A DNA stretch of 64,000 bases from positions 3,649,204-3,713,203 of the forward strand of contig OY759970.1 of the NCBI GenBank assembly GCA_963662965.1, given 5' to 3'. Shown one piece after another: positions 1 to 64,000 of this stretch. Both the position numbers and the translations under genes were made by a program. The DNA is from Vicinamibacterales bacterium. Lineage in GTDB: Bacteria; Acidobacteriota; Vicinamibacteria; Vicinamibacterales; UBA8438. The stretch's first letter is position 1, and every line of letters starts with the position of its first letter. The notes under the pieces were generated by a model, which did not search any database, was not told the origin of the DNA, and saw only the letters and a program-made list of their open reading frames with translations.

Positions 1-27
1 CGCCAGCGCCGTATACGCGGTCGAGGG

Positions 28-197
28 GCGATATTCTCCCAGTCTGAGCATAGTTAGACGGGGCCTGCGGCCCCGCACCCCGCCGCCGGCACTCGTGAAG
101 CCCCCTCGCCCCACTCCGTGCCGGCGGGGCGCGCCGTGCGCGCCCTGATCCTGATTCGGGCGACCGATCGGCGAAGAGCGATATTCCCCCAGTCTGA
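28..197. repeat. Intergenic GC-rich palindromic element bounded by a 20-bp direct repeat
   Basis: GCGATATTCYCCCAGTCTGA at 28-47 and 178-197 (1 mismatch), with internal hairpins (GGGGCC..GGCCCC; GCCGGCAC..GTGCCGGC). Confidence 0.55.
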
Positions 198-1616
198 TCA
201 CGGTCCGGCGGGTACCTTCTCTTGTGACGGGAAGCGCACCTGGCAGAGCGGGCAGCCGATGACGTAGTCGTTCTTCGTCAGCTTCAAGCGCGCGCGCCGT
301 TCGCCCATCTCCCGCTCGAACTCCTCATCGGTCAAGGCGATGGCCTCGCCGAGGTCGATGAACATGTTGGCGACCGAGCGCCGGCCGCCGCCCCCCCAGT
401 TGCGCGGGTCAACGACGTTGCGGTTGCCGGGCGAATTGTCCATGTAGCCGATGAGCTGCAGAATCGTCCCCTTCGGCAGCAGCGGCGCCGCGTCGTCGCC
501 GTAGACGTAGCTGCGCACCCAGTTGTGGTCGTACCCGGCGCAGGACAACGTCTGGACGCTCGCGCCCCAGATGGCGTTCAAGCACATCCGCCGGCCGGGC
601 GCGTGCATGTGCGGCTCGAACGTCAGGATCTTCGTGTGCTGCTCGAGCACCGTATAGGCATAGAGGTGCTGGTCGTTGTCCATCGGCTTGATGTCGATGT
701 CGACGCCGTTACCGGTCAGTCGTCGCACCCAGCGCACCGAGGGCTCGTAGCCCCGTGGGTGAAACTTGAAGGCAAACTCGAGATACGCCTTGGTCTCACG
801 CCCGTTGGAGTGGAGATGGGCCGTCTCGAGGTTGAGAATCGTCCCGGCGGCCAGGATGCGCCCGGCGTTCGGCGGGAAGATATCGGCGTTGCGACCAACT
901 TCGTGCACCGGCCAGACGGTCGTGGTCTCGTCGCCGAACGACGCGGCGGTCTCGTCCTCGAGATGAGACGACCAGTTCAGGTGGTGAAAGACAAACCGCC
1001 CTCCGACGGTGTTGCTGTTGCCGTCTTTCGGGATGTCGTTGACCTCTCGGATCTCGACCGCCGCCACATACCGGTCTTCGGTGAGTCCGGTCTCAACCGT
1101 CCCGATCGGCTCCCACCGATCGGCGCCGGTGGCCCCCACCGTCACTTCCCGTGACCGGAGCACAAGGTCGGGCTCTCCTATGCGCCAGCCGTCGTCTTCA
1201 CCCGGGACGAACTTTAGCGGCGGAAGGTCGGCCGGATCACCACGCGGGGCGCCGTTGTCAGCCCACGTCGCGATCGCCGTGATCTCCGCCTCGTTGAGCG
1301 ACGGGTCGTCCTTGAAACCTTGGACCCCGATGTCCTTCTCGATGAACCAGGGCGGCATCGCGCCGCGTTCGTTGCGGAGCGCGGTCCGGTTCTTCATCGC
1401 GCGGGCCCACGGGCGCACCTCCTCGTAGGTCAGCAGCGACATCGGTGCCACTGAATCGGGTCGATGGCAATGCTGGCAGCTCCGCTGCAGAATCGGTGCG
1501 ATGTCCCGCGTGAAGGTGACGGGGACGGCGTCCGTCTGGGCGAACACGGGAACGGGAATCGCGAGGATGAGCAGCGCAACGACCGCAGCCAGCGGAGGCA
1601 GGTCTCGAACATTCAT
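198..1616 (-). CDS. Secreted c-type heme (CxxCH) + copper-monooxygenase-like (PHM/PNGase F fold) protein
   Basis: Signal peptide, TFTRDIAPILQRSCQHCH, HH (VFHH), HxH (PHMH), late Met (ANMF); ATG 1616 preferred over 1661. Confidence 0.75.
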   Translation of the reverse strand: MNVRDLPPLAAVVALLILAIPVPVFAQTDAVPVTFTRDIAPILQRSCQHCHRPDSVAPMSLLTYEEVRPWARAMKNRTALRNERGAMPPWFIEKDIGVQGFKDDPSLNEAEITAIATWADNGAPRGDPADLPPLKFVPGEDDGWRIGEPDLVLRSREVTVGATGADRWEPIGTVETGLTEDRYVAAVEIREVNDIPKDGNSNTVGGRFVFHHLNWSSHLEDETAASFGDETTTVWPVHEVGRNADIFPPNAGRILAAGTILNLETAHLHSNGRETKAYLEFAFKFHPRGYEPSVRWVRRLTGNGVDIDIKPMDNDQHLYAYTVLEQHTKILTFEPHMHAPGRRMCLNAIWGASVQTLSCAGYDHNWVRSYVYGDDAAPLLPKGTILQLIGYMDNSPGNRNVVDPRNWGGGGRRSVANMFIDLGEAIALTDEEFEREMGERRARLKLTKNDYVIGCPLCQVRFPSQEKVPAGP

Positions 1617-1753
1617 GGCACGCTCCCGCGCGACCGTACCATGGAGCGTGGTCACGGTCAAAAACGGGGACGGACGACGCTGGCTCTTGCGCCGGACCGA
1701 GCGTCGCCGTATCGTGACGTCGGGCTAACGGTGCCGAAACACGGGAGCTGCAG

Positions 1754-2692
1754 ATGATTCGACTCGGGTTCGTGCTCGCCATCGCGCTGGCGGTGGTCGC
1801 CGCCGCATCGGTGCAGGATGTCGCTGATACCAAAGACGTCTATGACCGCGTCACGCACGGCTACGCCGACAACGACGGCGTGCGTATCCACTACGCGAGC
1901 CTCGGCGACGGCCCGCTGGTGGTGATGATCCATGGGTTCCCAGATTTCTGGTACACGTGGCGTGACCAGATGGCGGCACTTTCGAGCGAGTACCACGTCG
2001 TGGCGGTCGACCTGCGGGGCTACAACCGAAGCGACAAGCCGGTGGGTGTCGCGGCGTACGCGATGCCGAATCACCTCGCCGACGTGGCGGCTGTCATCAA
2101 GCAGGTGGGCGAAGACCGCGCCACGATCGTCGGTCATGACTGGGGCGGGGCGGTGGCCTGGTCGTTCGCCCTGACACGTCCCGAGATGACCGACAAGCTG
2201 GTGATTCTGAACCTGCCGCATCCGAACGGTCTGTCGCGCGAGCTGCAAACCAATCCGCAGCAGTACGAGAACAGCGCTTACGCGCGTACATTTCAAGAGA
2301 AAGACCCCGACGATCCCATGGTGTTCTTCGGGCGCCCGATGACGCCACAGACACTGTCTGGCTGGGTGAGGGATCCCGACGCGCGGGCGCGCTACGTCGA
2401 GGCGTTCGAGCGGTCTGACTTCACGGGGATGCTGAACATGTACAAGGCCAACTATCCCCTGGTGAAGCCGGGTGACGACCCACCGCCGCTCGCGCCGAAG
2501 GCGCAGATGCCGGTGCTGATGTTTCACGGCCTCGACGACACCGCTTTGCTGCCGGGCGCGCTGAACAACACCTGGGACTGGCTCGAGAAAGACCTCACGC
2601 TCGTCACCGTGCCGGGGGCCGGTCACTTCGTGCAGCAGGACGCGAGCGAGCTCGTGACGACGACGATGCGGTGGTGGCTGGCAGCCCGGTAG
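1754..2692 (+). CDS. Alpha/beta hydrolase (epoxide hydrolase-like), secreted
   Basis: [28 protein letters not shown] motifs. Confidence 0.9.
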
Positions 2693-2705
2693 CTGCTCCG
2701 GGGTC

Positions 2706-4280
2706 GTGCCGCAGACGCTCCGGACCGTCGTCGAGACCCGCGCCCGAGAGACACCCGACGCGCCGTTCGCCATCTTCGACGATCTGCACGGCCAGCTCAC
2801 GACGCGCACCTACGGAGAGCTCGATCGCGAGGTGAACCGGACCGCTCACCTTCTGAGCGACCTCGGCGTCCGCCGCGGCGATACGCTCTGCCTCCTCCTC
2901 GGCAACTGCCTCGAATTCTTCGACCTCTGGTTCGCCGCGGCGAAGATTGGCGCCGTCATCGTTCCGGTAAACACGGCGTCGTCGGCGGCCGAGCTCGAAT
3001 TTCTGGTCTCGCACTCCGACAGCAAGCTCATCTTCACGCAACCAAACCACGTCGCTGTCGCCCGGGAGGTCGCCGACCGCTGCGCCGCGGTCACCACGGT
3101 CATATCGGACGATTTCGCCGCGTTGGCCGCCTCGCGCCCCGAGACACCCCCCGACCAGCCGGCGCCGCTGCACGGCGACGACGTGGCCATCCTCTATACG
3201 TCCGGCACGACCGCGCGTCCGAAAGGCGTCGTGGTCACCCACGGCAACTACATCTGCGCCGGGGAGACGGTGGCCCGCGCGATTCGCCTCACCTCCGACG
3301 ACCGGCATCTCGTCGTCTTGCCGCTCTTCCATGGCAACGCGCAGTACTACTCGACGATGAGCGCGCTGGTGAGGGGCGCGAGCCTGGCGCTCATGGCCCG
3401 CTTCAGCGCGAGCCGCTACTTCGACCAGGCGGTTGCGCACGGCTGCACCGTGTCAAGTTTGTTTGCGGCACCGATCCGGATGCTGTTGGCCCAGACCGAT
3501 GACCACGACCGGCGGCGCGCGCACGCCGCGAACCGATTACGCGTGGTGCTGTTTGCCCAGAGCGTCACGCCGCTGCAGCTCGTCGAGTGGGACGAGCGAT
3601 TCGGGGCGCCGCTGCTCCAGCTGTGGGGTATGACCGAAACGATGGGACCGCCGCTCATGAATCCGCTCGACGGCGACCGCCGCAACATGTCGATGGGGAA
3701 GCCGGTGGTGGGCTACGAGGTTCGGGTCGTGGCCGAGGCCGATCTCGACGCCGACGTCGACCCTCGGCCGGTCGCTCCCGGGAAGGTCGGTCAGATCGTC
3801 GTGCGCGGTGTGCCGGGCGACTCGCTGATGAAGGGCTACTTCAAGAATCCCGAGGCGACCGCCTCGACCATCCGCGACGGGTGGCTGTGGAGCGGTGACA
3901 ACGCGCGGCAGGACGAGGAGGGCTTTTTCTATTTCGTCGACCGCGCCAAAGATATGATCAAGCGAGCCGGAGAGAACGTCGCCGCGAGCGAGGTCGAAGC
4001 GGTGATCCGTGAGCACCCCCGGGTATTCGATTGCGCGGTGATCGGCGTGCCGGATGAGGTCCGGGACGAGGCAATCCTCGCATTCGTCGTCCGGCGCCCG
4101 CCAGCGACGGACGCGCTGCTGACCGAGGCGGAGGTGCTCGACTGGTGCCGCGAGCGCCTCGCCAGCTTTAGGGTCCCGCAAGTGGTGCGGTTCCGCGCCG
4201 AGCTCCCGCGCACGGCGGTCGGAAAGATCCAGAAGCACGTCCTCCGCGCCTCCGTTGACTTGTCGTCGGGAAGCTCCTAA
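2706..4280 (+). CDS. Acyl-CoA synthetase (CaiC/crotonobetaine-CoA ligase-like)
   Basis: YTSGTTARPKG, WGMTE, SGD, RAKDMIKRAGENV, PRTAVGKIQK. Confidence 0.88.
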   Translation: MPQTLRTVVETRARETPDAPFAIFDDLHGQLTTRTYGELDREVNRTAHLLSDLGVRRGDTLCLLLGNCLEFFDLWFAAAKIGAVIVPVNTASSAAELEFLVSHSDSKLIFTQPNHVAVAREVADRCAAVTTVISDDFAALAASRPETPPDQPAPLHGDDVAILYTSGTTARPKGVVVTHGNYICAGETVARAIRLTSDDRHLVVLPLFHGNAQYYSTMSALVRGASLALMARFSASRYFDQAVAHGCTVSSLFAAPIRMLLAQTDDHDRRRAHAANRLRVVLFAQSVTPLQLVEWDERFGAPLLQLWGMTETMGPPLMNPLDGDRRNMSMGKPVVGYEVRVVAEADLDADVDPRPVAPGKVGQIVVRGVPGDSLMKGYFKNPEATASTIRDGWLWSGDNARQDEEGFFYFVDRAKDMIKRAGENVAASEVEAVIREHPRVFDCAVIGVPDEVRDEAILAFVVRRPPATDALLTEAEVLDWCRERLASFRVPQVVRFRAELPRTAVGKIQKHVLRASVDLSSGSS

Positions 4281-4295
4281 AGTGCGTAAGATCCG

Positions 4296-4836
4296 ATGAA
4301 ACGTGTCATTCTCCCCCTCGTCGCCATGGCGGCCGCCGCCGTGCCCGCCGCTGGACAGACTCCGACCTTCACGAAAGATGTTGCGCCGATCGTCTTCGAC
4401 AACTGCGTAACCTGCCATCGACCGAACCACATCGCGCCGATGGCGCTCCGCTCCTATGCGGAAGCCCGTCCCTGGGCCCGGTCGATCAAGGATGTGGTGG
4501 CGTCACGCACGATGCCGCTGTGGGGCGCCGATCCGAACCACAGCCTCCCGTTCCTCAACGAGCGCTATCTCGACCAGGCCGAGATCGACACGATCGTCGC
4601 CTGGGTCGACGCCGGTGCGCCAAAGGGGAACGACGCCGACCTGCCGTCGCTGCCCAGCTTCGTGGATGGCTGGACATATGAGGGTGGGGAGCCGGACTAC
4701 GTCGTCCCGATGCCGATCGTCTACGAGATCTCAGCCGAGGGCGAGGAGGACTACCTCGACTTCTGGTCGCCGATGCCGTGGCAGGAGGATCGCTTCGCGG
4801 AGGTGTTGGAGCTGCGGCCGAGCAACTACGCCGTGA
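4296..4836 (+). pseudogene. 5' part of a second CxxCH/Cu-monooxygenase-like paralog, truncated by IS5
   Basis: TFTKDVAPIVFDNCVTCH; similarity to 198-1616 stops at the IS5 terminal repeat. Confidence 0.8.
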
Positions 4837-5931
4837 CGCTGCCTTGGTGCACAACTCCATTGAGGGCTGAGAGTCTCCCGTGACTCCGCCTGCCGGTCAT
4901 CCGATCATCTCGCCATCGGGTATCCCGAGCGCCGTCATGGTGTTCAGGATCTTGCACCCCAACCTCACCTCGACTCTCTGGGACGCCAGTCCCCTCGCTC
5001 GCATCGCTGAGCCCAGGATGGCCTTGTAGCGGTGGAACGTCGTCTCCACCTTGCTTCGCCTGCTGTAGCCCGATGCGACGTACCACTTCCGTTTCCCAAC
5101 ACGTGATCGTGCTCGGATGTTACGAGTCCGCTGTCGCGTGCCCGCGGAGTCGAGCGCGAGCTGAGCGCCCTTTCGTGGCGGTATCAGCACCTTCGGCGAT
5201 CGATGAGCACGGTGATTCTCCAGCGTCTTCTAGACGTCGCCGGTGTCGTACGCGGCGTCGGCCTTGGCCGAGGCGATGGGACGCTCGATCTGGCCGACGA
5301 GTGACGCCACCCGGGAAGCGTCTCGAGCCCGCTTGCTCGTGAGCGCGCAGGCGACCACGTCACTGGTTGGCTCATCCACAGCGAGGTGCAGCTTGCGGTA
5401 GTCCCTGGCTTTCGGCGAAGTGCGCAACTGGCCGACGTGCACTGAAAGACCGCTGCTGTCGATGCGGAGGTGGACGGGCTTCACGGTTCGCCTCTCGTAG
5501 GAAGCAACCTTCCCCAGCCTCGCCTTGCGCCTCGAGATCGTGCTGTGGTCGGGCACGTCGTTGTCCAGATTCAGGAGCGTCAGCAGCGAGCGCAGGAAGC
5601 CCTCAGTCTGCCTGGACGCCAGGCCAAACACCAAGCCCAAGGTGACCGTCGTCTCGATGGCGTGGTTCGAGTACTTGCGTTGTCGGCCTGGCTTCCTGCG
5701 CGTCGGCCTCGGCGAGTTCCAGTTGGCGAGCTTGCCATCGGTGAGTCCGAGCCAGACGATCAGACTCCCGCGAGCGCGGAGACCCGTCTCGTACTCCCGC
5801 CAATTCCGGACACGGTAGGCCTTCTGGACGTACTTCCGCTGGGTGCGCTTGAAACTCGTCATGCGGGACCTCGGATCTCGGGGTGGAGGGCAATGATTGA
5901 CCGAGATCGCGAGTTGTGCACCAAGGCAGCG
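4837..5931 (-). mobile_element. IS5 family (IS903-like) element; transposase 5862-4897 with internal TAG at 5230-5232
   Basis: 21-bp IRs CGCTGCCTTGGTGCACAACTC (4837-4857 / 5911-5931); YRVRNWREY, PDHSTISRR, IDSSGL, ADAAYD motifs; no TSD. Confidence 0.88.
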
Positions 5932-6144
5932 CGAAGCTCAAGGCCCTCGTTCGCACCGCTCGCTGGCGCAGCACCGAGACGCTCTGGCCGTTCCTCGGCG
6001 AGTGCTTGGCGCACTTCAGCCCTGACGAATGCCGCAACTCTTTTCGGCACTGCGGGTACTCGGCCGCCACACGGTCATGAAAAGCGCTTTAGCCGGAGAG
6101 AACTCCGGCGACGCCGGTAAGATAGGCGGAGCAAGGAGACTCCC

Positions 6145-7467
6145 ATGACTGTGCGCAAGCTTCGGCTGTTCCCGTGTGTGCTGTTCGTTCTGGTACTGGT
6201 CGGTTGCTTTTCGACCTCCCACGTCATGGCGCAATCGGCGTCCGGCCTGCCTGTCTGTGATCCCGACAATGGCGGTTTGATTCTTCCGGAAGGCTTCTGC
6301 GGGCTGGTGGTCGCCGACGGGCTCGAGGGGGCCCGGCATCTCGATGTGAGCGCCGAGGGTGACGTCTATGTCCACATTCGGGAATCCCGCGGGCAAGAGG
6401 CGAACCCACCCGGCGCTGGGGTGGCTGCGCTCAGGGACGCCGATGGGGATGGCCGGGCCGAGGTTGTCCGGCGCTTCTCAGACCATTACGGCACCGGGTT
6501 GCAGTTGCGGGATGACCACCTGTATCTGTCGACGACGACCGAGGTCTATCGGTATCCCATGACGCCCGCGGAGCTGATGCCCACTGGTTCACCGGAGCTC
6601 ATCGTGTCCGGTTTCCCGGAGCAGCGTGGGCATTCGGCCAAGGCGTTCGCCTTCGACGAGTCGGGGCAGATGTATGTCAACGTCGGTGCGCCGTCGAACG
6701 TATGTATGGAGAATCGCCGCCCCGAGTCGCCTGGGCAGGACCCCTGTCCCCAGCGAGTCAGACAGGCCAGCGTCTGGCGCTTCGACGCGGAAGTCCCTGG
6801 ACAGACGCACGAGACCGGGTATCAGTTCGTGACCGGTATTCGGAACATCGTCGGCATCGCGTGGGACCCCGCCACCCAGGCGGTCTACGCGGTCCAGCAT
6901 GGCCGCGACGCGGTAAACACGCTGTGGCCCGCCCTCTATAACGCGGACGGTAACGCCGAGCTGCCTTCGGAAGAGCTGTTCCGCTTGTCCGACGGCGCCG
7001 ACTTCGGTTGGCCGTTCTGCTATCACGACCGGTTCCAGGGGAAGAAGGTACTGGCTCCGGAGTATGGTGGCGATGGCCGGCGCCTGGGCCGGTGTGCGGA
7101 TGTCGGCCAGCCGCTGGTGGCGTTCCCCGCCCACTGGGCGCCGAACGACCTGCTCTTCTACGACGGGTCGCAGTACCCGTCGCGATATCACGAGGGTGCC
7201 TTCGTCGTCTTCCACGGCTCCTGGAATCGTGCTCCGCTGCAACAGGGCGGTTATCAGGTGGCCTTCGCACCGCGTGAGAACGGCGAGTTCACCGGGCGGT
7301 ACGAGACGTTCGCGGGCGGGTTCGCAGTCACGTCACCATTGCTCTCTCCACAAGACGCGGTCCACCGTCCTGTCGGGATCGCCCAGGGACCCGACGGGTC
7401 GCTCTACGTCACGGCCGATGTGGGGGGCAAGGTCTGGAGAATCGTGTATCGCGGTGTGTCGGAATAG
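6145..7467 (+). CDS. PQQ-dependent sugar/sorbosone dehydrogenase family protein
   Basis: Signal peptide; GIRN, HGRD, DFGWPFCY, PAHWAP, FHGSWNRAP, GPDGSLYV. Confidence 0.88.
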   Translation: MTVRKLRLFPCVLFVLVLVGCFSTSHVMAQSASGLPVCDPDNGGLILPEGFCGLVVADGLEGARHLDVSAEGDVYVHIRESRGQEANPPGAGVAALRDADGDGRAEVVRRFSDHYGTGLQLRDDHLYLSTTTEVYRYPMTPAELMPTGSPELIVSGFPEQRGHSAKAFAFDESGQMYVNVGAPSNVCMENRRPESPGQDPCPQRVRQASVWRFDAEVPGQTHETGYQFVTGIRNIVGIAWDPATQAVYAVQHGRDAVNTLWPALYNADGNAELPSEELFRLSDGADFGWPFCYHDRFQGKKVLAPEYGGDGRRLGRCADVGQPLVAFPAHWAPNDLLFYDGSQYPSRYHEGAFVVFHGSWNRAPLQQGGYQVAFAPRENGEFTGRYETFAGGFAVTSPLLSPQDAVHRPVGIAQGPDGSLYVTADVGGKVWRIVYRGVSE

Positions 7468-7511
7468 AGCCGAACGCGACGCGCGCGCCAGACCCATGCA
7501 CGCCCACAGCG

Positions 7512-7677
7512 GGTGCTTCCGTCATCAAGTGTTGGTGAAGAGATCTTAAGCCCTAATCATCCAGATACTTCCAGCCGATTTTGACGCTGGCAGCTCTCTG
7601 GCACTGAATATCTAGTCTAAGCGGTTTAGTTAGAACGAGATAAGGGCTTGGTAGCAACAGTTGATGGCGGAAGCACC
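7512..7677. mobile_element. 166-bp MITE with IS1-type ends (copy 1)
   Basis: Ends GGTGCTTCCGTCATCAA / TTGATGGCGGAAGCACC; near-identical to 20938-21103. Confidence 0.85.
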
Positions 7678-7994
7678 GAATCTCGCGCTCCGTGACATGG
7701 CGAATCCGGGGCACGCGAATCGGCACGCGCTGGCCGGCCAACCCGACCGTCCCGGGGTTGCTCCCATGACGGCGCCCGCCGACTGACGGGTCTTTGCGGG
7801 CGTAGCGTTCGCCAGCCAGCGCGGTCACTTCCTCGTCGAGCAATTCCTCGATGTGCATCAACCCCAGCGGAATCAAGGACCGGATCAATTCCACCTTGGC
7901 ATCGACCTCCAGCTCCGCGTACCCCTCTCGGTCGATGACGTCGACCGCGCCCAACGTGCGACCTTTCTTGCGCTTCCTGACCGATCGTAGGACA
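7678..7994 (-). pseudogene. IS256 transposase 5' fragment
   Basis: Nearly identical to about 45217-45531; cut by the MITE on one side and an integrase-core IS on the other. Confidence 0.85.
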
Positions 7995-9162
7995 CCGTAA
8001 GGTGCGTTTAATGGGCCGAGGTCCGGTCAGTGCTGGTCGAGTCTCCCAAGTAATCTCAGGCCATGCCGCCTGCGCTACAGTTTCTCGTTCTCACGTTCGC
8101 TGGCTGGGTGACCCGCCACCAAGACGATCTGATCGCGTATCTCCGGGAGGAGAATCGGGTCCTCCGGGAGCACCTGGGCCCTCGGCCGCTTCGCCGGACC
8201 GATGCCCAACGCCATCGACTCGCCGTGCGCGGCCAGAAACTCGGACGGCGCGTCTTGATGCAGGTCGCCGGCATCGTCACGCCTGACCCGATTCTCCGCT
8301 GGTACCGGAGATTGATCGCCCAGACATACGACGGCAGCGCCCGCCGCGGTCGAGGCCGGCCGATGACGCGACGTGACGTGGCCGCGCTCATGGTCCGGCT
8401 GGCGGTCGAGAATCCCCAGTGGGGGTACACACGGATCCGCGGGGCGCTCTCGAACCTCGGCCACGAGATCGCTCGGACCACGGTGAAGCGGATCCTGCAC
8501 GACCACGGGATCGACCCGGCTCCCGAGCGGAGCCGGCGCCTGCCCTGGAAGACGTTCCTGCAGGCGCACGGGGAGGGCCTCACGGCCTGCGATCTGTTCA
8601 CCGTCGAGGTGCTCACGCTGGCCGGGCTCCAGCGGTACCTGGTCTTCTTCGTGATCGCGCTGCAGTCCCGCCGCGTGACCATCGCCGGGATCCATCCGCA
8701 GCCGTACGGCGCGTGGATGGAGCAGATGGCCCGCAATTTGACGGACCCGGTCGATGGCTGCTTGCGACGCGCCCGCTATCTGATGCACGACCGCGCCCCG
8801 CTCTACACGCGGGGTTTTGGCGAGATCCTAAAGGGCGGGGGTGTCCAGCCGATCCGTCTCCCGCCGAAGAGTCCCAATCTCACCGCGTATGCCGAGCGGT
8901 TCGTCCGCTCTATGAAAGAGGAGTGGCTCAGTCGCGTCGTCCCCCTCGGCGAAGGGCACTTGCGTCTCCTCGTGGGCGAGTACGTCGACCACTCCCATCG
9001 CGAGCGAAACCACCAGGGACTCGACAACCAGCTCCGGCCACGACCGCCACCGCCGGTGAGCCTGGCCGCCGACGTTCAGCGGCGGGAGCGTCTGGGCGGA
9101 TTGCTCAATTTCTACCACCGGGAGGCCGCATGAGCGGTCGGCCGATTAAACGCACCTTACGG
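7995..9162 (+). mobile_element. Integrase-core (DDE, rve-type) IS; transposase 8063-9133
   Basis: IRs CCGTAAGGTGCGTTTAAT; [24 protein letters not shown]. Confidence 0.85.
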
Positions 9163-9511
9163 GGTGCACCGCCACGCGTCGGTTGCCGAGCAGCATCGGA
9201 TGTTGGGTGTCGAAGCTGCGGGGGCACTGTGCCTACTACGGGATTACGGGGAACGCCTCGAGCCTGTCGACGTGCAGCTTTCACGTCGTCCACATCTGGC
9301 AGAAGTGGCTCAACCGTCGGTCGCAGAAGAGATCGATGCCGTGGAAGCGGTTCCTCCGCCTCCTCGCGCGATACCCTCTCCCGCGAATGACGGCCATCCA
9401 CTCGGCCGCGCGCGCGTAGCGAAGCCATCCGTCGAGGAGCCGGATGCGGAAGAACCCGCACGTCCGGATCTGTGGGGGGCTGGGGTCGGCAACGACCCTG
9501 GTCTACCCGAC
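9163..9511 (+). mobile_element. 3' remnant of a group II intron (maturase C-terminus + domains V/VI)
   Basis: KLRGHCAYYGITGN...WLNRRSQ; DV GAGCCGGATGCGGAAGAACCCGCACGTCCGGATCT from 9437; DVI ending CTACCCGAC at 9511. Confidence 0.85.
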
Positions 9512-9587
9512 CGAGGAGATGACCGGCGAGCAGGTCGCCGAAGCCCAACGCCGTGCGCGGGAGTGGGCGCCGACGCCCGAACTGTGA
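9512..9587 (+). pseudogene. C-terminal tail of a Sel1-repeat protein (3' exon of the intron)
   Basis: EEMTGEQVAEAQRRAREWAPTPEL*, a typical Sel1 protein tail. Confidence 0.6.
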
Positions 9588-9720
9588 GGCGACGGCTGGG
9601 CACTTTCGTTTCAAGCACATACGAGTTCGGCAGGACGCACGAACGGGTGCCGCAGGCGAAGGCTTGAGTCAGCGTCCGAGACCGCGTAGATTTACCACTC
9701 TGGACAGGAGCTCTCGACTC

Positions 9721-11628
9721 ATGACAATCATCCCGACGACATATCATCGCGTCGCGCGGCATTCGCTGTGGTTGCTGATGCTGGCGAGCCTCGCCGCGCA
9801 GCCGGTGCACGCGCAGGACGACTGGCCGACCTGGGGACGCGATCCCGGCAACCAGCGCCACTCCCCGCTAACCCAGATCAACACCAGCAACGTCTCGACC
9901 CTAGTGCCGGCTTGGCGGTACGAGATGACGCAGGAGGGCGTGCCGTCACGGCCGAGCCAGTCGACCCCGCTCATGGTCGAAGGCGTCCTGTACCTGTCGT
10001 TCCCATACTACCGCGTGGTGGCACTGGAGCCGGCGGCCGGCGACGTGATCTGGGAGTACACGGCGCCCGGGGACTGGAATTCATCGGAGCACCAGCTGCA
10101 CTGGACGGGTGGTTCGATGCGGGGACTGGCGTACTGGGAAGGCGACGATGTGACGCCGTCGCAGATCGTCTTCGGCACCGAGGAGGGCGAGCTGATCTCG
10201 CTGAACGCGCAGACCGGCATCCCCAACGCCCGGTTCGGCAACGACGGTTACGTCGACCTGAAGACCCCGGACGTGATGAACAATTTCCCGGACATGCACT
10301 ATGGGATCTCGTCAGGGGTCGCCGTCTACAAGCACCTGGTGTTCACCGGTGTCCACAACGCGGACGAGACGGGATCGAAGGGCCCGGCGGGCGACGTGCG
10401 CGCGTGGGATCTGCGGACGGGCGACCTCGTCTGGACGTTTCACACCGTGCCCCGGCCCGGCGAGGTCGGAAACGAGACCTGGGTCGACGACTCCTGGCGC
10501 AACGTCAGTGGCGCCAACACCTGGAGCTTCTTCACCGTCGACGAGGAGCGCGGCATCCTGTACATGCCGCTCGGATCCGCCCATAACGACTTCTATGGAA
10601 CCGACCGTCCCGGGGACAACCTCTTCTCCGATTCGATCGTGGCGGTCGATGCCCTGACGGGTGAGCTGAAGTGGTATTTCCAGGCCGTCCATCACGACCT
10701 CTGGGACCTCGACATGCCGGTGCCGCCGATCCTGTTCGACGTGGAGCGGGACGGCGAGACGATTCCGGCCGTCGGCGTCATGACGAAGTATCCGGTCTTG
10801 TTCGTCTTTAACCGGGTCACGGGCGAGCCGATCTACGAGATCGAAGAACGTCCCGTACCTCGGGGGGATATGCCCGGGGAGTACTACTCGCCGACGCAGC
10901 CGTTCCCGGTGAAGCCGCCGCCCTTCGGGCGCATCCGCTTCACGATGGACGACATCGCGACGGTCACGCCGGAGCATACGGCCGCGTGCCGCGAGCTGTT
11001 GATGACCTACGACGGGGGGCGCAACCGCGGCCCCTACACGCCGCCGTCGCTGCAGGGCTCGCTTGTGTTTCCGTCGACCGGCGGCGGGACGGAGTTCACC
11101 GGTGGGACCTTCGATCCAAGTCTGGGGTACTACATCATCAACTACGCGGACACCGGACACATCAGTACGCTCAGACGCGTGGAGGACGATCCGGATCGTC
11201 GAAGCTATGCGGGTCCTCCTGAGTCACGCCGGATCTATTGGCACATCGTCGACCGGTTGACCGTCGACGGCTGGCCCTGTTGGCAGCCGCCGTGGTCCAG
11301 GCTGACCGCTGTGGACGTGAACACGGGCGAGATCGCCTGGCAGATCCCGTTCGGCACGGTCGAGGGTGCGCCTCCCGGGCTTCTGACCGGCGCCCCCAAC
11401 TCTCAAAAGGGTGGGCCGACCTCTACCGCGGGGGGGGTGCTCTTCATCGGGGGGGCCACCGATCGACGGTTCCGTGCCTACGAGACGAAGACTGGGCGGG
11501 AGCTGTGGAGTGTCGAGACCGAGCAGTTAATCAGCGGCGCCAATCCGATCACCTACATGGGCAAGGACGGAAAGCAGTACGTGGCCGTGGCCGCGGGCAC
11601 CACGCTGCTGACCTACACGCTGCCGTGA
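9721..11628 (+). CDS. Quinoprotein (PQQ) glucose dehydrogenase-like protein
   Basis: DWPTWGRD..SPLTQIN, VHHDLWDLD, SPTQPFP, NPITYMGKDGKQYV; signal peptide from ATG 9721. Confidence 0.9.
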   Translation: MTIIPTTYHRVARHSLWLLMLASLAAQPVHAQDDWPTWGRDPGNQRHSPLTQINTSNVSTLVPAWRYEMTQEGVPSRPSQSTPLMVEGVLYLSFPYYRVVALEPAAGDVIWEYTAPGDWNSSEHQLHWTGGSMRGLAYWEGDDVTPSQIVFGTEEGELISLNAQTGIPNARFGNDGYVDLKTPDVMNNFPDMHYGISSGVAVYKHLVFTGVHNADETGSKGPAGDVRAWDLRTGDLVWTFHTVPRPGEVGNETWVDDSWRNVSGANTWSFFTVDEERGILYMPLGSAHNDFYGTDRPGDNLFSDSIVAVDALTGELKWYFQAVHHDLWDLDMPVPPILFDVERDGETIPAVGVMTKYPVLFVFNRVTGEPIYEIEERPVPRGDMPGEYYSPTQPFPVKPPPFGRIRFTMDDIATVTPEHTAACRELLMTYDGGRNRGPYTPPSLQGSLVFPSTGGGTEFTGGTFDPSLGYYIINYADTGHISTLRRVEDDPDRRSYAGPPESRRIYWHIVDRLTVDGWPCWQPPWSRLTAVDVNTGEIAWQIPFGTVEGAPPGLLTGAPNSQKGGPTSTAGGVLFIGGATDRRFRAYETKTGRELWSVETEQLISGANPITYMGKDGKQYVAVAAGTTLLTYTLP

Positions 11629-11678
11629 TGGGTCGCGCCGGGCGGATGAGGGCCAAGAAGAGCGAGTCGGAGGGTCAG

Positions 11679-11903
11679 ATGAGCCATCGATGTCTCGGTG
11701 CGGCGTTCACCGTGATCGCGTTCCTGTCGCTGGCGCCAGTGTTGGCTGCTGCTCAGTCGACGAACACGACGGCGCTACCCCGAACGCCGTGGGGTCAGCC
11801 GGACCTGCAGGGCGTGTGGGACTTCCGCACCATCACGCCCCTGGAACGCCCCAGCGACCTGGCCGGGAAGCCGGTTCTGACGGATGAGGAAGCGGCACGG
11901 TTC
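11679..11903 (+). pseudogene. N-terminal fragment of a conserved secreted protein
   Basis: Signal peptide + PRTPWGQPDLQGVWDFRTITPLERP, then abrupt loss of similarity. Confidence 0.7.
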
Positions 11904-12056
11904 GGCTGTCGTGAAGGCGACGACACGGGCATCGCCTGCTCCGGTCGATCCACGCAACGCCCAGGTGAGCCATTTGGCCGTCAGTTCCTCGGCCGGTCTG
12001 GGGGATGCCGATCGGGAGTCGCTTAGGCATGGACCAGCACGCTAGGTAGGCCTACC

Positions 12057-13223
12057 CCGTAAGGTGCGTTTAATCGGTCGACCCCTCATGCGGCCTCTCG
12101 ATTGTAGAAACTGAGTAATCCTCCGAGGCGTACCCGCCGCCGAACGTCGGCGTCCGGCCTTCGCGGAGGTGGTGGTCGTTGCAGGAGCTGGTTGTCGAGT
12201 CCCTGGTGGTTTCTCTCGCGATGGTCGTGTTCTATGTACTCGTAGACGAGACGACGCAGATGCCCCTCGCCGAGCGGGACCACGCGTGTGAGACACTCCT
12301 CTTTGATCGACCTGACGAACCGCTCGGCATAGGCGTTGAGATTGGGACTCTTCGGCGGCAGCCGAATCGGCTGAACACCGGCGCTCTCCAGGATCTCGCC
12401 AAAGACCCGCGTAGAGAGGGGATCGCGGTCGTGAATCAGAGGGCGCGCCCTGCGCAAACAGCCATCGACCGGGTCGGTCAAATTGCGGGCCTGCTGCTCC
12501 ATCCACGCGCCGCCCGGCTGCGGGTGGATCCCGGCGATGGTCACGTGGCGGGATCTCAGCTCGATCACGAAGAAGACGAGGTACCGCCTGAGCCCCGCCA
12601 GCGTCAACACCTCGACGGTGAACAGATCGCAGGCCGCCAGGCCCTCCCAGTGCGCCTGCAGGAACGTCTTCCAGGGCATGTGCCGGCTCCGCTCGGGCGC
12701 CGGGTCGACTCCGTGGTCGTGCAGGATCCGCTTCACCGTGGTCCGGGCGATAGTGTGGCCGAGGTTTGAGAGCGCGCCGCGGATCCGCGTGTAGCCCCAC
12801 CGCGGATTGTCGACCGCCATCCTGACCACGAGCTCGGCGACGTCTTGTCGGGTCATTGGTCGACCTCGACGTCGGCGGGCGCTGCCATCGTATTTCTTGG
12901 CGATCAGTCTCCGGTACCAACGCAGGATCGTATCCGGGGTGACGATGCCCGCGACCTGCGTCAAGACCCGCCGGCCGAGTTTGTGACCGCGCACAGCGAG
13001 TCGACGACGCTGGGCGTCCGTCAGGCGAAGCGGCCGAGGGCCCAGGTGTTCTCGGAGGACCCGATTCTCCTCCCGGAGATAGTCGATCAGATCGTCTTGG
13101 TGACGGTTCACCCAGCCAGCGAACGTGAGGACGAGGAACTGCAGCGCAGGCGGCATAGCCTGAGACTACTTGGGAGACTCGACCAGCACCGACCTAGCCT
13201 CGGCCGCTTTTTCGCACCATACG
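12057..13223 (-). mobile_element. Integrase-core IS, second copy of the 7995-9162 family; transposase 13156-12086
   Basis: Same IR and highly similar protein ([16 protein letters not shown]...). Confidence 0.85.
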
Positions 13224-13901
13224 CGGTGAAGGCGCGCACCACGGCGATGAACACGCTGAAGTAGATCGTCGTGCACGCCTCGCCGGTCCTACGAGAAGCC
13301 CTCCACGACCTCACCGATCACGGCCTGCTCACGCGCTGCGCCGGACTCCGACCGGGCCCCCTCGTCACGCCCACCGCGTCCGCCAAGCATACCCTCCGGG
13401 CGCTCGCCCGCCGCTGGATGGCTCTCACCGAGGAGATTGCGATACACGACCAGCACCTCACGCGCCTCACGACCGAGACATCGCCGACCCTCCGTGAGGG
13501 CTTCGGTGTGGGCGCCCACACCGCGGCCGAACTGTTGATCGTCTTCGGCGATCATCCCGACCGGATTCGTTCGGAAGCCGCCTTCGCGAAGCTCTGCGGC
13601 GCGTGTCCGATCCCGGCCTCGTCCGGGATGACCACCGGCCGGCACCGCCTCAATCGAGGCGGCCACCGACACGCCAACGCCGCCCTCTATCGAGCCGTCA
13701 TCGTCCGCATGCGGTACCATCAGCCGACCGTTGATTACGTCGCACGCCGCACGGCGGACGGCCGAACCAAGCGAGAGATCATCCGGTGCCTGAAACGTTT
13801 CCTCGCTCGCGAGATCTACCAGCGCGTCATGACCGATTTCCGCGCTCGCCAAGAGATCATCCAGGCCGCCTGAACGAGTGTCTTGACATATAGGGGCGTC
13901 A
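13224..13901 (+). pseudogene. IS110 family transposase 3' fragment
   Basis: SEAAFAKLCGACPIPASSG, HRLNRGGHRHAN, CLKRFLAREIY; internal TAG near 13262; end TTGACATATAGGGGCGTCA. Confidence 0.85.
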
Positions 13902-14246
13902 GTGCCCCTTGCGGTGTTCGTCGGTGAAGAACGGTGCGACCCAGATGACGGCCCGAGCACCAAGGACGGAGGCGTAGGTGATCGACTTCCCGAGATGGTC
14001 ATGGTCGGTCTTGTTGAGCTGATTCTCGATGACGACGTAATCGCCAGCGGAGTCGCGGGCGAGGATGTCGGCTGAGTAGGGACCGACAGCGACCTCAACA
14101 CGGTCCGTTTCGAGCTCGAGGCCGAGCGCGCCCCCGAGCTTCGACATGTTCTCGTCTCGTGCGAGCCAGGGTGTGAAGTCAGCTGCCTCATTGGGCCAAA
14201 GTTCCCGCACAGCGATGTTGGCGAGCTGTCCGAGCGTGTCAGTCAT
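13902..14246 (-). pseudogene. DUF4268-associated endonuclease-like protein, N-terminal part, truncated at the IS110 end
   Basis: RELWPNEAADFTPWL, VVIENQL..TDHDHLGKSITYAS. Confidence 0.75.
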
Positions 14247-14325
14247 AGGGCGTGATTCTCCTGGCGATAGAACGCGCTGTCAGGATTGCTATCGCTGTCG
14301 ATGTCGGCCCGAAGTTCAGCTCCGT

Positions 14326-14796
14326 CTAACCGACTCCGGCGCCGGCTGGCGGTGTCGGGTGGCTCGTTAGCAGTCCGAACAACATCCACGTGGCCCATCC
14401 GAACAGGATGAGCGTGCCAACGTCAACGACGAAGTCGATGGCGAAGCAGTCGCCGAGCCAACGTGCAACCTTGACCCATCCTCGGCCCCGTAACGTGGGT
14501 GTCCCTTCGGCGCGGTAGCCAATCCACATGACAGTCTTATTCAGCGCGGCAAGAAGCACTTGGGCGGCTACTCCGAACAGAAACAGCCTTCCCACGACAC
14601 TCGAGAGGTCCGACGCCGCGAGTCTCTCGGCTAAATCCTCATTCGTGAGGAACAAGACAGGCGCTCCGATACCGTACGCAACCAGCCACGTACGAAGAAC
14701 TTTGGAATGTTCTTCGTAGGCCTTGTAATACTCGGCGGCCAGGTCTGGAGGTGTGCGAGTGGGCGAATCCGTGGGGGGCATCTGCGGGCTGGTCAT
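14326..14796 (-). CDS. Hypothetical membrane protein
   Basis: 156 aa ORF with 3 hydrophobic segments. Confidence 0.55.
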   Translation of the reverse strand: MTSPQMPPTDSPTRTPPDLAAEYYKAYEEHSKVLRTWLVAYGIGAPVLFLTNEDLAERLAASDLSSVVGRLFLFGVAAQVLLAALNKTVMWIGYRAEGTPTLRGRGWVKVARWLGDCFAIDFVVDVGTLILFGWATWMLFGLLTSHPTPPAGAGVG

Positions 14797-14976
14797 CGGT
14801 CAGCGTTGTCGAGCGGCTACTCACTCTACGGGGATCTTGCACTCATCTCAACAGCATTCGCTCGTGCCCGAACACACGCGTCCGATGGCCCAGGCTACGT
14901 CGCCAATGGAAACGAACTCGCCGCGTTTATGCGGCTTGCGGTTTTTGCTCATCGAAGCCCCCGAACACGCCGAGGA

Positions 14977-15182
14977 TCAATCTGTTTCTCCTTCCCTTGC
15001 CTTCGACAGAGCCGATGCGATCAGCCCTGTGGGCACCGCTACGATGCCGAGTCCGATGAACAGGACCACGAAGGTGAACAGACGGCCCCCGAGCGTTACC
15101 GGGTAGACATCACCGTACCCCACAGTAGTCAGCGTCACCACGGCCCACCAGAGGCTGTGAAACACGGATGCGAACTTCTCTG
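14977..15182 (-). pseudogene. Potassium channel C-terminal fragment, truncated by IS21
   Basis: WWAVVTLTTVGYGD selectivity filter. Confidence 0.85.
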
Positions 15183-17671
15183 TGTCAAGGGCGGAGCAAA
15201 ATTAGACCACCGTGGCGGAGGAAAACTAGACCATCCGGCCGTGGAGTGGCGTGGCTGAAGGCGGCCGTGCGGAGGAGAGGTCAGGATGCCGGAGCGGCCG
15301 CGGGCGGGCGGGCTTTCTTGCTGTGTTCGAGGCGATAGCTCTCGCCGTTGAGCTCCAGGATGTGGACGTGGTGGGTCAATCGGTCGAGCAGCGCGCCCGT
15401 CAGCCGTTCGGAGCCGAAGATCTCGGTCCATTCGTTGAAGGGCAGATTCGAGGTCACCAGCGTGGACGCTTGCTCGTAGCGCTGGGAGAAGATCTCGAAG
15501 AGCAGCTCGGCGCCGGTCTTCGATAACGGCACGTAGCCGAGCTCGTCCACGATCAAGAGGTCCTGTTTGACGAGCGGCTTCTGCACGCGCAGCAGGCGCG
15601 TATCGTCCCGGGCCTCGAGGAGTTCGTTCACGAGCGCGGCGGCGGTGGTGAAGCGCACCCGATAGCCCTTCTGGCAGGCCGCGAGCCCCAACGCCAGCGC
15701 CAGATGGGTCTTGCCCGTGCCGGAGTTGCCCAACGCCAAGACGTTCTCTCTGCGGTCGAGATACTCCGAGCGGGCCAGCTCCAGCACCAGGCGTTTGTTC
15801 ACCGACGGGATCGCACGGAACTCGAAGGTGTCGAGACTCTTCAAGACCGGGAACTTGGCGGCCTTGATGCGGCGCTCGGTGGCGCGCTGCTCGCGATCGA
15901 GGAGCTCCAGCTCGCAGAGGTGGAACAGGTAGCGGGGACAGTCGAGCCCTTCTTGGGCACAGTGCCGCGCGACTTTGTCGTACTCGCGCAAGAAGGTCGG
16001 CAGGCGCAGCGCCTTGAGATGCGCCTCGAGCAGCAGGGTGGGTTTCGTCATCACTCGGCCCCCAGGAGTGCCAGGGAGTTCGCGGCGGCGGTCGTGGCCA
16101 CGCGGGCGACCGGCCGATGCGGATACTGCGCCAGATCGAGGCGGGGTGGCCGGTGGTCGAGGCGGCACAGCACCAGGTGCTTGACGGCGTCGAACCCGAT
16201 CGCCCCCAGGCGCACGGCGTCCTGGACGGCGCCGCTGACGTGGTCGAGCCGAAAGTCCTCGAGCCGCCGCAACACCTGCACGTACTCGCGCGTGCCGGCC
16301 TTGCCCAGCCGCGCCTCTCACAGGCGTCGCAGTCGGAGAAACTCCTCCGGCAGTGCCCATCCGGCCAGGGGCGCCGCCTGATCGAGCGCGCCGGTCTTGC
16401 GCTCCAACAAGGCCAGGTCGTGCCGCGGGTTACAGATCAACTCCTCCCGTCCGTAGCTGCGCCGATGCCGGGCGATCTCGTCACTCCCGCACACGATCAC
16501 GACGTCGTCCACCGAGCCTTTCACCAGCACCTCGCGGTGGCCGTAGGCGGTCGGCACCGAGTAGTCGTTGCGGCGGTAGCGCACCAGCGACAACGACGTG
16601 ACCCGCGTCGTCCGCGTGTCGCAGGCGTCATACGGGACCGGCGGCAACGGCAACAACGCCTCGCGGTCGCGCGCGAAGCGCTCCCCGATCGTCTCTCCGT
16701 GTGCCGCCGCAGCCGGCGCCCGCGACGCGCGTTGCACTGGCGCTCGAGGTCGGCGTTCAACGCGTCCCAACTGCCAACCCGGGGGATCGGCACAAAGAAA
16801 TTGCGGCGAGCGTAGCCGACCAGCCCTTCCACCTTCCCTTTGTCGTTGCCCTTGCCCGGCCGCCCGAAGCGGGCGTCGAACCAGGAGTGCGACTGGAGCT
16901 CGCTGAAGACCTGCGTCCGCTGGCGCGTGCCGTCCCCGAGGATCCGCGCCACCGCCAGCGTGGTGTTGTCATAGACGATGCGCCGCGGCACCCCCCCGAA
17001 GTACGTGAACGCCGCGTTGTGCCCGTCGCAGAACGCCTCCGTCGTCTCGGCGGGAAACGCCTTCACGAACCCGTCGTCGCTGTGCGGGAGATCAACGACC
17101 AGGTCGTGCGCTTTGCATTCGACGCCAGCGATCACGACCAGTGCTTCGCCGAAGTCGGCCTGGGCGTCGCCCGGCGGATGGGCCAGCGGCACGAACATCT
17201 CCTGCCCGCCCAGCCGCTGCGCGCGCACGTAGGCTTTGACGATCGTGTCGCCGCCCGTGAAGCCGTACTCCGCGCGTCAGCGTTCGCCGATGCGCTTGGC
17301 CGTGTGCCGTTGCTTCTTCGGACGGGACTGATCCTCGCGGAGGATCTGATCGATGACCCCCGTGAAAGCGTCCAGCTTCGGACGCCGGATCGGCTGCGCC
17401 CGGCGATACCCGGGCGGCAGGCGGTACCGCAGCATCTTGCGCACCGTCTCACGGGCCAGCCCGAAGCGGCGCGCCGCCGCGCGCTCGCTCAATCCCTCCA
17501 CATACACGCTGCGCCGCACCGCCGCATAGAGCTCCACTCGATACATCCCTCCTGTGTTCCACAAAACACCCTGGGAATGCTCGGTGGACCACCCACGCGG
17601 TCTGGTTTTCCGCCGCCCTCAGGCCGCGTCACCCCGCCGCGCTGTGGTCTATTTTTGCTCCGCCGTTCTCG
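15183..17671 (-). mobile_element. IS21 family element: istA (17546 to about 16051, frameshifted) and istB (16051-15281)
   Basis: Ends TGTCAAGGGCGGAGCAAAATTAGACCAC with an internal repeat; IstB GNSGTGKT, LIVDELGY; IstA QADFGEA, YDN, KGKVE split over frames. Confidence 0.9.
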
Positions 17672-17886
17672 TACCACCCACGCTGCAAACTGGCGAAGCC
17701 TCCGGCACGATCACGAACGTCGCACTGGCTGAGGCGGTGGGTGCGTACGAAAAGGATCTCCTACAGGATGCCCTCAAGACCACGCGAGGGAATCGCGTGA
17801 AGGCCGCGACGCTCCTCGACTCCACCGAACGCATCATCAGCTACAAGGTGAAGAAGTACGGGATCGACTGCCGGCGATTTCGATGA
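17672..17886 (+). pseudogene. C-terminal Fis-type HTH of a sigma54-dependent activator (NifA/NtrC-like), truncated by IS21
   Basis: EKDLLQDALKTTRGNRVKAATLLDSTERIISYKVKKYGI. Confidence 0.8.
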
Positions 17887-17906
17887 TCAGATGATCCCAA
17901 GAGCCT

Positions 17907-18073
17907 ACAATAATGTCAGCCATGTCTCATGATTAAACATTTATGTTAATTAATGGATCGCTTGACAAGGTGTATGGAACCTTTTATTACTGTAAAAGTG
18001 CTATTTAGACATGTTCTTGAGATCAAAATAGATACATAAATGTTGAGTATAACGCTAGCGTCAACATTTACGT
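17907..18073. promoter_or_regulatory. Four ACA-W4-(T/C)GT palindromes, putative enhancer sites
   Basis: ACAATAATGT 17907, ACATTTATGT 17937, ACATAAATGT 18034, ACATTTACGT 18064 in an AT-rich spacer. Confidence 0.55.
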
Positions 18074-18156
18074 AGTACATCAGGTGCCTGCGAAACCTGC
18101 CCAACGCGAAACACCAATGTTTTCGGGCGCTGCTGGCTGCAACCGTTGCGGTGAGG

Positions 18157-18173
18157 TTGGCCTGCGTCTTGCT
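18157..18173 (+). promoter_or_regulatory. Sigma54 -24/-12 promoter
   Basis: TTGGCCTGCGTCTTGCT has exact GG-N10-GC spacing, 35 bp before glnK. Confidence 0.7.
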
Positions 18174-18196
18174 ACTCCTACCAACCAAACCGTTAG

Positions 18197-18547
<351 letters not shown>

Positions 18548-18571
18548 GAGCCAGAGAATGAGGAGCACGCT

Positions 18572-19903
18572 ATGAAGAATGGGTTGCGTAACTCGATCGC
18601 CCGCTGTGCCGTGCTCGCTGTCTTCCTCCTCGTGCTGGCGCCGCAGGTCGCCTTCGGACAGGAGGAAGAGGCGGGCGTGGTGTCGCTTGAGATGTTCACG
18701 GTCAACAACACGTGGATGCTCGTCGCCGCGTTCCTCGTGTTCATCATGCACCTCGGCTTTGCGTGTTTGGAGTCCGGGCTGACACAGGCGAAGAACACCG
18801 TCAACATCCTTTTCAAGAACATCTCCATCGTCGCCATCGGCCTGCTGACCTACGCAGTCGTCGGATTCAACCTCATGTATCCGGGCGACTTTGCCCTCGA
18901 GGGAGTCTTTGGGTTTGCAGGCTTCGGACTGGACCCGGGGGTGGATGGCAACACCGTCGCCTACGCCGACGGCGCCTATACGTATTGGACCGATTTCATC
19001 TTCCAAGCCATGTTCGCGGCGACCGCCGCCACCATCGTCTCCGGAGCCGTGGCGGAGCGCATCAAGCTTGCCCCCTTCCTCGCCTTCACGAGCATCTACG
19101 TGGCGCTGGTGTACCCCATTACCGGCTCCTGGAAATGGGGCGGAGGGTGGTTGGACGCGATGGGCTTCTACGATTTTGCTGGCTCCACCCTCGTGCACTC
19201 GGTCGGCGGGTGGGGAGCGCTCGCAGGAATTATCGTCCTAGGCCCCAGGCTCGGAAAGTACGTCGGTGGGCGAGTCAAAGCCATCGCGGGTCACAACATG
19301 CCCCTCGCGACGATCGGCGTCTTCCTGCTCTGGCTGGGATGGTACGGCTTCAACGGTGGGTCGGTCCTGAGTGCCGATCCGGAGCTGGTCTCGCTGGTCT
19401 TCGTGACGACCTCGCTTGCCGCCGCGGCCGGCGTCGCCGGCGCCATGGTCACCTCGTGGACCCTCCAACACAAACCCGACCTCAGCATGGTGCTAAACGG
19501 TGCGCTGGCCGGCCTCGTCGGCATCACGGCGGGTGCTGACGTCGTCAGTGTCAACGCCGCCATGCTCATCGGGTTCATCGCTGGAATCATCGTGGTCGGC
19601 GCCGTGCTCCTCATCGATCGGGTGCACATCGACGACCCTGTTGGAGCGGTCTCCGTCCATCTCGTCTGTGGCATCTGGGGCACCATGGCGGTCGGGATCT
19701 TCAGCGCCGACCATTCGTTTGTCACACAAGCCATCGGCGTACTCGCCTACGGTGCCGTCTGCTTCCCCGCAGCCCTGGGCATCTTCTTCGCACTGAAGCA
19801 GACCGTGGGATTACGGGTCAGCAAGGAAGAGGAAAACATCGGTCTCGATGTGGGCGAGCATGGGATGGAAGCGTACGGCGGCTTCCAGATGGTCAATCGG
19901 TAG
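18572..19903 (+). CDS. amtB: Ammonium transporter
   Basis: DFAGSTLVHSVGG, LWLGWYGFNGGS, DDPVGAVSVH. Confidence 0.95.
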   Translation: MKNGLRNSIARCAVLAVFLLVLAPQVAFGQEEEAGVVSLEMFTVNNTWMLVAAFLVFIMHLGFACLESGLTQAKNTVNILFKNISIVAIGLLTYAVVGFNLMYPGDFALEGVFGFAGFGLDPGVDGNTVAYADGAYTYWTDFIFQAMFAATAATIVSGAVAERIKLAPFLAFTSIYVALVYPITGSWKWGGGWLDAMGFYDFAGSTLVHSVGGWGALAGIIVLGPRLGKYVGGRVKAIAGHNMPLATIGVFLLWLGWYGFNGGSVLSADPELVSLVFVTTSLAAAAGVAGAMVTSWTLQHKPDLSMVLNGALAGLVGITAGADVVSVNAAMLIGFIAGIIVVGAVLLIDRVHIDDPVGAVSVHLVCGIWGTMAVGIFSADHSFVTQAIGVLAYGAVCFPAALGIFFALKQTVGLRVSKEEENIGLDVGEHGMEAYGGFQMVNR

Positions 19904-20045
19904 GGGTGCGCCTCACAATCCATATCTTTAGGGAATCAACTCGGTGCGTAACAGCCGGATACGGAGGATGACGATGTCGTTGATGCGAACGCTGGATCGC
20001 GTTGGAGTGGGAGTGGTGTCGGTCGTGAGGCTCTCGATGGATCGT

Positions 20046-20729
20046 ATGTCCAGAAAACAGATGAGAAAGATCGGCATGGCGACTCTCGCGGTCGCGCTCC
20101 TTGCGCCTCTCGGAGCCGACGCCCAAGAGGCCGAGGTTACCGCCAATGCGGGCTTTGTGAGCCAGTACTTCTATCGCGGGATCCTACAGAAGACGTCGTC
20201 CGCGAGCGCAGGTTTGGACCTGGGCTACGGAGCCCTGTCTCTGGGCACATGGCTTGCGGACGTCGGAGAAGGCGTCGAGGTCGATTTCTTCGGCAGTGTC
20301 GGAGCCGACGTGGGAGAGGTGAGTCTGAGCGTCGGAGGGACCGCCTACCTGTACACGGGTCAGTTCGACGACACCTATCTCGAGGCCAATCTCGGCGCCG
20401 GATACGGCCCTTTGAGCGTCGAGTTTTCGATCGGCCAGTATGATTCGCCGCCCGAGGGAGGGGCTGTTGGCGACAAGCAGGATTATTGGTTCCTCGGCGT
20501 CACGGCGGAGCACGAGGGATTCTATGGCACGGTCGGGACCTTCGGACATGACTTCGATGGAGCCTACGGGGAGGTCGGGTACGGCTTCTCGGCGGCGGAG
20601 CTCGACTTCACGATCTCAGGGATCCTGAGCGATTCGGATCTTTCTGGCCTGGTGGAAGGGCCAGACGACAACCCGACGTCCGGGGTCACCCTGGTGTTCG
20701 GCGTAAGCAAGACGTTCGGTCTCAACTAA
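20046..20729 (+). CDS. Putative outer-membrane porin (TorF/TIGR02001-like)
   Basis: Signal peptide, FVSQYFYRG, amphipathic beta strands, end FGVSKTF; start 20046 or 20061. Confidence 0.7.
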   Translation: MSRKQMRKIGMATLAVALLAPLGADAQEAEVTANAGFVSQYFYRGILQKTSSASAGLDLGYGALSLGTWLADVGEGVEVDFFGSVGADVGEVSLSVGGTAYLYTGQFDDTYLEANLGAGYGPLSVEFSIGQYDSPPEGGAVGDKQDYWFLGVTAEHEGFYGTVGTFGHDFDGAYGEVGYGFSAAELDFTISGILSDSDLSGLVEGPDDNPTSGVTLVFGVSKTFGLN

Positions 20730-20819
20730 CAAACGGCGACGCCCTCAAGTCGATCAACGGGAACGACGACGTCGTCGTGACGAGTCTCGCCCGTCGCTTT
20801 CCTCCTTGGCGCTGGGCAG

Positions 20820-20848
20820 CGGGAGCCGAGGTCGATCCTCGGCTCCCG
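20820..20848 (+). terminator. Strong hairpin after the glnK-amt-porin operon
   Basis: CGGGAGCCGAGG-tcgat-CCTCGGCTCCCG, 12-bp stem, no U tract. Confidence 0.45.
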
Positions 20849-20937
20849 TGCCACTCTCGAACCGCTGACCCAATCGAGTGTCATCAGGTGAACAAGCGTG
20901 AAATCTTGATAAGATACGTCGGCTGGGCTCAACTGTC

Positions 20938-21103
20938 GGTGCTTCCGTCATCAAGTGTTGGTGAAGAGAGCTTAAGCCCTAATCATCCAGATACTTCCAG
21001 CCGATTTTGACGCTGGCACCTCTCTGGCACTGAATATCTAGTCTAAGCGGTTTGGTTAGAACGAGATAAGGGCGGGGTAGCAACAGTTGATGGCGGAAGC
21101 ACC
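20938..21103. mobile_element. 166-bp MITE with IS1-type ends (copy 2)
   Basis: Near-identical to 7512-7677, same orientation. Confidence 0.85.
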
Positions 21104-23110
21104 GTACAACTGGTCTATGAGGCGCTCGAGAAACCCTGCGTTGATTCGATCGCCGCCGGCAGTGACGCCGCCCACCAGTGACCGTTCGTTGAGGCTAATG
21201 AACCGGACATACGATTCGGCAATTACACCCTCATTTTCAAGAAAATCTCCGAGCACACTCGTTAACGGGGTGTCCGCCCCACGACGTGATTCAACCCCAG
21301 CGATCCATTCCAGAAGACGACCATCGTTGATCGCCAGGAGATGAACAATGTCTTCATCAGGCGGGCCTTGTAAGAACGGGCCAAGAAAATCATCGAGAAG
21401 CTCGTCGGCGGAGCGCCCCTGCCAGGCCGCAGAACCATCAAGGTTCATCCGCACCAGAGGACCATCTTCGATGCTTCCTTCAAGAACACGCTCCGAGGAC
21501 GAATGCCTGCCTAGCCCGAGTTCATTGGCTAGGTGTTGCAGCAGAGCTGTCTTTCCATCGCCAGCATTTCCACAAAGCACAACAAGACGGGCACGCCTCT
21601 CCCGGATGTCCTGGCTCAGTGTCTCCTCTAATCTTGTCCGAACGTAGGTCTGTGCCGAGAAGTCTGAATCAAGGCCGCGAGTCTCGCGGTTCCCCCAACG
21701 CGAACCCGGATATGATTGAAGTAATGAAAGCAACCAGTCGACTCGTTCCTCGCGGAGAATAGGCTGTACCGCCACCGCGACCGAATCGCCTTCTGGCTCC
21801 TCTACTGCCCCTGCTTGTCTGGCACCAGATGATTCAGTCCCACGCACATCGGCCCTGAGAGCCGCCAACGCGGCACCCGCCGACTCAAATCGTTGAGTCG
21901 GGTCGCGGTGAGTGGCTCTGTCCATGAAAGTGACCAGCGCGGGGTGATTGTCCCGATCCACTCCTTCCCAGTTCAGGCCACGTTCTTTCGATAGTGCGCC
22001 GCCGTACTGAAAGGGCCCTTTCTCAAAAACCACCTGGAAGAAGCTGGCTGCGAGAGCGAAGAAGTCATCCGACGGTGCAGCGGGGCGCTTGTCCCGAAAA
22101 GATGGCGAGCAGTAAGGGACCGTGCCTGGAGCGAAAATCGGGTCGCCAATCCTAGCTGCAAAGTCGTAGTCCGTGAGAACGAGATCACCCCCTGAGACAA
22201 TCATGTTGCGGGGACTCACATCACCGTGAACCAAACCGTTACGGTGAAGCACATCCAGCGCCTCACACATGACAGTCAGCCACCGAAGTGCCAGCGCCTC
22301 ACTGGACGGCTCCTGTTGCTCTTCAGCCAGAAGCGGAAAGACCCCAGTAAACGCTCCCAGTGGCGAGCCCTCGACCCAGGTCATCAAGGAGATGAACCCG
22401 TTTTCTTGCCATTCTTGTGCCACCTCGAAGATGGCGGAGAGCGCAGCGTGGCGTGCAAGGTGCGAGCGAGCCAGACTGTAGGCCTTCAAGACTCGGTTGC
22501 CCGCGTCTGAGCCATGTCCGACCTTGGCTACGTACGTTCCCAGCTCTTCCTTCGTAGAGCGGTCGATCTCAATTACCTTGTACGTGGCCCCGACTCCACC
22601 TGACCCAAGTCGCGTGACGATTCGATAGTCCCGATCCCGGAAACGTACCATCTGGTCCTCCGTCCAGAAACGGGCTGGCGGTGGAGCAGGAGCAGGGACC
22701 GATTCGCCCAGTAATTCAGAAAGCGAGGTCTCGAGAGCATCTAGCTTGCAGCGCTCTGCTGGCTCTTCTGCTATCCCAGCAGACAGGAGGTGGCTGGCCC
22801 GAATGCTTGAGCCGTCAGTTCTCTCTGAGAACACCGTGCCTAGACAGGCGCATAGCGAGTACACGTCCGACCGCTGATCGGCCGCTGCTAACCCCTGTGT
22901 CCGAACCTCTGGTGCAGTCATTTCCTCCCACCCAGTGGAGGGCGCGCTGGCAGAAGCGACGGTTATTCCCGAGGGGATGCGACTTCGCTCAAAGCCAGTA
23001 AGGATTGGTGAGTTGTCGTGTTTCACCAGGAGCGTTTGCGGTGTGAGGTTTCGATGAACCATAGGCTCCTCGTCCGAGCCCGCGTCGTGCAATTCTTGAA
23101 GGGCTTTGAC
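21104..23110 (-). pseudogene. Internal fragment of a tandem Ser/Thr kinase - P-loop NTPase protein (defence-like)
   Basis: VHRNLTP (degenerate kinase), LGSGGVG..VAK..HGDVSPRN..TDYD, LCGNAGDGKT; cut by IS6 and the MITE. Confidence 0.8.
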
Positions 23111-23941
23111 GGTTGTGTTGCAACTGTGGCCGACGGCGGCTGGTAACCTGAAGAGATCATGAAAAAGGCAATCCGCCCGGCGATGTTCAAGTGGCGACAA
23201 ACGGAGCCCGGGCTGATTCTGTGCGCCGTACGCTGGTACCTTCGGTACTCGCTCTCGTTCCGCGATGTCGAAGAGCTGCTCCGCGAGCGCGGCCTGGAGG
23301 CGGACCACACGACCATCTGGCGCTGGGTCCAGCGCTACGGCCCCGAACTGGAGGAGCGGCTGCGCCGTCATCTCAAGCCCACCAATAAGTCCTGGCGTGT
23401 CGATGAGACCTACGTTCGTGTCAAGGGGCGCTGGTGCTACCTCTACCGGGCCCTCGATTCCACCGGCGCCACGATCGACTTCGTGCTCTCGGTGTGGCGC
23501 GATGCCGGGGCGGCCAGACGCCTGTTCCGCAAGGCGTTGACTGATCCGTCGCATCCTCAGCCCCGTGTCATCAATACTGACCAGGCACGCCTCTACGGCT
23601 CGGCGATTTCAGGGCTGAAAAAGGAAGGCATCCTGCGACGCCGTTGTCGCCACCGGCCAGTCCAATACTTGAACAACATCGTGGAGCAGGACCATCGAGC
23701 GATCAAACGACGCGTGAAAGCGAAGCAGTGGTTTCGCGAGTTTCAGGCGGCGCGGCGAACGATCCAGGGCTACGAGGCCATACACATGATCCGAAAGGGA
23801 CAGGCGAGGTGGGTGAGCGGTTCGGACGTTCGGCGACAGATTCAGTTCCTCCACAGGCTGTTTGAGCTGGCGGCATGAAACGACACTCGGCCGACTCGAC
23901 CAATCGCTCTCTTGCCGCTTTTGAAAAGTTGCAACACATCC
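23111..23941 (+). mobile_element. IS6 family element; transposase 23159-23878
   Basis: IR GGWTGTGTTGCAACT; SWRVDETYVRVKG, YLNNIVEQDHR. Confidence 0.93.
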
Positions 23942-26242
23942 CTCCCAATTGATGTTGCGTGCGTTCAATGGTGATTGCGATGCGGCAATCGGCAGGGTTA
24001 GGTACGACAACGTTGCAAGGGTCGAAAAGCGTATCGGCAATGCCTTCGAGGCTATCAACAAACTAGGAGCGACGAAGAGAATCGCTATTACCGAAGAGTA
24101 TCTTCAGAAGAGAGTGATGGAGCTACATCTCGTGCATGAACACCGCGAGAAGCTTTATCAGGAAAAAGAAGAACAGAGAGAACACCGAGAGCGGATGCGT
24201 GAAGAACAGAAGGCAGAGAAGGAAATCGAAAAGGCGCGCCGTGAGGGGATGTCCCGTGCGCTGTTGAAATTCAACGGCGGCTCGGTTCACGACTACGCGA
24301 CCATCGCTGACGATTCCCCGAGACCCAGCCGCGCGTCACGCGCCCGGAGGGCGGCGACGAGCGCCGGCATATTTTGACATCCTTTGACCCGGCGGAACCC
24401 CTTCGCGGCTTCGAGCACGCCGGCGGCCACCCACCGCAGCACCATCGTCCCACCGCGCCAGCGTTTCACATTGCGCTTCACATGGCGCGTGCGGCTGAGC
24501 AGACTCTCGATGGCGTTCGTGGTGGCGAGCGATCGTTGGAGGCGTTCCGACAGGCCCAAGCCGAGCACGGTCAGCGTCTCGTCGAGGCCTTCTCGGACGC
24601 TCGCGGCCGCACTCGGGTGGTCGGTGTCCAAGCGGCGAGCCAGGTCCTGCAGCAGTCGTTTCGCCGTCTTGACGGTGGCGTTCGTGTAGGCGCGGGTAAG
24701 GATTGCCTTCACCCACGGACGTTGTGCCTCGGGGAGATGCTCCAGGATGTTCCGGCCCTTGTGCACTTGACACCGCTGCACCACGGCGGCCCGGCCGAAC
24801 GTCTGGGTCACCGCCGTCTCGAGGGCCTTCGCCCCATCGACGATCACCAGGAGGCTCCGGTCGGTGCGCAGCCCGCGACTCGCAAGATTGGTCAACAGGC
24901 CCTGACAGACCGTCGCATTCTCCGTGGCTCCTTCCCAGAGGCCGAGCGGGTGTTTGGTCCCCGTTGTGTCGATGCCCAGCGCCACCACGATACAGTGCCC
25001 GCCGACCTGGACCCCATCGATCAGCAGCACCGCCAGGTCCAGCGCGTCGAGCGGTGTCGCGCGCCACGCGTCCAGCTGCGCCTGGGTCTGCGCCACAAAG
25101 CGTCGACTGACCGCACTCTTGCTGGTGCCCCGCGTCGTGATGTTCGCGCCCAGCGGTTCGAGACTCCGCGCATATTGGCGGGTCGCCACGCCGATGAGCA
25201 TCTGGTCGACGACGCGCCGGTTCAGCGGGTCCGCGTCCGTGAACGCCTGGGCCGTGGGCAGCGGCACCTCCATGCCGTCGCGCCGCACTCGGGGCCGACG
25301 GATCGCGACTTTATGCCCGCCCAGGACGACTTGGCTCGGAGCATGGCCGGCGCGATACGCGTGCCGGGCCGGCTGATGCGCATACCGGGGGCCACACACG
25401 GCAGCCCGATCTTCTTCGAGCATCGCCTCGAGCACCCGTAAGCCAGACGCGATGACCAGCTCCTGCAGCTCGGCCTGTGCATCGATGAGGATGTCAACCA
25501 ACGGCAAGTGGCGCGACGCCGGGGATGCCGATTGGCGACGACGAGGGACTGTGTGAGACTGCTTCTTCATGGCGGCTCCTTTGCTGGGAGGCTTTCACCT
25601 CGGTTTAGTCACCGGTCGTATAGCACGACCAGTGAAGGAGCCGCCGCTTCAAATTTCAACAGCTACTGGGACATCCCCCGCCGTGATGCAGAAGAAGAAG
25701 AACAACGCTACGCCAAGTCATTGGAGGAGGCACGGGCTAAATTAGCCAAAGCCACAGGTGCTCAGGTTGAAAAACTTGAAGGCCTCGTGCAGAAGCTGGA
25801 ACAAGAGCTCGCGGTAGCGATCGACAGGAAGGCTAAGAGCATGGCGCGCGCCCAGCTCACGACGTCGGGGCACGTCTACGTGCTGTCGAACGTCGGTTCC
25901 TTTGGCGAGGGCATCTACAAGCTCGGAATGACAAGGAGACTCGAACCACTTGAGCGGGTGAATGAGTTGGGCGATGCGTCGGTCCCGTTTGGGTTTGACG
26001 TTCACGCAATGATCTACTCCGAAGATGCTCCGAGACTTGAGAACGCCTTGCACGAAGAGTTCGCCGGTCGTAGGGTCAATCGCATCAACCTCCGTCGCGA
26101 GTACTTCCGCGTCACTCTTGACGAAATAATGGCGGCAGTCGAAAGGCAGCACGGCACCGTAACTTTTGTGACCAACTCTGAGGCAGAGGAGTTCCGCAAG
26201 TCCAGCGCCATCCGTGTCGATGAACAATCAAGCGCCATATGA
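23942..26242 (+). pseudogene. DUF4041 / T5orf172 (GIY-YIG-like) protein, 5'-truncated and split by IS256
   Basis: LMLRAFNGDCD...EIEKARR | DAEEEE...GHVYVLSNVGSFG..KLGMTRRLEP..GDASVPF; frame restored on removing the IS and one TSD. Confidence 0.88.
24245..25678 (-). mobile_element. IS256 family element; transposase 25570-24293
   Basis: IR GGGGATGTCCC; 8-bp TSD CGCCGTGA (24237-24244, 25679-25686); QRCQVHK, TTNAIES. Confidence 0.95.
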
Positions 26243-26299
26243 TTCGCTGCGCACACTGAAAACGGACTCTAGTCCGGAAGTGCCGCAACGGCGTTCATC

Positions 26300-27382
26300 G
26301 GCGTTGGTGCGCTGATTCAGCGCGGTGGGCGAGCAGTGGCCGGCATGTTGACCATCGCGACCGCCGGCGGGTCATGATCTCGCTGTGAAGTCGAGAGTGC
26401 ATCCGAAGTACACGACAACGTATCGCGTCGGGAACTGGGCCGAGTACGACCGAGCCCTCGTGCGGCGAGGCGACGTCACCCGCTGGCTCACGCCCGACGC
26501 GATCGCCACGTGGGCAGCGGCTGGCGTCGGCAGGCGGAGCGGGCAACTCCAGTATGCCGATCTCGCCATCGAAACCGCCCTGACGCTCAGTCTCCTCTTC
26601 CACTGACCGTTGCGTCAGACCGAGGGCTTCTTGACCTCGATCTTCGGGATGCTGGGCGTCGATCTCACGGCCCCCGATCACACCACGCTCTCGCGACGCG
26701 GTCAGCATCTCGCCCTCGCGCTTCGGCGCGCCCGCCCGGGCACCAGCCTGCACCTCATCGTTGACAGCACCGGACTGTCCATCGTCGGCGAAGGTGCGTG
26801 GGCCGCGGCGAAACATGGGGGCCGAGGGCGACGCGGCTGGAGGAAGCTCCATCTCGGCGTGGACGGATCCCGTGTGATCGTGGCCTGCGCGCTGACTGAG
26901 CCAACGGCCGATGACGCGATTACGGGGATCAGTCTGGTCGACGAGGTGGAGGGACACCTCACCAGAGTGACGGCGGATCCGGCCTACGACACGCTCGCGT
27001 GCTATGGTGCGGCCGGTGCGCGAGGGGCGCGGGTCGTGGTGCCGCCGACCAAGATCGCGTCGTTGTCTCGACGGGGCGCCCGATCAGGTGCCCGCGATCG
27101 GACGATCAGGAGGGTGAAGGCGCTCGGACGGCGACGGTGGAAGCAGGCGTCTGGTGACCATCAGCACGCGCGCGTGGAGAATGCGTTCGTCCGGTACACG
27201 TCGATCGTCGGCGACTGTCTTCGGGCACGCAGTTCATCGGGGCAACGGCGTGAGGCCGTGCTCGCGTGTCACGTTCTGAACCGGATGACCGAGCTTGGCA
27301 GACCCGTCTCGTACCGCATCGGTAGGTGACGGGCTCGACGGTTTGAAGCGCGTAGGCCTGCCCGCATCCGCGCACCAACGCC
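26300..27382 (+). mobile_element. IS5 family (IS903-like) element; transposase 26385-27329 with internal TGA at 26604
   Basis: IR GGCGTTGGTGCGC; YRVGNWAEY, PDHTTLSRR, VDSTGL, WRKLHL. Confidence 0.88.
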
Positions 27383-27593
27383 CCGTTTCCCGGCTGTGGT
27401 TCTGTAGAATCCGTAGCGGATGATGCCTGTGGACTCGACGTTTCCGTGCAACGAACACGTGGGGTTGAGACAGCGTGGTTTCTTCACTGTGCGGGCCTTG
27501 TCGACGAGAGTACTGAGGTGCTCAAATGTCGGCCCAAACTGTAGCATGTAGGTGGGTTAGGGACTGGACGCCAACAGTTGATTGCGGAAGCAC
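27383..27593 (-). mobile_element. Left-end remnant of an IS1-family element related to the MITE
   Basis: End GGTGCTTCCGCAATCAACTGTTG matches the MITE end; zinc-ribbon start KKPRCLNPTC...IIRYGFYRT. Confidence 0.65.
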
Positions 27594-27650
27594 CCGACGT
27601 TGAGCCTCGAGAAGTCAGTGTTCCTATCAGCGGACCAGACTCAAGCGGAG

Positions 27651-28757
27651 TTATCCGCCGAAGGGGTTGTAGCGCAAGCCGAAGATCTCCGCGACGGTCT
27701 GGTTGGTCACCGCGCCGGCGTGCAGATTGATCGCATGGGCAAAGCCGGGATCGGTCGCCGCCAGTGCGGCGAGGCCCTGGTTCGCCAGTGCGAGGACGTA
27801 CGGCAGCGTGACGTTGCAGAGGGCGTAGGTGCTGGTCCGGCCGACGGCCCCGGGCATGTTCGTGACGCAGTAGTGGACGATGCCATCCACCACGTAGGTT
27901 GGTTCGGAATGCGTCGTCGGCTTCGACGTCTCGATGCACCCACCCTGATCGACGGCGACGTCAATGATCACGGCTCCCGGCTTCATGAGTGCCAAATCGG
28001 CCCGGCTGACGAGCCGCGGAGTACGGGCCCCCTCGATCAGCACGGCACCGATCACCAGGTCCGCCAGGCAGAGTTGTTCACGGACGTTATGCCGATCGCT
28101 GTATAGGGTATTCACGTTGGGCGGCATGATGTCTTCGAGGTACCGCAGCCGGTCGACGTTGATGTCCAGAATGACGACATCGGCCTGAAAGCCCGCGGCA
28201 ATGCGGGCCGCGTTCTTGCCCACCACGCCACCGCCAAGAATGCAGATGTGGGCCGGCGCGACGCCCGGCACGCCTGCGAGAAGAATGCCCCGGCCGAGTT
28301 GCGGACGTTCGAGATACTTTGCGCCTTCCTGAATGCTCATGCGGCCGGCGATCTCGCTCATCGGCGTCAGGCAGGGCAAATCGCCCTTCCGACCGCGCAG
28401 CGTCTCATACGCGATCGCCGTGATGCCCGTGGCCAGCACGTTCCTGGTCAGGTCTTCGCTTGCGGCGAAGTGGAAGTACGTGAACACCATCTGCCCGGAG
28501 CGCAGCAGCGGCCATTCCTTCGCCTGCGGCTCCTTCACTTTGACGATGAGGTCCGCCTGGCCGTACACGACCGCGGCCGACGCGGCGATCTGAGCGCCTG
28601 CCTCGGTGTAATGCTTGTCCGTAATGCCGCTGCCGAGACCCGCGCCGGTCTCAATGACCACACGATGACCTGCCCGGGTGAGTTCTTCCATGCCGGCCGG
28701 AATCATGCCGACGCGATACTCATCCTGCTTGATTTCTCTGGGTACACCGATCTGCAT
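27651..28757 (-). CDS. ald: Alanine dehydrogenase
   Basis: MQIGVPREIK, VKVKEP, MSEIAGR, GGGVVG, DVAVDQGGCIETS, NMPGAV. Confidence 0.95.
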   Translation of the reverse strand: MQIGVPREIKQDEYRVGMIPAGMEELTRAGHRVVIETGAGLGSGITDKHYTEAGAQIAASAAVVYGQADLIVKVKEPQAKEWPLLRSGQMVFTYFHFAASEDLTRNVLATGITAIAYETLRGRKGDLPCLTPMSEIAGRMSIQEGAKYLERPQLGRGILLAGVPGVAPAHICILGGGVVGKNAARIAAGFQADVVILDINVDRLRYLEDIMPPNVNTLYSDRHNVREQLCLADLVIGAVLIEGARTPRLVSRADLALMKPGAVIIDVAVDQGGCIETSKPTTHSEPTYVVDGIVHYCVTNMPGAVGRTSTYALCNVTLPYVLALANQGLAALAATDPGFAHAINLHAGAVTNQTVAEIFGLRYNPFGG

Positions 28758-28834
28758 GAGATGTCCTTTCGCCAACCCTCGCCGCTGACAGCCTCCGCAG
28801 GTTCCTCGGGGACGTGACGGGGCGTTGTTGCATG

Positions 28835-29056
28835 GTGCGGCCAGGCAGGCCGGTCAAGGGGGATTGAGGAGTAGGTCATGAAACCTTGTGTGTCGTCCAG
28901 CGGGTGCGAGCCCCGCCCGGTGAGGGGCCAGCCCACCCACGCCGGTAGTGAGCCTTGCGGCGACCGCGGTAACGCAGTCGCCGATGCGTAGGTACGCGAG
29001 CGAGTGGGCCGTAGGCCTTGCAGCCTCGAAACAACGTCTTCCTGGGTGCCCAGGGC
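28835..29056 (+). mobile_element. 5' remnant of a group II intron (domain I), truncated by IS
   Basis: Starts GTGCG; CCAGCGGGTGCGAGCCCCGCCCGG and CCGGTAGTGAGCCTTGCG resemble bacterial intron domain I. Confidence 0.65.
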
Positions 29057-30433
29057 CTGTGGGTGGCGAATTCGTAGGAATCCGACATCGTTCGATCTTC
29101 GGGTCCCGTCGAGAATCCGGTTCGATCTTCGGGTCCCGTCGTAGGAATCCCCCCGCGAAGTTGTCGCGATGGCATGAGTAAGGCGTGCAGCTGACGCACT
29201 GCCCTGCTGTGTCGCGATAGACGTCGAACGCGGGCGCGTCGACCCGCTCGCCACCGTCTTCGCTGGTCAGATGTCACGCCGCGATCGGCGTCTGATAGAG
29301 ACCACGGCAATGCGCGTCCCATCGGTAGCGGTCGAGCCGTGCGACATCCTTTCGTATCGGGACGGGCGTCCGCCCGTCCAACGACGCATGGGCCCGATGC
29401 GCATTGTAGAAGTCCTGGAAGGCCACCAGTTTGTCTTCCAAGTCCGACGCCGACCAGAACAGCAGCTGATCCACGCATTCTCGTCGCAGCGTGCCGATCA
29501 ACCGTTCGACAAACGGATGCGACAGCGGCACATACGGCACACTCTTCACCTCGGTCACCTGCAGCACCCGCAGGTTGGCGCGCCATTGGTGAAACCGATA
29601 CAGCGGGTCGTGGTCGGAGCTGAGGCGCTTCGGACGCGAGAGCCCTCGAATCGCATGGTTGAACATACGGCACAGGGCCCGGCCATCCACGGTTCCAGCA
29701 TGGATGCCAAAGCCGACGATCCGCCGCGTGTATTGGTCCATCACTACCAGCACCCAATGGCTTCGCAGGATCGCCGACTCGCACCGGAACAGGTCGATGC
29801 TCCACAGGCTATCCTTCGCATGCCCCAGGAACGTCAACCAGGACGGACCACCCGAGTGGGGTGCCGGTCGATAGTGCGTAGCGAGCACTCGGCGCACCAC
29901 GTCCTTGTCGATGTCGACCGCAAAGGCGAGCGCGATCTGTTGTGCGATCCGCGGACAGCCCCACCCGGGGTTGCGCCGCTTCATGTCGACGATGGCATCG
30001 ACCAGTGCTTTGGACGGTCCTTGGGGGCCGGTGCGACGGCGCTTGGGTGAAAACAGCCAGCGGTACTTGCGGGTGCGCAGAGCCCGATGGAACTCCAGGA
30101 TCGTCGACGGTCTCAGCACGATCGCTGAGCGAATCACCCGGGCCGGGCGCATGAACAGTGCACACACGCCGGCGAGGATCCGATCCGACGCGCAGAGATT
30201 CGGCGCCCCGTGCCGCGAGCGATTCAGAATGAGCAGTTGCTGCTTGACCAAGACCGATTCAGCCACGACAGACCGCAGGCCGCCGGGGCCCATCAGCCGG
30301 GCCAGGGTGGCGATCAGGTGCACCAGCAGGATGATCGGGTCGCGCATCGGAACATCCTAGCGACCACTCCCAGGATCACCAAACTTGATAATCTCAACGG
30401 ATTGCGGGCTGAGTAGTAATTCGCCACCCACAG
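29057..30433 (-). mobile_element. Integrase-core IS; transposase 30347-29274
   Basis: IR CTGTGGGTGGCGAATT; WGCPRIA, MDQYTRRI, PFVERLIGTLRRE; internal 22-bp duplication (30-bp period) at 29090-29141. Confidence 0.85.
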
Positions 30434-30495
30434 CCTCACCTTGACAATACCTTTGTTGCTCTTCCAGGGTCACACCTCATAACTGCCCATAAGCA

Positions 30496-32250
30496 TCAAA
30501 ACCAGGCAGCATCGCGTGCGCGATATCCGGCTCTCACTCGGGCGCAGCGGCGTCCAGGGCCTGCCGTGCGTCGAGAATGTCCCGGACAAGTTGCTCGACA
30601 TCGCGCTCGTCGATGAACGGCGAGAGGATGAAGCTCTTCAGGCCAACCATCGGCTGGGACATCGCGCTCGTCGATGAACGGCGAGAGGATGAAGCTCTTC
30701 AGGCCAACCATCGGCTCCCCGTAGTCGGTCTCCCGGTAGCAGTCGGTCATGGAGATGTGAACGCCTTCGCCGCGCATCGCCCGCTCGTATAGATACCGGA
30801 ACAACCGGCGGTTGTAGTCGTTGTGGCGCAGCAGCTCGTCCCGCGCAGCGGGGTCGGTCCGCTCGCGATCCCGGACCGTCCAGGTGTCCACGCCGTCTGG
30901 ATAGACCCGAAAGACGGTGACCGTGCCGACGCCGTCGTCGTTGAGGACCGTCGTGCAGGCGTGGCCCTCTAGGTGCTCGCGGAGCGTTTCAGCCATCTCC
31001 ACGAGGTGGCCGAGTAGGACGCGCAGGCCCACCTGTCCGAAGAGCTGTAGGTTGGCGTAGGCCGCGAGCACCCCCGACCCGCCGCGTGACGTCTCCAGCG
31101 TGAACACCCCGGGATGGCGCTCGCCGCTCTGGAACAGGTACGGCATCTGTTCCCGGCCGCGGACGAGAAGCTGCATGTCGGCGCGGTCGCGGGCCAGGAA
31201 CAGGCTTGAGATGTAGGGGGTGAACCCGGTCTTGTGGAAGTCGATGCCGACCGAGTCGGCCCGGTGCAACTTGGAGATGCGCCGCCGCGCCGCCGCCAGC
31301 GCGCGCACGGTGCGCGGCCGGAAGCCGAGCGGGTTCGCTTCGAAGTCGTAGTCGTTGAACACCGACCAAGCCCAGCCGATGACGGCGTCGGCGTGGATGT
31401 GTGGCCTGTAGTCGAGGTTGTAGTCCTTGACCAGCCGGTCGCGCAGGTCGGCGATGCCGTCGAGGTCGTCGACGCCGAACGCGTCGGTCGTGCCCATCGT
31501 CGCCACCAGCGCCACGATGCGCCGCCCCTGGTCGAGCGCCTCTCTGGCGACCGCCTCCAGCCGGTCGACGCGGATGTCGTTCTCCAGGTGGGTCGGTATC
31601 GCAACGACGCTCTTCTCGCCGAGCCCGAGCCAGCCGGCGACGTTCAAGCGGCAGTAGTGGCTCTGCGCGGAGGCCAGGATCATGCCGCCGCCCGGCACGC
31701 CGTTGTCCATCGCGTCCGGGAACGCCTTTTCGATGCCGAGCTTCGCGCCGTAGAGCACCGTCCCGGTCCCGCCGAACGTGAACACGCCGGCCGCCCGCGC
31801 CGGGTCGTACCCGACGAGCCGCGACACCATGGCCACGACCGCCGCCTCGGTCAGCATGAGGCCATACGACGTATCGTCGGAGACCAGATTCGGATTGTAG
31901 ATGGCCGGCAGGAGCGACCCGATGATGCTGGGAATCGACGGCGGCGGAACGACGTTGATCTGCGTCCGCGGATGTCCCCAAATAGGCATGCCTTCGAGCT
32001 GGCCGACCAGCTGGCGCGCCACCTCCTCGACGCTGCGCCCTTCCTCGGACAGCTCGGCCCGCTCCGCGGCCGCGTAGTCGAGCGTCCGCGGCCGGCCGAG
32101 CAGCGGCACCTCGGATTTCAGGTCGTCGACCTGATCGAGCGCGCGGAGGATCGAGAAGACGAAATAGGCGTCGTGTTTTCGGTCCGAAACCGGCGCGGGG
32201 AAGGTGTCCCGCAATCGGGCGAGGAGTTCCTGGTAGGGTCGCTGTGTCAC
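30496..32250 (-). CDS. Group II PLP-dependent decarboxylase; C-terminus frameshifted by a duplication
   Basis: FTFGGTG, SHYC, GTTDAFGVD, IHADAVIG, DFHK; native stop at 30534-30536. Confidence 0.85.
   Translation of the reverse strand: MTQRPYQELLARLRDTFPAPVSDRKHDAYFVFSILRALDQVDDLKSEVPLLGRPRTLDYAAAERAELSEEGRSVEEVARQLVGQLEGMPIWGHPRTQINVVPPPSIPSIIGSLLPAIYNPNLVSDDTSYGLMLTEAAVVAMVSRLVGYDPARAAGVFTFGGTGTVLYGAKLGIEKAFPDAMDNGVPGGGMILASAQSHYCRLNVAGWLGLGEKSVVAIPTHLENDIRVDRLEAVAREALDQGRRIVALVATMGTTDAFGVDDLDGIADLRDRLVKDYNLDYRPHIHADAVIGWAWSVFNDYDFEANPLGFRPRTVRALAAARRRISKLHRADSVGIDFHKTGFTPYISSLFLARDRADMQLLVRGREQMPYLFQSGERHPGVFTLETSRGGSGVLAAYANLQLFGQVGLRVLLGHLVEMAETLREHLEGHACTTVLNDDGVGTVTVFRVYPDGVDTWTVRDRERTDPAARDELLRHNDYNRRLFRYLYERAMRGEGVHISMTDCYRETDYGEPMVGLKSFILSPFIDERDVPADGWPEELHPLAVHRRARCRATCPGHSRRTAGPGRRCARVRAGYRARDAAWF
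30597..30716. repeat. Tandem duplication, 59-bp unit, 61-bp period
   Basis: 30597-30655 equals 30658-30716. Confidence 0.95.
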
Positions 32251-32629
32251 ACCGTCCGGCTGAAGCAGCCTCCTCCCATTCTAGCGTCGGCGCCGAACCA
32301 ATCCGCGGCGTTGTTGCACGAATCGGTTCATCCCGGTAGACGGTAGCATCGTAGCATCGACCCAGTCTCTTCAAGCACGGCGGGCACCGGGCCTTGAGCC
32401 TCCGTAGGACCGAAAGGTGTGCCGCCTCCCTCTCATGACGAGCGCGGGAGTGTCGGCAAAATGTTTCCGGAAAACGGTTCCGGCGTCGACGCGGCCGGAG
32501 ATTGCGGCGCGTGTGAGCTGGACGAACGTGCGACGAAGCCGTCTAGCCACGCGGAGCGGGGATGAGTGTACAAGGGACCTGATGCAGGCGGCCAAAACGG
32601 AAATTCCGGTTAAGTTAGGGGAGGTAGTC

Positions 32630-33517
32630 ATGCGTCTCGCATCACTCATTGCGTCAGCCGCCGGCATCCTGGTGCTCTTGTCGGCCTCCGGCGTGTCGGC
32701 CCAGAGCGCAGCCGAGGAGCCGCGCTCCGGGTGGTACGTCGGCGGCGGCATCGGGGCCCCCTGGCCATCGAACCTCGCACAGAGCGGCTGGAATCGGGAT
32801 CCGATCTGCTATCCGACCGACGCGTGCTTCGACCAGGATCCCAGGCCCGATATTTCCGGATACCGCTGGCACTACGACATCGCCGCGGCCACCGGACCCG
32901 TGTTCGAGCTCTCGACCGGCCTGTTCGTCGATCGCGCGCGCGTGGAGCTGTCGTTCAGGCAGAGGTGGAACGACCTCGATCAGATGTTCCTCAGCGTCAC
33001 CAACTACGAGGGGGTGGCCAGGGAGGATCGGGGCAACAGCACGGTCACGGCTGACACCCGGTCGTCGATCGACCATCTGGCCGTGCGCATGCTGACGGTC
33101 AACGCGTACTACGATTTTGCTGCCGGGTCCGTGGTCTCGCCGTATCTAGGCGCCGGGGTGGGGCCCGCGTTCGTCACGGTGGCCGGAGTGCGTTTCTCAG
33201 ACGAGTACAGGGACACGGCCGCCAACAGCGACGTCTACGATCCGCCCCTGTCGTTCTACAACTCCAGCCTGGACGACGACCTGTCCGACATGGTGCTGGC
33301 GGGGCACCTGCACGCGGGCGCCGACGTCCGTATTGCCGACAGGACCTGGCTGGGGCTGAAGATGACCTACTCGATGCTGGACGATATCGAGACCCGCGGC
33401 AGATACGACCTACACGCCGCTAACGCGCTGGACCCGGACTTCGAGTACCACGACACGTTCGCCGCCGCGCGCTCCTGGACGCTGATGTTCACGGGCAAGT
33501 ACGCCTTCGACAACTGA
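32630..33517 (+). CDS. Outer-membrane beta-barrel protein (opacity/P44-Msp2-like)
   Basis: GGAGG RBS, signal peptide, GWYVGGGIG, VNAYYDF, SPYLGAGVG, end GKYAF. Confidence 0.75.
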   Translation: MRLASLIASAAGILVLLSASGVSAQSAAEEPRSGWYVGGGIGAPWPSNLAQSGWNRDPICYPTDACFDQDPRPDISGYRWHYDIAAATGPVFELSTGLFVDRARVELSFRQRWNDLDQMFLSVTNYEGVAREDRGNSTVTADTRSSIDHLAVRMLTVNAYYDFAAGSVVSPYLGAGVGPAFVTVAGVRFSDEYRDTAANSDVYDPPLSFYNSSLDDDLSDMVLAGHLHAGADVRIADRTWLGLKMTYSMLDDIETRGRYDLHAANALDPDFEYHDTFAAARSWTLMFTGKYAFDN

Positions 33518-33547
33518 GCCGCCGCGGAACGCCGTTGGCGTGGTAGA

Positions 33548-33590
33548 CGTAGCCGATCCGCCTGTGTCGTAAACGGTCGTTTGCGACACA
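33548..33590. repeat. 41-bp direct repeat with a 28-bp palindromic core (copy 1)
   Basis: CGTAGCCGATCCGCCTGTGTCGTAAACGGTCGTTTGCGACA. Confidence 0.9.
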
Positions 33591-33665
33591 CGCGCGCGAG
33601 CGCCCTCCGGCGCGCGCCGCCGCGTGTCGTAGCGGCGAACGCGCTGCGTCATCTGGTCGAGCTGA

Positions 33666-33850
33666 GTGACCGGGACGCCAGCCCTCGTCGTGCTCAATGC
33701 CGTCTCCCCGCACGGCCACGCTGCCGATCAAGCAGTGTACGCGCTCCACACGCTCACCCTGGACGTGTGCCCCGTCCGCGTCGGCCACCACGTGGCCTTT
33801 GCGCGGGCGCTGCTGACCGGCCAAGCCGCCCAGGAATATGACCCCGGCAG
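33666..33850 (+). pseudogene. ParA-family partition ATPase C-terminal remnant
   Basis: PALVVLNAV...VCPVRVGHHVAFARALLTGQAAQEYDP resembles plasmid ParA C-termini. Confidence 0.5.
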
Positions 33851-33908
33851 AGTACCGTGCTTCGCCATCGTGCTTTCCGTGAGAGACCGCTCACTCTGTC
33901 TCCGCGCG

Positions 33909-34706
33909 TCAGAAGCGGAGGCGCAGGCCACCGGACATCTGGACGCCGCCGACGTCAATGGCAACGGTGCCCCCATCTGACGCGTCCACGTCGACCGAGC
34001 CACGGCTGATCCGAACCGTGCCGCCAATCCCTACCCGGTCGGAGAAGTAGACGGCAATATCGGCACCAACGTGCCCGCCGGTGGTCGAGGCCGATTGCGC
34101 CCGCCGACGGGCCCCGGCAAACGTCGCCTCGGTGTACGGATATGTCTGGTCAAACATCACATCGGTGACCAGATCCTGCGTGACGCTGAAAAAGGTCGGC
34201 CCGTCGAACAGGGAAATAACCGCCCAGTCAGCTGGCATCACCCAGAGGGCCTGCACGTGCACAGCCGTTTCCTGGCGGGCAAGTCCCGCTTCGGTCCCAC
34301 GAATCTGCCGCAGCCTGTCGAAGACGAAGGGGTGCGGGAGCCGCCCGGTGATGCCGGCCTCGTCCTCGTGGGAGACCTGCGACACCCCGGCGCCGACCGC
34401 GAAACGCCCCCAGATCCGAACACCGCCACTCAGGTCGACCAGCGTGTCGCCGCCGCCACGGTAGCGCGTATCGAAAGAGCCCATTTCAGGACCGAACAGG
34501 GGGTGGCTGAAGGTGATGGTGTCGGAAAACTCGGCGGACGCCGTCTGAGTCCCTGCGTTGATCATGAGGAACCCGCGTGCGTCCGAGGCCTGCGCTGCCG
34601 CGGGCCCAGCGCCGCCGGCGAGCGCGGCGAGGACCAGGATCGCGCACGCCGCGGGGACAGGGACGGCCCGGCAACCAACGGGGTGGAACAGGGATCTCCT
34701 CGTCAT
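33909..34706 (-). CDS. Outer-membrane beta-barrel protein
   Basis: Signal peptide, alternating beta pattern, terminal GGLRLRF. Confidence 0.75.
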   Translation of the reverse strand: MTRRSLFHPVGCRAVPVPAACAILVLAALAGGAGPAAAQASDARGFLMINAGTQTASAEFSDTITFSHPLFGPEMGSFDTRYRGGGDTLVDLSGGVRIWGRFAVGAGVSQVSHEDEAGITGRLPHPFVFDRLRQIRGTEAGLARQETAVHVQALWVMPADWAVISLFDGPTFFSVTQDLVTDVMFDQTYPYTEATFAGARRRAQSASTTGGHVGADIAVYFSDRVGIGGTVRISRGSVDVDASDGGTVAIDVGGVQMSGGLRLRF

Positions 34707-34725
34707 GGTCTGTGAGCGGGATCGC

Positions 34726-36594
34726 CTACAAGCCAACCGCGTACAGTGCCTGATCGACCGCCCGGTGGGTCGCGCTGTCGGTGCCGAACAGGTCGACCGC
34801 CGATTGGCGGATCACAGCCGCGGTCAGTGGGAAGGTCGTTCGGGCTGGCATCAGATGGGTCATCGCCCGAAAGAAGGCTCGTTCGACGTCGTGACGATTG
34901 GCGCCACCCACACCCTGGACGATCCGCCCGGTCGTGCGGTTCTGCCCCCCTTCGATGGCGAGATAGAACGCGTGACTGAGGATGGTGGAGTTCCAGTGCA
35001 CGCCGCCATTGTCACACCCCAATGCGATCAAGATCTGGCCCTCCACCACACACACCCCGGTGTCGGAGATCGTCTGGCCGTCGGAGACGGCGATAAAGCG
35101 GACGTCACGGCCCATCGCATCCGGGTAGCGAAAGACACCCCTATACAGGGTGACGGCGATCGCGCGAGGGTCCTCCAGCGATCGGGTCGTCCGCCCGGTG
35201 TCCTCGCCCATCACGTAGTCCGCGCGGAGCGGGCCAGCCCCCGGCGCGTGCACCGAGAACTCGACGGCGGTGCCGATGATGTCGGAGTACGCTTCGTGGA
35301 CGGCGCCCCCCTCGTTCGAGAGCAACCGGAACCGGCCCTCGTCATCACAGAGAAACGTGGGACGGTGGTCCGCTGGGCCAGGCCCAGGAAAGGCAAAGTC
35401 GCAGCGGTACGTCTGGCCCTCGACGGTGAAGCTCGACGGGCCCCGGGTGGAGGTGTAGTGGTCAAGCAAGCCGTCACCCGTGCGGTGGCGCACCGCGACC
35501 TCCGTGACGCCATGCATTAATTCGTGCGCGACCACATCGGCCGACACAATCGGCGTCCCGTCGTGCTCCTCGCCGAAGACGAAGGCCCCGGTCCCTTCCG
35601 GTCCGAACGGCGGCGGCGCGTAGAAGGCATTGCGGAAGGCGTTGTTGACGAGAGTGAGGATCCGGCCGTTCCGCCCGTCGACGCCGTGCCAGCCTTGCCG
35701 CTGGGCGAGGTAGTCGTAGGTCAAGCCGACGTACGCGTGCGCGTCAACCACCGCCGGGTCGCTCCAGACGTTGTCGGCGTCGCGCGCGATGTCGCTCGGG
35801 ACCCAGGTGTCGCCTCTCGGGTCAAGCAGGGCATCGAGGCGTGACTTATCACGGCGCATGTCGAGCGTGACGATCTCGGCGGGACGCAGCCGGTCGTACG
35901 CCTCAAAGCCCCCGCCGGCCGCCGTCGCGCTCACCTTCTGGCGGCTCCCCGTGATCCCCATACCGGCGCCCACCGCGGCCTGCGCGACCACCTCGTCCTC
36001 CACATGGACGATCGCGCCGCTGTGGGCGTCGAGAAAGTAGGTTCGCGCATTGCGCATCGTCGCGTGATAGGCGAGGACGTACGTGTCACGGGGCGTCGGC
36101 AGAATCACCAGCGTCGGCGGCTGGTCGGTCGCCGGGCCGGTGCCGGCCTGCTGTTCGATCAAGGCGAGCGCCTCGTCCGGGGGAAGCCACGGGGTGGTGT
36201 CGAGATCAAGCGCCTGATAGATCGTACCAAAGATCGAGACGATCACCCCAGTGGCGAGCTGCCGGGAGAGACCTCCGCCATAGACCGGCACGCCCGCGTG
36301 AAACTGTCTGAAGGATTCATGGACGTGCCCCGGCAGTGACGGATCGGGCCACCGGGACGCCAGGGCCAGCGCATCAGCCCGCACCAACGCGTCAACCTGT
36401 GCGTCGAGGCGGCGCAACACCGACACGTCCGTCGTGGCCGACAGCGCCATGATCTCCAGCGCTTGTCGGCCGGCGGGGTCCTGCCCGGCCGCCGGGCTGA
36501 AACCTCCTCCGGCCAGCGTCACCGCCAGCGCCGTCGCGGCGGTGAGGGCGAGCGTGACGACGCGATGATTCAACGATGTATTTCGGATTTCCAT
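34726..36594 (-). CDS. M4 (thermolysin-family) metallopeptidase with propeptide
   Basis: FRQFHAGVPVYG propeptide, NAFY, DVVAHELMHGVT, GAVHEAYSDI, DNGGVHWNS. Confidence 0.9.
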   Translation of the reverse strand: MEIRNTSLNHRVVTLALTAATALAVTLAGGGFSPAAGQDPAGRQALEIMALSATTDVSVLRRLDAQVDALVRADALALASRWPDPSLPGHVHESFRQFHAGVPVYGGGLSRQLATGVIVSIFGTIYQALDLDTTPWLPPDEALALIEQQAGTGPATDQPPTLVILPTPRDTYVLAYHATMRNARTYFLDAHSGAIVHVEDEVVAQAAVGAGMGITGSRQKVSATAAGGGFEAYDRLRPAEIVTLDMRRDKSRLDALLDPRGDTWVPSDIARDADNVWSDPAVVDAHAYVGLTYDYLAQRQGWHGVDGRNGRILTLVNNAFRNAFYAPPPFGPEGTGAFVFGEEHDGTPIVSADVVAHELMHGVTEVAVRHRTGDGLLDHYTSTRGPSSFTVEGQTYRCDFAFPGPGPADHRPTFLCDDEGRFRLLSNEGGAVHEAYSDIIGTAVEFSVHAPGAGPLRADYVMGEDTGRTTRSLEDPRAIAVTLYRGVFRYPDAMGRDVRFIAVSDGQTISDTGVCVVEGQILIALGCDNGGVHWNSTILSHAFYLAIEGGQNRTTGRIVQGVGGANRHDVERAFFRAMTHLMPARTTFPLTAAVIRQSAVDLFGTDSATHRAVDQALYAVGL

Positions 36595-36688
36595 TTTGGT
36601 CGACCCGGTTCGGCACCCCTATAGTCCAAACGCCCTTCCGTGCGGAAGTGATCCATGGTGCGCCTATTGCCCGCCTTTGAGACGCGAG

Positions 36689-36729
36689 CGTAGCCGATCC
36701 GCATGTGTCGTAAACGGTCGTTTGCGACA
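36689..36729. repeat. 41-bp direct repeat (copy 2)
   Basis: 40/41 identical to 33548-33588. Confidence 0.9.
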
Positions 36730-37464
36730 GATCGATGTGATCGGCAGACCGGCTCCGGGTGCAGACCGACCGGCGTCGCATCGTTCCGGGTCGCAACACC
36801 CTCTGCTCCAATGCGTCGAGGCCCCCTTCCGAGACGCTCCCTCTCCGGGGCTCAGCCGTGCAGGATGCGCGTCACGTGGCGATCTCGGCCTCTGATGACG
36901 GCGGCGCATACCGCCGGAGCAGTGATCTTATCTGTTCCGCAAATACGCGACCGAACGGATTCTGGACGATCCAGCTCGCGCAGGGCGCCGCCCTGCGCCA
37001 CCGTCAGGCCATACCCAGCCGGTAGCCCCGCCCGTCTGCGGAGGTCGCGGCGCCGACCCGCGGCGTCTCCCACGAAAGCGCAGGTCGAAGTCCGCCGCCG
37101 TCGCGTGCTGGGGGTCCTGGCTGGCCTGGATGCGAAGCACGACCCGCTCCACTTGCGGCTCGTCGCGGGCGGCGCCGGCCGCGAGCATGGCGACGCGATC
37201 GCCGTGCAGCCGGAACGCTTCATTGGCTAGCGTCGAGGTCAGAAACCGGAGCGAGCGCGGCCACGCGGTTTCGATCGCGTGCCGCGTCGCCGAGGCATTC
37301 TGGCGCGTGCTGAACCGTCGCCGCGCGCCGGTTGTAGTAGTCATCAATGAAGCGGTTGAGAAAATACTTGGTCGTCGGGTCCCAATGGCCCTATCGTCCT
37401 ATAGTCTCGTCGTCTTGGGCGCACCGGGCGGCACGACTGACTCGAGAACTCGCCACCGAATGCT

Positions 37465-38835
37465 ATGGATATCGTCCTCTCCTTCAGCGCGCTGTGCATC
37501 CTGCTGGTGGTCGGCAAGCTCCTGCGCGTCGAGATTCGCCTGTTCCAGAAGCTCTACCTGCCGGCCTCGGTGATCGGAGGCCTGCTCGGGCTGGTGCTCG
37601 TGCAGACGATCGGTGGCTCCCTGCCCGCAGCGACGATGGCGGGGTGGAATCAGCTGCCGGGATTCCTCATCAACATCGTCTTCTCGGCCCTCTTTCTGGG
37701 AGTCTTCATTCCACCAATCAGACGCATCTGGGGGATCGCCGGGCCGCAGTTGGCGTACGGCCAGATTGTCGCCTGGGGCCAGTACGTCGTCGGCCTCGGG
37801 GTGGCGATCGTGTTGCTGACGCCGGTGTTTGGCGTCCCGGGGGCCATCGGCACCATCCTTCCGGTCGGCTTTGAGGGGGGGCACGGCACCGCCGCCGGGT
37901 TGGCGCCGGTCTTCGACGCCTATGCCTGGCCCGAGGGCAGGGACTTGGCTCTCACGTCGGCGACCTGCGGCATCCTGTTCGCCATCATTGTCGGCATGGC
38001 GCTCGTCAACTGGGCGGCGCGCCGGGGCTACACCAGGCAGCTGAAGCGCATTGAGGACATGCCCGAGAGCAGTCTCGTCGGCGTCTACGACCCAGCTGAG
38101 CGGCCGAGCGCCGGGAGCCAGACCGTGTCGGCGGCGTCAATCGACAGCCTCGGCTTCCATCTCGCCATCATCGGTCTCGGTGTCTTCATCGGCTATCTGA
38201 TCCACGGCGGCCTGGTACGGGTCGAACTCCTGGTGCGCCCGCCGAGCACCGACGGCCGCGCCTTCTTCGACAGTTTTCCACTCTTTCCACTGTGCATGAT
38301 CGGTGGCTTGGTGGTGCAGCTCTTCTTCGCCAACTTCACCACGCGCAATCCGCTCGACCATCGTCTCATGCAGCGCCTATCGGGCACCGCCATGGACTTC
38401 CTGGTGGTGGCCGCGATCTCGACCATCAACGTGGAGGTGGTGCTGGGAGGGCTCGTGCCGCTGGCGATTCTGGTTGTCGCCGGGGTGCTGTGGAACGTCT
38501 TCTGCGTGATGTGGCTGGCGCGCCGCCTCTTGCCAGCGGATTCGTGGTTCGAGCGCTCGATCGCCGAGATGGGGCAGTCGATGGGCGTCACCGCCACCGG
38601 GCTCCTGCTGTTGCGCGTCGTCGATCCCGAAGGCGCCACCGACGCCACCTCCGCCTTCGGCTACAAACAGCTCATGCACGAGCCGTTCATGGGCGGCGGG
38701 CTATGGACCAGCGCTGCTATCCCGCTGGCGCTGGCCTACCATCCGGTGTGGGTGCTCGGCATCAGCGCCGGAGCGGTGGCGCTCTGGCTGCTGGTGTGGG
38801 CGCTACTCTTTCGCGGACGGCTCGGCCTCGGTTAA
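37465..38835 (+). CDS. Sodium:glutamate symporter (GltS/ESS family)
   Basis: LPASVIGG, GFEGGHGTAAG, GQSMGVTATGLLLLRVVDP; multi-pass membrane protein. Confidence 0.88.
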   Translation: MDIVLSFSALCILLVVGKLLRVEIRLFQKLYLPASVIGGLLGLVLVQTIGGSLPAATMAGWNQLPGFLINIVFSALFLGVFIPPIRRIWGIAGPQLAYGQIVAWGQYVVGLGVAIVLLTPVFGVPGAIGTILPVGFEGGHGTAAGLAPVFDAYAWPEGRDLALTSATCGILFAIIVGMALVNWAARRGYTRQLKRIEDMPESSLVGVYDPAERPSAGSQTVSAASIDSLGFHLAIIGLGVFIGYLIHGGLVRVELLVRPPSTDGRAFFDSFPLFPLCMIGGLVVQLFFANFTTRNPLDHRLMQRLSGTAMDFLVVAAISTINVEVVLGGLVPLAILVVAGVLWNVFCVMWLARRLLPADSWFERSIAEMGQSMGVTATGLLLLRVVDPEGATDATSAFGYKQLMHEPFMGGGLWTSAAIPLALAYHPVWVLGISAGAVALWLLVWALLFRGRLGLG

Positions 38836-38867
38836 TCGCGTCCCGCCTACACTCCGATCGATCCTGG

Positions 38868-40353
38868 TGTGTGGCGTCAGCCTAATGTGGACCACGTAGG
38901 GTCGTGAAGTAAGAGACACTTTCCTGCCAGGGGAGGAGGCACCCCATGGCGAAGGCAGGATCGACGGAGAAGGTGGTTCGGGAGATTCGGCGGCACACCC
39001 GCCGGCGGTTCTCGGCCGAAGAGAAGATTCGGATCGTGCTGGAGGGGCTCCGCGGGGAAGAGAGCATCGCGGCGCTCTGCCGCCGCGAAGGCCTGGCGCC
39101 GAATCTCTATTACCGCTGGAGCAAAGAATTCCTTGAGGCCGGCAAGAAGCGGTTGCTGGGCGATACGACACGCGAAGCGACGTCGACGGAAGTCCAGGAC
39201 CTGCGCCGCGAAAACAGCCAGCTCAAGCAGGTCGTGGCCGAGGCGGTCCTCGAGAATCGCGTACTCAAAAAAATCTGGTGGTCTCCGGTGCGGGGGACGA
39301 TACGTGCGACTGACCGCGGCCGAGAAGCACGAGATCATCCGGCTTGTGGAGGGCTCGGATCTGTCGGTGCGCCGTACGCTGCGGGAGCTGGGGGTTCACC
39401 GGTCCACGTTCTACGCGTGGTATCGCCGCTACCAGGCCGTGGGCGCGGCCGGGTTGGTCCCCCGGCCGGCGGCCGCCCGGCGCCACTGGAACCGCATCCC
39501 GCTGCGGGTCCGGCACCGCGTCGTGGAGGCCGCCCTGGCCGATCCGGTAAAGTCGCCCCGCGAGCTGGCGTGGCAGTTCACGGACCGGGAGTGCCACTTT
39601 CTCTCGGAGTCCAGCGTGTATCGCATCCTCAAAGCCGAGGATCTGATCACCAGTCCGGCGTATGTGGTGCTCTCGGCGGCCAAGACCTTTGCTCATCCGA
39701 CGCACCGGCCCAACGAGTTGTGGCAAACCGACTTCACCTACCTGCAGGTTGTCGGGTGGGGCTGGTACTACCTGTCGACCGTGCTCGACGATTACTCGCG
39801 CTACATCTTGGCGTGGACGCTTCGGACGTCGATGCAGGCGTCGGACGTGACCGAGGCGCTCGACTTGGCCCGGGCCCAGGCCGGGGTGGACCGTGTGCGG
39901 GTCGTCCATCGGCCCCGGCTGCTTCGTGATAATGGCCCATGCTACATCTCGCAAGAGTTGGCCGACTACCTGGACACGCACGGTCTGGCGCATACGCGGG
40001 GCGCGCCCTATCACCCCATGACGCAAGGAAAGATCGAACGCTACCACCGGTCGATGAAGAACGTCGTCAAGCTCGAGCAGTACTTTAGCCCGTGGGAACT
40101 CCAACGCGCCCTGGCGCGCTTCGTGGAAGACGACAATCACCGGCGCTATCATGAGTCACTCCAGAACGTGACCCCGGCCGACGTCTACCACGGCCGGCGA
40201 CCGCAGATTCTGGCACGCCGGGAGCAGATTAAGCAGCGAACGTTACGCGCACGACGGAGAGAGAATCAGAGGACGCCGCACCACGCGGCACAACGGCAGG
40301 AAGTCTCTCTTGCGACGCAGCCGCAGTGGTCCGGATTGGTTTGACGACGTACA
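38868..40353 (+). mobile_element. IS3 family element; orfA from 38946, orfB to 40344, A7 slip site 39267-39273
   Basis: 28-bp imperfect IRs TG...GGACCAC; WQTDFTY, LDDYSR, DNGPCY, TQGKIER. Confidence 0.9.
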
Positions 40354-40672
40354 GCTTCCAGCAGCTTGGCGATCTCCACCACCTGTCGGCGCTGCCGGAA
40401 CGCCGTGTACCTTAGCGCTCTCTCGGTGTGGGAGATTACGATCAAGTATCGACTTGGCCGGTTGCCGCTTCCCGAATCCCCGGAGTTGTTCGTCGCCAGT
40501 CGTCGCCAGCGGCCGCAGATCGAACCTCTGCCGTACGACGAACGGAGGCGCGCGCCGGACGTTCGCCGCCGCGCGCTCCTGGAGCGCGACGTCCTAAAAA
40601 AAGCCGCGGCCTTCTTCGCGAAGGACCACTTGTGAAGTTCGCGTGGATCCAGACGGAGAAGGCCGGGCTCCG
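40354..40672 (+). pseudogene. Fused relics: PIN/VapC toxin fragment followed by an IS3 orfA/orfB junction fragment
   Basis: VYLSALSVWEITIKYRLGRLPLP; ERDVLKKAAAFFAK* overlapping VKFAWI. Confidence 0.7.
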
Positions 40673-40694
40673 CCACGATGGCGGATAATACAGG

Positions 40695-41834
40695 GTGGAC
40701 ACGAACCTGATGCGCGGCGTTGAGACCGTCACCCTTCCGCTGCTCCTGACGCTGAGCCTCTCAGGCGCTGTCGGCTGCACCTCGCAGGACACAACGATCA
40801 GCAATGCATCCCTGGGGCTGACGCTGGAGATGTTCCGCGGCGGCGACGCGCCGTGCTACAACCGCACCGTGCAGCCCCAGACTGCCGTGGTCGACACCCA
40901 CGTGCACTTCCGCCCGTTCGGTGGCCCCGCCATCCCGTTCGAGGAGGTCGTGCAGTACTTCGAGGAAACCGGCGTCCTGTTCGCCAACATCGCTGGTATC
41001 GGCCAGATGCTCCCGGTGACTTCCTCCTGCACCTACTACCTGGACTGCCCAGGCACGCTGGTGACGCCGACGCTGAAGAACGACTTCGTCAATGCCGCAG
41101 ACTACGTGACGCAGACCCAGGCCGGCACCCACCTGACGCTCGCGATGACGTTCCCAGATCTATCGCAGCCGGCATCGGTCCTCTCTGGAATGCATCTCCT
41201 GGAGCACGAATACCCAGGCGCCTTCACGTGGATGGGCGAGGTCAACCTCGTGAAGCAGGCGCTGTTCGCCAATGGGCACGACCCGGTCCCGTCAGCCACC
41301 ATCAGCGACTGGGCCCCCTTCATGGAGCGGTTGCTGGCACGCGGTATACCGCTCGCCCTCCATGCGGACCTCGGAAACAACGCCGCCCAGACCCGCTATC
41401 TGCCGTTGATGGAGGAGGTGCTGCGCCTGTATCCAGAGAACGTGATTGTCTGGGTCCACATGGGCCTGTCGCGCGAACTCACCGCCATGGCCGCCGCTCA
41501 GCACGTGGCGCTGATGATGTCGCTGCTGGATCGCCATCCGAACCTGATGCTGGACCTCTCCTGGCGCGTACTGAACGACGCCTACTTCACGACCCCGGAA
41601 GACCGGGCGGTGTATGTGCCGTTTCTGAACGCCTACTCCGACCGGATGCTGCCGGGCACGGACTTCCTCGCGTCGCGGGATAAGGATGTCGATGTCTACC
41701 GCACGGAGTTGGAGGTCACGAGCCGCATCAATCGGTATCTGAGCGACGCCGCCTTCCGAAACATCGCCCTCGGTGAGAACTACTTTCGGTTGCTCGCGCT
41801 CGAGTATGAAGCGCCGCGCGTGTGCGCAGATTGA
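40695..41834 (+). CDS. Amidohydrolase-superfamily protein, probably exported
   Basis: VVDTHVH, WMGEVNL, LHAD, WVHMG, PGTDF. Confidence 0.8.
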   Translation: MDTNLMRGVETVTLPLLLTLSLSGAVGCTSQDTTISNASLGLTLEMFRGGDAPCYNRTVQPQTAVVDTHVHFRPFGGPAIPFEEVVQYFEETGVLFANIAGIGQMLPVTSSCTYYLDCPGTLVTPTLKNDFVNAADYVTQTQAGTHLTLAMTFPDLSQPASVLSGMHLLEHEYPGAFTWMGEVNLVKQALFANGHDPVPSATISDWAPFMERLLARGIPLALHADLGNNAAQTRYLPLMEEVLRLYPENVIVWVHMGLSRELTAMAAAQHVALMMSLLDRHPNLMLDLSWRVLNDAYFTTPEDRAVYVPFLNAYSDRMLPGTDFLASRDKDVDVYRTELEVTSRINRYLSDAAFRNIALGENYFRLLALEYEAPRVCAD

Positions 41835-42033
41835 ACCCGGCCGTTACCAGATCTGCGGCTTGGAATCCTGCGGTGAAGCCGCGCGACCCTGCACGTCGGG
41901 CTGACGGCTCGTGGGCGGCGCGGGAGTGCGGTTCAGTGGTCAGCCCCGGATCAACGTAGGCAAAGGTCGCCGCCTTCGCATCCACGGCCACCGGAAACTT
42001 CATGGTGGAAAAGCGTTTCTTCACCTGCTTCCC

Positions 42034-43224
42034 GGTGCTTGCGCCGGTCGCTGTTGATCGGTCACCTTCAGCTCCGAGGTCGTGACGGAAACGACAGGTC
42101 TCGCGCTCCCGTACACTTGAGCAATGAACGAGATCGACGGGGTGGCGTGCGGCACGCCCGGGTGCGACAACCGTGGAAAACCGGGCCTCAACCTCGTGGG
42201 CTACGGCTCGTTCGCGACGAAGTCCGGTCGACGGCAGCGGTACCGCTGCACCGTCTGCAGGGGCACGCTCAGCACGAACACGGGGACTGCGTACAGCGGG
42301 CTTCACTGCACCCGACGGGAGTTCGAGAACGTCGCAAGCTTACGCGTCGAAGGCGTGAGCATTTCAGCGACAGCCCGGGTCACGGGCCATTCCCGCAACA
42401 CCGTCGCGCGCTGGCTCGAGCGGGCCTCGACGGCCGCAAGGCGCTTCAACGACAAGATGGTGCGCGACTTCGACCTCATCGAGCTGCAGGCTGATGAGCT
42501 CTGCACCTTCATCGACAACAAGAGCAAGACGGTCTGGCTGTTCGCGACCATCGAGGTCTCCTCCCGCTTGTGGGCCGGGAGCGTCCTGGGCCGCCGCTCC
42601 GATCACAACGCCAGGACCGTCATCAGCGACGCCGTCCGCCGTGGGCGCGTCGTTGGATATCCCCTGATCGCCACCGATGGCTTCGAGTACTACGCCGGGG
42701 CGGTTGGCGACCTCTTTGGGCCAGCGTGCGTCTTTGGTCAAGTACTCAAGACGCGGCGGAACAATCGTGTCGTCCGGGTCGAGCGCCGCGTGAAGATCGG
42801 CACGGCGGCTCGCCTGAAGGCCGCGATAGTGGAGTCGGAGGATTCAGAGACCTTGAACACATCCTTCATCGAGCGCCTCAACCTCACAATTCGGCAAGCC
42901 TCTGCCTACCTGCGCCGGCGCTCTCCCTGCCACGCCCGTGGCGCAGACCAGCTCCGAAACCACGTCGAGCTCGTGCGTTGCCACTACAACTTCGTCCGCC
43001 CGCACGGGGCGTTGCGCTTCGGGCGCGAGACCCGGACGCCAGCCATCATGCAGGCCGGTTTGGTGAGCACGCGACTGGCCTTGCGCGACATCTTCACGAC
43101 GCGCCGTGTCACTCTGCGTATATTTGTGGCGGTTGTCGAGACCTGCGCAGCCCAGTTGCCGAGGCTTTCCTGGCCGCACGGGCAGCGAGCGGCGGCCTGA
43201 TCAACAGCGACCGGCGCAAGCACC
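42034..43224 (+). mobile_element. IS1 family element; single-ORF transposase 42124-43200
   Basis: Perfect 26-bp IRs GGTGCTTGCGCCGGTCGCTGTTGATC; Zn ribbon, QADELCTF, TDG, NTSFIERLN. Confidence 0.9.
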
Positions 43225-43404
43225 GCCGGCCGCGCCGGACCCCTGCGCCAGCTCGCTCCGCTCCCCGTGCTGGCACAGGTCCGGCTCCTGCGGCCCCTCG
43301 TCTCTCCAGCGGCGCGGCCTGGCCGACACCCCCGGGTGTCCCGGCGTGCGGGTGTCCCTCGTCAGTGAGAACACACCGCAACCGAGAACCCGAAGGAGAG
43401 ACCG

Positions 43405-43635
43405 ATGCCCGACAAGACCATCACGCTCACCCCGGCCCAGGCGCAGCGCCTCATCAATACCTATTGCTACGTCACCGAGCCCGAGCCCGATGCCGTCGAA
43501 CGGCTGACCCGCGGCGCACTCTCGCTGTACGACGAGCCGGACGGCGACCTCGTGGAGTTTGAGTGCGACGTGTACGGCGAGCCCGTATCCTGGCTGTCGC
43601 TGGATGAGATCGATGCGCTCGTCTACGGCGGGTAA
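43405..43635 (+). CDS. Small acidic hypothetical protein
   Basis: GAAGGAG RBS, 76 aa, GC-rich third codon positions. Confidence 0.55.
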   Translation: MPDKTITLTPAQAQRLINTYCYVTEPEPDAVERLTRGALSLYDEPDGDLVEFECDVYGEPVSWLSLDEIDALVYGG

Positions 43636-44066
43636 GCCCTCCCGCCGATCGGCCGGCCGTCCGCCTGCCGGGCTGCGCGCGCGCGAGCAATCGGGGCCTC
43701 CTCCGCCTCTCTCGGCCGAGGCCTGGGACGCCCTGGCGACCCTAGCCACCCAACAGGCCGACCAGTCCCGCCAACCTACCGGGGCCGGCACCTCGCGCCG
43801 GTCGAGTCACCCGGATGCCGGCACCACTGCGGATACACCCGGAGCGTGAAGGCGATCCGGGCTTTTTTGGGTGAGGGTGTTGCCGGAGCGATAACAGCCG
43901 TTGCCCGGGAACCCTGAGGAAAATCCGACGGTTAGTGTCCATCCCCCCTTGATTCCCTCATTCTCTGGTCGGTTCGCCCGTTTTTTCAGTCCTTCTAATC
44001 CGAAGATGAACAGGCCACCGGCCTGTACGTACTTGAAAGTTTGTAACTACTTGATCAGTACTACTT

Positions 44067-44163
44067 GTACGTGGTGCCCATGTTTAACCGATAGTTTTAC
44101 CCAGCCAGTACCCCTGTTTAACCGATAGGTCGGCCGTACGTGGTACCCCTGTTTAACCGATGG
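44067..44163. repeat. Three iteron-like direct repeats in an AT-rich tract
   Basis: TGTTTAACCGAT at 44081, 44115, 44150 with GTRCCCM flanks. Confidence 0.8.
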
Positions 44164-44206
44164 AAAACTTCTAAAACCACAGACTTTTGTGGAAATCTCT
44201 GGTCGA

Positions 44207-45643
44207 GGCGAGTCAAGCCCATTCCTAGTTGAAACTCTCCGCGGCTCCTGATTGCTTACGCGGCTTTCTTCGTCGACGTCGTCGTGTCGATCTTCAGCTC
44301 TCGCTTCAATGCGTCACGAAGCCTGGGCAGGTGCCGGTAGCCCATCACCTTGCGCAGGCGTGGCTCGATGTCCAGGAGCGCAGTGGCCAGCCAGCGATGG
44401 CGTTGACTCGAGTTCTGCCAGTGATCGACCTTCGCACAGCGCTCCTCAATGAGCGCGTTGATGGACTCGAGGCCATTCGTCGTCTTCAGCGACCGGCCCA
44501 GCACACCGTACACCCCGAGGCGATGCAACGTCAGGGTCTCGTCGAGGCCTTCCGCCAGACTGCCGGCCGCGGATTGGTTCCGATCCTCCAGCTCATGCTG
44601 GAGCGACTGGAGGGCGGCGAGGGCCTCGTCGTACTCCGGACGGTTGTAGGCGCGCTGGAGACGCTGCCGCCACACCGGCTGCTCACGCTTGGCCACGTCA
44701 CTCACCACGTTCTCGCGCTTGTGCCACTGACACCGTTGCACTAGGGCGCGGTGGCGGAAAGCGTGTCGCACAGCCGCCCGGAGCCCCTTGCCGCCATCCA
44801 CGATCACCAGCAGCCCCTGGGAAACATCGAGGCCCCGCTCGACCAAGGACCGGAGGAACGGGGTCAACACCTGCTCGTTCTCGGTGCCCGTCTCGACGAA
44901 GCCCAGGAACCGTTTGTCCCCCGTCATCGTGATGCCCAGCGCGACGACCATCGTCGACTCGGCGAACGTCTTGCCGTCCAGCACCAGGGCCACAACGTCC
45001 TCCCCGGAGAGGTCCCGCTCCTGGAGTTCGCGGAATTTCGTCGCGCTGGCCTGAATGAACGCACGGGACACCGTCGACCCCGACAGGCCGATCGCCCCGG
45101 GAATCGCCTCGGCGGCCGCCGCGTAGTTGCGGCACGAGATCCCATACAGCACGCGCCGCAGCAACAGGTCATTGACGGCGCGATCGCCATGCAGCGCCTC
45201 GTACGACCGCAGTGGAATCTCGCGCTCCGTGACATGGCGAATCCGGGGCACGCGAATCGGCACGCGCTGGCCGGCCAACCCGACCGTCCCGGGGTTGCTG
45301 CCATGACGGCGCCCGCCGACTGACGGGGCTTTGCGGGCGTAGCGCTCGCCAGCCAACGCTGTCACTTCCTCGTCGAGCAACTCCTCGATGTGCATCAAGC
45401 CCAGCGGAACCAACGACCGGATCAACTCCACCTTGGCATCGACCTCCAGTTCGGCGTACTCCTCTCGGTCGATGACGTCGACCGCGCCCAACGTGTGACC
45501 TTTCTTGCGCTTCCTGACCGATCGTAGGACACTGCTCATCTCGGCTCCTTTCTCTCGTGGGCTGATGTCCGTCTTCTCAAACGTCATCAAACCACAGGGT
45601 TTGGAGCCGCTTCAATTTCCAACTAAGTTTCGCTCACACTCTC
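44207..45643 (-). mobile_element. IS256 family element; transposase 45539-44256
   Basis: VLDGK, IVDGGKGL, QRCQWHKREN, TTNGLES; imperfect IRs, ends approximate. Confidence 0.88.
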
Positions 45644-48303
45644 TCGAGCATCACTCTAAACGCATAGTCCCCATCATTCAGTGCGATAGTGTCTATCAAG
45701 TTCCACTGGGCGTCAAAAACAGAAATGAAACTCGGACCGAGTTCCCTATACTCCTCTCCAGGGGGGCGGATCGAGTTACTTACGCAGGCATCTGCCCCGC
45801 TGACTATTGATCCGTGGATGCCCGGAGCGATCTCCTGGGTATAGCCCACGCGACGTCCCCCCCATTTTGAGTAGCACTTCGGTTGAGAGTCCGATCATCC
45901 GGAAAGGGAGATCGGACGTGAAGAAGCGATTTACGGAAGCGCAGATCATCGGGTTCCTGCGGGAGACCGAGGCAGGCCTCCCGGTGAAGGACCTGTGCCG
46001 CCGGCACGGCTTCTCGGAGGCCAGTTACTACCTCTGGCGGAGCAAGTTCGGCGGGATGAGCGTCTCGGACGCGAAGCGCCTGAAAGAGCTTGAAACCGAA
46101 AACGGCCGGCTCAAGAAGCTCTTGGCGGAATCGCAGCTCGAGATCGAGGTGACCCGCGAGGTGCTGCGAAAAAAATGGTGACCGCACCGGTTCGACGGGA
46201 GGTGGTGCGGGAGATGGTCGCGCGGGGCCTCAGCGAGCGCAGGGCCCTGACCGTGGGGCAGATGAGCGCGTCGGCCTTCCGGTACGTGCCAAGGCCCGAT
46301 GGCAATGCGGTCGTCCGGGATCGGATCGTTGACCTGGCGCAGCGACATCGACGCTATGGGGCCGGGATGATCTATCTGAAGCTGCGGCAGGCCGGCCACG
46401 TCATCAATCACAAACGGGTCGATCGCCTGTACACGGAGGCCCGGCTCCAGTTGAAGCGCCGTCGACGCAAGAAGATCCCGAGAGCCGACCGCCAGCCACT
46501 GGTGCGCCCCGAGCGTCGCAACCAGGTCTGGTCCGCGGACTTCGTCTTCGATCGCACGGCGGATGGGCGGGTCATGAAGTGCCTGACCATTGTCGACGAC
46601 GCCACCCATGAGGCCGTGGCGATCGTCCCGGCGCGGGCCTTCGGGGGACTGCCGGTCACCCGCGTCCTGGACCGCCTGGCGATCACCAGTGGACTTCCGC
46701 AGATTCTCCGCACGGACAACGGGAAGGAGTTCTGCGGTCGCGCGATGCTCACATGGGCGCACACGCAGGGGCTGACCCTGCGTCTCATTGAACCCGGCAA
46801 GCCGAACCAGAACGCCTACATCGAGTCCTTCAACGGGCGCTTCCGCGACGAATGCCTGAACGAACACTGGTTTACGACCCTGGCCCACGCCCAGGCCCTG
46901 ATCGAAGCGTGGCGCTGTGAATACAACGAGGAGCGACCGAAGAAGGGTTTGGGCGGGCTGACGCCAGCCCTCTACGCGAAGCAACTGGCCGCGGAAAGCA
47001 GTACAGTCACCCCCGGACTCTAAAGCCGACCGCTACTCAAGGCGGGGGGACGTCGCACGACCCACAGATGATGCTCTTCGTTCCAATCTGCCCCAGTGGG
47101 GAAGTAGACATCCAGATCAGCGTCAGTGATTACACGAGTTGAACCTTGAATCAAGCTCAGGTCATCTGCTTTGATTGTGAAGGTGTGGATATTGGACGGA
47201 TCCGAGTTTCCGTAGTCCTTATTGGGGCTGAAAATTTGCAGCCGGTCTTCAAGCGTGCCCATTGTGCCTTGAGGTAGATGCACGATCGACGTCCCAGTAA
47301 CAAAGGGGCCACCCTCAGGCTGGACGACTGCCTCTCCAACCACCTCAAGGCTTGCGTTCAGCTTGTAGAGTTGAGCACCCCAATCCGAAGGTCCACCGAC
47401 CATGGGCTGATTGAAGAATTGCACGTACAGATAGGTGCCGTCGTTCGCAAACCCCATGTCCAAAAGGCGGTCCTCCAGGCGCTCGTCGCCTACTCGCGAA
47501 AGGCTCCCGTCGTCGAAAAGGTCGTCGAGGGGATTAAAGGATGTATCGAATCGAAGAATTCGGCCTTCCACCTCGCCTGGAACCGTCGTGACCATGAAGA
47601 TGGTGTCATTCATGACAGTGAATTTGTGATCGCCTAGATCTCCGGCGGTCTGCTGGGTGGGCCGAAATATGCTCCCCGCCACGGTGACATCGATGACCTG
47701 GCTTTCGGCACGCACTGGTACCAACTCACGGTTGAGTTCCTGAAAGTAGAGAGACTTCCCTTGACAGAATTCATCGAACCCCGCGAGTTGGTATGTGATG
47801 AGCACCCGATCCTCCCCTACGAGCATTACGTCAGCAAAGACAGCGCGGCCTCGGTCGGCGGTATGGAGAGGTCGTACAGGACCCACTCGGTTGATCTCGA
47901 CGACGCTCCCCCCGTGGCCGAGAGTGGGGACTGGCGGTAGTATCGGCTTGATCACCTTGCGTTGGGCGACGACACGTTCGCGCTCCTCTCTAATCACTTC
48001 CTCGACTGTCAGTTGGAACCACTTGTCGACCAACGCCTGGCCCTGTGGGGTGTCAAGGCCGGCACCGTACCTGGTTCCGAGGCTGTATTGCGACGCGGCA
48101 TCCCGCTCCTCTCCACGCACACGTACGTAGGCAAACTCTTCGGCCGTTAGTTCCTGCTGCACGTAGATCGGCACACTGCACGCTGTGATGGCAACCGTGA
48201 CCGCGATGAAGCGTACGTCGCGACCGGGCATAGACTTCCTTCCTTCGCCGATCTTGCCTGTGACCTCGTAGACGCCGAGCCGGGTGCCGGGACCGAGGGA
48301 CAT
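45644..48303 (-). pseudogene. Chimeric secreted protein (kinase N-terminal stub + degenerate Sel1 + beta-rich domain), split by IS3 and cut by IS256
   Basis: MSLGPGTRLGVYEVTGKIGEG; DAASQYSLGTRY..WFQL; HLWVV|GYTQ rejoined in frame across the IS. Confidence 0.7.
45851..47055 (+). mobile_element. IS3 family (IS407 group); orfA 45918-46181, orfB 46175-47023
   Basis: IR CGACGTCCCCCC; 4-bp TSD CACG; KRFTEAQII, WSADFV, TDNGKEF, IESFNGRFRDECLN. Confidence 0.95.
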
Positions 48304-48346
48304 GGTGCGGCCCTCATCCTACCGCTGGCTGGCAGGGGGTTCAATG

Positions 48347-48413
48347 CGCGGCGCGGCGGGCGGTTCAACGGGGACGGGGGCTAGTTACGTGGGTGCGCGG
48401 CGTCCCACTCACG
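48347..48413. repeat. Complete copy of the GCGCGGCG-CGGTTCAACGG-GCGCGGCG site
   Basis: Left half matches 51401-51424; right half matches 50780-50833. Confidence 0.8.
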
Positions 48414-48449
48414 CGACAGCTTCTGGCCTTCGGCGCGTTGCTGCGAGGT
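48381..48449 (-). pseudogene. C-terminal tail of a Sel1-repeat protein
   Basis: TSQQRAEGQKLSREWDAAHPRN*. Confidence 0.55.
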
Positions 48450-48547
48450 CTCACCCTGCACGTTCCTATTCACACACGGTACCGTCATTGTCGCGGTCGG
48501 TCATATAGCGATACGCGGGGTGGCCACGCCTCACGCGGGCGCGCGGT

Positions 48548-48790
48548 TTGACGACCTAACTGACGACCTAGCGAATGGACATCGCTGGATGCGCGTGGAC
48601 CCTGCGGACAGCAACGCCCAGAGAACCGGACGTTGTATGCCCGGATGGACACCGTCGGACGGGTTAGCGTCGAACTCTTAATCTGCGGGTTCCCGGTTCG
48701 AGTCCGGGGCGGCTCACCACTTTTTCCTAACACAATCGGCAAACCGTGCGGGTGCGACAGGCATCCGTCCCTCCAGAATGCCGGTGTGTT
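48548..48790 (+). other. att junction: integrase arm-type repeats + duplicated 3' half of tRNA-Lys and its downstream flank
   Basis: TGACGACCTA x2 (12-bp period); 48674-48790 is an inverted copy of about 51482-51599. Confidence 0.8.
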
Positions 48791-48833
48791 CCAAATCACT
48801 GGGCCTTGTCGCTCAGGAGCCGACGCGCGCCGT

Positions 48834-49826
48834 TTACGGCGTCAGAAAGCCCTTTGGCATCTTGGCCGCAATTGTGAAGTGCGGGTCGACGACCTGGACG
48901 ACCTCGTATTCCATCGCGTGCCCCATGAGGAGCGACGACCCTCGTTCGTCGTACCCGTAGTCGGCCATCAGCCATCGCTGCAGCTCCGTGGTCGCATGCT
49001 GGAGAGCTTGGAGAAGTGGTCGGGCGCTTCCCAGGACAATGATGGCGTCCTCGGTTTCGATTCGCGGCCACCCGATCTGGCTGTCCTTGATCAGGTCGAC
49101 GGAGAACTCGACATCCATCGAGACCTCGAGCGCGTTGCCGAGCACCTCACCCTCGCCCTGGCGCACGTGACCGTCACCGATGAAGAGCAGCGCGCCAGGT
49201 TCAAAGACCGGCAACATCACGCTCACACCAGCGACCATCCCGAAGTAGTCGAGGTTGCCGCCGAACTCCCCGGGGGTCGCCGTCCACACCGCTTCTTTGC
49301 GCGGCGGCGCGACGCCGACGCACCCGAGCATCGGCCTGAACGGAATCTCGATCCCCTGGTCCCGCAACGCGGGCGTCGACGGTCTCGCCACACGGGCCAC
49401 GGTGTCCACGTCCCACCGCTCTGACTGCCGCTCCCGTTCGCCCTGGTAGCGCAGGAACGACGGGTCCGCTGCGTACGGTGCCAGCACGGTGCTGGAGAAC
49501 GCCCAGTCGCGGTTTGGCTCGATCCTCTCAAGTCGTACGACGAGGACATCGCCCGGTTCCGCTCCCTCGACGTAGAACGGGCCGATCTGCGGGTTGGGTC
49601 CCTGGGCGACCTGGTCCCCGTTCCAGTCCCCTCCCGCGGCATCGATCGTCTTCGTGACGACGCGATCGCCAGGTCTAATACGAAGCGCCGGCGGATGCGC
49701 AAAGGAGAAGGTGTTGTAGTACTCGGTGGCCTCGAACTGGTGCGTCGTCTGCGCCGATAACGGCGCGCAGACAGCGGTCACCGCGAGCGCCGCGAGGAGT
49801 CGGTGCGCGTCGGTCGGACGGATCAT
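48834..49826 (-). CDS. Acetamidase/formamidase family protein
   Basis: GPFYVEGAEPGD, PMLGCVGVAP, FGGNLD, IGDGHVRQGEGEV. Confidence 0.9.
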   Translation of the reverse strand: MIRPTDAHRLLAALAVTAVCAPLSAQTTHQFEATEYYNTFSFAHPPALRIRPGDRVVTKTIDAAGGDWNGDQVAQGPNPQIGPFYVEGAEPGDVLVVRLERIEPNRDWAFSSTVLAPYAADPSFLRYQGERERQSERWDVDTVARVARPSTPALRDQGIEIPFRPMLGCVGVAPPRKEAVWTATPGEFGGNLDYFGMVAGVSVMLPVFEPGALLFIGDGHVRQGEGEVLGNALEVSMDVEFSVDLIKDSQIGWPRIETEDAIIVLGSARPLLQALQHATTELQRWLMADYGYDERGSSLLMGHAMEYEVVQVVDPHFTIAAKMPKGFLTP

Positions 49827-50089
49827 GAGGCTCGCTCCTATCAGCCGCGTCGTCGTGCCAGAGACGGGAACCCACGCTCAGGACCACTGGCCGCCTCGGA
49901 GTTGTGGGATCGACGAGTCGGTGGGATTATAGCGACCTCTCAGACCGATTCAGGCAGGAGGCCGGACATGCATCCGCCTATCGATCGTACTCTGCTCCAG
50001 CGCCTGGCTGCGGCCGCGGCGATTGACGCTCCGCATAGGGCGCGGTGGCGGTCAGTGGCGTGGACGAAGCTGACCGAGAATACTATTCG

Positions 50090-50647
50090 TTCCTCGCACG
50101 CGTACTCGTAGAGCGGCTCCTCGTTCCGCGTCATCAGCACCTCGGCGGTCCAGGGCCCCGTCCAGGTCGTCGGGTCGCTGACGGTGAACTCATACAGGAG
50201 GGTGTCGGCGTCGACCCGCGTGAACCGCTCGACCAGATGCAGGTTGGCGCTCGATCCCCCGAGGGAGGTCTCGCGCAGGAAATTCCGCGTCTCGACGACC
50301 AGCGTGTCGCCGTCCCAGCTCGCCCGCGAGTCGCCGACCCACTGGCGGAGGTCGGCCGGTAGGTGCGAGCGCCCGTCCAGCGGGATGATGCGCGCGTTGT
50401 GGACCATCTCGTTGAGGATGACCACGTGGTCGGCTGTCTGGAACAGCTGCATGTTGTTGTTGTAGGCGCTCGGCGTCATCGGTGGCCCCGAGTTGAAGCC
50501 GAGCAGGCAGCGCTCAGAGATACCGCGATCCTCGGGGCCATGCGCATGCCGTCCCTGCAGGATTCGCTGCAGTTCCCTGCGGGCTTCGACCTTCGGCCGT
50601 ACGGCAGGAATGCGCCCATTTGGCGGATCGACGACAAGTGACGTCCG
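50090..50647 (-). pseudogene. Internal/C-terminal fragment of the same secreted family as 11679-11903
   Basis: RTSLVVDPPNGRIP, ERCLLGFNSGPPM, WVGDSRASWDGDTLVVET, YEYACEE. Confidence 0.7.
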
Positions 50648-50833
50648 CTGCTCGGCGAGCGGTTCAACGGGGAGGGCTTGGATGCATCCCGTAGAGGACG
50701 AGGACGCACCCTCCGTCTGCGAGCCGGAGGGTGCAATGCGGGGGTAACTACTGACTTTTGTAACGGGTTACAAAAGTGACGGTTCAACGGGGACGGGGTT
50801 TAGTCACGCGGGCGCGCGGCGTACCGCCCCACG
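50645..50833. repeat. Two CGGTTCAACGG sites 120 bp apart enclosing a hairpin and a perfect palindrome
   Basis: Cores at 50660 and 50780; ACTTTTGTAAC-gg-GTTACAAAAGT at 50754-50777. Confidence 0.8.
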
Positions 50834-51346
50834 AATCTTTCCTTCCCAGTCTCGAGGTCCTCGATAGACATCGAGGCCATTCTCGTGGCGTAGAAATTCT
50901 AGAAGCTCTGATACTCGCCCTGTTTCGACAGACTTAAACTCGGCGCTTAGCGAACTGTCGTAGTCCCATCCATCGGGTGTTACGAGTTCCTGTATCTTGC
51001 TACCTGTCAGTCGGCAACCCATGAACATCTTGTGGTTATCGCCTCCGAGCGGTCCTCGCCAGCACTCAGCCCAATCACACGGGACCAGAAGGCCACTCTG
51101 CTGATCGGCCACAACGAGGTCTACTGCTTTTCCGTCCTCTTGATACTTAATACCGTGAATGGCGAGGGCATCCTCAAAAGCTTCAACATCGTCTGGTGTC
51201 ATGAACCCGACTCGAATCAGTTCGCCATCAGCACACAGCGTTCGATTCGGCGGATCCGCCTCGAATGCCTCCCAGCCACCGGGATAGCGTTCGACAACGG
51301 TTGTTGCCTTGATGACAACCGATAAGGCTTCGATTAGGACCGCCAT
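50804..51346 (-). CDS. Hypothetical protein (lower-GC, cassette-like; possible frameshift near the 3' end)
   Basis: MAVLIEALSVVI...LCADGELIRVGFM; bounded by GCGCGGCG at 50814 and 51404. Confidence 0.65.
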   Translation of the reverse strand: MAVLIEALSVVIKATTVVERYPGGWEAFEADPPNRTLCADGELIRVGFMTPDDVEAFEDALAIHGIKYQEDGKAVDLVVADQQSGLLVPCDWAECWRGPLGGDNHKMFMGCRLTGSKIQELVTPDGWDYDSSLSAEFKSVETGRVSELLEFLRHENGLDVYRGPRDWEGKIRGAVRRAPA

Positions 51347-51552
51347 GGCCAACTCAGTTTCTCCGAACACAACACCGAACGGCGAGCTGTCTAGCCTGCC
51401 GCGGCGCGGCGGGCGGTCCAACGGTGGTGACTTTCGCCCCTCTGTACGCAGAGTAAAACCCGAACATTGGAACATTATTGAAACACACCGGTATTCTGGA
51501 GGGACGGATGCCTGTCGCACCCGCACGGTTTGCCGATTGTGTTAGGAAAAAG

Positions 51553-51628
51553 TGGTGAGCCGCCCCGGACTCGAACCGGGAACCCGCAGATTAAGAGTCT
51601 GCTGCTCTGCCAGTTGAGCTAGCGGCCC
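51553..51628 (-). tRNA. tRNA-Lys(CTT)
   Basis: 76-nt cloverleaf, loop CT-CTT-AA, GTTCGAGTC, CCA end. Confidence 0.97.
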
Positions 51629-51790
51629 ACTCGAGAGTGGCTGGTACGCCGACATCATCCATCGCCGCCGCCGCCAAATCATAGGGGCGTACCGGCCGGG
51701 AGGTCAACAGGATCAGCGGCGGCGATCGCGTGAAACAGCGGCTAACGTTAGTGACGTTGTCGCAACGCGTCGCGGGTTGACGGGAGTGCA

Positions 51791-51867
51791 TGGCGCGCCC
51801 GGCAGGATTCGAACCTGCGGCCTTTCGCTCCGGAGGCGAACGCTCTATCCAGCTGAGCTACGGGCGC
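51791..51867 (-). tRNA. tRNA-Arg(CCG)
   Basis: 77 nt, loop CT-CCG-GA, CCA end. Confidence 0.97.
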
Positions 51868-51873
51868 TCTGGT

Positions 51874-51950
51874 TGGCGCGCCCGGAGGGATTTGAACCCC
51901 CGACCTACGGGTTCGAAGCCCGGCGCTCTATCCAGCTGAGCTACAGGCGC
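51874..51950 (-). tRNA. tRNA-Arg(TCG)
   Basis: 77 nt, loop CT-TCG-AA, CCA end. Confidence 0.93.
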
Positions 51951-51978
51951 GCGAGCGGAGATCTTAACACGCGGGCGT

Positions 51979-53578
51979 TTATTCCTCGTACGCGAACGCC
52001 GCTTCGAGTCGCGCCGGTTTGGTCGTCCTGAGCGCGGCCCAGAGGTCGCCGACCTGTTCGAGCCGCGTGAAGATGGACCGCAGCGTGAAGTCGTGCGGCG
52101 CGAGTCCCGCCTTGATACCCTCGTGCACCTCGGTCCAGGTGAGTGGTGTCGAGACATCGGCGAACGGGCTTGCGCGTGCGCTATAGGCACAGGCGAACGT
52201 CTTGCCATAGATGTTCTGCAGGTAGTCGATGTAGACGACGTCGTCGCGCCGCTTCTTGACCATCCGCTCCACCATTGCCACCTTCGGATGCTGCGTCGCC
52301 ACGACGGTGGCGACGATCTGGCAGAAGATCAGCCCGGCGTCGTAGGGGGTGGCGGGCGGGAGGGGAATGAAAATGTGCACGCCCTCCGACCCGGAGGTCT
52401 TGGCGAAACTGGGCACGCTGAGTCGCTCGAGCTCGTCGTGGACCCAGCAGGCGACATCCAACACGTTGTCGAACGTCGCCTTCGGCATCGGGTCGAGGTC
52501 GAGCGCCACCATGTCGACCGCCTCGATCTCGGGCAGCGTCAAGAACCATGGATCTTGTGAGATGACGGCGAGCTGCGCCATGTAGAGGAGGGTTTGGAGC
52601 GCGCCGCCGACGAGGTAGGGCACGCCCGAGTCTGGCTTCTCGGCGTTCTCGCGAACGACCGAGACGCGGAGGCCGTCTGGAATCGGGTCGGGCGCCCGGT
52701 GTTGATAGAACGACTTGCCGGTGACGCCGTTGGGAAAGCGTTTCATGACAAGCGGTCGGTTCGCGACCACCGGTAACAGGTAGGGCGCCATCCGCAGGTA
52801 GAAGCGGACGAGGTCGCCTTTGGTGATCCCGGGCTCGGGCCAGAAGAGCTTGTGCAGATTCCCCACCGGCAAACGCGCGCCGTTGGTCAGTTCGAGGATC
52901 TCCCGCCGCTTGCGTTTCTCCAGGTCGTCGAGCTGCGTGAGCAGGTCGTCGAGCGCCGCCCCAGAGTTTCTTCCGGGCCGACCGAGTGGCTCGGCGTTTC
53001 TTGGGCGGTGCGTCTCGGTCCTGGGTGGGGCGGTGATCCGGCCGGCGGACGTCAACCGGACGCACATCGTCGCGCAGGCCGTGATAAACCGGGTTGCGCA
53101 AGACGCCGTCGAGGGTCCACTGGGTGAAGGTGGTCCGCGAGACCAGCACCGGCTTGACCCACCGACGCGGCTCGGTCGGCTTTCCGCTGGGAAGATCAGC
53201 GAACGGTGATTCGTCGACCGCGATCGGGACGAGCAACGACGCGATACGATCGAGCTCAGCCTCGGTGAATCCAGACCCGACTTGGCCGGCGAAGATCAGC
53301 TTCTCCCGGCGCGATCGCCGAGCGGCGCGACGAGTTCGGGAAACTGCTCCGTCTTGTCCCGTCCCAGCCGCGAGTAGATGACCGGCGGATTCCCGCCGTC
53401 GAGCGCCACAAGGGCACGTATCCCGTCGTATTTTGGTTCGAACACCAGCGGTCGACTTGGCGAGAAGGCTGGCGTGGGTGCTCGGGGGGGCGAGCACGGC
53501 GAGCATCGGACGGACCTCACGCGGATCGCCACGCCACGCTTTGGTGGCCGGCCGTTTCGGTGCCTTCGCTTTGTCCAC
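51979..53578 (-). pseudogene. ligD: NHEJ DNA ligase D; ligase domain deleted/frameshifted, polymerase domain open
   Basis: FEPKYDGIRA, YSRLG, GQVGSGF in different frames; KRFPNG, LDLDP, KTSGSEGVH, YIDYLQN. Confidence 0.88.
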
Positions 53579-53733
53579 GGGAGTATCAGGATATAGGGGA
53601 GACGTGTGCAGATTCGTGCAGATCGCCGACCGGCCGCACCGTCGGTCCGATAATCTGGTGGAGCGCTCGCTGACGAGAAGACCCGCCCACTAAGAGGAAC
53701 TGGCGCGCAACGACGCGACAAGGAGTTCCAACC

Positions 53734-54591
53734 ATGGCTGCACGTCCCACCTGGAAAGGCTTCATGAAGATCAGTTTGGTCACGGTGCCGGTGCGGGTGT
53801 TTCCCGCTCCCGATGCGGCGGCCACGATTAGCTTCAACCAGCTTCACGCCACCTGTCAGACCCGCATTCAGCAGAAGAAATGGTGTCCGACGTGTGACTG
53901 TGAGGTCGACAAGTCGGAGATCGTCAAGGGCTATCAGTTCGAGAAGGGGCGCTACGTCGTCATGGAGGAGGAAGACCTGGCGAAGGCGCGTTTCGAGTCG
54001 ACGTGGATCATCAATCTGCTTCGGTTCGCCGACGTCGAGTCGATCGATTCGATCTACGTTGAGCGACCGTACTATTTCGCGCCCGACGGCAAGGTGGCCG
54101 GCGAGGCGTTTGCGGTGCTGCGTGAAGCGCTTTAGGGGAAGGCAGGGATCGGCAAGCTCGCCCTCTATGGCCGGGAATATACCGTGGCGGTCCAGCCCCG
54201 CGAGAAAGGGTTGATGGTGTACACGCTGCGCCGCGCGAACGAGGTGCGGAAGATGTCCGCGATCAACGAGCTCGATGACGTGCCGGAGACGATCAACGAG
54301 GCCGAGGTGAAGCTCGCCCAGTAAGTGATCGGCAACTTCGAAGGCGACCTCGATCTCGTCGAGTTTCGCGACGACTATCAGGCGGAGCTGCGGCGCATCA
54401 TCGATGCGAAGGTCGCGGGCGAAGAGGTCGTGGAGCAGGAAGCGGAGGCGCCGACGAAGGTGGTCACCCTGATGGGGGCGCTACGTAAGAGCCTCGACAC
54501 GGTCAGCGCGTCGAAGAAGAAAACGGCGAAGGCGGCGCGGAAGAAAATCGCCTGCGCTTCGGCCCAGGCAAAGAGGCGCAAGCGAGCCTAG
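53734..54591 (+). pseudogene. ku: NHEJ Ku protein with two in-frame stops
   Basis: MAARPTWKGFMKISLVTVPV; TAG at 54133-54135 and TAA at 54322-54324; basic tail. Confidence 0.9.
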
Positions 54592-54739
54592 GGGCGCGCA
54601 CAGCGCTGTCGAGCCAACCTCAACCGTAGGTGGGGGTGGCGTCGAACTGTCTTGGGAGCGACGGGCCAATCCGTGGTCCGGAGCGAGGAAGACAGTCGAC
54701 GACAGGACCCGCCCGTCGGGAGACACTGGCTCGACTCCG

Positions 54740-55462
54740 CTACGGTTTGTCTTCCGTCCGATCCCACCAGATGGTTCCGAAGCTCGTGAACGGCCCGCCG
54801 TCGACCGCCATCCGCAGCTGCAAGCGATAGGCGAAGGGCGAGGTGATGTAGGTCCGCCCGCGCAACTGCACCGTTTCACTGCTGCTGGGCATCGTAATGG
54901 CCGGCGCTTTCCAGTGGTGGGAAAAGAACCCGCCGGGGTCGCCGCCGACCCGGCCCATCTTCAGGAGCTCGAACCCCCGGCTGTCGTCCTCGATCCGTAG
55001 GAGGTACTTCGCCTGCCGGTCGTAGAACATCCGTGTCGTGATCGTGACCGCCTGCTCGGCGACCGTCACGTCGAGCGTGCTCTCGTAGGTGCAGCCGTCG
55101 ATGTGGCGCACGGTTTCGGTGCCGACGAAGTCGCCCGCCTCGCCTAACGGCGACTCGGGCAGGACCCCTTCGAACGTCCAGGTGCCGACGAAATAGTGCG
55201 GGTCGAACGGTGCCGGATCGTCGCCTTCGTCTTCGCCTTCGACGCCAACCGTCGGTCGCTGCAGCACGTTGAGGCTATCGATCAGATCGAGCTCCTCCTC
55301 GGCGAGGCACTGCCCAGGTACCGGGGTGGCGCCCGGCTGCAGCTTCACGATCGGCTCGGCCTCGACCTCCTCGCGCGTCTGGGCCGTCGCCGGTGACGCC
55401 GTCGCGAGCACGAGGATCGCGATCGCTCCTTTCAGCCTGGGCCTGCGAGTCATTCGGCGCAC
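54740..55462 (-). CDS. Hypothetical secreted protein
   Basis: Signal peptide; YFVGTWTFEGVLPESPLG; co-oriented with neighbours. Confidence 0.65.
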   Translation of the reverse strand: MRRMTRRPRLKGAIAILVLATASPATAQTREEVEAEPIVKLQPGATPVPGQCLAEEELDLIDSLNVLQRPTVGVEGEDEGDDPAPFDPHYFVGTWTFEGVLPESPLGEAGDFVGTETVRHIDGCTYESTLDVTVAEQAVTITTRMFYDRQAKYLLRIEDDSRGFELLKMGRVGGDPGGFFSHHWKAPAITMPSSSETVQLRGRTYITSPFAYRLQLRMAVDGGPFTSFGTIWWDRTEDKP

Positions 55463-55920
55463 GTCTCAGACAGCGGGACGACGGCGATCAGATTGATGCG
55501 CGATTCGTCGTCGTCTTCGATCAGCAGCCCTTTGACAATCACCGTGCGGCCCTCACGGAGCCCGCCGGTGGCGTTGACTTGTTCAGGGGTGGTGAACGCG
55601 GCGCGCTCGGTCGTCCGGAGCAGTCCCTCGGCGCCGAGAAACTCGGCGTCGCCGATCAGATGGAACTCGCCGGTGCCGGCCCCCGTTTCGCGTGCTTCTT
55701 CGACCTGGGTCTCGTTGAAGACCCCGCGACGGACCACTTCGGGGTCGGACGCACGCGTCAGCCAGATATCGCCACCCCGCCGTTCAATACAGCCGACGAT
55801 CTGGACGATCTCGACTTTCGGCGTCGACCGGCTGGGCTCGGCGTCGCCCTGACCGGACGCGGCGGCCGGCCACAGACCTGCCGTCACGAGGATCGCCGCG
55901 CAAACGGTGCGGTGCGTCAT
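55450..55920 (-). CDS. Hypothetical secreted protein
   Basis: Signal peptide, VQIVGC...VKGLLI...ETC. Confidence 0.7.
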   Translation of the reverse strand: MTHRTVCAAILVTAGLWPAAASGQGDAEPSRSTPKVEIVQIVGCIERRGGDIWLTRASDPEVVRRGVFNETQVEEARETGAGTGEFHLIGDAEFLGAEGLLRTTERAAFTTPEQVNATGGLREGRTVIVKGLLIEDDDESRINLIAVVPLSETCAE

Positions 55921-55963
55921 CCGTTGGGTACCGGGCGCCGCGGTCGGCGCCCGGCGTGGTCGG

Positions 55964-57441
55964 TTAGTTGTCGTTCGCCGCGACGTAGGTAGCGGTCGTC
56001 AGGAACATGTCATCCCAGCTCTGCTCTGACCAATACGTCTCTTTGTGCGGTGCCGGATTCAGCCTGTTGCCCGCGAGTTGTCGTACCGGGCGATCGACTT
56101 CAGCGTGCTGCCGGCCGGCACCTTCAGCGGTTCGGCGAGCTCGTACTCGAACTGCCAGTTGAAGCTGTAGTTCTGGACCCGGAGCAGAATCTCCTCGCGA
56201 CCGTCCGGGTAGGTCAGCACGAAGGTGAAGTCCTTCCCGCGCAGGTGCGCGTGGACGAAGAGACTCTGCAGGATTGCGTCGTTCTGGAACGCACCGATGC
56301 CGGTGACGGTCCAGTTCCCGTGGCCCGCCGGGATCGGGGCAAGCAGCGGGTTCAGGTTCTGGCCCGCCTGACGACCCCTGGCGGCGGCACGTCGTTCCTC
56401 CGCTGTCAGCGGCGGCGGGGCGACGAGCTGTTCGCTTTCCGAGGTCGTTTCGTCGAGATCGAGCGTCCGCACCAGCGTCGTTGCATCCGCGGTCGCGAGC
56501 CAGGCGCCAACCGACGGCCGCGCCGTCTCGGGCTTGCCGGTGGCCTGGTAGTGCAGATTCCAGCCGATGTGGTGGAACTTGTCGCCACGAATCTTCCGGG
56601 TCTGACCCGGCTTCGCGACATCGGCACCGACCCCGGGAATGTAGGGACCGAATCCTCTGCGATCGCGCCGTGCGGCCTCGCGATCTTCTTCGGTGTCCTG
56701 TTCAGTGTCCTCTTCAGTTTTCTCGTCGCCGCTCTCCCGCGTCTTGCGGGCGGCGGCTGCCTCATCCGGGTCGGCGTCCGGGTCTTTGACTAGCACGTAA
56801 TCGACCTCCGGACCGCCGGCCCACGCGGGGCCGGTCCCAACCTTCATGCCGGCCGGCGGGTTGAACAGAAACGTCACGATGTGGTGCGTCGCCGCGTAGT
56901 TACCCGGTCGGACCTGCGTCGCCGAGACCTTCATCACCTCGTCGTGGTCGAATGGCGTGTAGAGGTTGAAGTTCGGCGTCTCACCTTCGGCGGGGACATG
57001 CCACTCGATCGGGAACTGGTAGATGTAGTCGGGGTCGGCGCCGGACGGATGGCTCCAGCCGGCATCTGAGAACGTCGGCGGCGTCGGCGCCTGGCCGTCG
57101 CCCTCCGGCGCGCCATTGTCGGCCCACGCGACGATGGTCTCGATCTCCTCGTTGCTCAGGCTCATGTCGTTGGCGAAGGTGCCGTACTGCGGGTCGGCAA
57201 ACCACGGTGGCATCTCGCGCGCTACTACCTTCGACTTGATGGCGCGGGCCCACGGACGGGCATCCTTATAAGAGAGCAGCGACATCGGCGCCACCTGGTT
57301 CGGCCGGTGGCAGCTCGCACAGTTGTTGAGGAGGATCGGCCCGACGTCTGCGTTGTAGGTCGGGTTCTCGGCCGCGGCGGCCGGTGCTGCCGTTATCGCG
57401 ACGCCGAGCACTACCACCGCGGTCACTATGCAGGCGCGCAT
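55964..57441 (-). pseudogene. Third CxxCH/Cu-monooxygenase-like paralog with a 1-nt frameshift near 56070
   Basis: NNCASCH, THH, HAH; conserved tail NPAPHKETYWSEQSWDDMF lies in another frame, stop at 55964. Confidence 0.75.
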
Positions 57442-57571
57442 GTTTACTCTCTCCGTTCTCGAGCCGGTGTCATCCGCCCCAAATCCCCCGGACCATATCC
57501 CGGCCCCACTGCCAAGTCGTTCGATATTCGCTGAAAACTCGCGCCGAGGCAACGTGATTGTCGTATGTTTA

Positions 57572-59002
57572 CTATTGCGACAGGTCGAAGGCGGCCATTT
57601 CCCTGGCATTTCGCACCAAGATCAGGCCATCGGCCATCGCCGGGACGTTCCAGGTCTTGCCGTCAATCGCGCGGAACCCGGCCACTTCATGGTGCCGCTC
57701 CGGTGTCGCCCGCACCAAAACCAGGTCCCCGTCCTCGGTGAGCACGACCAGATGGTCGTTGGCCGCGAGGATCTGGCCGTACCCGTAGCGCCCACCCTTC
57801 CACATCAGTGCGCCGGTGTTCGCATCGATGCACGCTAGAATCGCCTCGTCCAGCCCGTAGATGTAGCCGTCGACCACGACCGAGCTGCTGAATTTGTTCT
57901 TCATCCGGTTCGTTTCCCAGACCGTGGTCGCGGTGAGCCGGTCCCCATCCGGCGTCAGCTCGATGAGCGCCCCGCCCTTGCCGTAACTGGCCGAGAGGAA
58001 CAGCCGTGTGTCACTGACGACCAGCGGCTGCGCGATATTCGGGACGGTCATGACCCGCCACGGATAGTCCCACAGGAGCTCGCCGGTCGCGGGCCGTAGG
58101 CCCGCCGCCCGCGCCGCGGTGACCACGACGATCTGTCGGACCCCGCCGAGGGTTACCAGCATCGGTGACGTGTAGGCCTGCACGTCATCCATTACATGCC
58201 AGGCGACGTCGCCGGTCCTCCGATCGTAGGCCGCGACCGACCAGCCGTTGGTGCCGCCGGGGGTCACGACCACGGTGTCATCGACGATGAGCGGCGAGCC
58301 CGACAGCGCCCACGTGAGGTTTCGCGCGGCGCCATCGGCCAGGATGTTGCGCTCCCAGACCACCTCGCCGGTCGCCGCATCGAGGCAGATAAAGACGCCC
58401 GTTGCGCCAAGGGCGTAGAGCCGCCCGCCATGCCACGTGGGAGTCGCGCGCGGTCCTGGCCCGCCCATCATTTCCTGAAAGTGCGCCGGCCACACATGCG
58501 TCCAGAGCTCGACGCCGGTGGCGACGTCGTAGGCCGCCACGACCTCGTCGTCGCGCCGCTGCTCGATGGTGAACGCGCGCCCGTCCGCGACGACGAACGA
58601 CGCGTACCCGCCGCCGATCGGCTGTGTCCAGATCGGCTCGAGTCCGGTCCCGGGCCAATCGGTTCGGATCGCGGTCGCCGTATACAGTCCATCACGGTTG
58701 GGGCCGCGGAAGTCGGTCCAGGCCCGTTCAGAGTCGGGCGTCGACGCGGGAGTGCGGGGGGCGGCGGCCGTGGCGCCCCGAGCCGGCGGCGCCGGGGTCG
58801 CGGTCGTTGGCTGGTGCGATCGGTCAGCCTCCAGCGCCGCATAGTGGTCGTCGGGATCGCCGAACGAGAAGATCGGGCGCATGCCACTGCCGGCGAACTC
58901 CACCCGCAGGTCGAACACGGCGACCAGCAGACCGGCGACGATGCCGGCGAACACCGCCAGTCCGACGACACCACCCACCGTGTTCACGAGTAATGTCTTC
59001 AC
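57572..59002 (-). CDS. PQQ-like beta-propeller repeat protein
   Basis: WTDFRGPNRDG, GPRATPT, CLDAATGEVVW, KTWNVPA. Confidence 0.85.
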   Translation of the reverse strand: MKTLLVNTVGGVVGLAVFAGIVAGLLVAVFDLRVEFAGSGMRPIFSFGDPDDHYAALEADRSHQPTTATPAPPARGATAAAPRTPASTPDSERAWTDFRGPNRDGLYTATAIRTDWPGTGLEPIWTQPIGGGYASFVVADGRAFTIEQRRDDEVVAAYDVATGVELWTHVWPAHFQEMMGGPGPRATPTWHGGRLYALGATGVFICLDAATGEVVWERNILADGAARNLTWALSGSPLIVDDTVVVTPGGTNGWSVAAYDRRTGDVAWHVMDDVQAYTSPMLVTLGGVRQIVVVTAARAAGLRPATGELLWDYPWRVMTVPNIAQPLVVSDTRLFLSASYGKGGALIELTPDGDRLTATTVWETNRMKNKFSSSVVVDGYIYGLDEAILACIDANTGALMWKGGRYGYGQILAANDHLVVLTEDGDLVLVRATPERHHEVAGFRAIDGKTWNVPAMADGLILVRNAREMAAFDLSQ

Positions 59003-59448
59003 TCGCCTGCCTTGGCCCGTTCCTGCAGGCAGGCAAAGAAGCGATCCATCATCATCTTCGACACGCTGCCGAGCAGGCGTTGACCGACCCGTGCGATCGT
59101 GCCGCCGACCTGCACCTTGCCGGCCACATCGACACGTGTCGTCGCGCCGCTGTCGTCTTGGCTCAGCGACACCGTGGCCGAGCCCTTCACGAAGCCTGGC
59201 TTGCCCTGGCCCTCGACCACCAGGGTGTACCCGTCCGGCTCACGCTTGTCGGTCATCTTCACGGTGCCCTCATACCGACCGGTGATGGCCGAAATGCCGA
59301 TCGTGAGGGTCGCTTTGTAGGCGTCGTCGCCAATCGGCTCCATCGACTCGCACCCCGGGAGGCATCCAGCGATCACCGTTGGGTCGATCAACAGCGCCCA
59401 GACCCGCTCGCGTGGTGCCTCAAAAGGATACGTCGCCGAAACATCCAT
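58999..59448 (-). CDS. coxG: CoxG/SRPBCC family protein
   Basis: APRERVWALL..CLPGCES, GGTIARVGQRLL; cox context. Confidence 0.88.
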   Translation of the reverse strand: MDVSATYPFEAPRERVWALLIDPTVIAGCLPGCESMEPIGDDAYKATLTIGISAITGRYEGTVKMTDKREPDGYTLVVEGQGKPGFVKGSATVSLSQDDSGATTRVDVAGKVQVGGTIARVGQRLLGSVSKMMMDRFFACLQERAKAGE

Positions 59449-59484
59449 CGTTCAAGAATACTCCGTGGCTCGGAGCTGGCGGGA

Positions 59485-59512
59485 GGGATCAGGGATCGGG
59501 GATCAGGGATCG
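59485..59512. repeat. Heptamer tandem repeat (GGGATCR)x4
   Basis: Seen directly between coxE and coxG. Confidence 0.85.
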
Positions 59513-59520
59513 GGTGAGGA

Positions 59521-60702
59521 CTACGCGACGGCCGCTACGTGTCGCCGACCCGATCGCCGCGTCGGCAGCGTGTTGAGGTGCCGGGCCAGCGTCTCGAGGC
59601 TCGCGAGGTTATGCACCGGGAGAAAGTCGTCGACCGACGGCAACGCCGCCCGCATTCCACGGGTGAGCGGAAGGTAGTCGGGCGAGCCGAGGAGCGGGTT
59701 CAGCCACACCAGTCGATGACACGACCGTTGCAGGCGCGCCATCTCAGCGCGAAGCTGCTCGGGGTCGCCGCGGTCCCAGCCGTCCGAGATCAACAGGACG
59801 ACCGGCCCGTTGCCCCGAACACGCCGCGCCCACTCGACGTTGAACGTGTGGAGGGCCTCGCCGATCCTGGTGCCGCCGCCAAAATCGGCGATCGTACGGG
59901 GAAGGACCGGCACCACGTCATCGACCGCACGGCCGGAGAGCTGGCGCGTGATCCGCGTGAGCCGGGTGGCAAACACGAACGACTCGACGCGCCCGAGACG
60001 CCCCGCGCCGGTGAGCGCATGGATGAAATGGAGCAGGATGCGGCTATAGCGCTCCATCGATCCACTGACGTCGCAGAGAAGGACGAGCGGCCGACGCTTC
60101 GTCTTTCGGCGTCGGGTCGGGAGGTCGATCAGCTCGCCGCCGTAGCGCATGTTGGCTCGCACGGCGCGACGGAGATCGAGCGCCGCGCCGCGACCAGCGG
60201 TCCATCGCTTCGACTTGCGCTCACCGAGCTGCCAATCGAGGTCGGTGATCATCTGTTGCGCGGCGGTGACCTCCTCGACCGTGAAACGCTCGAAGTCCTT
60301 CACCCACAGCCCCTCACGCTGGCTGTAACTGAGCGCGGCCATTCGTTCCACGCGGTAGGTGCGTTCGCGACTCTTCCCGTGTGCCGCGTCGCTCGGCGGC
60401 AGCTCAGACTCGTACTCGGGTTCGCCCGACCGGCGGGTTTCACCCATCGCGCGCAAGTTCGTTTCGGTCCAGTCGCCATGGGGGTGGCGCCAAAAGACGC
60501 GGAACGCGTCGTCGAAGAGCTCCATGTCCTGCACGCGATGGACCAGCAGGCTCCGCAGGGTGTGGTAGAACTCGGCCCGCCGACCGAGGTCGACGTAGGC
60601 GAGCGCCTCCGCCACGTCGCGCATCCGCCCGCCCGGCACATCGAGCCCTAGGCGGCGAAGGAGCCGGCCGAAGTGGAGGAGGTTGCGCAGTAATGCGGAC
60701 AT
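59521..60702 (-). CDS. coxE: CoxE-like VWA domain protein
   Basis: LCDVSGSMERY, GGTRIG, ISDGWD, WLNPL. Confidence 0.9.
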   Translation of the reverse strand: MSALLRNLLHFGRLLRRLGLDVPGGRMRDVAEALAYVDLGRRAEFYHTLRSLLVHRVQDMELFDDAFRVFWRHPHGDWTETNLRAMGETRRSGEPEYESELPPSDAAHGKSRERTYRVERMAALSYSQREGLWVKDFERFTVEEVTAAQQMITDLDWQLGERKSKRWTAGRGAALDLRRAVRANMRYGGELIDLPTRRRKTKRRPLVLLCDVSGSMERYSRILLHFIHALTGAGRLGRVESFVFATRLTRITRQLSGRAVDDVVPVLPRTIADFGGGTRIGEALHTFNVEWARRVRGNGPVVLLISDGWDRGDPEQLRAEMARLQRSCHRLVWLNPLLGSPDYLPLTRGMRAALPSVDDFLPVHNLASLETLARHLNTLPTRRSGRRHVAAVA

Positions 60703-60718
60703 CGCGGCGCGAGAGGGG

Positions 60719-60884
60719 CTAGGAGTCCGTGGTGGAAGTCACGCTGCATTCGACCGGCGATGCATCCGCACTGACTGCGTTGCTCCTCGGTCAAATACTG
60801 CCCGTATTCTCCCTCGTCACGCCTTGCCAGTCCGGCGCCTCGCCGGTCTCGATGCGACGCGCGACTTTCACCACGGACTCCTAG
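60719..60884. mobile_element. MITE-like element flanked by CTAG
   Basis: CTAGGAGTCCGTGGTGGAAGTC / GACTTTCACCACGGACTCCTAG inverted ends. Confidence 0.75.
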
Positions 60885-60888
60885 GGAT

Positions 60889-61842
60889 CTAAGTCTTTGT
60901 CCCTGGTGTCTTCGCCCGGTTGAGCATCTCCTGAATCCGGTCGCCGCGCATGTTCTGCATGTCCTCCTGGTTCTTGAGGACGATGCCGAGGGTGCGCTCG
61001 ATGGTGGCCGCATCGAGCTCCTGCTGGTCGAGGGCGACGAGCGCGGCGACCCAATCGAGCGTTTCCGATACGCCCGTCACTTTGTACAGCTCCGCCCGAC
61101 GGAGCTCTTGCACGAACCGGGTGACCTGCTCCGCGAGGGCGGCCGACGCCCCCGGCACCTTGGTCGTGACGATGCGCAGCTCTTTCTCAAAGTCGGGATA
61201 GTCAATCCAGGCATAGAGACAGCGTCGCTTCAGCGCGTCGTGTAGCTCGCGCGTCCGGTTGGAGGTGATGACCACGGCGGGCGGCGTCGTTGCCTTGATG
61301 GTGCCGAGCTCAGGAATCGTGATCTGGAAATCGGAGAGAAGCTCCAGTAGATACCCCTCAAACTCCTCGTCCGCTCGGTCGAGCTCGTCGATCAGCAACA
61401 CCGGCGGCCGAGCCCGTCCGTCGCGCAGCGCCTGGAGCAAGGGGCGCTCGATGAGAAAGTCCGGTCCGAAGAGCTCCCGCACCCGTTCGCGGCGGTCGCT
61501 CGCGGTCTCACCCTCCGCTTCGGCGACGCGGATTTCGATCAGCTGTCGGGCGTAGTTCCATTCGTAGACGGCGTGGGTGACGTCGAGACCCTCGTAACAC
61601 TGCAGGCGGATGAGGTCGGTGTCGAGTGTCGCGGCGAGGACTTTCGCGACCTCGGTCTTGCCGACGCCCGCCTCCCCCTCGAGCAGGAGCGGCCGTTTGA
61701 GCTTCAGGGCGAGGTAGATCGACGTCGTGAGGCCGGCGTCAGCGACGTACTGATGCTCGGCGAGCCGCCGTTGCAAGTCATCGATTGATGAGGGCTGCGC
61801 CGATGACTCGGGTGAGGCCGATGACGCGGTCGATCCGGACAC
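60889..61842 (-). CDS. coxD: MoxR-type AAA+ ATPase CoxD
   Basis: GEAGVGKT, RLQCYEGLD, LIDELDRAD, TSNRTRELHDALKRRC. Confidence 0.9.
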   Translation of the reverse strand: MSGSTASSASPESSAQPSSIDDLQRRLAEHQYVADAGLTTSIYLALKLKRPLLLEGEAGVGKTEVAKVLAATLDTDLIRLQCYEGLDVTHAVYEWNYARQLIEIRVAEAEGETASDRRERVRELFGPDFLIERPLLQALRDGRARPPVLLIDELDRADEEFEGYLLELLSDFQITIPELGTIKATTPPAVVITSNRTRELHDALKRRCLYAWIDYPDFEKELRIVTTKVPGASAALAEQVTRFVQELRRAELYKVTGVSETLDWVAALVALDQQELDAATIERTLGIVLKNQEDMQNMRGDRIQEMLNRAKTPGTKT

Positions 61843-61848
61843 AGGCTC

Positions 61849-62712
61849 CTAACCGGCGCGATCGGCGGCAGCGGCCACCGCGCGTCGGATGTAAACCGGC
61901 GCCACCGCCTTGCGGTAGTCCGCCGAGGCGAACACGTCGCCGAGCAGATCGTCGCCGAGGTCGCCACTGATCGCGTCGGCGGCGCTCGCGATCGTCTCCG
62001 CCGACAGCACCTGACCGGTCAGCGCCTGCTCGACCCCGCTACAGCGGACCGGGGTCGGTACGAGACCACCGATGGCCACCGAGGCGGCGGAGCACGTGCC
62101 GCCGCTCACCGTGACCGAGGCGGCGACGCCGATGACGGCGTAGCGCGACGCCGGATGCCCAAACTTCGCATATGCCGTCCCCTGACCGGCGGCAGCCGCG
62201 GGAAGCCGAATCGACGTGAGCACTTCGTTGTCGCCGAGCGCCGTCATCATGACCCCCTGGAAGAAGTCGGTGACATCGATCGACCGCTCGCCGTCGCTCC
62301 CCACGATGTTGACCGTAGCTCCCAGCGCCGCCAGGACGGTCGGGAGATCGGATGCCGGATCGGCGTGGGCGATGTTGCCACCGATCGTCCCGCGGTTGCG
62401 CACCGCCGGGTCGCCCACCTGGCCGGCCGCTTCAGCCAGCGCCTCGGCATACTGCTTCACCTCGGCCGACGCCGCCAGCTCGGCATGCGTGGTCAAGGCG
62501 CCGATGGTGAGACCGTCGCCGGCCGCGATGCCTCGCAGCTCGGCGATCCGACCGATGTCGATGACCGCCTCCGGTGCCGCGAGTCGAAGCTTGAGGAGGG
62601 GGATCAGGCTGTGGCCTCCGGCGAGGAGCTTCGCGCCCGGATGTTGTGCCAAGAGCTCGGCGGCCTCCGCCACCGAGCCTGCTCGGTAATAGTCGAAATT
62701 GGAAGCAAACAT
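61849..62712 (-). CDS. coxM: CO dehydrogenase/xanthine dehydrogenase family FAD subunit
   Basis: LAGGHSLIP, VRNRGTIGGNIAHADPASD. Confidence 0.9.
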   Translation of the reverse strand: MFASNFDYYRAGSVAEAAELLAQHPGAKLLAGGHSLIPLLKLRLAAPEAVIDIGRIAELRGIAAGDGLTIGALTTHAELAASAEVKQYAEALAEAAGQVGDPAVRNRGTIGGNIAHADPASDLPTVLAALGATVNIVGSDGERSIDVTDFFQGVMMTALGDNEVLTSIRLPAAAAGQGTAYAKFGHPASRYAVIGVAASVTVSGGTCSAASVAIGGLVPTPVRCSGVEQALTGQVLSAETIASAADAISGDLGDDLLGDVFASADYRKAVAPVYIRRAVAAAADRAG

Positions 62713-62715
62713 GAC

Positions 62716-64000
62716 CTAGTTCCCTTTTGCGCCCTGAATGGCGCGCCAGACCCGTTCGGGGGTGAGCGGCATGTCGATCTGTGTCACGCCGATCGGACGG
62801 AGCGCGTCGAGCACGGCGTTGTACACCGTGACGGTCGAGGCGATGGTGCCCGCTTCGCCGATGCCCTTCACCCCCAACGGATGGTGTGGTGACGGCGTCA
62901 CCGTCGAGATCACCTCGATGGGCGGCAGCCGGTCGGCGCGTGGCAGGGCGTAGTCGAGCATCGACCCGGTTATGAGCTGTGCGTTGTCGTCGTAGACCGC
63001 CTCTTCCCAGAGGGCCTGGCCGATGCCCTGGACGACGCCGCCATGCACCTGACCCGCGACGATGGTCGGGTTGATCTGAGGACCGCAATCGTCGAGCGCC
63101 GTGTATTTCGTCAGCTCGACGTGTCCGGTCTCGGTGTCGACCTCGACGACGGCGAGGTGTGAGCCGTAGGGGAAGACGAAGTTCGGCGGATCGTAGAAGG
63201 TCGAGGCTTCGAGCCCGGCCTCCATCCCTTCCGGCATGTTCCAGGCGACGTTGGCCATCAGCGCGATGTCTTGGATCGTCTTCGACTTGTCGGGCGAGCC
63301 CTTGACGAAGAACTTGCCGTCGTCGTAGTCCATGTCCTCGACGGAGGCTTCGAGGAGGTGTGCGGCGAGCACCTTCGCCTTGTCGCGGATCTTCCGGACG
63401 GCCACCGCCAGCGCGGCGCCGCCGACCGCCGTCGTGCGGCTGCCGTAGGTGCCCCAGCCCATCGGCGTGTTGTCGGTATCGCCATGGATGATCTTGACAT
63501 CGTTCACATCGACGCCGATTTCGCTCGCAACGATTTGCGCGAACGTCGTCTCCTCGCCCTGTCCGTGCGGCGAGGCGCCGATGAACACATGGACCTTGCC
63601 GGTCGGGTGAACCCGGACGATCGCACTTTCCCAGAGCCCGCCTTGGAAGCCGATGGCGCCCGCCACCTGTGACGGGCCGAGACCGCAGATCTCGACATAC
63701 GACGAGACGCCGATGCCGAGATACTTACCGTTTCGTGGCCCCTCTGCCTGCTTGGCGCGCAGCGCCTTGTAGCCGGTGTGCTCCAGTAGCTTGGTGAGCC
63801 CTCCGGGGTAATCGCCGCTGTCGTAGGTCAGGCTGGTGATGACGTCGTGGCCGTTGTCGAACTTCGGGATGAAGTTCTTCATCCGCACGTCGGTCGGATC
63901 GAGATCGAGCTTGGCGGCCAGCACATCGATGAGCCGCTCGAGCATGAAGGTCGCTTCCGGGCGGCCGGCGCCACGATAGGCCTCCACCGGGACGCCATTG
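62716..64000 (-). CDS. coxL: Molybdopterin large subunit, form II CoxL type (5' end outside window)
   Basis: AYRGAGRPEA active-site loop, HGQGEET, GTYGSR, GVKGIGEAG. Confidence 0.9.
   Translation of the reverse strand, partial: NGVPVEAYRGAGRPEATFMLERLIDVLAAKLDLDPTDVRMKNFIPKFDNGHDVITSLTYDSGDYPGGLTKLLEHTGYKALRAKQAEGPRNGKYLGIGVSSYVEICGLGPSQVAGAIGFQGGLWESAIVRVHPTGKVHVFIGASPHGQGEETTFAQIVASEIGVDVNDVKIIHGDTDNTPMGWGTYGSRTTAVGGAALAVAVRKIRDKAKVLAAHLLEASVEDMDYDDGKFFVKGSPDKSKTIQDIALMANVAWNMPEGMEAGLEASTFYDPPNFVFPYGSHLAVVEVDTETGHVELTKYTALDDCGPQINPTIVAGQVHGGVVQGIGQALWEEAVYDDNAQLITGSMLDYALPRADRLPPIEVISTVTPSPHHPLGVKGIGEAGTIASTVTVYNAVLDALRPIGVTQIDMPLTPERVWRAIQGAKGN

Follow-up and report, generated by a model that had tools for sequence, protein, structure and literature searches.

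Integrons are essentially defined by the integrase IntI together with folded attC sites and are, to our knowledge, the only well-understood general platform for the capture of single genes. Tandem accretion of elements that carry no integrase is also known, from cis-mobilisable elements beside streptococcal ICEs and from composite SCC islands with integration-site repeats of about 15 bp, and Xer-dependent modules are represented by pdif modules and IMEX elements. In the accessible part of another report (PMC3575422), putative mobile promoters are described as near-identical sequences that stand before unrelated genes within and between genomes. We report here that gene cassettes are swapped between genera of soil and marine Vicinamibacterales and are bordered by a site with a 15-base core; the system is integron-like, without IntI or hairpin sites. 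The accessible portions of the literature on Vicinamibacter integrons, on Acidobacteria attC sites, gene cassettes or integron integrases, and on Vicinamibacterales tRNA-Lys islands contained no description of such sites.

Previous inspection of a 64-kb stretch of the genome G000 (the window, i.e. the whole stretch of DNA analysed), made from the letters alone, had pointed to a repeat that delimits gene cassettes next to a tRNA-Lys gene. The motif CGGTYCAACGG was indeed present in exactly four copies in the window (48361, 50660, 50780 and 51414, all on the + strand), versus a mean of 0.22 in 100 dinucleotide-preserving shuffles, none of which reached four. As this sequence-only reading had described, GCGCGGCG or GCTCGGCG started 10 bp ahead of the core at 48351, 50650 and 51404, and was found again 34 bp past the core start at 48395 and 50814. 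The site at 48347 was a mosaic, as proposed: in the window repeat comparison its left half belonged to one family (D2; 48347-48377 matched 50646-50676 at 87% and 51400-51430 at 84%) and its right half to another (D3; 48361-48406 matched 50780-50825 at 87%). A 15-bp core (48361-48375 and its counterparts), rather than the GCGCGGCG blocks, proved to be the invariant unit. A search of 47000-52500 against Rfam by E-value returned three tRNAs and weak overlaps on them, and no match at the sites.

Read in gene orientation, a site comprises an upstream arm, the invariant 15-bp core GTCCCCGTTGAACCG and a downstream arm. Two reading frames are closed by stop codons in the upstream arm, whose usual form is CGCCGCGCACCCGCGTGAC-TAA-CCCCC, and the downstream arm is of two main kinds (L1 and L2). 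With its 15-bp core, whose bases are near-invariant across two families, the border extends over about 45-70 bp and is directional and double-stranded. By inspection, the core is strongly asymmetric and has no clear pair of inverted binding arms, unlike the core sites of classical tyrosine and serine recombinases. Two simple sites folded on both strands formed no hairpins as single strands (z of +1.89 and +1.77 for the + and - strands of window positions 48335-48415, and of 0.08 and 1.21 for L006:3290-3370), which agreed with the view that the site is not attC-like. The simple site had no terminal inverted repeats either, while the L2 arm and a 120-nt unit described below carried hairpins with compensatory changes among copies.

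The array of the window is anchored by tRNA-Lys(CTT) (51553..51628, - strand) and begins 125 nt downstream of it. The flank between the tRNA and the first site (51429..51552, -) also occurs in G005 and G016, in their tRNA-Lys islands; G001, G008 and G035 lack it downstream of tRNA-Lys. Site D, the first of the array (51391..51428, -), consists of an L1 arm and the degenerate core CGGTCCAACGGTGGT (profile E = 0.33), and both of its promoter hexamers are weakened (TTGGAC, CAGGCT). Next comes a cassette gene of 180 aa (50804..51346, -; no Pfam or PHROG family), which had been called low in GC and had a G+C content of 55.2% versus 64.4% for the window; the 590 bp claimed for its unit do separate 50814 from 51404. 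Site C (50780..50825, -) is made of a core (50780-50794) and an R1 arm, which encodes the last codons of this gene (...RRAPA*). It is followed by an ORF-less unit between two cores (50675..50779, -; 120-nt period), with an exact 18-nt direct repeat of the core at either end and two hairpins (50706-50734 and 50754-50777; fold z = -4.0 on the - strand). This unit recurs at four other places in the same genome, and also in G005 and G016. Site B (50646..50674, -) comprises an L1 remnant and the core variant CGGTTCAACGGGGAG, and a member of a large paralogous family without Pfam assignment (49940..50641, -) is N-terminally truncated, being cut off at this site. Further along the array lie an acetamidase/formamidase-family gene of 330 aa (48834..49826, -), an inverted copy of the 3' half of tRNA-Lys(CTT) with 75 nt of its downstream flank (48674..48794, +; 98% identical to 51478-51598), and an isolated R1-arm fragment without core (48531..48546, -). 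The latter is the fifth partial arm noticed earlier (family D10), identical to 50804-50819 at 16 of 16 positions.

Site A has its invariant core at 48361..48375 (-; CGGTTCAACGGGGAC on the + strand, GTCCCCGTTGAACCG in gene orientation). Its upstream arm, of type R1 (48376-48413), runs into the remnant of a Sel1-family gene tail (48376..48482, -; ...AEGQKLSREWDAAHPRN*). The arm gives this tail its last codons, as had been noted (the minus-strand reading of 48387-48482 ends in ...AEGQKLSREWDAAHPR, followed by N and a stop), and the same tail also terminates full Sel1 genes at other sites. On the downstream side (48305..48360, -) an L1-type arm precedes a second, degenerate copy of the unit, in which TTGAAC (48339-48344, complement) and TAGGAT (48316-48321, complement) are separated by 17 nt. 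TAGGAT stands 12 nt before the ATG at 48303 of a 427-aa ORF (47020..48303, -; no Pfam or PHROG family; 57.5% G+C). The same tandem form was found in G016 (L022:3868 and L026) and at 3465616 in G000.

At no more than one mismatch, the 15-mer CGGTTCAACGGGGAS had 58 matches in the genome versus 2 for the reversed control, and an nhmmer profile gave 69 sites at E<=0.05. The sites of G000 are clustered at 2.98-3.00, 3.43-3.47, 3.70 (the window), 4.24, 4.46-4.47, 4.82-4.85 and 4.93-4.99 Mb. The motif had been expected elsewhere in related Vicinamibacteria, and the core was multi-copy in six other genomes of the same order, representing five further genera and two families. In a count over 41 genomes at no more than one mismatch, G005 had 25 copies, G016 26, G040 (from a different family than G000) 19 and G023 11, with lower numbers in G017 (7), G014 (5) and G008 (4). 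The exact 15-mer occurred in 18 of the 401 genomes of the class and reached at least five copies in only 7. Other families of the class contained lone exact cores (L061-L066), which lay in coding sequence, had no arms and were taken as chance matches; two 18-mer matches in viral contigs had no site context. The arrays are co-oriented (e.g. in G040, all '-' at 16-59 kb and all '+' at 1488-1504 kb), and direct repeats of the 15-bp core separate the units of the tRNA-anchored ones. In G000, G005 and G016, which represent three genera and have this flank in common, the distance from tRNA-Lys(CTT) down to the first site is 125-135 nt; other arrays end beside tmRNA, tRNA-Ala, tRNA-Glu and tRNA-Leu.

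The genes bounded by the sites, in the arrays of G000 and of its relatives, were variable and mostly co-oriented, and the same cassettes were found between different neighbours in different genomes, both as the sequence-only reading implied. Array ORFs belonged by Pfam to dozens of unrelated families. Sel1 genes, already suspected of being cassettes, were the commonest cassette type, and their proteins also made up the biggest cluster (8 members) among the 397 ORFs of 80 metagenome loci around sites. Genes on the opposite strand accounted for 8 of the 40 called downstream of a site and 12 of the 35 called upstream. Another frequent cassette was a small DUF5681-like ORF (99 aa) with weak matches only, to PHROGs of unknown function.

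The sites form a repeat family with a defined anatomy and a limited distribution, and cassette borders lie at the core. A 2.5-kb katG cassette gene displayed 96.4-98.5% DNA identity among G000, G005, G016 and G040. In the pair G005/G016, the match (2504 nt) extended from 5 nt ahead of the upstream core through the final base of the downstream core, between flanks that were unrelated. An inter-genome border test was performed on 50 matches (>=90% identity, >=300 nt), which had 92 ends off the locus edges. For 22 of these ends a core lay no more than 10 nt away in one genome or both, and for 12 in both; 1000 random placements gave on average 2.0 (at most 9) and 0.01 (at most 1), respectively. 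Breakpoints had been predicted to be fixed at CGCCGCGC; homology between genomes instead breaks in the 15-bp core. Cassette proteins (KatG, Band7+NfeD, SelO, SIR2, MYG1-like and others) were 93-98% identical between genomes, while XerC, XerD and syntenic neighbours were only 57-73% identical. Cassettes have therefore been transferred recently between genera.

The TTGAAC of the core and a TAnnnT hexamer located exactly 17 nt downstream have the look of -35 and -10 boxes reading into the next gene. This spacing was observed in 49 of the 83 L1-type sites; other spacers were found 0-3 times each for 12-21 nt and 6 times for 22 nt. The -10-like variants retained T1, A2 and T6 (TAGGCT 26, TACGCT 5, TAGGAT 4, TAGGGT 3, and single others). 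The next gene called downstream was on the same strand at 32 sites and on the opposite strand at 8, no gene being called at 20. The putative hexamers match 8 of 12 consensus positions, and a strict scan for E. coli-type promoters gave no match in 47800-51700. The site has the anatomy of a sigma-70-type promoter and may act as one. The first account of the repeat did not include this anatomy. Because the -35-like TTGAAC belongs to the core and the TAnnnT to the commonest downstream arm, each junction would rebuild such a promoter, which would express the incoming cassette.

No tyrosine-recombinase match fell within the genome range of the window, in agreement with the earlier statement. A linked tyrosine recombinase had nevertheless been foreseen; PF00589 had no match in the tRNA-Lys islands of G000, G005 and G016, and outside these islands it detected just fragments or integrases not common to the genomes. 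The integron-integrase model TIGR02249, searched in G000, G005, G016, G023 and G040, gave at best 84.3 bits versus a cut-off of 265, and its matches omitted model positions about 184-237, corresponding to the IntI-specific region. Serine recombinases were missing from G005 and G023, IS110-type transposases from G016, G023 and G040, and Y1 transposases from G005, G016, G023 and G040, PF01797 being found among the five site-rich genomes in G000 only. The tyrosine families common to all five were the Xer pair and an IS-like integrase family, the latter rejected as it was even more abundant in genomes without sites. A 423-aa integrase (99% identical in G016 and G040) was also set aside, its family being abundant in site-free genomes and no site lying beside the gene, as was a 409-aa arm-type integrase beside a G040 array, found only there and, frameshifted, in G016. 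The DUF5681-like ORF tracked four site-rich genomes and was not found in G023, G014, G017 and G008; it showed no sign of being a recombinase. No recombinase was enriched beside the sites of the 80 metagenome loci, and among tyrosine, serine, IS110-type and Y1 enzymes none was linked to the arrays or shared by site-bearing genomes alone. The single dif-like site of G000, at 4606128 and at the GC-skew maximum, had no similarity to the core.

The stretch was present in 20 public-run entries from 9 studies, and the contigs of four runs from four studies (X1, X2, X4 and X12) were compared with 47000-52000. The arrangement was that of the window: 815-nt contigs from two runs corresponded to 50657-51471 and a 722-nt contig from a third run to 50657-51378. 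Contigs of RNA runs (X19 and X20) represented little of the stretch. None of the 15 joints listed from the four runs' contigs connected one core with another, and neither a circle nor an empty site was among the rows listed. Since contigs drop rare forms, their unchanged state says nothing about site activity.

We consider the chances slightly better than even that recombination takes place at the sites in double-stranded form, as part of an integron-like cassette system that has its promoter built in and relies on a putative enzyme. The system would be specific to Vicinamibacterales, the repeats being the borders of mobile gene cassettes. The putative recombinase, probably acting in trans, would exchange strands inside the core; the upstream arm moves with the preceding cassette and the downstream arm with the following one. 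Catalysis would be site-specific and would involve a circular intermediate. Cassettes of 0.1 to several kb would be inserted, excised, reordered and sometimes inverted, and would pile up as arrays in islands anchored beside tRNA or tmRNA genes. We hold more tentatively, at somewhat less than an even chance, that this represents a second, integron-independent route of gene capture, in which an enzyme of an unrecognised type, or a recruited host enzyme, recombines the 15-bp-core sites, a promoter is rebuilt at each junction so that every captured cassette has its own expression, and cassettes cross genera and families of Vicinamibacterales in nature.

The main rival, which we judge rather unlikely, is that the sites are dispersed copies of a strong promoter and intergenic module (a 'mobile promoter') with no dedicated recombinase. 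Cassettes would then pass between related genomes through recombination at these repeats, homologous or microhomology-mediated, once DNA has been taken up or an island transferred. It would account for the -35/N17/-10 anatomy, the same-strand bias of downstream genes, the lack of a linked or specifically shared recombinase and the stable local arrangement in the four public runs; near-identical promoters before unrelated genes are moreover in print, in the accessible part of PMC3575422. The commonest junction, R1-core-L1 (40 of 121 cores), also offers about 40-66 nt at 80-95% similarity, and rare homologous exchange there could explain part of the shuffling. However, R1-L2 (16 cores), R2/3-L1 (12), R2/3-L2 (2) and the KatG junctions share just the 15-18 nt core, which is too short for efficient RecA exchange; other upstream arms were combined with L1 at 31 cores and with L2 at 8, and it is because the arms assort freely that many junctions have only the core in common. 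Homology ends also cluster close to the core (no more than 10 nt away) and are not spread over the arms, the 15 near-invariant bases go far beyond the needs of a -35 box, and the ORF-less 120-nt unit carries its exact core repeats at both ends. That recombination is site-specific rather than homologous is our inference.

It is quite improbable that the site is a small non-autonomous transposable element (REP/BIME, MITE or IS-end type) and the genes between copies are immobile. Whole core-to-core segments are 96-98% identical between genera and end at cores, and the copies are directional and co-oriented in arrays. Like elements of this type, the sites are multi-copy, intergenic, patchy among genomes and located in IS-rich islands, and the hairpins of the L2 arm and of the 120-nt unit would suit them, but the simple site has neither terminal inverted repeats nor a fold, and most site-rich genomes have no Y1/RAYT-type or IS110-type transposase. 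That the array is an ordinary integron or an integrase-less attC cluster (CALIN) is most improbable: the arrays are co-oriented with variable cassettes, the arm overlaps ORF ends and GTTGAAC in the core fits by inspection the attC R' consensus (GTTRRRY), but the best TIGR02249 match (84 bits vs 265) lacks the IntI-specific region, the sites have no single-strand fold, sequence is conserved on both sides of the putative crossover and the cassettes bear their own promoter-like sequence. The LexA box of Acidobacteria, ECF-sigma and sigma-54 promoters, the tRNA T-arm and IS91 target tetramers were dropped after comparison by eye with the core.

A little-studied lineage of Acidobacteriota thus displays integron logic (arrays of unrelated cassettes, identical cassettes in varied contexts, recent transfer between genera) with different parts, namely a 15-bp double-stranded core, freely assorting arms, a putative promoter per junction and no integron integrase. 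If recombination is enzymatic, there is a new recombinase-site pair to discover, which could be developed for modular, self-expressing gene insertion; if not, the sites illustrate how short promoter repeats can organise gene exchange between species. Either way, the sites provide a handle on the flow of accessory genes in Vicinamibacterales, among them catalase-peroxidase, efflux pumps, restriction-type nucleases, SIR2 and many unknowns.

Compared with REP/BIME, Correia-type and MITE-like repeats, the sites are likewise short, abundant, intergenic and lineage-specific, and hairpins in some copies, or promoter activity in some of those known repeats, extend the likeness. Their main form differs by having no inverted termini or palindromic body, by being strictly directional and arranged in arrays, and by having no associated Y1 transposase. 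Unlike the mobile promoters, as far as the accessible part of PMC3575422 describes them, the present repeats stand, in addition, at both ends of horizontally exchanged segments, whose breakpoints fall in the 15-bp core.

Xer modules resemble the cassettes in being recombinase-free units with short bounding sites, possibly moved by a ubiquitous host enzyme, but the core is unlike the host dif-like site and forms direct repeats rather than an AT-rich palindrome-like sequence. ICE/SCC accretion provides another parallel, with arrays whose units are separated by a short att core, repeated identically in direct orientation; most units have no recombinase and presumably move in trans, and the arrays are anchored at one chromosomal site by a conserved gene or tRNA. 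By comparison, the Vicinamibacterales units are much shorter (0.1-5 kb) and present in far greater numbers, an element with a matching recombinase was not found, and the sites carry promoter-like sequence.

Integron cassettes with their attC sites, and CALINs, share with the present system directional sites, co-oriented arrays and cassettes of one or a few genes of very diverse function; in integrons, too, a given cassette is found unchanged in different contexts, the 3' end of an ORF extends into the site and a GTTRRRY-like heptamer stands at the presumed crossover. In contrast to integrons, the Vicinamibacterales system has no IntI and no folded single-strand hairpin site, and its 15-bp core is invariant, double-stranded and flanked by arms on both sides. 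Its cassettes are larger and sometimes inverted, with looser strand co-orientation. Finally, integrons have one promoter per array, whereas here a promoter-like -35/-10 pair is found per junction, and the arrays reside in tRNA-linked islands at several places per genome.

The motif CGGTYCAACGG occurs four times in the window, at 48361, 50660, 50780 and 51414 (sites A to D), always on the + strand, and none of 100 shuffled sequences reached four copies. The GCGCGGCG blocks lie where the sequence-only reading had placed them, and repeat comparison within the window bore out the mosaic relation between site copies and the extra 16-nt arm fragment that it had described. All genes flanking the sites are, as claimed, on the minus strand. 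The observation of the repeat sites was thus confirmed, and it was extended. The neighboring minus-strand genes include an acetamidase/formamidase gene, a 180-aa cassette gene (50804-51346, 55% G+C), a 427-aa ORF that belongs to no family (47020-48303) and a truncated member of a large paralogous family (49940-50641), made of proteins of ~340 aa with no Pfam family and with more than 30 paralogues in G000, the genome that holds the window. The 427-aa ORF has the look of a fusion or remnant: its N-terminal protein-kinase-like glycine-loop motif (GTRLGVYEVTGKIGEG) is followed by no kinase domain. Directly adjoining the array (44256-47023) are an IS256-type (Mutator family) transposase gene and an IS3-type orfA/orfB pair, of which identical copies interrupt other arrays.

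In G000 (5.22 Mb), we found 58 matches to the 15-mer core at no more than one mismatch, compared with 2 for the reversed control, and a profile built from the 15-mer copies retrieved 69 sites (E≤0.05), in seven clustered regions and a few singletons. Column counts and site listings, read in the direction of the neighboring genes, showed that the site has three parts: an upstream arm, the invariant core GTCCCCGTTGAACCG, and a downstream arm. The commonest upstream arm, R1, is CGCCGCGCACCCGCGTGAC-TAA-CCCCC. The downstream arm is of two main kinds, L1 (CCCGCCG-N4-GCGs-TAGGCTAGAC) and L2, a hairpin (CTAnTTTTGTAGC...GCTACAAAAG) with compensatory stem changes between copies. Some core variants are linked to an arm or cassette, a C at position 1 going with the upstream R2 arm and a T at position 14 with one L2 cassette. 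The R1 arm is read in two frames, depending on the upstream ORF, and encodes the terminal ...REWDAAHPR of Sel1-repeat genes and the terminal ...RRAPA of unrelated genes, including the low-GC gene of the window. Because unrelated ORFs read it in two frames, the arm is part of the site and not of one gene family. The claim that the site is not attC-like held, as on each strand the folding of a simple site was poorer than that of shuffled sequence (z +1.9 and +1.8) and a second one gave z values of 0.1 and 1.2. Strong hairpins were found only in the ORF-less 120-nt unit between 50660 and 50780 (z -4.0), which has 18-nt direct repeats of the core on either side. An Rfam search gave no match at the sites.

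Among 41 genomes, the core (at most one mismatch) was present in several copies in G005 (25), G016 (26), G023 (11), G040 (19), G017 (7), G014 (5), and G008 (4), and was absent or single in the remaining ones, several complete genomes included; G040 belongs to a different family from G000. The exact 15-mer was present in 18 of 401 sampled genomes of the class, and only seven contained at least five copies (G000, 37; G293, 25; G307, 20; G016, 12; G005, 12; G040, 7; G023, 5). Six single core matches in other families of the class lay in coding sequence, without arms. A 24-mer comprising core and arms matched 17 stretches when searched against bacteria and archaea, each species being represented by one genome. 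According to the record titles, 15 of these are in Vicinamibacterales or Vicinamibacteria MAGs; two, on short contigs whose flanks are identical, carry other names. No viral contig had a true site. Within genomes, the sites are arranged as co-oriented arrays. Searches of article listings and abstracts on integrons and attC gene cassettes in Vicinamibacter or Acidobacteria, on Vicinamibacterales tRNA-Lys islands, and on mobile promoters turned up no account of such sites.

The core contains TTGAAC, and a TAnnnT hexamer followed exactly 17 nt later in 49 of 83 L1-type sites; other spacers from 12 to 21 nt were found in 0-3 cases each, and a 22-nt spacer in 6. The hexamer was TAGGCT in 26 sites, the others being TACGCT, TAGGAT, TAGGGT, TAGAAT, TAATCT, etc. 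T1, A2, and T6 were conserved in 70-76% of sites, position 4 in 69%, and positions 3 and 5 in 48-59%. None of 26 L2-type sites had such a hexamer. The next downstream gene, called with a crude gene caller, was co-oriented at 32 sites and opposite at 8, with none called at 20. Many L1 arms run into a conserved leader (AGACATCTCACCGTTCGTCGTCGTGGTCGGAGGAGnCT-ATG, e.g., L029:8200-8270 and L030:9552-9660, two of the loci fetched around sites) with a Shine-Dalgarno-like GGAGG before the ATG; the 5' part of the leader could pair with this GGAGG. From these sequence features, L1-type sites would likely function as promoters. In the window, an intact hexamer pair is found only in the degenerate second unit of site A (TTGAAC, 17 nt, TAGGAT), 12 nt upstream of the ATG that starts the 427-aa ORF, the hexamers of site D being weakened (TTGGAC, CAGGCT). 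Two results speak against promoter function: the lack of such a hexamer in L2-type sites, and a strict E. coli-type scan of 47800-51700 that detected no promoter.

The window array lies immediately left of a tRNA-Lys(CTT) gene and two tRNA-Arg genes. The first site is 125-135 nt downstream of tRNA-Lys(CTT) in the window, G005, and G016, which have the intervening flank in common, and in G005 tRNA-Lys(CTT) follows the same two tRNA-Arg genes. Because the sequence downstream of tRNA-Lys(CTT) is unrelated and free of sites in G001, G008, and G035, the flank and array are part of an inserted island. Other arrays end at tmRNA, tRNA-Ala, tRNA-Glu, or tRNA-Leu. The window array is bracketed by a 121-nt inverted repeat (48674-48794 and 51478-51598, 98% identical) made of the 3' half of tRNA-Lys(CTT) and 75 nt of flank, the copy at 48674-48794 being the inverted one. 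Three more partial copies of tRNA-Lys in G000 begin around position 30 of the tRNA; one, at 2981892-2982091, includes the flank and the first site, and it and a partial copy at 4939238-4939368 lie in other arrays. These copies suggest that pieces of the island were inverted and duplicated. The stretch was present in at least 20 public-run entries from nine studies, and we examined contigs of four runs, each from a different study. Two runs showed 50657-51471 unchanged, a 722-nt contig of a third spanned 50657-51378, and the fourth had a diverged allele. Word depth over the site regions exceeded that of the surroundings 10- to 60-fold, which is expected for a repeat. The joints listed for these contigs included no core-to-core joint; contigs cannot show rare excision products.

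The genes between sites are highly diverse, as judged by Pfam on array ORFs, with IS elements interspersed. The cassettes (segments between two cores) encode, for example, nucleases (PD-(D/E)XK, GIY-YIG, Mrr-like, BglII-like, and GmrSD-type), SIR2, P450, SelO, KatG, gamma-glutamyltranspeptidase, an AcrB-type pump, glyoxalases, PQQ dehydrogenases, Band7/NfeD, many Sel1 proteins, and many family-less ORFs. A ~99-aa ORF starting with MPFxPGQSGNPxGRPxGSRNK, which matches DUF5681 and PHROGs of unknown function, is a frequent cassette (7 matches in G000, 5 in G005, 5 in G016, and 1 in G040; e.g., L005:685-981, L004:9149-9460, L021:13959-14294, L031:16950-17285) and is always preceded by an L2-type hairpin arm. 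Clustering of 397 ORFs of at least 120 aa from 80 metagenome loci around sites gave a largest cluster of eight Sel1 proteins in eight loci, one of which has an HNH endonuclease domain fused at its C terminus (L155:1-1020). Several cassette proteins are 93-98% identical across genomes of different genera and families, while XerC, XerD, and syntenic neighbors show 57-73% protein identity between the same genomes. This indicated that cassettes moved recently.

A linked tyrosine recombinase, which the sequence-only reading had named as support, had no match in the tRNA-Lys islands of G000, G005, and G016. No integron integrase was found in five site-rich genomes (best score 84 bits, cut-off 265), and no recombinase was enriched beside sites in the 80 metagenome loci. 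The sites at G000 4472192 and G005:C5:121590 each directly adjoin a truncated integrase gene, but the two are cut at different points of the protein. When tyrosine recombinases of the five genomes were clustered, only the Xer pair and an IS-like integrase family were common to all. The latter was rejected, being far commoner in site-free genomes (30, 29, and 24 matches in G009, G012, and G038). The dif-like site of G000 is unlike the core. This single 28-mer lies at 4606128, at the cumulative GC-skew maximum (4.60 Mb) and 10 kb from one of two Xer genes; the minimum is at 1.68 Mb, and most arrays lie toward the terminus. One G040 array has a 409-aa arm-type integrase beside it, which was otherwise present only in G016, in frameshifted form, and no serine recombinase, IS110-type, or Y1 transposase was common to all site-rich genomes. 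G000 also contains a tyrosine-recombinase family of ~16 copies (0.26-1.02 and 3.04-3.08 Mb; e.g., 260950, 297954, 348522, 403610, 471663, 506466, 510254, 598163, 621343, 768222, 1021390, 3038166, 3084994), most of them minus-strand copies within a single region that also has many IS5-like copies; G005 and G040 have one copy each. This family resembles a recombinase-borne insertion element. A 3-kb segment that carries a 423-aa integrase shows 99.4% DNA identity between genomes of two different families (L050, G016:C1:1661500-1665500; L041, G040:C1:1466500-1470500), a further sign of recent exchange, unrelated to the sites.

The borders of exchanged segments point to the core. The KatG segment is 96.4-98.5% identical in DNA among G000, G005, G016, and G040, and its neighbors beyond the cores differ between genomes. 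Between G005 and G016, the match (2504 nt, 97.8%) starts 5 nt before the upstream core and extends exactly to the end of the downstream core; the G000/G005 match stops on that same final base, and the G000/G016 match starts 8 nt before the upstream core. A ferredoxin cassette (475 nt, 93-94%) is common to three genomes, in a different order. We then took all 50 inter-genome matches (at least 300 nt and 90% identity, IS copies included) in the fetched array regions, with 92 ends away from a locus edge. Twenty-two of these ends had a core no more than 10 nt away in one genome or both (mean 2.0 and maximum 9 in 1000 random placements), and 12 had one in both (random mean 0.01, maximum 1). Every pairing of upstream with downstream arm types occurs, and therefore many junctions have only the core in common. 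Homologous or microhomology-mediated recombination at dispersed promoter repeats, the main rival explanation, would account for the missing enzyme, but it leaves unexplained both this pile-up of breakpoints at the core and the junctions sharing just 15-18 bases, and we consider it rather unlikely. We lean toward a lineage-specific cassette system with a double-strand core of 15 bp, arms that assort freely, a likely promoter rebuilt at every junction, and a putative enzyme. Such a system would follow a logic similar to that of the integron, while using other parts in Vicinamibacterales.
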